NCBI GenBank assembly: GCA_964640155.1
Contig: CAZXEQ010000001.1
Coordinates: forward strand, 456,403-488,402
DNA length: 32,000 nucleotides
Source: an uncultured bacterium
Lineage (GTDB): Bacteria; Auribacterota; JACPWU01
Direction of reading: 5' to 3'
Positions within the stretch are counted from its first letter, which is position 1, and every line of letters starts with the position of its first letter. Shown here piece after piece: positions 1 to 32,000 of the stretch. The translations under genes and the position numbers were made by a program. The notes beneath the pieces were generated by a model. It was given only the letters and a program-made list of their open reading frames with translations, had not been told where the DNA came from and searched no databases.

Positions 1-714
1 TACTTGTGGTAACACCGTCAATGTTGCCCACCACTTGTCTGTACCATAATGAATGTTAGGTCCCACAAACCATGCACTAAATTCCTGTTCTTCATACTCA
101 GGAAATTCACGATGGTTTTTGGCTTCAACTCCAACAGACCAATTCTGATTGAGGATATAAGAAAGTCCAAATGTAAACTCTAATTCTCCCTTTGTTTCAG
201 TTTCATCATCCTTAAACTCCCATACTTCTTCCCCAATAATATTAGTCACCAAAATCCAATGCTCGGCAAAGATATGTTCAAGAACAAGCTTTTCTTCAAG
301 TTCAAACTCGTCTCCATCATATTTCCATTCAAAATAAAGCAAAACACCGATTGGGTTCAGATGAGGACTTAGAAGCATGTATTTCCATTCATTGGAAACT
401 CCTGTAAATTCCATTTTATCTTTATCATTTTCAGTTCCAGGCAAATCTACATACAAGTCCTTAAAATTAAGATAAAGAGCTGCAGTTAAACGATCCGTTA
501 ATCCATATTCAATTTCTTCTCTAAAATCCCAACGTGTAAATTCTCCTTCATCATGACCTGAACGAAGCGTCACCCATTGTTCAAATTCCCAATGATTTTT
601 GGGCAATACAGAATCAGCCTCATAACTGTAAGTAAAACGTCTTTCATCTGCATGAAGCGAAGTGCTCAAAATAAAACCCACAACCCCCAGAATCCACAAT
701 TTACGTCCCAACAT
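1..714 (-). CDS. Putative outer-membrane beta-barrel protein; 3' end runs off the window (238 N-terminal codons present)
   Basis: Absent from the ORF track because it has no stop in the window. Manual minus-strand translation from ATG (comp. 712-714) gives MLGRKLWILGVVGFILSTSLHADERRFTYSYEADSVLPKNHWEFEQW... and stays open to position 1. Signal-peptide-like N-terminus, aromatic-rich alternating pattern, GGGAGG Shine-Dalgarno 4 nt upstream. Confidence 0.6.
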   Translation of the reverse strand, partial: MLGRKLWILGVVGFILSTSLHADERRFTYSYEADSVLPKNHWEFEQWVTLRSGHDEGEFTRWDFREEIEYGLTDRLTAALYLNFKDLYVDLPGTENDKDKMEFTGVSNEWKYMLLSPHLNPIGVLLYFEWKYDGDEFELEEKLVLEHIFAEHWILVTNIIGEEVWEFKDDETETKGELEFTFGLSYILNQNWSVGVEAKNHREFPEYEEQEFSAWFVGPNIHYGTDKWWATLTVLPQV

Positions 715-850
715 AAATCCTCCCTTATCCTTTTTATCATTTTGTTAGCTAGGTACCTCTATTTTCATTCAAATAAGTAATCTGGCCATCCCTGGCTATT
801 TTATATTCTGCCAAGATTACTCAAAAACTGAGATTAATTTGTTTGAAATT

Positions 851-1294
851 TTACTGACATTTTTTACAAAATCCCGTTACTTCCGTTTTATGAGCAACTG
901 CTTTAAAATGATATTTCTGGCAAGCCTCTTCTAACGGAATCTCCATTCTCTCATCTGAAAATTCAATAATCTTATTGCACTTCAAACAGATCAAATGCTC
1001 ATGATGATCTCGACCTAAAACACATTCATAATTTCTGTGTTTTTGACTATAAACGACTTCTCTCAATATCCCTAACTCTACCAAAAAAGGAATCGTTCGA
1101 TAAACAGTCGCTCGTGAAACCCTTTGATCTTCTGTTCTCACCTTCAACGACAAATCATCTGCACTAAAATGATCAGGAATTTTAATACTTTCTCGAAAAA
1201 CAAGAAGCCGAGCTTGCGTTGGTTTCAGCCCTTTTTCTTTTAACCGAAAAATATAATTTTCTTCAGAAATTATTTTGTTTTTATGCGTTTTCAT
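851..1294 (-). CDS. fur: Fur-family metalloregulator
   Basis: 147 aa. N-terminal winged-helix region (RATVYRTIPFLVELGIL), HHEHLICLKC and C-terminal CKKC metal-site motifs typical of Fur/Zur/PerR. Confidence 0.9.
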   Translation of the reverse strand: MKTHKNKIISEENYIFRLKEKGLKPTQARLLVFRESIKIPDHFSADDLSLKVRTEDQRVSRATVYRTIPFLVELGILREVVYSQKHRNYECVLGRDHHEHLICLKCNKIIEFSDERMEIPLEEACQKYHFKAVAHKTEVTGFCKKCQ

Positions 1295-1311
1295 TGAGAT
1301 TGAGTCTCAAT
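1293..1311. promoter_or_regulatory. 7-5-7 perfect inverted repeat ATTGAGA-ttgag-TCTCAAT overlapping the fur start codon (candidate autoregulatory operator or start-codon-sequestering hairpin)
   Basis: Read directly: attgaga (1293-1299) and tctcaat (1305-1311) are exact reverse complements. The fur ATG is comp. 1292-1294. Confidence 0.35.
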
Positions 1312-1401
1312 ATTAATTAATTTTCTCTGTTTGTCAAGATTTCTTTAATAGAGAATATTTTAATAATTAGAACAACTTAAGGAGACAATACAAGGAATAC
1401 A

Positions 1402-1442
1402 AAAGAGAAAGGCATTTCTTATCAAGAAATGCCTTTCTCTTT
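1402..1442 (-). terminator. Intrinsic-terminator-like hairpin downstream of the CxxC-rich gene
   Basis: 19-bp perfect stem aaagagaaaggcatttctt / aagaaatgcctttctcttt with a 3-nt loop (atc). It lies 32 nt after the stop at 1474; the T-rich distal arm could serve as the U-tract. Confidence 0.75.
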
Positions 1443-1473
1443 AAAACATATAATTAAAAACTAATCAAACTTC

Positions 1474-1842
1474 TTACTTTGCTTCTCCAGCTGCATCTAC
1501 TGCAACCTTTGCATCTGCCAAAGCTGCATCTGTAGCTTTTTGAGCATCAGCGATTGCTGCATTTGCTGCTTCTTGTGCAAACTTCTGTGAGCACATACCA
1601 CACATCACTGTCTCAGCTTTACAAGCAGGGCATGCAACTTTGGTTGCGCCTGTATTGGCTTTCATTTCCATGCCACATGCAGAACACTTGGCATCAGCTT
1701 TAAGAACTTCAACCACAGGCTTTGTAGAAGAAGGAATTGCAACTTTGCAAGCGGAACAGTCAATAGCATAAGAACCTGTTGCGAAAGAAAATGCCATAAA
1801 AAGCCCCAAGGCTACTGCCATCAATTGACGATATGACTTCAT
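1474..1842 (-). CDS. Secreted cysteine-rich protein with four CxxC motifs and an Ala-rich C-terminal tail
   Basis: 122 aa. Signal peptide MKSYRQLMAVALGLFMAFSFATGSYA; CSAC, CSAC, CPAC, CGMC, none followed by His (so not CxxCH heme sites); own terminator. Confidence 0.7.
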   Translation of the reverse strand: MKSYRQLMAVALGLFMAFSFATGSYAIDCSACKVAIPSSTKPVVEVLKADAKCSACGMEMKANTGATKVACPACKAETVMCGMCSQKFAQEAANAAIADAQKATDAALADAKVAVDAAGEAK

Positions 1843-1976
1843 GTAAATCTCCTATCACTTTTTAAATAATAAACTTCTTACTAGCTACTCCCCCAAAGGA
1901 ATAGCGAAGGAAAGATATCAAAAGTCTCTCTAATATTCAATCAAGAAAACAATTCAAAATCATTCAGATAGTATGT

Positions 1977-2087
1977 ATAAAAGTGTGTACTTTATGCGGG
2001 GAGCCCCGCCGAGCGCAATTTTTTATGAGCACGGTGGGGCTGACGAGTGTCAGGCCCTGCTATTTTTTTAAAAGTACACACTTTTAA
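1977..2087 (+). repeat. Family-A GC-rich palindromic element, copy 1 (shortened variant)
   Basis: ataaaagtgtgtacttta...gagcacggtggggctgacgagtgtcaggccctgc...aaagtacacacttttaa aligns with copies at 6512-6638 and 27594-27720. It lacks about 14 nt of the 5' arm. Confidence 0.8.
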
Positions 2088-2157
2088 CCACAACATCATC
2101 ACTTTTAAAAAATACTCAGTTTTATTTTTAAAAATAGTTTACAATATAAGCAAGCAC

Positions 2158-3195
2158 ATGAATATTCGAGAGATCCTTCATAATGAAGCAACTCTACAAT
2201 ATGAACTCCTGATGACCCCTGTTTATCTTATTCCTATTCAATTGCAAGGCTCTCGTATGGAAAAACTCATTCGCAGTATTCGCCAAGAACTGTCTAAGAA
2301 AAAATTCACCCTTAAACCTGTCTTTTATCTTTCTGATGAATTTGGCTGTGTTCAGAACACCATCAACATTGGCATCCCTTTTTACATGGCCCATTCTGAA
2401 CTTGAAAAACTGAATCAATCCTTTGGCAGTGAAAAGCACCAAACCTTAACAGATTTTCAAATTAAAGCATTGCTGCGACACGAATGTGGTCATGCATTTT
2501 TCTATGCCTATGAGATTTACAAAAATCGCCAGGCTCAGAATCTCTTTGGCAATTTTTCTGCAAAACGAATCCCTTTAGAAAGAATTAATTGGACTCCTGA
2601 TGAGTGTGTGGATTACATTGAAAAAAGGGAAGTTGCAACTATTGGGTATACCCGTACCCATCCTGAAGAAGATTTTTCTAACACTTTTGCTGCATGGTTA
2701 GATTCTCAAGAAAATCAAACTAGCTATACGGGGAAAGCCTTACAAAAACTTCAGTTTATAGATCGCTTGATTCACCGTTATCGAGGACGCAAATCAAAAG
2801 CAGCATCTAAAGAATTCCACAAACCCTACGAATCTCTTAGAGATCCCTTGGCCATTTTTTTCGAAAAACATTTTGGTCCATTTGATTTAGAATCAATCCA
2901 TCAAAAAGCAACAGGCTTTATAGATGACCATCTTCGTCATGCCTTTTCATCTTATACATCCAAACTTGCAGCCTCTACTTTTTTAGAAAGAAACAAACGT
3001 CGCCTATATAAGAAAATGAAAGATCGCTCAAAGAAAAAATCTTGGATTCGTCCTCTCATTGAAAAATCAATTGATCGTTCAAAAGCCCTCTGCCTTTATG
3101 TTCCGGGGGGGAATAGTCAGAAAGCATTGAAAATTTTTTCAGCTACCTTGAGTTTAATGATAACCCTTATCGAAGAAAATCAAAGGATCGGGTAA
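2158..3195 (+). CDS. Putative zinc-binding metallopeptidase (HExxH, Peptidase_Mx-like)
   Basis: LLRHECGHAFFYAYEIYKNRQAQNLFG contains HExxH and resembles, from memory, the zinc-binding metallopeptidase family. I moved the start to the ATG at 2158 (MNIREIL) because the track start at 2047 lies inside repeat copy 1. Confidence 0.5.
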   Translation: MNIREILHNEATLQYELLMTPVYLIPIQLQGSRMEKLIRSIRQELSKKKFTLKPVFYLSDEFGCVQNTINIGIPFYMAHSELEKLNQSFGSEKHQTLTDFQIKALLRHECGHAFFYAYEIYKNRQAQNLFGNFSAKRIPLERINWTPDECVDYIEKREVATIGYTRTHPEEDFSNTFAAWLDSQENQTSYTGKALQKLQFIDRLIHRYRGRKSKAASKEFHKPYESLRDPLAIFFEKHFGPFDLESIHQKATGFIDDHLRHAFSSYTSKLAASTFLERNKRRLYKKMKDRSKKKSWIRPLIEKSIDRSKALCLYVPGGNSQKALKIFSATLSLMITLIEENQRIG

Positions 3196-3216
3196 TTTTT
3201 ATTACCAACTCCATTT

Positions 3217-4308
3217 TTAACCACCAAACGAAGTTCCAACAGCTTGAGCAGCTAAAATAAGAGGATGATTAAGAGGAACATTTTTCAATTTGCCCACAGC
3301 TTTAGCAAGTGGAACTGCTTTAATCTCGTCTCCTTGAAGTGCAACCATTTTTCCAAAATCTTTCTTCAAAACAAGATTCAAAGCTTCATAGCCAAATCTT
3401 GTTGCCAAAAGCCGATCAAAAGAAGTAGGAGATCCCCCACGTTGCAAATGTCCCAGAACTGTAAAACGAGTTTCAAGTCCTGTTAAATCCTCTAATTGTT
3501 TAGATAACCAATTTGCAATGCCTCCCAATCGTATAGGGTCTGGACTATTTTTAACTTTGCGGGCAATCACTCGCTCACCTCCTTTTGGGAAAGCACCTTC
3601 TGCTACAACAACAATACTAAACAATTTGCCCTTCGCGCATCGCTTTTCAATCTTCTCTTTAATCTTTTGCATCTTGAAAGGAATTTCTGGAATAAGAATC
3701 ACATCCCCTCCTCCTGCAACTCCAGCGAAAAGCGCAATCCACCCTGCATAGCGCCCCATCACTTCAACAATCATAATACGGTGATGACTTTCGGCTGTTG
3801 TATGAAGCCGATCAATAGCCTCCGTAGCAATCGATACAGCTGAATCAAAACCAAAAGTAAAATCTGTCTCGGAAAGATCATTATCGATGGTTTTAGGAAC
3901 ACCTACAATATTTAGACCTAATTTGGCCAGCTGATTAGCAATCTTTAAAGTTCCGTCACCCCCAATAGTAATCAGAGCATCCAATTTTAATTGTGAAAAG
4001 GAATGGATAATCTCTGGAGAAACATCTTTCTCTTTGAAAACTTTTCCAATTTGAACAGGGTAATGAAATGGATCTGCACGATTCGATGTTCCTAAAATAG
4101 TTCCCCCTCTAGAAAGAATTCCAGAAACATCCCTATCAGAAAGAAGACGATACCGGTTTTCAATCACACCCAAAAATCCATCTTCAAAACCGAGGACTTC
4201 TATACCATGCTTCAGAATGGCAGGTTTAGTAACAGCACGAATGACCGCATTGAGTCCTGCACAATCTCCACCACCGGTCAAAAGACCTATTCTTTTAGAA
4301 TGAGACAT
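3217..4308 (-). CDS. pfk: 6-phosphofructokinase (phosphoryl donor ambiguous)
   Basis: 363 aa; GGGDCAGLNA, GGDGT, PKTIDND, MGR motifs of the PFK-A family; AGGAG SD upstream. GGDG (ATP-like Gly104 equivalent) is combined with PKTIDND (PPi-like Lys124 equivalent). Confidence 0.9.
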   Translation of the reverse strand: MSHSKRIGLLTGGGDCAGLNAVIRAVTKPAILKHGIEVLGFEDGFLGVIENRYRLLSDRDVSGILSRGGTILGTSNRADPFHYPVQIGKVFKEKDVSPEIIHSFSQLKLDALITIGGDGTLKIANQLAKLGLNIVGVPKTIDNDLSETDFTFGFDSAVSIATEAIDRLHTTAESHHRIMIVEVMGRYAGWIALFAGVAGGGDVILIPEIPFKMQKIKEKIEKRCAKGKLFSIVVVAEGAFPKGGERVIARKVKNSPDPIRLGGIANWLSKQLEDLTGLETRFTVLGHLQRGGSPTSFDRLLATRFGYEALNLVLKKDFGKMVALQGDEIKAVPLAKAVGKLKNVPLNHPLILAAQAVGTSFGG

Positions 4309-4445
4309 GAACGAACTCCTAGAATTTAATAAGATAAAAGCAAACGTATAGAAAAGTCTGTGCTTGAGGCAGATTAGCCTTAATTTGCAACGATAGAGGT
4401 ATAGAGATTCCTTGTAACAATCTATATGATTATATTTAAATCCTT

Positions 4446-4649
4446 TTATTTCTTACGTTTGAAGCCTTCTCCCTTACGTTTTTCTCTCATAGCCTTGAGC
4501 TTCTGTTCTCGGATTTTTTCCTCAACTCCCTCATCTTCAAGATCTTCTTCCCAATCTTCTGCTTCATCCATTTCAAAAAAACCTTTATTTTCCTCCTCTT
4601 GCCTTGACTCCTCTGGTTTTTCTGGCTGAAATTTTTGCTTCGGGTCCAA
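4446..4649 (-). CDS. Small highly charged protein (acidic core, basic tail)
   Basis: 67 aa. TTG start preceded by a strong SD (comp. of tcctcctc at 4656-4663). It lies directly downstream of the TPR gene on the same strand. The opposite-strand ORF 4426-4629 is a Ser-rich mirror artefact. Confidence 0.55.
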   Translation of the reverse strand: MDPKQKFQPEKPEESRQEEENKGFFEMDEAEDWEEDLEDEGVEEKIREQKLKAMREKRKGEGFKRKK

Positions 4650-4707
4650 CTTGAATCCTCCTCTTTTAATGTTAATTAATCGCAGTGTTATTTTATCACG
4701 TTTTAGC

Positions 4708-5943
4708 TTACTTCGTCCTCACAGAACTTTTGTCCTTCTTCTTCTCAAAATCTCTTAAAAATTTTATAAATTTGGGATCTTTACGAAGAGAATCTAAAAA
4801 TATATCCTTACGAAGAAGCTCAAGATTATGAAATCCATGTTCCTTGGCTTTATGCAACCATTCCAAAGCATGAAGTTTATCCCCTTTCATTGCATAAACA
4901 CACCCCATTGTATAATAAATATAAGGTTCTTGTGGGTGAGCTAATACGGCTATTTCCAACTGACGTAATGCATCTTCATAACGTCCCAAATTACAATAAA
5001 TTTGGGCCAATCCAATTTGTGCATCCACATAGTTGGGATTCACAGCCAATGCTTTTTGATATTCTTCTGCAGATTTTTGAAAATCTTCCAAATGCTCATA
5101 GCAATGAGCTAATGCTTTATGTGCTTCCGCAAGATTCGGGTCTATCTCTAAAGCTTCTTGAACTTGTTCTTTTGCCTGATCTAACCAAAATTTGTCGGGA
5201 GGATCTACCCAATGATAATGAGTCGCGTAGGCATCTGCCAACCCCGCATAAGCCAAAGCAAACTTCGGGTCCAATTCAATTGCCTTTTGAAACATTTCAA
5301 TGGCCATCCAATTACCCTCAGAGGTCATTTCAATGTGATAATATTTTCCTTTCAAATAAAACTCATAGGCAGCAGATGATACGGTCGGACGTTGAGTTAA
5401 GCCTTGTTTGACTCCTTGCGTCAAATTTAAATGAGCTGCCTCTGCAATTTTTGTCGCAAGCTCATTTTGAAGGCCAAAAATATCTTCAAGCGCAATCTTG
5501 CGCTCATAACGTTCTGCCCAAATATGAAGGCCTGAAACCACATCAATTAGCTGAGCTGTAACTAAAATCGTCTCTCCCATCTTGCGTACACTTCCTTCTA
5601 AAACAGCATCGACATTTAAAGCCTTACCAATCTCGTAAATCGTCACAGGCTTATTCTTAAATCGTAGAATATCTGTCATAGACTTTACATTTAATCCTTC
5701 GATTTTTGCAAGACGTGTAATCACATCTTCAGTCAGCCCATCACTCAAATACTCATCCTCTGGACGTCCTCCCATATTCTGAAAAAAGAGAACAGCAATA
5801 CGATTCTTTTGAGGTTGACCAAAATCAAAGGTCACACGAATAGGTTCTTCTCTCTTTTGACGGGATTGAAAAATAAGGAAAGAAGAAACGATAAAAAGAA
5901 GAAAAGAAACTGCAAGAATAAAGAACGATAATTTTGTTTTCAC
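4708..5943 (-). CDS. Membrane-anchored TPR-repeat protein with an N-terminal TolB-N-like domain
   Basis: 411 aa. N-terminal TM helix, IAVLFFQNMGG...DVITRLAKIEGLNV...AVLEGSV segment, then multiple TPR-like repeats (ALELDPKFALAY, ALEIDPNLAEAH, ALAVNPNYVDAQ). GTG start. Confidence 0.7.
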   Translation of the reverse strand: MKTKLSFFILAVSFLLFIVSSFLIFQSRQKREEPIRVTFDFGQPQKNRIAVLFFQNMGGRPEDEYLSDGLTEDVITRLAKIEGLNVKSMTDILRFKNKPVTIYEIGKALNVDAVLEGSVRKMGETILVTAQLIDVVSGLHIWAERYERKIALEDIFGLQNELATKIAEAAHLNLTQGVKQGLTQRPTVSSAAYEFYLKGKYYHIEMTSEGNWMAIEMFQKAIELDPKFALAYAGLADAYATHYHWVDPPDKFWLDQAKEQVQEALEIDPNLAEAHKALAHCYEHLEDFQKSAEEYQKALAVNPNYVDAQIGLAQIYCNLGRYEDALRQLEIAVLAHPQEPYIYYTMGCVYAMKGDKLHALEWLHKAKEHGFHNLELLRKDIFLDSLRKDPKFIKFLRDFEKKKDKSSVRTK

Positions 5944-6018
5944 ATGCGTCTTATGAAGTCATTTATGGGTATACTCATTAAAGTCTCTGATCCAGATTAA
6001 CTCTTATAAAAATCATGA

Positions 6019-6303
6019 TCAGTACGAATAAGGATCTGTATAAGGTGATTGTTCACGTCCAGACGAACAACGTCTTGTTCCTAAAGATTGGCCGTCTAAA
6101 GGGCATTGCCCAGGTCGATCAGAAATATAGTCTCCATTCGGGCAGGCATAATAATGATCTGCACCATATCCTCCCGCATTTGATGAAGAATAATGAGAAT
6201 ATGAAGTCTGTCTACTCTCATAGCGATCAGCCAAAGCCATCTCAGCAATCAAAAGCTCAATGATAAATGCAATATATAAAAAAAGTTTGCCACGCATATT
6301 CAT
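6019..6303 (-). CDS. Small secreted hypothetical protein (Ser/Tyr/Gly-rich, 3 Cys)
   Basis: Hydrophobic N-terminus MNMRGKLFLYIAFIIELLIAEMALA; AGGAG SD just upstream. The exact start (6303 or 6297) is uncertain. Confidence 0.45.
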   Translation of the reverse strand: MNMRGKLFLYIAFIIELLIAEMALADRYESRQTSYSHYSSSNAGGYGADHYYACPNGDYISDRPGQCPLDGQSLGTRRCSSGREQSPYTDPYSY

Positions 6304-6511
6304 CACTCCTCTAACTTCTAATCTCTTATAGTAGCAAGCTTTATACCAATCTAATAATTAAACATAATTATACATAAAACATACTGATAGAGAATGTATT
6401 ACAGAAATAGAATTAATAACATTTTTGAATCCATTGCCAATCATATTGTTCTATATTAGAACATTTACATCTATCTCTTTTGCTTCAAGCCTCTTAGAAG
6501 CAATGTTACAT

Positions 6512-6638
6512 ATAAAAGTGTGTCCTTTATAATTCGGGTGACACTCGGCGGGGAGTTCCACCGTGCGCAATTCTTCATGAGCACGGTAGGGCTGACGAGT
6601 GGCAGGCCCCGCTTCTTAACAAAAGGATACACTTTTAT
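6512..6638 (+). repeat. Family-A GC-rich palindromic element, copy 2 (full length, 127 nt)
   Basis: ataaaagtgtgtcctttataattcgggtgacactcggcggggagttccaccgtgcgcaattcttcatgagcacggtagggctgacgagtggcaggccccgcttcttaacaaaaggatacacttttat. The ends and the internal arms are mutually complementary. Confidence 0.85.
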
Positions 6639-6726
6639 ATACCCAATCTTAGAAGCTATAGATTTCATTATATGATGCATACTTTGAGTCTAAAAGGATA
6701 AAATGAATGGAGGGTGGTGAAGAAAA

Positions 6727-7782
6727 ATGAAAGAGACTTCTGTCCTTGAAAAGACTTTATCTCATTTGACCCAAGAAGGAGAGCTTTATAAAAACATTGG
6801 AGAAGGAAAAATTCAATGTTTTGCATGTGGGCATCTTTGCAAAATACAAGACGGAAAAGTTGGAGTTTGTCGTGTTCGTTTTAACAGAAAAGGAAAACTC
6901 TATGTCCCCCACGGTTATGTCGGAGCTCTTCAATGTGATCCCATAGAAAAAAAACCTTTCTTTCATGTTTTACCTGGGAACACTGCTTTAAGTTTTGGGA
7001 TGCTTGGTTGCGATTTTCATTGCAGCTATTGCCAAAATTGGATGACTTCCCAAGTTTTGAGAGATCCTGAAGCAACAAGCGCGCCAGAGCATATTACAGC
7101 TTTAAACCTCGTTAATCTTGCCCAAAAATATAAAGCGAAAGTTCTCGCTAGTACTTACAATGAGCCCCTGATCACAAGTGAATGGGCTGTTTGCATTTTT
7201 AAAGAGGCAAAAAAATTTGGGTTTAAAACTGCTTATATTTCAAACGGAAATGGCACATCTGAAGTTTTACAGTATCTCAAACCTTGGGTTGATTTTTACA
7301 AAGTAGATTTAAAAAGTTTTAATCCCAAGCATTATCTAGAGCTAGGTGGCAAACTCGAAACCATTTTGAATACCATTCAACTCTTGAAACAAATGAATTT
7401 TTGGGTTGAGATTGTGACGCTTTGCATCCCAGGCTTTAATGACTCTGATAAAGAATTAAAATCAATGGCTCAATTCTTAGTTTCTGTCTCTGAAGAAATT
7501 CCATGGCATATCACTGCTTTTTATCAGAACTATAAAATGAGAGACAACAACAATACCTCAGTTAAAACTCTCTTGAGAGCAGCAAAAATAGGGCAAGAAG
7601 CAGGATTGAAATTTGTTTACGCCGGTAATATTCCTGGACAAGTTGGCAATTTAGAAAATACCTACTGCCCACAATGTAAAACTCTTTTAATTGAACGATA
7701 TGGGTTTAAAGTTTTAAAAAATCTTCTTAAAAATGGAAATTGTCCGAGTTGCAAAGCTCAAATTCCAGGAGTATGGGACTGA
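6727..7782 (+). CDS. amrS: AmmeMemoRadiSam-system radical SAM enzyme (PFL-activase-like)
   Basis: 351 aa. N-terminal Cys cluster CFACGHLC...CRVR, radical SAM CDFHCSYCQNW (CxxxCxxC), C-terminal CPQC...CPSC. Confidence 0.8.
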   Translation: MKETSVLEKTLSHLTQEGELYKNIGEGKIQCFACGHLCKIQDGKVGVCRVRFNRKGKLYVPHGYVGALQCDPIEKKPFFHVLPGNTALSFGMLGCDFHCSYCQNWMTSQVLRDPEATSAPEHITALNLVNLAQKYKAKVLASTYNEPLITSEWAVCIFKEAKKFGFKTAYISNGNGTSEVLQYLKPWVDFYKVDLKSFNPKHYLELGGKLETILNTIQLLKQMNFWVEIVTLCIPGFNDSDKELKSMAQFLVSVSEEIPWHITAFYQNYKMRDNNNTSVKTLLRAAKIGQEAGLKFVYAGNIPGQVGNLENTYCPQCKTLLIERYGFKVLKNLLKNGNCPSCKAQIPGVWD

Positions 7783-7790
7783 AATACAAA

Positions 7791-8099
7791 CTACGAATTA
7801 CGTTTTTTTTCACAACTTTCACACTCGCAAAGTTTTCTTAACTCATCAAAAGCGTAAATTCCCGTATCATGTCCATCGGCCCATGACAATCCTAAACCAT
7901 ACTGCCCAATGGCTCTCACTTTTTTAAGAGTAAATCGACCCGGATGAATACCTAAACCTCTCTTGGGATCTTGATTACACATTGCACATGGACAATGTTT
8001 TCTTAAACTTTGAGGCAAGAAAATACTCTCATGCCCATCCTCCCAAATAACACCTAAATCTCCAGAAGGAAATTGTTGAATCTCTTTTGGTCTCATCAT
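7791..8099 (-). CDS. DUF971-domain protein
   Basis: 102 aa. IWEDGHESIFLPQSLRKHCPCAMC and LSWADGHDTGIY match the duplicated DUF971 pattern as I remember it. Confidence 0.65.
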   Translation of the reverse strand: MMRPKEIQQFPSGDLGVIWEDGHESIFLPQSLRKHCPCAMCNQDPKRGLGIHPGRFTLKKVRAIGQYGLGLSWADGHDTGIYAFDELRKLCECESCEKKRNS

Positions 8100-8161
8100 A
8101 GAAAACAGTTTTAACTCTTAAGTTGTAAGTGATAAGCTAAAGAAGAAGAAAAGGTAAAACC

Positions 8162-8731
8162 ATGCCTAAAATATACACTAAAACGGGAGACAAAGGACAA
8201 ACAGGTTTAATTGGAGGATCCAGAGTCTGGAAGGATCATCCTCGCATTGAAGTCTATGGCACGGTAGATGAGTTAAACTCTTGTATTGGGGTTACTTTAA
8301 GCTTTCTTGATAGTTCAAAAATTAATCAAAAATTGAAACATAATTTTCAGCTTACTTTAAGAAAAATACAAAATGAGCTTTTTAATTTGGGGTGTCAACT
8401 TGCAAATCCTAACCCCAAATCTCAAAAAAACCTCCCCACAATCACAGATCAGTCCATTCATGACCTTGAGAAATGGATTGATTGGATGGAAAAAGATTTA
8501 GTACCTTTACGAAAATTTATTTTGCCCGGGGGAATTTCAACTGCAAGCTTTCTTCATTTGGCCCGCAGTATTTGTCGAAGAGCTGAAAGACTTTGTGTTA
8601 CGATCAGCCATCAAGAAAACCTTGATTCAATTCTCATTCGCTACTTAAATCGACTCAGCGATGCTCTTTTTGTTGCCGCACGATGGATTCAAGTAAAAGC
8701 CAAAGGGAAAGAAATACCTTGGCAACCTTAG
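8162..8731 (+). CDS. pduO: ATP:cob(I)alamin adenosyltransferase, PduO type
   Basis: 189 aa. MPKIYTKTGDKGQTGL...YGTVDELNSCIG N-terminus is characteristic of PduO/MMAB-type adenosyltransferases. Confidence 0.85.
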   Translation: MPKIYTKTGDKGQTGLIGGSRVWKDHPRIEVYGTVDELNSCIGVTLSFLDSSKINQKLKHNFQLTLRKIQNELFNLGCQLANPNPKSQKNLPTITDQSIHDLEKWIDWMEKDLVPLRKFILPGGISTASFLHLARSICRRAERLCVTISHQENLDSILIRYLNRLSDALFVAARWIQVKAKGKEIPWQP

Positions 8732-8871
8732 AAACCGTAAATCGTTGCGTTGTGTGTAATGCGTATTTTATGTTTACACATCACGTATAATGAAAAACGT
8801 ACAATGTTTTTACTTTGACGCTTCAAGCTCACCTAGGTTATTATTTGTGCTATTAAAAAAGGGAGGGGTTC

Positions 8872-9702
8872 ATGAAAAAATCCGCAGTCTATATGGCAAT
8901 GTTGTTCACTCTATTATCAGCAGCTCGTATTCAGGCTTCTGACTATCTGATTCTTGAAACACTCGATGACAAAACCGTAGCGCCTTATCAAATGGTGGGT
9001 CAAATGGGTGTACAAGTAGAAGAACAGATTGATCAATCTACGCTGGTTCATGGCCCTACGTTTGATGCTAGCTTTGGGATTGGTGATTGGGCTGAGCTTG
9101 GCTTAAACTATGAGGTTTTGAGTCTTTCTGATTCTCCCTCTTTTGATGATCAAACAGGAAGTGGAGATGTCAGAATTAAAGCAAAAGTAGTTCCTATTAA
9201 ATCCGATTGGGGAAATCTTGGGTTAGCAGTTATCACCAAAATCCCATCTGCCGATGATAGTGATGGTTTAGGCACAGATGAAGCTGATGTCGTTCTCAAA
9301 ACAATTTATGGAAAGAATATTTTTGGGGATCTTCGTCTTTTTATCAATCTAGGCGTTGCTATTCAAGGGGATCCAGCCGTTAATTCTTCACAAGATGATT
9401 ATTTTGTGTGGGGTGTTGGCGTAGAATATCCTTTCCCTGTTTTAGGAGACTCCTCATTCTGTGATGGTCTTTCTTTAATCGCAGAGTTTGAAGGTTCCGT
9501 AGGCCCTGAAGAACATGACAATATCGCTTCAGGACAATATACCGATGGTGATGCAGAATTCAGAGGTGGCTTGGTCAAGAAGCTTCCTTGGTTTAATCTT
9601 GCAGCCACAGGTTCAGTAGGTCTTACAGATGATTCACCTGATTGGGGATTTAGACTTATGCTCAGCAGAGCTTTTGACTTACCCGTCATGAATCACGAAT
9701 AA
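8872..9702 (+). CDS. Outer-membrane beta-barrel protein (MetA-pathway/transporter-like)
   Basis: 276 aa. Signal peptide ending AARIQA-SD, GSGD motif, Asp/Gly-rich loops alternating with amphipathic strands, strong SD gggagggg. Confidence 0.65.
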   Translation: MKKSAVYMAMLFTLLSAARIQASDYLILETLDDKTVAPYQMVGQMGVQVEEQIDQSTLVHGPTFDASFGIGDWAELGLNYEVLSLSDSPSFDDQTGSGDVRIKAKVVPIKSDWGNLGLAVITKIPSADDSDGLGTDEADVVLKTIYGKNIFGDLRLFINLGVAIQGDPAVNSSQDDYFVWGVGVEYPFPVLGDSSFCDGLSLIAEFEGSVGPEEHDNIASGQYTDGDAEFRGGLVKKLPWFNLAATGSVGLTDDSPDWGFRLMLSRAFDLPVMNHE

Positions 9703-9731
9703 TAATTACTTTTAAAATGAATGGAGTAGAA

Positions 9732-10178
9732 ATGAAAAAGTTTTTCTTTTTGGCTATAACTTGTTTTTTAACCATGTCTTGCTTTGCAAGTGACGCAGTG
9801 AAGACTTCAACTGAGAGTTCCACAGAAAAGTCAGGCGCTCAGAAAGCAGCAACCACGGTTGTGACTCTTCCAGTCAATGTTGTAAAAGAAACGGCTAAAG
9901 TCGCTCTTAACGTTGGAGAGAAAGTCGTTGATACCACAGCGGATACAGCACAAGCAGCAGGGCAAACCCTTACTGGAGATGTCAAAAAAGCTCCAGAAGT
10001 AATTATCACCCCTGTCAAAGGAACCGCTGAAGGTGTCGTTGAAACAACCAAAGACACTGTTTCTATTCCTGAAAACGCAATGAAAGATTCTCAAGCTGCT
10101 GCAGAAGGAACAAGTGCGCCCGCAGTGGAAAAGACAGAAGAAGTTAAGACAGAAACAAAAGAAGAAGTAGCAAAGTAA
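9732..10178 (+). CDS. Secreted Thr/Ala/Glu/Lys-rich low-complexity protein (possible lipoprotein)
   Basis: Start moved to the ATG at 9732 (MKKFFFLAITCFLTMSCFAS), which has GGAG 5 nt upstream. Followed by a clean terminator. Confidence 0.6.
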   Translation: MKKFFFLAITCFLTMSCFASDAVKTSTESSTEKSGAQKAATTVVTLPVNVVKETAKVALNVGEKVVDTTADTAQAAGQTLTGDVKKAPEVIITPVKGTAEGVVETTKDTVSIPENAMKDSQAAAEGTSAPAVEKTEEVKTETKEEVAK

Positions 10179-10197
10179 TTGTTTGATATTTTTTTAT

Positions 10198-10237
10198 AAG
10201 GCAGTGGTTTGTTGAAAAACAGACTACTGCCTTTTTT
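10198..10237 (+). terminator. Rho-independent terminator
   Basis: 14-bp stem aaggcagtggtttg / cagactactgcctt (two G-T wobbles), 8-nt loop, then TTTTTT. Confidence 0.8.
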
Positions 10238-10256
10238 GTTGTCAATTGAACTGTTT

Positions 10257-11183
10257 CTAAACTATCGACAGCATGCGTTCAATGGGGAGTCTAGCCCGAT
10301 CAGCTAGTTCTTTAGGAACTTTGACTTGATACTGAAGTTTTTCTAACGAAGCAACCACTTTTTCCATTGTATTTCGCTTCATATATTCGCAAACAGCATT
10401 AGAAGAGGCAGGATAAAAAGTCTTATTAGGACTATCTTTTTGGAGGCGATGAAGAATCCCTGTTTCTGTTGCCACAATGAATTCATTCGCTTTGGATTCT
10501 TTAGCATAATTGACCATTCCTTCAGTAGAAAGAATACGATCCGCCATATGCATGGTTCCGGTCAAACAACCACATTCAGGATGCATGATGTACTCTGCTT
10601 TGGGATGATCATGCTTAAGGGTCTGAATATCTTCCGATCGAATACGCACATGAATATTGCAATAACCTGGCCATAAATGAATTTTTCTTCCTGTTTTCAT
10701 TTGAACATACCGACCCAGAAAAAAATCAGGGACAAAAAGAATTTCTTTATCTTCAGGAATGGATTGAACCACTTTCATTGCATTCGATGAAGTGCAACAA
10801 TAATCACTTAATGCTTTGACGGCTGCAGAAGTATTCACATAAGCAACCACAACCGCACCAGGATGCTCGTCCTTCCACTTTTGTAAGGCTACAACATCAA
10901 TCATATTCGCCAAAGAACAACCTGCTTCTAAATCTGGAATTAAAACTGTTTTTTCTGGGCATAAAATACTGGCTGTCTCCGCCATAAAATGTACCCCACA
11001 GAATACAATCGTATCTGCATCGGTTTTAGCAGCATATTGGGCTAATTTGAGCGAATCGGCACACAGATCCGCAATATCTTGAATCTCACCTACTTGGTAG
11101 TTATGGGCCAAGATAATGGCATTACGCTCTTTTTTGAGAGCGAGAATCTCTTCTTCGATTGTCGGATAAAGCACTTTTGCCAT
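10257..11183 (-). CDS. nadA: Quinolinate synthase
   Basis: 308 aa. ILAHNYQ...VHFMAETA...HPEC motifs of NadA; SD gggagagg. Confidence 0.92.
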   Translation of the reverse strand: MAKVLYPTIEEEILALKKERNAIILAHNYQVGEIQDIADLCADSLKLAQYAAKTDADTIVFCGVHFMAETASILCPEKTVLIPDLEAGCSLANMIDVVALQKWKDEHPGAVVVAYVNTSAAVKALSDYCCTSSNAMKVVQSIPEDKEILFVPDFFLGRYVQMKTGRKIHLWPGYCNIHVRIRSEDIQTLKHDHPKAEYIMHPECGCLTGTMHMADRILSTEGMVNYAKESKANEFIVATETGILHRLQKDSPNKTFYPASSNAVCEYMKRNTMEKVVASLEKLQYQVKVPKELADRARLPIERMLSIV

Positions 11184-11386
11184 AAAACCCTCTCCCTATA
11201 AGAGAAACATGCTCTGGGACTTCTTTATTCCACCACAGTTCCCCTCTTGGACGCACGATCATACTGGATGATTCATTCAATTTCCAGATTTATTTTTCTA
11301 TCCCCCAAAAAGGATTCTTTCAGCTTGAGATTTATCTTACAGAAGATATACTTTACTGAAGTTACATAGATTTCCAACCCACTCTG

Positions 11387-12334
11387 TTGATGATGAATAT
11401 AGACACAAAAGTCCAATCTATTTTGACCACTCTTTATCCTTTTGACACTCAGAAGTTAATGAGCGTTAAAGAGGCTTTTGCCTATTGTGAAAATATTGCA
11501 AAAACCCATTATGAAAATTTTACGGTGGGATCTTTTTTAATGCCCTACCATCTTCGCCCTTCTATTTATACGGTTTATACGTTTTGCCGATGGGCGGATG
11601 ACTTAGGAGATGAAATAGGAGATCCCAACCTTTCTTTAAAACTTTTAGAAGCATGGGATCAAGAATTAAGCTTTTGCAAAAACGGGAATCCTCGTCATCC
11701 CGTTTTTATCGCTTTAAAGGAAATTATTCAAAGGCATGATCTGCCCTTGGAACCCTTTCATGATTTGATTCATGCCTTCAAAATGGACCAAACGACTCCC
11801 CGCTATTCAACATTTGAAGATGTTTTAAGTTATTGCCGTTATTCTGCCAATCCCGTAGGGCGCATTTTTCTCATGCTTTTTAATTATCGTGATGAAGAAA
11901 GATTTCTTCTTTCAGACGCCACCTGTACTGCTTTACAATTGGCTAATTTTTGGCAAGATATTGCTCGAGATTTAGAAAAGGGGAGAATTTATATTCCTCT
12001 TGAAGATATGAAACGCTTTGGCTGTTCGGAAAATGAGTTAATGATGCATCAAACAACACCCGCATTCATTGAACTCATGAAATTTGAAATTCATCGAACA
12101 CGGGGTCTCTTTGAAAAAGGTCTTGAGCTCGTCAAAAAAGTACAAGGTAAACTCCAACTTGATATTGAACTTTTTAGTCGAGGAGGACTCGCTATTCTTA
12201 AAATGATTGAGAAGAATGGATATAACGTACTTTCCAAGAGACCTTCTCTATCGAAAGACTCTAAAGCTCAACTGGCTTTAAGCTCTCTCTTTCGATATTT
12301 CTTTAGAAATCTTTTGACTCGGAAATCTTTATGA
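11387..12334 (+). CDS. hpnC: Hydroxysqualene synthase HpnC (squalene/phytoene synthase family)
   Basis: HYENFTVGSFLMP...YTFCRWADDLGDE matches the HpnC-type signature. 4-nt overlap with the next gene. The start could be TTG 11387 or ATG 11390/11393. Confidence 0.85.
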   Translation: MMMNIDTKVQSILTTLYPFDTQKLMSVKEAFAYCENIAKTHYENFTVGSFLMPYHLRPSIYTVYTFCRWADDLGDEIGDPNLSLKLLEAWDQELSFCKNGNPRHPVFIALKEIIQRHDLPLEPFHDLIHAFKMDQTTPRYSTFEDVLSYCRYSANPVGRIFLMLFNYRDEERFLLSDATCTALQLANFWQDIARDLEKGRIYIPLEDMKRFGCSENELMMHQTTPAFIELMKFEIHRTRGLFEKGLELVKKVQGKLQLDIELFSRGGLAILKMIEKNGYNVLSKRPSLSKDSKAQLALSSLFRYFFRNLLTRKSL

Positions 12335-13182
12335 ACTTTACCCTTAAAGAATCTTATCTACTTTGTTCGAACATCGCAAAATCCAAAGCTAAAAATTTTT
12401 ATTATGGGTTTATTCTCTTACCCAAAGCAAAACGCATGGCCATGTCTGCTGTCTATGCTTTCATGAGAATTTGTGATGATATTGTGGATGAGCATGCCAA
12501 TGCTATTGTTAAAACTCAAAAGCTCAATGAATGGAAAGAAAAAGTTCAAAAACTTTTAGACAATCAAGACCTTTCCCATCCTATATTCCCTGCATTACAC
12601 GATACAATTCAAAAGTTCGAAATCCCTCATCGTTATTTTTTAGAAGCGATAGAAGGGGTCGAAATGGATTTAGAGAATCGCCGCTTTGAAAAATTTGAAG
12701 ATCTCAAACCCTATTGTCATAAAGTGGCTTCTGTAGTAGGTCTCATCTGTCTTTACATTTTTGGGTTTAAAAATCAGGACGCACTTGTGTACGCAGAAGC
12801 CTGCGGTATGGCCTTTCAGCTCACGAATATTTTGAGAGACATCAAAGAAGACATCGAAATGGGAAGAGTTTATCTTCCTCAAGAGGATCTCAAGAAATTT
12901 GGGTATTCAGAAAAAGATTTAAAAGATGGTCTTTACAATCAAGCTTTTCAACAATTGATGCGGTTTGAAGTTGAAAAAGCTGAAAAATTCTATGCTGAAG
13001 CTCTAAAACTACCTTCTCTGATTGAAAAAGACAGTCAAAAATCTCTTCAAGTGATGATCAAAATTTATCATAGGCTGTTAAAAAAAATATGCAAATCTAA
13101 TTACAATATTTTCTCTGAGCGCATTCATTTGAGTCTTTTTGAGAAAATAAAAATTTTGATTTCCCCTTCACTCTCATCATGA
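12331..13182 (+). CDS. hpnD: Presqualene diphosphate synthase HpnD
   Basis: NFYYGFILLPKAKRMAMSAVYAFMRICDDIVDE and NILRDIKEDIEMGRVYLP match the HpnD-type signature. Translationally coupled to its neighbours. Confidence 0.85.
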   Translation: MNFTLKESYLLCSNIAKSKAKNFYYGFILLPKAKRMAMSAVYAFMRICDDIVDEHANAIVKTQKLNEWKEKVQKLLDNQDLSHPIFPALHDTIQKFEIPHRYFLEAIEGVEMDLENRRFEKFEDLKPYCHKVASVVGLICLYIFGFKNQDALVYAEACGMAFQLTNILRDIKEDIEMGRVYLPQEDLKKFGYSEKDLKDGLYNQAFQQLMRFEVEKAEKFYAEALKLPSLIEKDSQKSLQVMIKIYHRLLKKICKSNYNIFSERIHLSLFEKIKILISPSLSS

Positions 13183-14510
13183 AAACCGTCACCATTATCG
13201 GAGGAGGTTTAGCAGGAATTTCAGCTGCAACACACCTAGCTGAATCTGGATGGAATGTGACCCTTCTTGAAAAAAGATCAATACTAGGAGGCAGAGCCTC
13301 TTCTGTCGTAGATCCAGAAACTGGACAAACCATCGATAATTGCCAGCATGTTCTCCTAGGTTGCTGCATAGAATTAATGGATTTCTATAAAAAAATCGGA
13401 GTGGAATCCAATATTCACTTTCAAAAAGAATATTTGTTCATCACCCCCGATCAAAAAGTCTCCAAACTCAAAGGGATCTTTTTCCCCGCTCCATTTCACA
13501 TTCTTTTTTCTTTTATAAAACTCACGTTTTTAAATTTTATCGATAAAGCATCCATCTTTTACGCCATGGCCATCATATTGTTCACATCAACTAAAAAGAT
13601 AAATGCCCTAGAAAAAATTTCTTTTCTAGAATGGCTTCAGAAACATCATCAGACTCAAAAATCCATCGAACGATTCTGGAAAATTATTTTGGTTAGTGCT
13701 TTAAATGAAGATTTAGATCAAATATCTACAAAATATGCTTTTAAAACATTTCAGGAAACTTTTTTAAAAAATAGAAATGGCTATCAGATGGGAGTGCCCA
13801 CTCTTCCTCTTTCTAAACTTTATTCCGAACCTACCATTGAATTTTTAAAACATCATGGAGGAAAAGTTCTATTTCAAAAGAAAGCAAGCAAACTTCGTAT
13901 TTCAGAAAATAAAATTTCAGGGATAGAACTTAGCGATGGATCTATCATCTCAAGCGATATTTATGTTTGTGCTCTTCCTTTTCAAGAGCTTGTAGATATT
14001 CTTCCTGCAGAACTTTTCAATCAATACCCTGAGTTTAACAACATCAAATCACTCAAAACTTCTCCTATTACAGGGATTCATCTTTTCTTTGACAAAATAG
14101 TGATGGAAGCAGAATCCATGATTGTTTTAGATCGAACGATTCAATGGATTTTTAACAAGAGCAAGAACTTTTCAAATCAAACATTAACAGGCCAATATCT
14201 ACAAATCGTCATTAGTGCTTCAAAAGATCTCATTTCTAAAACTAAAAATGAAATTGTTAACCTTGTCTTAAAAGAGCTTCAAGAAATCTTCCCTAAAGTA
14301 AAACAAGCTCATCTCTTGAGAAGTGTTGTCATTAAAGAACTTCATGCAACCTTTTCACCTGATCCAGGGAGTGATGCCCTCCGGCTTTCTCAAAAAACAC
14401 CCATTCAAAATCTTTTTCTGGCTGGAGATTGGACAAAAACAGAGTGGCCTGCCACCATGGAAGGAGCGGTCAGAAGCGGACATGCTGCTGCAAAAGCTAT
14501 TCTCGGATAG
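13179..14510 (+). CDS. hpnE: Hydroxysqualene dehydroxylase HpnE (FAD-dependent amine-oxidase fold)
   Basis: 443 aa. N-terminal IIGGGLAGISAA...LLEKRSILGGRA dinucleotide-binding motif; position after hpnC-hpnD. Confidence 0.85.
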   Translation: MKTVTIIGGGLAGISAATHLAESGWNVTLLEKRSILGGRASSVVDPETGQTIDNCQHVLLGCCIELMDFYKKIGVESNIHFQKEYLFITPDQKVSKLKGIFFPAPFHILFSFIKLTFLNFIDKASIFYAMAIILFTSTKKINALEKISFLEWLQKHHQTQKSIERFWKIILVSALNEDLDQISTKYAFKTFQETFLKNRNGYQMGVPTLPLSKLYSEPTIEFLKHHGGKVLFQKKASKLRISENKISGIELSDGSIISSDIYVCALPFQELVDILPAELFNQYPEFNNIKSLKTSPITGIHLFFDKIVMEAESMIVLDRTIQWIFNKSKNFSNQTLTGQYLQIVISASKDLISKTKNEIVNLVLKELQEIFPKVKQAHLLRSVVIKELHATFSPDPGSDALRLSQKTPIQNLFLAGDWTKTEWPATMEGAVRSGHAAAKAILG

Positions 14511-14524
14511 TAAAGAGAATTTAA

Positions 14525-14655
14525 AAATTGTTTTTTTCTAGGCACGCTCAATTCCCCCGCCGAGGAAATTTTCGTTCAGTGATTCGGTTTGCTTGTCCCG
14601 ATAGTAATCGGGACCCCATGGTCGCAACCCTCATCAATGGCCTCAAAAACAATTT
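14525..14655 (+). repeat. Family-B GC-rich element, copy 1, between the hpnE stop and the hpnG stop
   Basis: An 11-bp perfect AT-rich terminal inverted repeat aaattgttttt (14525-14535) / aaaaacaattt (14645-14655) encloses a GC-rich core with the hairpin gtcccgat-agta-atcgggac (14595-14614). Homologous to the reverse complement of 19552-19676. Confidence 0.75.
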
Positions 14656-14662
14656 CTTATTC

Positions 14663-15409
14663 TTAAATAGCGTTTAAAAACTTCTTCATATATTTTGCCA
14701 ACCGCCCAGAAGATTTATGAGAAGACCATCCCATTCTTAAAAGATAAAAAATATGCCAAGGATGTTTCAAAATTTCTATCAGGACAGGCTTCCAAGCAAT
14801 TTTTCCTTCTTTATTTACCCAAGCACTAAAATCAATCTTAATATCCTGCTTCACATTATCTGAAATTACTCTCAGATTAAAAAATGGGGTTTTATACTTC
14901 GACAAAGCCTCTGCAATAAAACCTGCTTCCATATCCACAGAAAAAGCATGGAAAGCTTTCCCTAATTTTTCCTTTTCTGAAGCCAAAGCAACTGCTTTTG
15001 AAACAGTCAAAGAGGTTCCTGTACAGATTTTAGAAGAAAATTGGGTTAAAGCTTCTTCCCATTTTTTCCATAAACTCTTCAGGAAAATTTCTTTTGGTCG
15101 ATGATCCCCAGGTCCCTTCTCCCATATCAAAATCTTTTCAGAAAGAAAAACATCTCCAACTTTCAAACTAGGGTTCAATCCCCCTGCATAGCCACAAGAA
15201 AAAACCATATCAGTTGAAGAGGATAAGAGATAATGCTCACAAGCTTTTTGGGTATTTTTTCTCCCCATCCCTGTCACAATCACTGTTATTTCATGAGAAT
15301 TAAAAATTCCATGGAATTCTTTTGAATGAAAAGGGAGATGTTTTAACTTCAGAGCTTTTATAATCAGACGCGCTTCTTCATAAAGAGCACAGAAGATGAG
15401 AATTTTCAT
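14663..15409 (-). CDS. hpnG: Hopanoid-associated nucleosidase/phosphorylase HpnG (PNP_UDP family)
   Basis: 248 aa with a nucleoside-phosphorylase-like fold pattern. 4-nt overlap with shc immediately upstream. Confidence 0.7.
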   Translation of the reverse strand: MKILIFCALYEEARLIIKALKLKHLPFHSKEFHGIFNSHEITVIVTGMGRKNTQKACEHYLLSSSTDMVFSCGYAGGLNPSLKVGDVFLSEKILIWEKGPGDHRPKEIFLKSLWKKWEEALTQFSSKICTGTSLTVSKAVALASEKEKLGKAFHAFSVDMEAGFIAEALSKYKTPFFNLRVISDNVKQDIKIDFSAWVNKEGKIAWKPVLIEILKHPWHIFYLLRMGWSSHKSSGRLAKYMKKFLNAI

Positions 15410-17394
15410 TTAGGATTTGAAAGTTGGGAGTAATACCCCAAAGCAAACAAAGGGAAATAAATTTTATAATACTCATACTTAATATAAAACACTCGAGGGA
15501 AGCCTGTCCCTGTATAAGGTTTTTCGTCCCAAGACCCATCTGATTTTTGAGTATTCAAAAGATAAGCCAACCCTTTTTGTACGGTTGGACTTTTTAAATC
15601 CCCTGAAGCAAAAAGACCCATAAGAGCCCAAGCCGTTTGGCTCGGCGTACTTTCCCCTTTACCTCTCTCACTTGGATCATCATAAGACCTGCAACTTTCT
15701 CCCCATCCCCCATCTGGATTTTGAACAGAGCGAAGCCACTGAGCCCCTTTTTGAATATAGTCTTGCTGAATATTTTCTCCGATACAAGCCAAGCCCTTCA
15801 AAACTTGCCAAGTCCCATAAATATAATTCACGCCCCAACGTCCATACCATGCCCCATCTTTTTCCTGCTCTTTTCTTAAGTATTCAATCGCTTGTTGAAC
15901 TTGTAAGTCTTCTTTACCAATTTTAAAAGCACTAAACATTTCTAAAACACGACCTGTAATATCTGCACTACTCGGATCCAACATAGCATTATGATCGGCA
16001 AAAGGAACCTTCGTAAAAATCATTCGGTCATTATTTTTATCGAAAGAAGCCCAACCCCCATCTTTGTTCTGCATGGATCTGACCCAACGAACACCTCGCT
16101 CCATAGATCGTTCAAGATGGACAATCAATTCTTGGGACCACGCACCCGCACGATCATGCAATCTTTTCAGGGCCATCAAAACCATAATCGTATCATCCAC
16201 ATCTGGATAGAATTCATTTTGAAACTCAAAATACCAACCACTGGGTTCAACCTTTGGATTTTTGATCTGCCAATCTCCTGCATGTCTTACTTCTTTCTCC
16301 AAAAGCCATTGTGCAGCCTTCTTAAGGCCCGGATGATGAGGGTCTAGTCCTGATTCTGTTAAAGCAACAATGGCCAAACCTGTATCCCAAACGGGAGAAA
16401 AACAAGGTTGCAAACGCATGGCTCCATTTTCTTCAACTTCAAATTCCTCCAATTGTTTCAGGCCCCGCTTCATTAAAGGGTGATCCTTGTCATAGCCTAA
16501 AACACTCAATGCAAAAAGGGAGTTAACCATAGCGGGATAAATGGCTCCCAATCCATCGCTTTTTTCCAAACGCTCAAGCATCCATTGTTTGGCTTTACGA
16601 AGTGCGGTCTTCCTAAAAGGTTTAAAAGGAAGTTTTTCATAAATTTTTAGAAATCGATCAACTCTCAAGAAAAAATGTTTCCAAGAGAAAAAGGGGCGTA
16701 AAGAAATTGAAATACTTTTGAGTTTTGGATTCTTTTCAAAAAGCTCTTCAATTCCTTTTCCAGCAGGCACTGGCCGTATCGGTCGAGCCGCATAAATAAT
16801 AGAAAGAGGAATCACAATTGCTCGAGACCATGAAGAAATCGCGTAAACGCTAAAATAAAGCCAGGTAGGCGCCAATATAATCTCAGGAACAATGGTAGGA
16901 ACAGCGTTCCATTCATATTGACCAATCAAAGCCAAATAAATTTTGGTAAAGCTATTACACTTTTCTACGCCACCTAATCTTTCAACCGCAAGCTTGGCCT
17001 GTCGCATCAAAGCGTCCTCTGGAGAAAAACCTGCCAGCTTTAAAGCAGTATAGGCCTTAACCGTTGCACTGATTTCTCCAGGACCTTCAGGATAAATATT
17101 CCAACTGCCATCCGCTAATTGCTTTTGAACAATAAATTGGGCAAGTTTCTTCACTTTTTCTGAATTGTGAAGACCCAAGAAATGCATCATGAGAATATAA
17201 TCAGAGGCAAGTGTGGAATCTGCTTTTAATTCAGCAACCCAAAACCCCTTCTCATCTTGATGAGAAAGAAGAAACTCTTGAGTTTTCTGAATTGCATTTT
17301 GAAGACTTTGATCGAAAGCAGTAGAAACACCTTCACTGCCCATCCATTCAAAATCCAACAAACTAGGTCTTGAGTTTGTACCCATCTCTCCCAT
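15406..17394 (-). CDS. shc: Squalene-hopene cyclase
   Basis: 662 aa. Catalytic DVDDT motif (YPDVDDTIMVL), repeated QW motifs (QNPDGGW, QNKDGGW, QKSDGSW), C-terminal GFPRVFYIKY; SD aagagga. Confidence 0.95.
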   Translation of the reverse strand: MGEMGTNSRPSLLDFEWMGSEGVSTAFDQSLQNAIQKTQEFLLSHQDEKGFWVAELKADSTLASDYILMMHFLGLHNSEKVKKLAQFIVQKQLADGSWNIYPEGPGEISATVKAYTALKLAGFSPEDALMRQAKLAVERLGGVEKCNSFTKIYLALIGQYEWNAVPTIVPEIILAPTWLYFSVYAISSWSRAIVIPLSIIYAARPIRPVPAGKGIEELFEKNPKLKSISISLRPFFSWKHFFLRVDRFLKIYEKLPFKPFRKTALRKAKQWMLERLEKSDGLGAIYPAMVNSLFALSVLGYDKDHPLMKRGLKQLEEFEVEENGAMRLQPCFSPVWDTGLAIVALTESGLDPHHPGLKKAAQWLLEKEVRHAGDWQIKNPKVEPSGWYFEFQNEFYPDVDDTIMVLMALKRLHDRAGAWSQELIVHLERSMERGVRWVRSMQNKDGGWASFDKNNDRMIFTKVPFADHNAMLDPSSADITGRVLEMFSAFKIGKEDLQVQQAIEYLRKEQEKDGAWYGRWGVNYIYGTWQVLKGLACIGENIQQDYIQKGAQWLRSVQNPDGGWGESCRSYDDPSERGKGESTPSQTAWALMGLFASGDLKSPTVQKGLAYLLNTQKSDGSWDEKPYTGTGFPRVFYIKYEYYKIYFPLFALGYYSQLSNPK

Positions 17395-17516
17395 GAAATC
17401 CTCTTAAGAAAAAGAAAAAAACACGAAGGGGCAAACAATAGCACAATGCCACAAAGAGTTCAAGGGGGCAGGATCCTTATGCCTTTGACACTAAAGAAAT
17501 ATTACTCTAGATCTTA

Positions 17517-17960
17517 TTAATCTCGAGACTTTCGTCCGCGAAAAAAGGGCTTCTTCTTACCACCAAAACCTCTATTTTCACTTCCTCGATTGTCATTTCC
17601 TCTGTCTCTATTAAAACCTCTATCCCTATCAAAACTTCTTTCTCTGTCGAAAGGACGGTCTTGATCGAAACTTCTTTCTCTTGGAGCATGACTACGATCG
17701 GATCGATCATTATTTCGAGAATTGCCAAAAGAACGGAAAGGCTTCGAAAAGCGTTTTTCTCTATTAAAAGGTCTGTCTGGAGACTTTCCAAGGAGCATGT
17801 CTACTTTCTTTTCCAAAAATCCCAGCTGCTGCTGAATTTTCTTAAGTAAACCGATTACATCCGTTTGGTCTTGAGGTGCAAACTCTGATTCTTCAAACTG
17901 CTCTTCTTGCTGTTCATCTTGTTGTTCGTCTTGTTCGTTCTGCTCGTTTTGTTCGTTCAT
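17517..17960 (-). CDS. Intrinsically disordered charge-segregated protein with hexapeptide repeats
   Basis: 147 aa with a strong SD (aaggag). N-terminus NEQNEQNEQDEQQDEQQEEQ, central amphipathic helix VIGLLKKIQQQLGFLEKKV, C-terminal tandem xxRxF(D/N) units (RERSFD-QDRPFD-RERSFD-RDRGFN). The competing ORF 17507-17791 is in another frame of the same repeats. Confidence 0.65.
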   Translation of the reverse strand: MNEQNEQNEQDEQQDEQQEEQFEESEFAPQDQTDVIGLLKKIQQQLGFLEKKVDMLLGKSPDRPFNREKRFSKPFRSFGNSRNNDRSDRSHAPRERSFDQDRPFDRERSFDRDRGFNRDRGNDNRGSENRGFGGKKKPFFRGRKSRD

Positions 17961-18227
17961 CTTGCTCCTTTATATCCAGGCAAATTTTTGCGCTTGGAAT
18001 TGCATTTATGAGGATTCTAGCCTCGTGTAACTATAGTAAGGAATGTAGCTGTAAAGCGACATTTGTTAATACAGGGAGAACATACTACCAGCATTGACCG
18101 CTAAAATACTATCTATTTCCAAGATTGCTACTTCCTGGGATAAACTTTAAAGATAAAATATATGCGTTTTAAATGCGGCCTTTCTTCTTGTATACTACCT
18201 ATAAATCTGAGAAAAAGCCTAAAAACC

Positions 18228-18647
18228 ATGAAAATTCTCAATCATGAAGTCAAATTAGAGACTCAAGGCTTTTGCCATGTTATTGATATCACGGCAGAAG
18301 CAGAAAATACGCTCAAAAAATCAGGCATACAAAATGGACTTATCACTCTTTTTGTCGTGGGGTCTACAGCCGCTCTCACTACCGTAGAATACGAACCCGG
18401 GCTTGTTAAAGATTTGGAAGTGCTTTTTAAGAAAATTGCCCCTCAAGAGCAATATTATCATCATGAAGAAACCTGGCATGATGGAAATGGATTCTCTCAT
18501 GTCCGTGCCTCCCTTCTGAAACCCTCTTTAACTATCCCAATCGCTAACGGTCAAATGACACTTGGAACCTGGCAGCAAATTGTGCTCATTGACTTCGATA
18601 ATCGTCCCCGAACCCGAGCTGTGGCCGTGCAGGTGATGGGAGAGTAA
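18228..18647 (+). CDS. yjbQ: YjbQ/UPF0047-family protein (secondary thiamine-phosphate synthase-like)
   Basis: Start moved to the ATG at 18228 (MKILNHEV). TAALTTVEYEPG...HVRASL...GTWQQIVLIDFD are family motifs. Confidence 0.8.
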   Translation: MKILNHEVKLETQGFCHVIDITAEAENTLKKSGIQNGLITLFVVGSTAALTTVEYEPGLVKDLEVLFKKIAPQEQYYHHEETWHDGNGFSHVRASLLKPSLTIPIANGQMTLGTWQQIVLIDFDNRPRTRAVAVQVMGE

Positions 18648-18669
18648 ATTATAATATAATTACCTAACT

Positions 18670-19161
18670 CTATTTAATATCTGTACGCATTCGGTCAAAC
18701 TCGTTCTTCCATTGAATATAGCGGCGACTTCGAACTTCATGCTCACCCCCCAACTCAGACAACCGACTGTCACAGTAAATCTTAATGAGAAGAGCATGCG
18801 ATTTCCTAGAATAAAACAAGCGACCAATATATTCCACTCGTGTATCAATTTTTAACTGTGAATTTTTATCAAAGATAGTAGATCTAACCGAACGGACTTG
18901 ACGATCATTCAGGTAAGCTACCCCTTCAAGAGCGTCAAGAGTGGGTTTGATAACGTTGTCTGCATCCATCCTCACGTCTTTCGGTATATCTGTTACGTAT
19001 GCAATCTCAATCTCGATATCGTTAGTAGTAATTGGGCTGGCAATTTCTGACCTAGCCGCAGTTTGTACAGCGGTGTAATACATCTTTTTACCTCGGCTTG
19101 TCGTCGGGCGCTCTTCGACCCAGACCAAATAGGCAGGCGTTTCAGATTGATTATGTTTCAT
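18670..19161 (-). CDS. rusA: RusA-like Holliday-junction resolvase (phage-type), C-terminally extended
   Basis: DADNVIKPTLDALEGVAYLNDRQV aligns with the RusA DLDNLQKAAFDAL...DDAQV catalytic segment. Four hand-counted 60-nt lines give 42-57% GC, against about 35% in a neighbouring galE line. Confidence 0.65.
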   Translation of the reverse strand: MKHNQSETPAYLVWVEERPTTSRGKKMYYTAVQTAARSEIASPITTNDIEIEIAYVTDIPKDVRMDADNVIKPTLDALEGVAYLNDRQVRSVRSTIFDKNSQLKIDTRVEYIGRLFYSRKSHALLIKIYCDSRLSELGGEHEVRSRRYIQWKNEFDRMRTDIK

Positions 19162-19277
19162 ACCATCACCACTCTACAATAAGGTTGCCAGTTTGTCTCA
19201 TCAGTGCCCAAATGTGAAACGCCATTAGAGCTAGAACAATTATAGTTAAGCAAGTATTTTTTATGCTTCCTCTTTAA

Positions 19278-19523
19278 TCACGAAGCCTTTCGATAAAGGT
19301 TCGCATATCTATCTAGAACCTCCCGAATCATTTTCTGATACTTCGTGTGATAAGTCCCTGCTTCATGTTTAAAGAAATCTACACTGGATTTTTTAATAGA
19401 AATCGTGATTTTCACATTTTCGTCTGGAATGACAAGATCTTTAGGAGATGGCAGAAAATCTTTGACTCTTGTAAGCCTCCCTAAAGGCATATCCTCATCT
19501 ATGTCTATTTTCTTTCTTTTCAT
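19278..19523 (-). CDS. Ribbon-helix-helix (CopG/BrnA-like) type II antitoxin with no adjacent toxin
   Basis: 81 aa. DFLPSPKDLV...KITISIKKSSVDFFKHEA...YQKMIREVLDRY is the pattern of CopG/BrnA-type antitoxins as I remember them; SD ggggaagga. Confidence 0.6.
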   Translation of the reverse strand: MKRKKIDIDEDMPLGRLTRVKDFLPSPKDLVIPDENVKITISIKKSSVDFFKHEAGTYHTKYQKMIREVLDRYANLYRKAS

Positions 19524-19551
19524 AATATTCCTTCCCCTTATGCTGAAAACT

Positions 19552-19676
19552 AATTTAATTTAGTGACCATTGAAGGTTGAGCGAGCACGGCGTCCCGAGG
19601 TTAATCGGAACAAGCGAAACCTTCTTTGAGATAACTTTCCTCGCAGGGGAAAGTTATCGTGTCACAAAATTTAATT
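19552..19676 (-). repeat. Family-B GC-rich element, copy 2 (inverted relative to copy 1), just downstream of the nadE stop
   Basis: Terminal inverted repeat aatttaatttagtgac (19552-19567) / gtcacaaaatttaatt (19661-19676), 14/16. The reverse complement aligns with 14541-14640 (about 74% in the best ~58-nt block). Contains an 11-bp perfect hairpin at 19630-19658. Confidence 0.7.
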
Positions 19677-19690
19677 GGTTTTCTATTCCC

Positions 19691-20533
19691 CTATTTTCCC
19701 CAATCTCTTGCATATCTAAAATCTCTATCAATTGTTCGCTGAGAGATTTTGGCAATCAGGGGCAAGCGGCGTTTATACTGAGAATCGCGCATTTTGATGA
19801 AAATCTTTTTCACAAAATCTTTGTCAAAGCCTGCTTCTTCTAGTTCTTCCAAAGAATAGCGTTCATCCACCATATAATAAAAAAGTTTGTCGACATCTTT
19901 ATAACTAAATCCCATTTCTCCTTCATCTGTCTGCCCAGCCCAAAGATCTCCGCTCGGAGCCTTCCCCACAATTCCTTGAGGCACTCCCATAAACTCCGCC
20001 AGTTGCCAAACTTGAGTCTTATAAAGATCACCGAGGGGATTGATAGCCGAAACCATATCACCATATTGAGTGCCGTAACCTAAAAGCAATTCCGTCTTGT
20101 TGCTTGTTCCGATCACTAAGGCCTTGAGATCATGAGAATGATCATAGAGTATGGTCATACGCTCACGAGCTGATTTATTCCCACGCCTAATATTCGAAAT
20201 AGCTGGGAAAAGCTTGAAATAAGCATCCACCATCGGAGTAATTTCAATCACATTCAAATGAATTTTCAATTTCTCAGCAACCGTTTGAGCATCTTTCAAA
20301 CTGTTGGGGTGAGATGTTTGATAAGGCATGGCCAACGCCCAGACATTTTCAGGGCCCAACGCCTTGGCCAAAAGATAAGCCACGAGAGAGGAATCCACCC
20401 CTCCAGAAAGTCCAAAAATCGCCCGCTGAAAACCACATTTATGCGTTTCGTCTCTTAGAAACCGAACGAGCATTTCTTGGACGAGGCTTGGATTGATGAT
20501 GAGTGGATTGATTTCTGATTCTTGTAAGTTCAT
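19691..20533 (-). CDS. nadE: NAD+ synthetase, synthetase (ATP-pyrophosphatase) domain
   Basis: SGGVDSS P-loop and the full NadE domain. ATG at comp. 20531-20533 (MNLQESE); the track uses an upstream TTG at 20548. Confidence 0.85.
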
Positions 20534-21347
20534 AAAGTACCAAATCAATGTTCTCGTCTCTGATCATCGGACTCATGAGACGACTGCGGCGGATTTCACC
20601 TTCATCTAACTCAACAAAAGTGAGCGCCTCTTCAAAATACGGGGCCTTCGTAATCACTTGTCCCTTGGGATTGACCACTTCGGACCCACCCCAAAAATTA
20701 ACGCCTTCCTCAACACCAGAGCGATTGACGTAAATAATATACACACCATAAAGTGCTGCATAAAAACGATTCATTTCCTCCCACATCTTTGTGCTATAAA
20801 GCTTTTCTTCAGTCCCTACACCTCTCCCCGGACTAGAAGAAAGAGCCAAAATAAATTTAGCACCATCTTGAACTGCAATCTGAATCGAAGTCGGATGCCA
20901 CAAATCCTCACAAATTAAAAGCCCCATGCGTCCAAATTGAGTTTGGAAAGACCGAATGGAATTACCTCGAGAAAAATAGCGCTGTTCATCAAACATTCCG
21001 TAGGTAGGCAGATAAACTTTGCGATGAAGATGTAGAATCTCTCCTGCCTCCAAATACGCCCCTGCATTAAAGAACTCTACTGAATCCGTTTCTTCCACAA
21101 AGCCAAAGCAAATGGAAATCTTTTTAGATAGTGCTAGCAGTTCTTTCCACATCTTCGATTTTTGTTTAAGAGATACTCCCGAAACCGTATCTCTTAGAAA
21201 ATACCCTGTCAGCGCCAGCTCAGGGAAAATGATTAATTGAGCTTTTTGCTTAACAGCTTCACGAATTTTCCGAGTAAAAAGCTCAAAATTCCACTCTAAA
21301 TCTCCGAGGCGTGGATAGACTTGAGCCAATGCAATTTTAGTTTTCAT
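20439..21347 (-). CDS. Carbon-nitrogen hydrolase (glutaminase) domain of glutamine-dependent NAD+ synthetase, in a separate frame
   Basis: 302 aa. CN-hydrolase pattern ([18 protein letters not shown] with the catalytic Cys). The last ~22 residues ([22 protein letters not shown]) are the out-of-frame reading of the nadE N-terminus. Confidence 0.8.
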
Positions 21348-21359
21348 AGTTCAGCCGCT

Positions 21360-21878
21360 TTATTCCTCGTGAAAACCGATTCTTTTTTTGGGCTTGTCTT
21401 CCGGTTCAACCATTAACTGCCGTATGGCTTCAAAAATACCCATAATTTCTTCATCGTGTTTTTCAATCTTTCTTTCAAGCTGTGAGAGCTTTAAGGCCAA
21501 TTCTTTATGAGAAGATATTAACTCGCGTAATTTAACAAATGTTTTTATAATTTGTATGCTGATTTTAACAGCCTGCCCACTATTGAGAACGCTTGAAAGC
21601 ATCGCTACGCCATGCTCAGTAAAAGCATGTGGCAATGTAGACGAATGTTTCAATTTTTCGAACCGGTGCCAATTTGTCACCAGTTCCTCTTTTTCATCCT
21701 TGGTCAGTTGAAACATAAATTCTTCAGGAAATCTTTCCTGGTTACGCTTGACTTGTCTATTTAAATATTTGGTTTCTACTCCGTACAATTGAGCCAGGTC
21801 TCTATCAATCATAATCCTATGGCCCCGAATGAGAAAAATCTTATCTTCAATTTTCTCATGTAAAACTAAAGTTGTCAT
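21360..21878 (-). CDS. ORF6N-domain (KilA-N-related) DNA-binding protein, a mobile-element-type gene
   Basis: IRGHRIMIDRDLAQLYGVETKYLNRQVKRNQERFPEEFMFQLT matches the ORF6N domain pattern; coiled-coil C-terminus. Confidence 0.75.
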   Translation of the reverse strand: MTTLVLHEKIEDKIFLIRGHRIMIDRDLAQLYGVETKYLNRQVKRNQERFPEEFMFQLTKDEKEELVTNWHRFEKLKHSSTLPHAFTEHGVAMLSSVLNSGQAVKISIQIIKTFVKLRELISSHKELALKLSQLERKIEKHDEEIMGIFEAIRQLMVEPEDKPKKRIGFHEE

Positions 21879-21933
21879 ATCAGTCTCTTCATTTATTAAC
21901 CATCAAAAACACATCAGCTTCTGTTACTCACTT

Positions 21934-21954
21934 GATATCACAATTTGTGATATC
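21934..21954. promoter_or_regulatory. Perfect 9-3-9 palindrome GATATCACA-att-TGTGATATC upstream of the ORF6N gene (candidate operator)
   Basis: Read directly; 56 nt upstream of the ORF6N start codon at 21878. Confidence 0.4.
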
Positions 21955-21977
21955 TAATTTACTATGAAGAACGTATT

Positions 21978-22826
21978 CTACCTCAAAAGCTCATAAAAAA
22001 ACTCGAAAAATGAAGAGCGATCCATTCCAATTGCTACTTGCAAAGACTTTGGAGAAGGGATAAAAGATGAAAACCAATGACCCTTATCTTTTTCCAATAT
22101 CATCTCCCCTTCTTTATACGACAAAGAGTCTAGCCCCAAAAGGCCAGCAACTGCGACAGGATCACACAAATAAAAGGTTTCTCGTCCAGACGCTTTTTGC
22201 CAGGTATGCCAGCCTTGCAAAATAAATTCTTTTACCTCACGACAAATTTTAAAACGTTCGATCTCTTTTTCATCAATAAAAAATTGTCGGCCCAGCTCTA
22301 AAGGAATTATTTTTTTAGGAATACGCGTTGCTAATAAGCAACGCGCCGCCTGAGGATCTGAACAAAAATTAAATTCTTCTTCTCGCTCGATAGAACCTCC
22401 CATGCCTGTCCAGCACGTGATATTCTCTTCTAATTCTGGCTGAAGTGACAAAGCTGCTGAAAATTCTGTAAGTGGCCCTAAAGTCAGAACTTCTAACTCA
22501 GGCGTCTGAGACAAGATTTCTAAAAATAGATTCTCTGCATTTTCTTGATTTTCTAAGGATGTCTCTGTCCCTAGATATTCCCTTTTCAGATATAGATCTT
22601 CGGATTTAGAAGAACCTTGTCCTACAGGGATATTTCTACCTTCATGTCTCAAAATTTCTTTTAGTAAATGAAGCCGTTGTCCTTCTTTATCCTGACATGT
22701 GCCTATCCCTACGATTTCTATTTCAGAAGATCTCAAAGCCATCAAAATTGCCAAAATATCGTCTGGATTGGTTCCAATGTCAGTCCATATAAATACAGGT
22801 TTTGCTTCCATGGATTTATAATACAT
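21978..22826 (-). CDS. Nucleoside hydrolase (IUNH family)
   Basis: 282 aa. N-terminal IWTDIGTNPDDILAILMAL resembles the DxDxxxDD Ca-binding fingerprint. The start is uncertain (M1 or M6). Confidence 0.6.
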   Translation of the reverse strand: MYYKSMEAKPVFIWTDIGTNPDDILAILMALRSSEIEIVGIGTCQDKEGQRLHLLKEILRHEGRNIPVGQGSSKSEDLYLKREYLGTETSLENQENAENLFLEILSQTPELEVLTLGPLTEFSAALSLQPELEENITCWTGMGGSIEREEEFNFCSDPQAARCLLATRIPKKIIPLELGRQFFIDEKEIERFKICREVKEFILQGWHTWQKASGRETFYLCDPVAVAGLLGLDSLSYKEGEMILEKDKGHWFSSFIPSPKSLQVAIGMDRSSFFEFFYELLR

Positions 22827-22914
22827 ATAAATTTTAAATTCACAATATACGATTCTAATCTTAAAAAGGCTTTTTTATTGCAAGCACTGGCCAAAGCCCA
22901 TAAGATGTTGGACT

Positions 22915-23913
22915 ATGAATATTCTTCTTACCGGTGGAGCTGGTTACATTGGAAGCGTCACAGCTAAAGAGCTTTTGAATAGGAATCATGCGCTCACCCT
23001 CATCGATGATTTGAGTGAAGGGCATCGCGAAGCAATTGACTCAAGAGCCCATTTTATTGAAGGGAATCTTTCCGATTCTAAAGTTCTCAAAACAGCTTTT
23101 CAAAATAAGAGCTATGATGCCGTTATACACTTTGCAGCTTCCTGCCGAGTTGGAGAATCTGTAGAAAACCCTGCTCTTTATTATCGAAACAATGTAGAAG
23201 CAAGCCTATGTCTTTTAGAAGCTGTACGAGAAAATAAAGTGCCCAAATTTATTTTTTCTTCATCCTGCGCCATTTATGGGGAACCTAAAGATGTTCCTAT
23301 CACAGAGCAAACACTTGAAAAACCCTCTCATCCCTATGGAGAGACTAAATGGGTCTTTGAAAACATGCTTCGCTGGTATTCAAAAGCCTATGGAATCACC
23401 ACCATTGCCCTGCGTTACTTTAACGCAGCAGGGGCAACAGAAGAACTGGGAGAATATCATTCCCCTGAAACACATTTAATTCCAAACGTACTTCGTGCAG
23501 CATCGGGGCAGTTGCCCCATGTTGAAATTTACGGAACAGATTATCCAACCTCAGATGGAACTTGCGTTCGAGATTACATTCATATTTTAGACATTGCAGA
23601 AGCACATATTCTTGCACTAAAAAGCGATACATCTAATGCATTTAATCTTGGAAATGGAAATGGTTACTCTGTACGTGAAGTGATTCAAGCAGCAGAGAAA
23701 ATTTGCAAAAAGAAAATCCCTGTTCGATCGTCTCCTCGTCGAGCAGGAGATCCTCCCAGTTTAATCGCAAGCGCAAAAAAAATTCAAAAAGAGCTTGGTT
23801 GGGCTCCTAAATTTCCTGATCTTGAAACAATCATTACAAGCTCCTGGAATTGGATGCAAAAAAATCCTAATGGATTTAAATCTATTCAATCGGCTTCAAA
23901 AAGGAGCGCTTAA
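22915..23913 (+). CDS. galE: UDP-glucose 4-epimerase
   Basis: 332 aa. GGAGYIGS Rossmann motif, YGETK catalytic YxxxK, typical GalE length. Confidence 0.9.
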   Translation: MNILLTGGAGYIGSVTAKELLNRNHALTLIDDLSEGHREAIDSRAHFIEGNLSDSKVLKTAFQNKSYDAVIHFAASCRVGESVENPALYYRNNVEASLCLLEAVRENKVPKFIFSSSCAIYGEPKDVPITEQTLEKPSHPYGETKWVFENMLRWYSKAYGITTIALRYFNAAGATEELGEYHSPETHLIPNVLRAASGQLPHVEIYGTDYPTSDGTCVRDYIHILDIAEAHILALKSDTSNAFNLGNGNGYSVREVIQAAEKICKKKIPVRSSPRRAGDPPSLIASAKKIQKELGWAPKFPDLETIITSSWNWMQKNPNGFKSIQSASKRSA

Positions 23914-25181
23914 TGGAACTGGAAATTCAACCTCTTTCAAAAGTAAATGCGAGCGTTCAAGTACCAGGCTCCAAAAGTTATACCAATCGAGCTCTGATCA
24001 TTGCTTCCCTTGCAGATGGAATCAGTTATTTGGGAAATTGTCTTTTAGCAGATGATACACAGCTCATGATCAAAGCTTTGCAAGAATTAGGAATACCTAT
24101 CGCTATAGAGACAAACAATCTCACGGTGATGGGACGATCAGGCCGTATGGGACTTATTCGAAAACCTCTTTTTGCAGGCAATGCTGGAACCACACTTCGC
24201 TTTCTAGCCAGCCTCGTTGCACTGGGGCATGGACGTTACACCCTTGATGGGGATGAAAGAATGCGTGAAAGGCCTGTTGCAGATCTTTTAGATGGACTCA
24301 AGCAACTTGGGACAAAAGCTTATGGTGAGAAAAAAGAAGGATATCCCCCTATTATCGTCGAAGCAAATGGTTTAAAGGGAGGAAAAGTTTCTCTTCGAGC
24401 AGATCGCTCTAGCCAATATCTTTCAAGCATTCTCATGGCCGCTCCTTACGCTCAAAAACCTGTTCAAATTTCTATAGAAGGTAAACTGGTCTCTAAACCC
24501 TATGTGGATATGACTTTAGCTTTGATGAAGATATTTGGCGTTGAGGTTACAGAGGAAAAAGGAAAGATTTTTAAAATTTCAGCTCCTCAAAAATATAAAC
24601 CTCAAGCCTATCAAATTGAAGCAGATGCCTCCAATGCCTCCTACTTTTTTGCTGCAGCAGCTGTCACTGAAGGGAGAATCTGTGTTACCAATATGAATCC
24701 TCATACGCTTCAAGGGGATATTAAGATTTTAGATCTCATGTCTCAAATGGGGTGTAAGGTTCAAAAAAATTCTGATTCTATCATTGTAGAGGGAGGTCCC
24801 TTGCGTGGAATTCAAGCAGATCTTCAAGATATACCCGATATGGTTCCTACTTTGGCCATAATGGCCCTCTTTGCTCAGGGAGAAACATTCATTAAAAATA
24901 TTGCTCATTTAAAAATCAAAGAGACTGATCGAATTGAAGCTCTTGCCAACGAATTAAGAAAAATAGGAGCTCAAGTTGAAGCAGGCAATGATTATCTAAA
25001 AATTATACCCCAGCCTCTCCATTCCGCTTCTATTAAGACTTATAACGATCACCGCATGGCCATGAGCTTTGCAATCGCAGGGCTTAAGATCCCAGGACTC
25101 ATCATTCAAGATCCAGAATGTGTCAAAAAGTCCTATCCTGGCTTCTGGAATGACTTAAATAAGCTTTACGGACAATCTTGA
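23913..25181 (+). CDS. aroA: 3-phosphoshikimate 1-carboxyvinyltransferase (EPSP synthase)
   Basis: 422 aa. VPGSKSYTNRALIIASLADG, LFAGNAGTTLRFL, DHRMAMSFA motifs. TAATG overlap with galE. Confidence 0.92.
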   Translation: MELEIQPLSKVNASVQVPGSKSYTNRALIIASLADGISYLGNCLLADDTQLMIKALQELGIPIAIETNNLTVMGRSGRMGLIRKPLFAGNAGTTLRFLASLVALGHGRYTLDGDERMRERPVADLLDGLKQLGTKAYGEKKEGYPPIIVEANGLKGGKVSLRADRSSQYLSSILMAAPYAQKPVQISIEGKLVSKPYVDMTLALMKIFGVEVTEEKGKIFKISAPQKYKPQAYQIEADASNASYFFAAAAVTEGRICVTNMNPHTLQGDIKILDLMSQMGCKVQKNSDSIIVEGGPLRGIQADLQDIPDMVPTLAIMALFAQGETFIKNIAHLKIKETDRIEALANELRKIGAQVEAGNDYLKIIPQPLHSASIKTYNDHRMAMSFAIAGLKIPGLIIQDPECVKKSYPGFWNDLNKLYGQS

Positions 25182-25208
25182 ACATTAAAATTTATTAATT
25201 CCCACAAG

Positions 25209-25217
25209 TTATCCACA
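25209..25217 (+). promoter_or_regulatory. Perfect DnaA box TTATCCACA
   Basis: Exact match to the 9-mer consensus, at the left edge of the AT-rich gap. Confidence 0.5.
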
Positions 25218-25969
25218 CCTTACTCACAGGCCATAAAAGCTCAAACTCAAAGAAAACCCTCTTCGAGATAAAAATTTAAACGAAAATTCGAAAACAGTTT
25301 TTTCCTCTCTAAATAAAAAAAATAATCTCAAAACAAGATTCTTTTTAGAAAATTTTATAAAAAAATAAATATTTTTTAATTTCTCAATATGAAATTTGGA
25401 AAACTTTCCTCTTTCTTCAAAATTGAACGAAATGAATAAAAATTTCAATGCAAGCAAGGTTTAATTCTGTATTTTTAATTTTAAGAAGAAAAAAGGAACT
25501 TGATGCCAACCTTTTTAGTTTTAGTTAAAAAATTTAAAAAATATTTGAGAACACTACAGGAATAGAATTTTAAAAATATAATATGCTCTGTTAGAACTAG
25601 TTACATATATACGATCGAATTTAGAAATAGACCAGTGTCCTAATTTTTTAAAAAGAGTATTGCTCTCGTATTTCTCTCAAAAATGAAACTCGCATTGAAA
25701 AAGTATCTTCAATTTATTTCAAAATGATTTCTACTGCACAACTTAGGTAAAAATAAAGTTTGAGCTCAAATAGAAAGTAAATTTTTGGTTTATGAAAATT
25801 TTTTCTTCTGCTCAAAAGAAAATCATGCAAGAATGCTCACAAAAATTTTTAAGAACATAAAAAAGCAGAGAAAGAGAAAATAGTTTTTACTTTTATAACA
25901 TCCAAAGAGAAAAATCGAAGCTACTTAGGCAAGTTCCATATCAAAAATGATTGATGATTTAATCCAAGG

Positions 25970-25978
25970 TTATCCACA
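25970..25978 (+). promoter_or_regulatory. Perfect DnaA box TTATCCACA
   Basis: Exact match in the same orientation, at the right edge of the AT-rich gap, abutting the ATG at 25979. Confidence 0.5.
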
Positions 25979-26317
25979 ATGAACGGCTTCATTCTTCACA
26001 TCAGCTTCTCTACCGCATGTTTACTTGTTTCTATCGCAATTGCGTTAAAAAAACGCGCCTCTTTTCTTTTAAGATTCTTAATATTAGGGCTAGGGGCACT
26101 CTGGCTTCCTGCTGTAACACTCATTTACTTCCTAAAATCAGGATCTTCTCGCAGTTGGGAATGGACAATTTTGACCATTGGATGGCTTTCTGTCTGGATG
26201 GTATTAGGCTTATGCCTGATGTGGTCAAAAAGTATTCATTTTTTAGGAAGAGAGTTAGTCATTTTAAGTTTGATGGGGATTTTGAGCGTTTTAGTTCAAT
26301 TGATTTTTGTTTTCTAG
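25979..26317 (+). CDS. Small polytopic membrane protein (about 4 TM helices), hypothetical
   Basis: 112 aa, almost entirely hydrophobic helices. No clear SD, since the DnaA box occupies that position. The alternative ORF 26017-26373 is not membrane-like. Confidence 0.4.
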   Translation: MNGFILHISFSTACLLVSIAIALKKRASFLLRFLILGLGALWLPAVTLIYFLKSGSSRSWEWTILTIGWLSVWMVLGLCLMWSKSIHFLGRELVILSLMGILSVLVQLIFVF

Positions 26318-27535
26318 AAGACAGGGAACCCATCGTTCCTGAGCTTGTTCATGAAGAAAAGAATCAGAGCTGAGCCGACCCATCCATCCGGAAAGCTTTC
26401 CTCCAAAAATAAAATGTCCGAGATGAAATCCCATTCTATCCCATTGAGGAATAGGAAGTCTTTCTTGAACGATATAACCTGTGTCTAAATGTTGATGAAT
26501 AGCATCCTTCCATGTTTTTGGATCAACTTGAGAACCAAAAATAATTCCTTGCCCGCGATTCAGACTAGGCGGTTTGAGAATAAAATGTTCTTGATTTTGA
26601 ATCGAAAAATCTGGAAGTTGGATAGAAGCACGATCAAAAATAGTTTCCCCCTCTTTCAAAAGGCGTGTCCAAGGAATACATTCTCTTCTCAACTGGTTTT
26701 CAAAGGGACTAAAAAGAAAATCAAACTCAGGAGAAGATAAAATGACAAAAACCCTTTTATCAAATCCAATTTGAGATCTGAAAGATCCCGCCATACACAC
26801 ATTCTGATCAAAATAGCTTTGAGTCAGAGCTTGTAGTTTTTCCAAAGCCTTTAGGTATTCCCCTGTCACCACACGTCGATAAATGAGATCTATTCTGAAA
26901 TCCCCATCATAAAGAGCTTTCCCGTCATAAGAGAGATCCCGAGGATCTGCCAAAATAGTTGAGTAACCCTTTTCTTTGAAAAACTGGCATAGAGCTTCTT
27001 GCTCAGATCGAGTCGGGACATCTGCCCAATCCACAATTGCAATTTGAGGCTTTTCTGATCTCTTTTTTGGAAAGCTCTGATAACAATGAAGTAACGTTTG
27101 AAGAACATCCTCTTTGAGTGAAGAGATTTCAACTCCTTGAGTATGAAAAACTTGAGCGTAAACACGATTCAGTTCCTCCATATAGACCATCCCCGAGGTC
27201 CCATCGGTATTTAACTCTAGAAATTTCAAATTTTTCCCATCATAAAACGAATCCCATCGAGCAAAAGGGCAAATTTGCGAGAAACCTGGATCGACTTGAA
27301 TCAATTTCAGAAGATTTGCATCAAATTGAAAAATATCACGAAACTGTCCTTTGAGAAAAAGATTCGTTATTTTTTCAACCATACCTTGGAGAGTTTCCAC
27401 TTTAATTTTAAAAGAAAGGGCGTCTTGCGCTGAAATAATATAGGGCTTTTCAGCAATATCAAGTATGTCCTGACCATACTTTAAACCTGTTTCTCGCCAC
27501 AGGGTTTTGTAACGTAAGTTTGCTTCAACATGCAT
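26291..27535 (-). CDS. ATP-grasp superfamily enzyme, glutathionylspermidine-synthase-like / circularly permuted type
   Basis: ARWDSFYDGKNLKFLELNTDGTSGM resembles the RFD...LLEYNADTP pre-ATP-grasp motif. Start moved to the ATG at 27535 (MHVEANL) because the track N-terminus (MLSKSCARWGSPPSITRI...) is a read-through of repeat copy 3. Confidence 0.5.
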   Translation of the reverse strand: MHVEANLRYKTLWRETGLKYGQDILDIAEKPYIISAQDALSFKIKVETLQGMVEKITNLFLKGQFRDIFQFDANLLKLIQVDPGFSQICPFARWDSFYDGKNLKFLELNTDGTSGMVYMEELNRVYAQVFHTQGVEISSLKEDVLQTLLHCYQSFPKKRSEKPQIAIVDWADVPTRSEQEALCQFFKEKGYSTILADPRDLSYDGKALYDGDFRIDLIYRRVVTGEYLKALEKLQALTQSYFDQNVCMAGSFRSQIGFDKRVFVILSSPEFDFLFSPFENQLRRECIPWTRLLKEGETIFDRASIQLPDFSIQNQEHFILKPPSLNRGQGIIFGSQVDPKTWKDAIHQHLDTGYIVQERLPIPQWDRMGFHLGHFIFGGKLSGWMGRLSSDSFLHEQAQERWVPCLLENKNQLN

Positions 27536-27593
27536 AGTCTTTTCTTTCTCTCTAAAGTTCTTTATACTGTTTCCAATGATTTTGGATCTATAT

Positions 27594-27720
27594 ATAAAAG
27601 TATATCCTTTATAAATGCGGGTGATACTTGGCGGGGAGCCCCACCGCGCGCAACTTTTGCTGAGCACGGTGGGGCTGACAAGTGGCAGGACCCGCTACTT
27701 TCAAAAAAGATACACTTTTA
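27594..27720 (+). repeat. Family-A GC-rich palindromic element, copy 3 (full length, 127 nt)
   Basis: ataaaagtatatcctttataaatgcgggtgatacttggcggggagccccaccgcgcgcaacttttgctgagcacggtggggctgacaagtggcaggacccgctactttcaaaaaagatacactttta. Confidence 0.85.
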
Positions 27721-27758
27721 CATACAACATCCTATTTTGAGGTAATGGCAATTTTACT

Positions 27759-28718
27759 ATGAAAAATCCTTTATACCCCATCAAATTCACTCCCCTTTTC
27801 AAAGAAAAAATCTGGGGAGGAAGAAATATTGAGAAAATTTTTGACCGAAAGCTCCCTCCACATCAAAAAATTGGAGAATCTTGGGAAATTTGCGATCGTG
27901 AAGAAGATCGGACTCTTGTAGAAAATGGAGAATTCAAAGGGAAAACACTTCAAGAGTTAATGGAAATTCTTCAAACAGACTTAATTGGGAACTATTTTAA
28001 AAAAACACCTAAAAGATTCCCTCTCCTCTTTAAAATCATCGATGCACAAGATGATTTGAGTCTTCAAGTTCATCCCAATGATACCTATGCTCAATCACAT
28101 GAAAAAGATTTAGGTAAAACTGAGATGTGGTATGTCATGCAAGCAAGTCAAGACGCCAAAATTTTCTGTGGATTGAAGGAAGGCATTGATCCTAACTCAT
28201 TTCAAAAAGCACTTTCTTCTGATGAAGTTATCTCTTCTCTTCAAGTCTTTAATTCTAAAGCAGGTGATGTTTTCTTTGTGCCTGCAGGCACTGTGCATGC
28301 TCTAGGAAAAGGGAATGTGGTTATTGAAATTCAACAAAACTCAGACGTCACCTATCGCCTCAGTGACTGGGGACGTTTAGGAAATCATGGTCAAGCCAGA
28401 CCTCTTCATATTGCACAAGGAATGGAAGTGATTAACTGGGGGAATAAAAACAATAGGATTTCTAGCACAGATCAAAATAGTCCTCTTGTCTCTTGTCCTT
28501 ATTTTACAGTCTATGAGAACAATTATAGAGAAAGTGGAAGAGAAAAAATTGAATCAGACTCTTTTCAGGTATGGATCATTTTAGAGGGTTCTGGAAAATT
28601 GAATAACGAGAGTGTTCAAAAAGGAGATTTCGTACTACTTCCTGCAAAGATTGGAGAGATACAGATTGAACTGCATAAGCCTATTCATCTATTAAAAGTT
28701 TTACCGGGAAACCGATAA
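27759..28718 (+). CDS. manA: Mannose-6-phosphate isomerase, class I
   Basis: 319 aa. KIWGG, GESWEI, LSLQVHPND, GKTEMWYV, VHALG cupin/PMI motifs. Confidence 0.85.
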   Translation: MKNPLYPIKFTPLFKEKIWGGRNIEKIFDRKLPPHQKIGESWEICDREEDRTLVENGEFKGKTLQELMEILQTDLIGNYFKKTPKRFPLLFKIIDAQDDLSLQVHPNDTYAQSHEKDLGKTEMWYVMQASQDAKIFCGLKEGIDPNSFQKALSSDEVISSLQVFNSKAGDVFFVPAGTVHALGKGNVVIEIQQNSDVTYRLSDWGRLGNHGQARPLHIAQGMEVINWGNKNNRISSTDQNSPLVSCPYFTVYENNYRESGREKIESDSFQVWIILEGSGKLNNESVQKGDFVLLPAKIGEIQIELHKPIHLLKVLPGNR

Positions 28719-28728
28719 GAAAGAGTTT

Positions 28729-29709
28729 TTATTCGTTGAGCCATTTAGCAACATCTTTTGCCCAATAAGTGATTAGAAGATCCGCCCCAGCACGATGTGA
28801 AGCACTTAAAATTTCCATCACAATTTCTTTTTCTGAAAGCCATCCTTTTTGGGCCGCTGCCTTAACCATAGAATACTCTCCACTGACATGATAGGCAGCA
28901 AGAGGAGCTGAGAAGTTTTGTTTAGCTTGACGAATAATATCCAAATAAGCCAAAGCAGGTTTAACCATCACAATATCAGCGCCTTCTTCCAAATCTAAAG
29001 CAATTTCTCTTAAAGCCTCTTCACTGTTATGAAAATCCATTTGATAAGTTTTTCGATCTCCAAATTGAGGAGGTGACTGCGCAGCTTCACGAAAAGGACC
29101 ATAAAAATTGGATGCGAATTTTGCAGAATAAGACATGATCGGCAAGTTTTGAAAATTATTTTGATCCAAGATCTCTCGAATGGCCTTAACCTGACCATCC
29201 ATCATGGCACTGGGAGCAACCATACCTGCCCCTGCTTCAGCATGAGAAAGAGCTGTTTTTTGTAAGACTTTTAGGGTCGCATCGTTATCTATTTTTGCAT
29301 TATTACTCTTAATAATTCCACAATGTCCATGAGATGTGTAAGAACATAGACATACATCAGAGATGAATAACATATCCGGAAATTCTTTTTTGATAATATT
29401 TAAAGTTTTTTGTACAACTCCCTTTGGAGAATAAGCTTGAACAGCCTGAGCATCTTTGCTCTCTGGAATCCCAAAGAGAAGAACCGTTGAAACAGATAAT
29501 TTTTGCAATGCTTCAACTTCTTTTAAAACTTGATCTGAAGAAAGTTGAAAAACTCCTGGCATAGAAGAAATTTCTTTCCTGACTTTTTGTCCAGAACGAA
29601 CAAAAACAGGAGCAATCAGTTGATGCAAAGCAAATTGATTTTCTTGAACCAATTTTCTTAAAGAATAATTTTGTCTTAGACGCTGAGGACGATTGTTTGG
29701 AAAGCTCAT
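28729..29709 (-). CDS. hemB: Porphobilinogen synthase (Zn-type)
   Basis: 326 aa. DVCLCSYTSHGHCG cysteine-rich Zn site, active-site Lys contexts (MVKPA, SGEY). ATGA overlap with the upstream MBL gene. Confidence 0.92.
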   Translation of the reverse strand: MSFPNNRPQRLRQNYSLRKLVQENQFALHQLIAPVFVRSGQKVRKEISSMPGVFQLSSDQVLKEVEALQKLSVSTVLLFGIPESKDAQAVQAYSPKGVVQKTLNIIKKEFPDMLFISDVCLCSYTSHGHCGIIKSNNAKIDNDATLKVLQKTALSHAEAGAGMVAPSAMMDGQVKAIREILDQNNFQNLPIMSYSAKFASNFYGPFREAAQSPPQFGDRKTYQMDFHNSEEALREIALDLEEGADIVMVKPALAYLDIIRQAKQNFSAPLAAYHVSGEYSMVKAAAQKGWLSEKEIVMEILSASHRAGADLLITYWAKDVAKWLNE

Positions 29710-30560
29710 TTCACACCGCCTTCAAAAGGTTTAGGAATAAAGTTTTCATTTTTCAAACCTACTTTTCCAAAAGGCATTTCAGGATCATGATACCAATGCA
29801 AAATCCAATTTTCTTTCTCGGCCTTTTGAAGCCATTCTGTCTTAACTTCCATCACATCAAAAGGACACAAATCATAAGCCGTCACAAAGGTTTGTCGAAC
29901 ATGCCAACGACTTGGAATCAAATCTCCTCCACAGAAAAGGGTTTGTCCTTGTGAAGAAATCTTGATGGCTTGATGACCATGCGTGTGGGCCCCCGTTAGA
30001 ATCAATTCAAGACCCGGCACAATTTCTATATTTCCATCTAGCCATTCGATTTGATGAGCATCCGCCACCGGCATAAAATTTTCTGGGAGATAAGAACCTC
30101 GTGAAAGCCGATGAGGATGAGTTGCATCTTCCCATTCTTTTTTTTGAATCAAATATTTTGCCTTTTGAAATCTTGAAAACCATTTTTGATTAGCATAATC
30201 TGTAAATCCACCGACATGATCTAAATGCAAATGTGTGGGAATCACAATATCAATATCCTCTAAATCCAATCCTAATTGTTTTAGATTTTCACGAAATTCA
30301 TCCTTCTGATTAGTGCGAGCATACATCTGACGTTGTTTTTCATTTAATTTTGTTCCAAAGCCTGTCTCAATAAGAATTTTTTTATTCGATGTTTCTATTA
30401 AAAGACAATGTGTTCCCCAAAGGGCCATATTATTAGAATCCACCGAGATATGCTTTGACCAAACGGTTTTAGGAACCATGCCAAACATGCTTCCACCATC
30501 CAATTGGAAGAACCCATCAGAAACAACAGAAATTTTAAATTTCCCTAAATTAAGCTTCAT
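29706..30560 (-). CDS. MBL-fold metallo-hydrolase
   Basis: HLHLDHVGG (HxHxDH) plus downstream His/Asp ligands. Start placed at the ATG at 30560 (MKLNLGKF) rather than the TTG at 30581. Confidence 0.8.
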   Translation of the reverse strand: MKLNLGKFKISVVSDGFFQLDGGSMFGMVPKTVWSKHISVDSNNMALWGTHCLLIETSNKKILIETGFGTKLNEKQRQMYARTNQKDEFRENLKQLGLDLEDIDIVIPTHLHLDHVGGFTDYANQKWFSRFQKAKYLIQKKEWEDATHPHRLSRGSYLPENFMPVADAHQIEWLDGNIEIVPGLELILTGAHTHGHQAIKISSQGQTLFCGGDLIPSRWHVRQTFVTAYDLCPFDVMEVKTEWLQKAEKENWILHWYHDPEMPFGKVGLKNENFIPKPFEGGVK

Positions 30561-32000
30561 GATATTGCACCAATGCTTCAATGAGACCTGGAATCGTATG
30601 TGTTTGAGCTTCTACATCTACAATAAGACCCAACTCTCTGACTGTAGCAGAAGTAATAGGCCCAATACTTGCAATTTTAAAAGTTCCCTTTATTTTTTTC
30701 AAATAATCTCCAAAACCTTCCACAAAATTTTTTACAGTCGATGAACTTGCAAAAGTCACCCAATCCACGGGTTTCTCTAAAATTTCTCGAACAAGGGTTT
30801 GCTTATCATCAGAAATATCAGGCAAAGTCCGATACAAAGCTAATTCTGTTACTTCCGCACCCTCTTTACGAAGACCCTCAGGTAAAATCAGTCTCGCCTG
30901 ATCCGCTCGAGGCAAAAGAAATTTTTTGCCTTGTAGAGATCCTTGACTCTTGAAAGCTTCAAGCAAAGCTTCTGAAACAAATTCTGCAGGAGAAAGATCC
31001 ACTTTAAGTATTTTATCTTCAATCGCTTGGCGTGTTACTTCTCCAATCGTCGCAATTCGAATTCCTTTTAAGTCTCTTACATCTTTCCCCAAAGTTCGAA
31101 GACGCTCAAAAAATATTTTAACACCATTCACACTTGTGAAAACAACCCAATCAAATTGTGAGATATTGTGAATGGCTTGATCAATCTCTTCCCATTTTTC
31201 AGGAGAAGCTAAACGAAGAGAAGGGAATTCAATGGGTTCAGCCCCTAATTGTTCAAGGAGTCCTACCATCGTACTGGCTTGTTCTCTAGACCTTGTTACT
31301 AAAACTCTTTTTCCAAAAAGAGGCCTTTTCTCAAACCATTGAAGCTGCTCACGTAGCTGAACAACCTCTCCTACCACAAAAATAGAAGGAGCCCCTATTT
31401 CACTTTCTTTTACCTTTATCAGAATATTTGAAAGACTTCCAACAACCGTTTTTTGACGAGGCAAAGTTCCCCACATAATCACAGCACAAGGAGTTTGTGC
31501 CACCCGGCCATGTTGAATTAATTTAGCTATAATGCTTTCTAAATTAGAAATCCCCATTAAAAAGACTAAAGTGCCTATTTGTCGCCCCAAACTTGGCCAA
31601 TCCATATTGGATGATTCTTTTTCAGGATCTTCATGACCCGTTAAAAAAGTAACTGTCGACGTGAAATTCCTTTGAGTTAAAGGAATTCCTGCATATGCAG
31701 GGGCTGCAATAGCAGATGTTACGCCAGGAACAACTTCCCACTCAATGCCTGCTTGAGCAAGCAAAAGGGCTTCTTCTCCTCCACGTCCAAATATAAAAGG
31801 ATCTCCACCTTTAAGACGTACAATCTTTTTCCCTTCTTTTGCTTTTTGAATGAGCAAATGATCAATGGTTTCTTGAGATATAGAGGGTTTCCCCCCACGT
31901 TTTCCTACAAAAATTTTTTCGCAATTTATTTTAGCAAAACGTAAAAGTTTTTTAGAAACCAGAGCATCATAAATCAGAATATCTGCCTCTTCAATTAATT
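30550..32000 (-). CDS. cobA/hemD: Bifunctional uroporphyrinogen-III C-methyltransferase / uroporphyrinogen-III synthase; 5' end runs off the window
   Basis: The frame is open upstream of the track start: manual translation of 31858-31998 gives ...EEADILIYDALVSKKLLRFAKINCEKIFVGKRGGKPSISQETIDHL. GGDPFIFGRGGEE and VPGVTS are SUMT motifs. The C-terminal half (KRVLVTRSREQA...) is HemD-like. Confidence 0.85.
   Translation of the reverse strand, partial: LIEEADILIYDALVSKKLLRFAKINCEKIFVGKRGGKPSISQETIDHLLIQKAKEGKKIVRLKGGDPFIFGRGGEEALLLAQAGIEWEVVPGVTSAIAAPAYAGIPLTQRNFTSTVTFLTGHEDPEKESSNMDWPSLGRQIGTLVFLMGISNLESIIAKLIQHGRVAQTPCAVIMWGTLPRQKTVVGSLSNILIKVKESEIGAPSIFVVGEVVQLREQLQWFEKRPLFGKRVLVTRSREQASTMVGLLEQLGAEPIEFPSLRLASPEKWEEIDQAIHNISQFDWVVFTSVNGVKIFFERLRTLGKDVRDLKGIRIATIGEVTRQAIEDKILKVDLSPAEFVSEALLEAFKSQGSLQGKKFLLPRADQARLILPEGLRKEGAEVTELALYRTLPDISDDKQTLVREILEKPVDWVTFASSSTVKNFVEGFGDYLKKIKGTFKIASIGPITSATVRELGLIVDVEAQTHTIPGLIEALVQYHEA

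Follow-up and report, generated by a model that had tools for sequence, protein, structure and literature searches.

Genomic setting of the repeat copies

The window, a stretch of 32,000 nucleotides from an uncultured Auribacterota bacterium, carries three copies of a short GC-rich element on the same strand (Table 1). Copy 1 lies upstream of a + strand gene (start 2158) encoding a 345-aa HExxH protein, copy 2 upstream of an amrS-like gene (start 6727, +) for a radical-SAM protein of the AmmeMemoRadiSam type and copy 3 upstream of manA (start 27759, +), which encodes a type I phosphomannose isomerase. All three copies are situated in divergent intergenic spacers, 28–78 nt upstream of these starts. 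By Pfam annotation, the other genes of the window are all of a housekeeping kind (synthesis of hopanoids, haem and NAD), and no transposase was present among the window proteins in this annotation.

The three copies are homologous, with a mean column identity of 82% in the alignment, and were recovered as one family by an automatic repeat finder. The 18-mer GAGCACGGTRGGGCTGAC occurs three times in the window against an expectation of 0.01. The GC content of the window is 38%, and the element cores are its strongest GC islands (63–70% GC in 60-nt windows). A preliminary description, made from the sequence alone, had reported three homologous GC-rich copies on one strand, placed in divergent spacers upstream of + strand starts; the alignment, the repeat finder, the 18-mer count and the GC islands bear out the homology, and the context was also confirmed. 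Its remark that the downstream genes are functionally unrelated agrees with their products (an HExxH protein, a radical-SAM protein and a phosphomannose isomerase). The extents given there (1977–2087, 6512–6638 and 27594–27720) mark the right loci but not the right ends: each element is about 10 nt longer on either side.

Table 1. Coordinates and structural features of the element. Positions without a contig label are those of the window.
Feature	Position	Strand	Description
Element copy 1 (w1)	1967-2097	+	131 nt; ends GATAGTATGTATAAAAG ... CTTTTAACCACAACATC; 18-nt internal deletion
Copy 1 left flank	1959-1966	.	ATCATTCA; candidate decayed target-site duplication, 5/8 matches to partner
Copy 1 right flank	2098-2105	.	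ATCACTTT; partner of 1959-1966
Element copy 2 (w2)	6502-6648	+	147 nt; feature under study
Copy 2 left arm	6502-6534	+	
Copy 2 GC-rich core	6535-6611	+	77-nt hairpin
Copy 2 right arm	6612-6648	+	
Copy 2 target-site duplication, left	6494-6501	.	TTAGAAGC, 8 bp
Copy 2 target-site duplication, right	6649-6656	.	TTAGAAGC, exact
Element copy 3 (w3)	27585-27731	+	147 nt; core 27618-27694
Copy 3 left flank	27577-27584	.	TGATTTTG; 6/8 matches to partner
Copy 3 right flank	27732-27739	.	CTATTTTG; partner of 27577-27584
Copy 2 core P2			CGGGU/(C)CCCG; consensus CGGGU/ACCCG
Core P3			CACUCG/CGAGUG
Core 5' internal loop			GCGGGG
Core 3' internal loop between P4 and P3			GA
Copy 2 core P4			AGUUCCACCG.GC/GC.CGGUAGGGCU
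Consensus core P4			AGCCCCRCCG.GC/GC.CGGUGGGGCU
Copy 2 apical loop			GCAAUUCUUCAUGA
Consensus apical loop			GCAAYUUUUNNUGA
L005 flanks			TGAAGGAT left, TGAAACAT right; 6/8 matches
ClpX shared site	L005:533-668 vs L018:2068-2222		also L017:1-70, L019:1-36
DUF2490 shared site	L003:7400-7536 vs L015:1-110		

Architecture and predicted fold

The element is a non-coding sequence of about 147 bp that forms an imperfect palindrome over its full length. It is described as a quasi-palindrome because its left half aligns with the reverse complement of its right half throughout. AT-rich terminal inverted repeats of about 25–30 nt (consensus 5'-GATGTTGTATATAAAAGTGTGTCCTTTAT) surround a 77-nt core of about 68% GC. 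The arm consensus is GATGTTGTATATAAAAGTGTGTCCTTT, and the element ends read 5'-(G/A)AT...ATC-3'. The arms of copy 1 were reported by the repeat finder as an inverted pair of 27 nt with 81% complementarity. No coding capacity was found: six-frame translation and a protein-database search with the five open reading frames across the core gave no protein relative. A peptide-coding reading was dropped, as several frames are open only because the core is free of stop-prone AT triplets and there are no homologues.

Copy 2 was predicted to fold as a single long imperfect hairpin (−52.5 kcal/mol, z = −5.4), and the long hairpin put forward in the preliminary description is thus real. The reverse strand folds about as well (−48.5 kcal/mol, z = −5.4), as a palindrome predicts. 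The stems and loops of the core are given in Table 1; the 5' internal loop, GGCGGGG, hardly varies among the copies. Copy 1 is without the 18-nt segment equivalent to AATTCGGGTGACACTCG (window 1990–1996), whose limits coincide with a pair of GCGGG direct repeats. The loss looks like a slippage deletion, and with it the 5' sides of both P2 and P3 are gone.

Relatives and copy number

A 22-nt core pattern was searched against 185,579 species-representative genomes and returned five copies, all in one MAG, Candidatus Auribacterota bacterium JAYRIK01 (JAYRIK below). This organism is a sister species of the window organism, with 88% amino-acid identity in ManA, at least 90% in several proteins and 81–91% identity in syntenic DNA. 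The window species has copies at six or more dispersed loci and JAYRIK at five or more, in addition to remnants. The loci of the JAYRIK copies are labelled L002–L006, and two syntenic JAYRIK contigs L012 and L014; L001, L013, L015, L016 and L017 are Logan short-read contigs (SRR8893623) of the window organism. Every Logan contig of the window organism that was fetched ends inside a copy, L001 at both ends and L013, L015, L016 and L017 at one, and these ends fall within w2, w3 and the copies at three further loci. The repeat would therefore be of high copy number, present roughly once per 10 kb in 62 kb of window-species DNA. The element ranks among the main causes of assembly breakage in the SRR8893623 sample and is a practical cause of such breaks in short-read metagenomes of this Auribacterota lineage.

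Three incomplete or diverged relatives were seen on contigs of the two species. A remnant consisting of the right arm only (L016:9652–9690, window species) lies directly past the stop codon of an AMP-binding gene. The copy at L016:10226–10292, inside which the contig ends, has its left arm cut to GATGTT and fused to the core. A diverged relative of the core is found upstream of the RNase III gene in JAYRIK (L012:12440–12580; nhmmer E = 2e-4) and has an apex larger by about 60 nt (…GGGGGGGCCCCCATCGAGCGC…GTCGATGGGGGTGAGGAGTGACAGGACCCC…); taken as a whole, this segment shows no unusual degree of structure (z = −0.6). At the JAYRIK locus L002, the longest open reading frame of the downstream membrane protein begins (ATGATAAAACACCC, L002:1498–1514) within the left arm of the element. 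The insertion may have supplied or displaced the start codon of this protein, which, judged by eye from its sequence, we take to be possibly ComEC-like.

Rfam searches at gathering thresholds gave no match over the whole window. When the thresholds were relaxed (E-value mode), three copies matched chance hairpins only, the best being flpD (16.5 bits against a threshold of 40), mir-341 (18.7 against 90) and DicF (16.1 against 48). The preliminary description was right in recognising no known RNA family in the element, as far as Rfam is concerned. Searches of the JGI metagenomes and viral contigs with core patterns gave chance matches only, in DNA of 62–67% GC, and blastn against plasmids and phages gave no match to the element. 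The titles and abstracts searched on Auribacterota contain no description of repeat elements. The family is without earlier description in Rfam or the collections searched and, as a probable MITE, is of an ordinary kind.

Empty sites and target-site duplications

JAYRIK contig L012 is collinear with the window over 23.6–32 kb, and L014 over 0.85–9.7 kb. All three element sites of the window are empty in JAYRIK, with length differences of about 145 nt. The spacer that holds copy 3 upstream of manA measures 223 nt in the window and 77 nt in L012; that of copy 2, upstream of the amrS-like gene, measures 420 nt in the window and 276 nt in L014. The copy 1 site in L014 is likewise without the element. 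The reverse case was found for the JAYRIK copy L004, which occupies a Mur-ligase/AMP-binding spacer: the orthologous spacer of the window species (L016:7798–7940) is empty. Since sites are empty in both directions, the element has been inserted independently in both lineages since their split. With four lineage-specific insertions (w1, w2 and w3, absent from JAYRIK, and L004, absent from the window species), the family appears to be active.

An exact direct repeat of 8 bp borders copy 2 on either side (Table 1); with the preceding TC (6492–6493) it extends to 10 of 10 bp (TCTTAGAAGC). The empty site in JAYRIK holds one related copy of the target, ATAAAGAGC. The exact 8-bp repeat is a target-site duplication. 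The same flank geometry was transferred from copy 2 to w1, w3 and L005, with some freedom in the choice of offset; the matches pooled over w1, w2, w3 and L005 then amount to 25 of 32 positions (binomial P = 3e-8 at p = 0.30 per base). The flanks of L002, L004 and L006 are ambiguous. The duplications TTAGAAGC, TGATTTTG, ATCATTCA and ATGYTTCA have GC contents of 12–38%.

Two sites are filled in both species, one at the ClpX/108-aa gene (L005 versus L018, L017 and L019) and one upstream of DUF2490 (L003 versus L015). At both, the element of the window species is turned round relative to that of JAYRIK. The inversion at the ClpX site includes the arms, and the same 8-bp flank, ATGYTTCA, is found on both sides. 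The orthologous pair shows nine differences in 79 nt and is no closer than non-orthologous pairs. The opposite orientations may reflect either an inversion of the resident element, through recombination between its inverted arms or template switching from one to the other, or a hot spot that was hit twice.

Interpretation as a probable MITE and comparison with known elements

The three GC-rich repeats are most probably recently moved copies of a MITE of about 147 bp in intergenic spacers of an uncultured Auribacterota bacterium. Prokaryotic MITEs are defined (PMC10969869) as elements of less than 500 bp that have inverted repeats of 4–30 bp, are flanked by direct repeats, insert into AT-rich intergenic DNA and give transcripts with stable stem-loops; the copies described here are 131–147 nt long and non-coding, have terminal inverted repeats and a target-site duplication, are present or absent at orthologous sites and are dispersed. 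Coxiella QMITE2, for example, has direct repeats of 7–9 bp and inverted repeats of 23–29 bp (PMC10969869). The element is like QMITE2 and the Correia elements of Neisseria in being small and non-coding, with inverted repeats of about 25 nt and direct repeats at AT-rich intergenic sites (PMC10969869), and like prokaryotic MITEs it shows presence/absence polymorphism between relatives and is predicted to give very stable stem-loop transcripts. It differs from known MITEs in that it has no sequence similarity in any collection searched, its host belongs to an uncultured phylum of the PVC group, its strongly GC-rich centre is better conserved than its inverted repeats and no parent insertion sequence was found. 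A MITE was one of the options named in the preliminary description, and it is the one favoured by the empty orthologous sites, the 8-bp duplication, the terminal inverted repeats and the dispersed copies and remnants in two species.

ERIC/IRU elements of enterobacteria are 127-bp imperfect palindromes with a conserved central inverted repeat, located between genes in either orientation. The present element shares with them a length of about 130–150 nt, a wholly but imperfectly palindromic structure with the centre most conserved and an intergenic position in either orientation, whereas its sequence and host are unrelated and an 8-bp target-site duplication is documented for it. By analogy, its architecture most resembles that of these ERIC-type palindromes.

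The following mechanism is proposed. A DDE-type transposase encoded elsewhere in the genome would move the element in trans, making an 8-bp staggered cut in AT-rich intergenic DNA and so giving rise to 8-bp target-site duplications. The placement upstream of + strand genes would then reflect tolerated insertion into divergent promoter spacers rather than regulation. Any transcript running through the core, and likewise its single-stranded DNA, would form a very stable hairpin, and a secondary effect of this predicted hairpin on neighbouring transcripts is possible. The pairing has been kept, most likely because the palindrome serves the propagation of the element itself or is homogenised between its arms. 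If the repeats are transposon copies, the three GC islands of the window are explained and no longer suggest, misleadingly, a new class of riboswitch or sRNA.

For the parent of the element, the IS256 family provides a lead. ISCth4 and IS256 make 8-bp duplications in A/T-rich DNA and have inverted repeats of about 26–31 bp with a subterminal TGTAAA (PMC7780238). The 8-bp A/T-rich duplications, the length of the inverted repeats and the terminal GA of the element fit such a parent. A T(G/A)TAAA motif lies 9–15 nt from its ends and may correspond to that of the family; it is TGTAAA proper in the right arm of w3 and TATAAA in most other arms. No Transposase_mut gene was seen. Membership is accordingly not claimed, and on these sequence features an IS256-like parent is a lead only.

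Several observations speak against a MITE. No autonomous parent with matching inverted repeats, no solo inverted repeats and no transposase were found in the 128 kb of DNA examined. The core is better conserved than the arms, which is the reverse of a textbook MITE and unexpected for a GC-rich segment in an AT-rich genome. The target-site duplication is ambiguous at the three JAYRIK loci named above, and an excess of + strand G·U pairs, treated below, hints at a strand-specific single-stranded form. Finally, the inversion at both sites filled in the two species is not predicted by simple vertical inheritance. How palindromic MITEs evolve is the subject of three small, testable questions that arise here: why the core is conserved above the arms, why wobble pairs favour the + strand and why orientations are opposed at shared sites.

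Conservation and pairing of the core

Pairwise identity is 82–89% in the cores versus about 40–73% in the arms, where the arm values are lowered by gaps and the JAYRIK core values are partly inflated, since those copies were found with the 22-nt core pattern; without the 22 pattern columns the cores are still 82–86% identical. Distances between cores are star-like and are not sorted by genome. Over 11 copies, 96% of the core stem cells are standard pairs. Compensatory changes were found in three pairs: one has turned from C-G into U-A in three copies, another from A-U into G-C in two, and a third from C-G into U-A in the apical stem of the L018 copy. The compensatory change noted earlier between copy 2 (C6546:G6597) and copy 3 (T27629:A27680) is correct in the alignment.

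Shuffled alignments were used for comparison. The observed paired percentage was matched by none of 500 shuffles, and the compensatory-cell count and the covariation score by one of 500 each, although related sequences can outscore shuffles without any structure. The number of pairs with a compensatory change was reached by 63 of 500 shuffles and is not exceptional. All slid registers score far lower than the true pairing register. The compensatory events are few: about three are independent, and one of them marks a subfamily. Stem cells other than Watson–Crick comprise 13 G·U versus two A·C, or about eight versus two independent events (one-sided p ~0.05). Stem pairing is therefore maintained, with a weak + strand bias. 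The G-T wobbles had been read earlier as arguing for a + strand RNA rather than a DNA cruciform; the bias in that direction stands weakly, and a DNA-level quasi-palindrome could equally keep the pairing. Correction from arm to arm of a palindrome, or a need for symmetric ends, can give the same pattern of pairing without any RNA function.

These data bear on the view that the core acts as a structured RNA with a function of its own (a stabiliser, an insulator, a protein-binding hairpin or an sRNA) under host-level selection, with the MITE arms only as its vehicle, as in an exapted or domesticated MITE. The conservation of the core relative to the arms, the paired and compensatory cells, the predominance of G·U over A·C and the near-invariant internal loop are what such a module would show, and the cores are intact in copies with decayed arms (L002, L003 and the copy at the end of L016). 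The copies show no preferred orientation, however, with two in the sense and three in the antisense direction of co-directional genes, and the corresponding genes of the sister species have no copy beside them. There is no conserved promoter or terminator and no Rfam family; the conservation of the JAYRIK cores is in part a matter of ascertainment, and the few compensatory events could be mimicked by arm-to-arm correction. A host-selected RNA module is therefore considered unlikely. There is a similarly small chance that the 77-nt core is a selected structured module, acting as a + strand RNA or as a single-stranded DNA hairpin with its GGCGGGG loop, that has been spread through Auribacterota by a MITE, stays intact after arm decay and can be flipped in place. 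If so, it would not be junk but a mobile cassette, structural or regulatory in role, that can switch orientation.

Unlikely alternatives: single-stranded transposition and site-specific inversion

REP and REPIN sequences are also dispersed, GC-rich intergenic hairpins, with long hairpins formed from inverted halves, and the element could be a hairpin doublet that is moved as single-stranded DNA by a RAYT or an IS200-type HUH (Y1) transposase. The conserved, imperfect GC-rich hairpin in AT-rich intergenic DNA, the strand asymmetry of G·T pairs and the faster decay of the flanks relative to the hairpin fit such a process. To our knowledge, HUH transposition (IS200/IS605, REP/RAYT) leaves no target-site duplication. 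Copy 2, in contrast, has an exact 8-bp duplication of a target that is single in the empty site, and what was inserted is bounded at its outermost positions by the terminal inverted repeats; a DDE mechanism is favoured by both. The window proteins include neither a RAYT nor a Y1-transposase domain, and no RAYT gene was seen. Movement by an HUH enzyme is very unlikely on this evidence.

Hardly any credence is given to an invertible DNA switch (inverton) worked by a site-specific recombinase on the inverted repeats: opposite orientations in the two species at both shared sites would suit it, but no recombinase gene adjoins any copy, there is no conserved internal promoter, a single orientation is seen at the ClpX site in three samples of the window species (L017, L018 and L019) and multi-copy insertion polymorphism with target-site duplications is the behaviour of a transposon.

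Position relative to genes

Five of the nine distinct sites are divergent spacers, where an element in either orientation lies 'upstream of' a gene of the same sense. The copies located between or after co-directional genes comprise two in the sense (L003 and the copy at the end of L016) and three in the antisense direction (L002, L006 and L015). The orientation relative to genes, which the preliminary description had singled out as a check, is thus unbiased. Promoter and terminator scans gave no promoter or terminator common to w1, w2 and w3. The outward promoter proposed earlier for the right end of copy 2 (TTAACA-16-TATACC) is private to that copy and is not conserved. An intrinsic terminator-like (SPRITE-like) repeat, with a U-tract after its GC-rich stem, was rejected: the tail is only UACUUU, and no terminator-like site was called at w1, w2 or w3. 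Checks by eye set aside a hammerhead ribozyme (CUGANGA is present, with neither GAAA nor a stem II) and likewise HDV-like topology, 4.5S ends and tmRNA ends, none of which fits.

A cis-regulatory leader, that is, a riboswitch or attenuator for the downstream + strand genes, was suggested by the three copies standing close upstream of + strand starts, and by the two GCGGG segments, either of which could pair with the 3' CCCGC in competition with the other. It is contradicted by the empty sites: the orthologous genes in the sister species have no element. The downstream genes are moreover unrelated, some copies lie antisense to or downstream of genes, the cores are as similar as recent repeats, unlike diverged aptamers, and there is neither an Rfam match nor a terminator-like tail. 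Because orientations are mixed, no promoter or terminator is shared and orthologous sites are empty, a leader or riboswitch role is effectively ruled out, with next to no probability left to it, and an sRNA gene family is unsupported. The preliminary description had already thought a metabolite riboswitch improbable, and the manA, amrS-like and 345-aa genes without the element in JAYRIK agree with this. A functional role of the placement upstream of + strand genes is not supported, nor are its readings of the element as a leader or an sRNA family, given the same empty sites, the mixed orientations and the lack of a conserved promoter.

Further observations on the collinear contigs

The comparison with JAYRIK also revealed two differences or similarities outside the element. 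The segment 25182–26290 of the window (L012:1611–2733), about 1.1 kb long, has no called gene in either species and is 91% identical between them, equal to the adjoining coding DNA. It gave no Rfam match and contains no tRNA; a gene missed by the annotation, or a non-coding RNA, may lie in it. Elsewhere in the window, a small Cys-rich gene of 122 aa is present once (window 1474–1842), and the corresponding region of JAYRIK (L014:1261–2111) has two adjacent copies, the second of which was called as 93 aa.

Follow-up and report, generated by a model that had tools for sequence, protein, structure and literature searches.

The window, the whole stretch of 32,000 nt that was analyzed, corresponds to C1:456403-488402 of an Auribacterota genome (the source genome, G000; 2.44 Mb, 38% GC, 14 contigs, 97% complete) and contains two copies of an element here called family B. 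Copy 1 occupies 14520-14661 on the plus strand (98.1 bits, E 1.9e-26 with the covariance model R1 described below) and sits between the stop of an hpnE-like amine oxidase gene (13179-14510) and a convergent PNP_UDP_1 (hpnG-like) gene (14663-15409, minus strand), as assigned with Pfam. The 5′ arm of its closing stem P1, AAATTGTTTTT (14525-14535, +), was placed by sequence, R1 alignment and MFE fold and pairs with the 3′ arm, AAAAACAATTT (14645-14655, +), with a possible extension of the stem on the same strand to about 14513-14664. Within the stem, family alignments and pair counts place hairpin P2 at 14550-14569 (+), where the loop motif CCC-N-SCGAG reads CCCCCGCCGAGG. Hairpin P4 (14595-14614, +; GTCCCGAT [AGTA] ATCGGGAC) has a conserved stem and a variable loop, and the unpaired motif CCCATGGTCGC (14615-14625, +), with the consensus ACCRTGSYCGC in the family alignments, follows it directly.

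Copy 2 lies on the minus strand at 19545-19682 (R1 122.3 bits, E 1.6e-33). It starts 8 nt past the stop codon of nadE (19693-19691) and precedes an 81-aa RHH-like ORF (19278-19523). Its closing stem pairs 19683-19663 with 19565-19545 (minus strand) and contains two mismatches. Hairpin P2, GATAACTTTCC [CCTGCGA] GGAAAGTTATC (19630-19658, minus strand), is seen in the sequence, the MFE fold and the R1 alignment, and hairpin P4, GTTCCGA [TTAACC] TCGGGAC (19592-19611, minus strand), which includes one T.G pair, in the sequence and the MFE fold. The unpaired motif of this copy is GCCGTGCTCGCTC (19579-19591, minus strand), placed by sequence and family alignment.

The original prediction described these two elements as homologous, bracketed by terminal inverted repeats, built around a central hairpin with a conserved stem and a variable loop, and free of a canonical U-tract. 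Each of these points is borne out. The pair aligns by blastn with 72% identity over 97 nt and shares blocks in a MAFFT alignment, the inverted repeats are real in both copies, the hairpin is found at 14595-14614 in copy 1 and 19611-19592 in copy 2, and inspection of the sequence finds no canonical U-tract after either. The elements were also located correctly, although the lengths given were slightly short, as each spans ~138-150 nt once the full closing stem is included.

Comparison with related genomes outlines both copies. The same-genus genome G001 lacks the whole stretch of ~14504-14657, and with it copy 1, at the site orthologous to that of the source genome, and copy 1 is apparently missing in G002 too, which, judged by the size of the gap, is ~157 nt shorter there. 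The C-terminus of the hpnE-like amine oxidase is altered by the insertion (window 14498-14512): in the source genome the protein ends in ...AILG* and the element follows, while in G001 it ends in ...AILSKYSKNP*, reaching the convergent gene. Copy 2 forms the edge of a 1.5-kb stretch (18180-19687) that carries a UPF0047/YjbQ-like gene, a RusA-family resolvase, the 81-aa RHH-like ORF and the element, and in place of which G001 has 338 unrelated nt. RusA itself is found in just 4 of 41 genomes of the phylum.

A dispersed repeat in the source genome

Further copies had been predicted, and an iterative nhmmer search of the source genome converged on 31 matches, 27 of them full length. The covariance model R1, built from the 27 full copies, identifies 30 copies in this genome. 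Family B is a gene-less dispersed repeat of ~140 nt that is both oriented and structured. When checked against known families it is also uncatalogued: Rfam 15 gave zero matches in the whole window at the gathering score and, for 10 copies searched at E up to 10, three sub-threshold matches that are all to unrelated families, and no description of the element was found in the literature searched.

In a tree of the cores, the copies of the source genome fall into two subfamilies, with copy 1 and copy 2 on different branches. About 12 copies of subfamily A share a semi-conserved TAYAGGTRA box immediately 5′ of the P1 stem, and at C5:21849 this box belongs to the inserted DNA. The closing stems of subfamily B resemble A-tract/stem/T-tract hairpins, some of which end in T-rich runs. 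A perfect 17-bp hairpin with a 5-nt loop at 1402-1442 of the window (AAGAGAAAGGCATTTCTT...GAAATGCCTTTCTCTTT), which R1 picks up when run without filters, has the look of a bidirectional terminator and is like a subfamily-B closing stem without the core.

Other repeats are found in the neighborhood of family B. A second repeat family of ~190-250 nt (GGGTGACC...CAGGACCC) lies on the same strand 28-90 nt downstream of four family-B copies (C9:~6930-7200, C6:~48090-48380, C2:~473920-474230 and C1:~492150-492470), which indicates that repeats pile up at such sites. The family-B copies at C13:214-349 and C2:338975-339110 have in common, beyond the element itself, a TAYAGGTAA on their left side and, on their right, ~75 nt with another hairpin (AGACRAGTTG...CAAYCGTCT); the duplicated unit may be larger here, or two neighboring repeats may have moved jointly. 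A GGGTGACAC...GGCAGGACCC copy resembling a repeat of the window termed Family A (6512-6638) comes after the family-B copy at C2:174890. Homology between Family A and family B was rejected, with R1 giving Family A just 8 bits; the two have the short motifs CCCCGCCGAG and ACCGTGCTC in common, on opposite strands. Likewise, identity with the tRNA-linked three-way-fold elements of the source genome was rejected, as no common motifs occur downstream of any of its 44 tRNA genes.

Both window copies had been described as lying in sense orientation just after a stop codon. This holds for the source genome, where copies tend to lie 0-35 nt past the stop and those between same-direction genes are 16 in sense and 2 in antisense, but it does not hold across phyla. 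Among the cross-phylum matches listed, the gaps comprise 14 sense and 8 antisense copies between tandem genes, 12 copies between divergent genes and 3 between convergent genes, and in other Auribacterota the bias is weaker (14 sense versus 8 antisense, with crude ORF calls). In the sister genus, one copy (L145, G003:C34:26870-27010) lies between hpnC and hpnD, within the hopanoid operon; these two genes overlap by 4 nt in the source genome. Such a position inside an operon argues against a terminator. In ~26 of the 31 copies of the source genome, the sense strand is the leading strand as defined by GC skew. In this genome, however, genes and replication largely run in one direction, so that the two influences are strongly confounded, and the few discordant cases do not separate them. 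Examination of contigs C1 and C2 showed that the skew is strongly negative over all 621 kb of C1, including the window, and that the sole sign change lies near C2:300 kb. Hence no skew switch coincides with the AT-rich gap with DnaA boxes (25182-25978 of the window) that had earlier been proposed as a candidate origin.

A covarying fold around a three-way junction

All copies of the source genome adopt a common fold, with predicted energies of -34 to -68 kcal/mol for ~138 nt. The closing stem P1 (16-25 bp) is complementary in each copy, with a sequence that differs between copies. Inside P1, a short inner helix (AGAC/GTCT) leads to a three-way junction, the arms of which are hairpin P2, with its CCC-N-SCGAG loop, and a helix P3 that bears hairpin P4. 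Four unpaired segments are conserved, namely GACRCG on the 5′ side of the junction, yTCGCTC before P4, ACCRTGSYCGCTC after P4, and CAAYG before the closing helix.

RNAalifold places 45 pairs in the in-genome alignment, and both sides change in 40 of them. The same structure was then scored in 85 distinct cross-phylum sequences from the matches listed, in which 88% of cells pair, compared to 56% in shuffles, and both sides change in 44 of the 45 pairs. The covariation score of these sequences is 0.673, a value that 0 of 500 shuffles reach, versus 0.168 for shuffles, and the signal collapses when the partner columns are slid by 1-3 positions. These data show that the fold of family B is under selection, and they uphold the earlier view that the copies are not random palindromes. 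A mutual-information scan of the family found zero pairing outside the nested structure, and a pseudoknot between the GCGAG of the P2 loop and the CTCGC motifs was rejected, since covariation is confined to the nested structure.

Helices selected as RNA tolerate G-U pairs but not A-C pairs. In the cross-phylum sequences from the matches listed, G-U/U-G combinations occupy 84 and A-C/C-A combinations 93 of 3560 cells, and the copies of the source genome contain 43 G-U and 39 A-C. The pairing of family B is Watson-Crick only and strand-symmetric. The T.G pair in P4 of copy 2, which would be C.A on the other strand and had been put forward as a sign of RNA, is present but is not representative of the family, and, with G-U no commoner than A-C in the matches listed, it is not evidence for RNA. 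The mismatches that do occur in helices family-wide are skewed on the sense strand, with 306 pyrimidine-pyrimidine versus 28 purine-purine mismatches. In Aminicenantes-type copies (for example L231, L222, L229 and L196), which are ~150-165 nt long, the closing stem runs past a conserved 2x2 TC/TC pyrimidine mismatch loop (..GGC-TC-[stem]...[stem]-TC-GCC..).

Insertion, inversion and spread

To follow the element between relatives, the flanks of 26 copies of the source genome were joined and searched in G001, which belongs to the same genus and is ~90% identical in genes. About 13 loci could be assessed; 8 are empty in G001, including that of copy 1, 3 are filled, and 3 are other or unalignable. 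In the sister genera, 0 of 11 copies (10 in G003 and 1 in G002) lie at a site orthologous to a copy of the source genome. The empty sites of G001 are not clean, with intergenic flanks that have diverged between the two genomes, and a larger segment is flanked by direct repeats of 11-13 nt at 2 of the loci, which means that some sites that appear empty may instead be deletions, possibly by slippage. The entirely different sites in the sister genera still require insertion. The comparison shows that copies of family B have inserted at different sites in different lineages. We also considered whether the closing stem is derived from the target, as would result from insertion into a pre-existing terminator hairpin; this was rejected, as the stem arms are absent from 8 of 8 empty sites.

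The three loci filled in both genomes reveal a second kind of change. At two of them (C5:66081 and C2:478864) the core is reverse-complemented, while the flanks and the locus-specific stem arms remain co-linear and the elements are 93-95% identical; at the third (C5:37878) the orientation is kept. The core can therefore invert in place between its stem arms. Given that cores flip, an orientation bias as strong as that of the source genome calls for insertion that is polar or for selection that acts on orientation.

Within the phylum, R1 detects family B in 10 of 41 genomes, with 0-30 copies each. All four genomes of the window's own taxonomic family carry it (30 matches in G000, 3 in G001, 3 in G002 and 10 in G003), as do three more taxonomic families, for example with 25 matches in G019. 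A wider search used the pattern CCCCNGCGAGGN{38,66}CCRTGCYCRCTC, which consists of two conserved motifs including the unpaired motif after P4, on a collection of species-representative genomes. It returned at least 120 stretches in named MAGs from more than 10 lineages, with ~16 estimated to be expected by chance. The MAG labels among the matches listed include Aminicenantes, Omnitrophota, Planctomycetia/-ales, Saccharibacteria, Taylorbacteria, Patescibacteria, WOR-3, Deltaproteobacteria/Desulfaltia, Krumholzibacteriales, Makaraimicrobium, Gaiellales and Clostridiales/“Eubacteriales”. When R1 was run on 80 loci among the matches listed, it found 86 matches in 78 of the 80, nearly all full length, with E values from 1e-22 to 1e-3. 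A Saccharibacteria MAG of 0.7 Mb contains 16 copies, which have one orientation within each contig. The tree of cores groups the copies mostly according to the lineage of the host, and phyla are intermixed in places. Phage were rejected as the vector, as 2.9 million viral contigs contain one pattern match, which R1 refuses; this lone match serves as a control for chance matches.

Candidate mobilizers, known systems and rival readings

The sequences around and beside the copies were searched for traces of a transposition mechanism. Target-site duplications were found in none of 27, 126 and 124 copies, extended stems included, at a level above the shuffled control, and no tetra- or pentanucleotide was found to recur across the family as a conserved target. 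The flanks show a weak bias, with C at position -1 in 35% and T at +1 in 47%. No flanking protein recurs in the source genome, and at 80 cross-phylum loci among the matches listed the recurrent neighbors are just abundant housekeeping families (such as response regulators, ABC ATPases and epimerases). A parent insertion sequence with matching ends was not found, and a parent IS or any other multi-copy protein gene was rejected as the source, with none in the source genome.

Specific enzymes fared no better. A Y1/RAYT transposase was rejected as the mobilizer, as PF01797 has no match in G000, G001 or G019, of which G000 and G019 are the richest in copies. The presence of this domain does not track that of the element, since it is found in 28 of 31 element-free genomes, and Y1 transposases are common elsewhere in the carrier phyla, including the Saccharibacteria MAG. 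A reverse transcriptase or retron was likewise rejected, with none in G000, G001, G018 or G019. The RusA resolvase beside copy 2 was rejected as a partner because the source genome is the sole element-carrying genome with RusA. GIY-YIG nucleases of the Ssn type, which act on single strands and are associated with NTS/SRM hairpin repeats (Chenal et al., 2025; PMC11893778), offer a likeness in principle, as a high-copy hairpin repeat read as ssDNA by a small trans-acting enzyme is the kind of partnership proposed below for family B. The SRM motif HGTCWY...RNCYNB, however, occurs in 0 of 143 family-B copies and has 2 matches genome-wide in the source genome, GIY-YIG loci are without copies, including the small GIY-YIG gene of the source genome, and the 16-copy Saccharibacteria MAG has zero GIY-YIG matches; an Ssn partner was therefore rejected. 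The sole small GIY-YIG protein of the source genome (C6:87060-87278; L277:1456-1794, minus strand) has 112 aa and a lysine-rich N-terminus and is read as UPF0213/YhbQ-like, and G001 has five small GIY-YIG ORFs.

Family B shares part of its behavior with several known classes of repeats. REP and REPIN elements, which are mobilized by RAYT (Y1 HUH) transposases (PMC3116915; PMC8266576), are likewise gene-less, multi-copy, intergenic and hairpin-forming, keep their structure through compensatory changes, persist for long times as lineage-specific subfamilies, and cause no target-site duplication. Family B differs from them in that G000, G001 and G019 have no RAYT/Y1 and Y1 presence does not follow the element. 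Furthermore, whereas a REPIN is made of two inverted REPs that form one long hairpin, family B forms an asymmetric three-way junction with conserved unpaired motifs, in which P2 is not an inverted version of P3/P4, and one core recurs across many phyla. IS200/IS605 elements and their ORF-less derivatives (PATEs) are similar in their lack of target duplication, their strand specificity and their reliance on DNA hairpins with conserved unpaired bases, and the replication-related orientation bias expected for that mechanism is seen in the source genome. The Y1 transposase that they require is, however, missing from the richest genomes, G000 and G019, there is no conserved target oligonucleotide 5′ of the left end, the bias at -1 and +1 is weak, and the ends of family B pair with each other, which those of IS200/IS605 need not do. 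With the Y1 enzyme missing, family B fails membership in both groups despite its similar behavior.

Classical prokaryotic MITEs, for example Correia, ERIC and RPE (reviewed in PMC3184786 and PMC2229807), resemble family B in being shorter than 300 bp, non-coding and multi-copy, with fold-back terminal inverted repeats, insertion polymorphism between relatives and pile-ups with other repeats. In contrast to MITEs, family B has neither a target-site duplication nor a parent IS with matching ends, and its ends are complementary but hypervariable while the interior is most conserved, which reverses the MITE pattern. Integron attC sites, which are recombined as folded single strands, are also imperfect palindromes (60-140 nt) of variable sequence and conserved structure, and family B shares with them its frequent position just past genes in sense. 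One subfamily has the R″/R′ boxes (RYYYAAC/GTTRRRY) in just 7 of 16 copies, and the other copies inspected have none, so that the attC-like boxes were rejected as chance matches in a minority of copies, and the copies of family B are dispersed and form no cassette arrays. Finally, family B differs from an intrinsic terminator in lacking a U-tract after both window copies and after the copies of subfamily A.

On balance, we consider family B to be probably a structure-constrained, non-autonomous mobile DNA foldback element. In such an element, folded ssDNA or an extruded cruciform would be read by an enzyme acting in trans, which would recognize the junction nucleotides and move the element without a target duplication. 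The element does not encode such an enzyme, and neither a Y1 transposase of the IS200 type nor a reverse transcriptase provides it in the source genome. Near genes, the bias toward sense could arise from polarity of insertion, from selection against harmful orientations, or both; any effect at the RNA level, such as a stable 3′ structure when the element is co-transcribed, would be secondary; and inversion across the stem arms may be a side reaction. Several points stand against a mobile DNA element. The search of Y1, reverse transcriptase and multi-copy genes identified no mobilizing enzyme, the empty sites of G001 are not clean and may in part be deletions, the conserved unpaired nucleotides and variable ends are the pattern of a functional RNA rather than of a classical MITE, and the 16:2 sense bias in the source genome needs selection or a polar mechanism and is inseparable from the direction of replication.

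A rival reading is a cis-acting RNA, in which the fold would be co-transcribed with the upstream gene and serve as a 3′-end protector, a processing site or an unconventional terminator. REP elements protect the 3′ ends of E. coli mRNAs, and it is possible to see the same in family B, as most copies of the source genome lie 0-35 nt past a stop codon, those between same-direction genes are 16 in sense versus 2 in antisense, energies of -34 to -68 kcal/mol make for very stable folds in a 38% GC genome, unpaired nucleotides are conserved across phyla, and the closing stems of one subfamily resemble A-tract/stem/T-tract bidirectional terminators. We nevertheless regard this as unlikely. G-U pairs are not commoner than A-C pairs, two of the three orthologous loci have a core that is inverted in place, and the sense bias dwindles across phyla (among the matches listed, just 14 sense versus 8 antisense, with 12 divergent). 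In addition, copies lie within operons, as between hpnC and hpnD in G003, the larger subfamily has no U-tract, and the orthologous 3′ ends of close relatives are without copies. The original prediction had read both window copies as 3′-UTR RNA structures (a terminator, an RNase barrier or an sRNA), and this RNA-level function is not supported, in view of the pair counts and inversions, of gain and loss between relatives, and of copies in divergent or convergent gaps and inside operons.

Strand-symmetric pairing is better suited to a structure in DNA, and it is conceivable, if improbable, that this structure serves the host, as a recognition site for replication restart or priming, nucleoid organization or recombination, or as an invertible switch. 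Consistent with this are, besides the Watson-Crick-only pairing, the inversion of the core between its stem arms, an orientation that follows the GC-skew strand in ~26 of 31 copies and is uniform per contig in the Saccharibacteria MAG, the presence of the element even in a genome of 0.7 Mb, and the fact that no element-specific enzyme was found. A site of this kind is hard to reconcile with the patchy distribution (10 of 41 genomes of the phylum, 0-30 copies) and with zero positional conservation between genera. Moreover, inspection finds no promoter-like motif conserved in the core, and the pile-ups with other repeat families look like tolerated junk.

A more far-reaching version of mobility can also be considered. 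A small structured repeat is as a rule confined to one lineage and dependent on a transposase that is known, and family B may, although the chance seems rather slim, be a new kind of mobile nucleic-acid element, a self-folding three-way-junction DNA in at least 10 phyla, including CPR genomes of 0.7 Mb, that neither encodes nor co-occurs with a known transposase. It could hijack a universal host enzyme that acts on branched ssDNA, for example a recombinase of the Xer type or a factor for replication restart or priming, or the invariant junction itself could be catalytic, and the flip-flop inversion would arise incidentally in a hairpin-based cycle of replication or transfer. Independently transcribed small RNA genes, with the TAYAGG-like box 5′ of the closing stem in one subfamily as a -10 element, are highly improbable, for although TAYAGGTRA lies directly 5′ of the stem in ~12 subfamily-A copies and within the inserted DNA at C5:21849, it has no -35 to match, a terminator is lacking, the box is missing in the other subfamily and in other phyla, and the arguments from G-U pairs, inversion and turnover apply as well.

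Whether or not it proves to be the mobile DNA foldback element that we favor, family B presents one core fold, with near-invariant unpaired nucleotides and free ends, in Auribacterota, Aminicenantes, Omnitrophota, Planctomycetota, CPR/Patescibacteria, WOR-3, Desulfobacterota-type and other MAGs. Its insertions alter genes, as in copy 1, which took over the last residues of the hpnE-like protein, and they also split operons. The covariance model lets annotators mask the family, so that copies are not mistaken for riboswitches or small RNAs. Once found, the partner of family B could reveal a new structure-specific ssDNA recombinase or nuclease, a class of tools that is actively sought.
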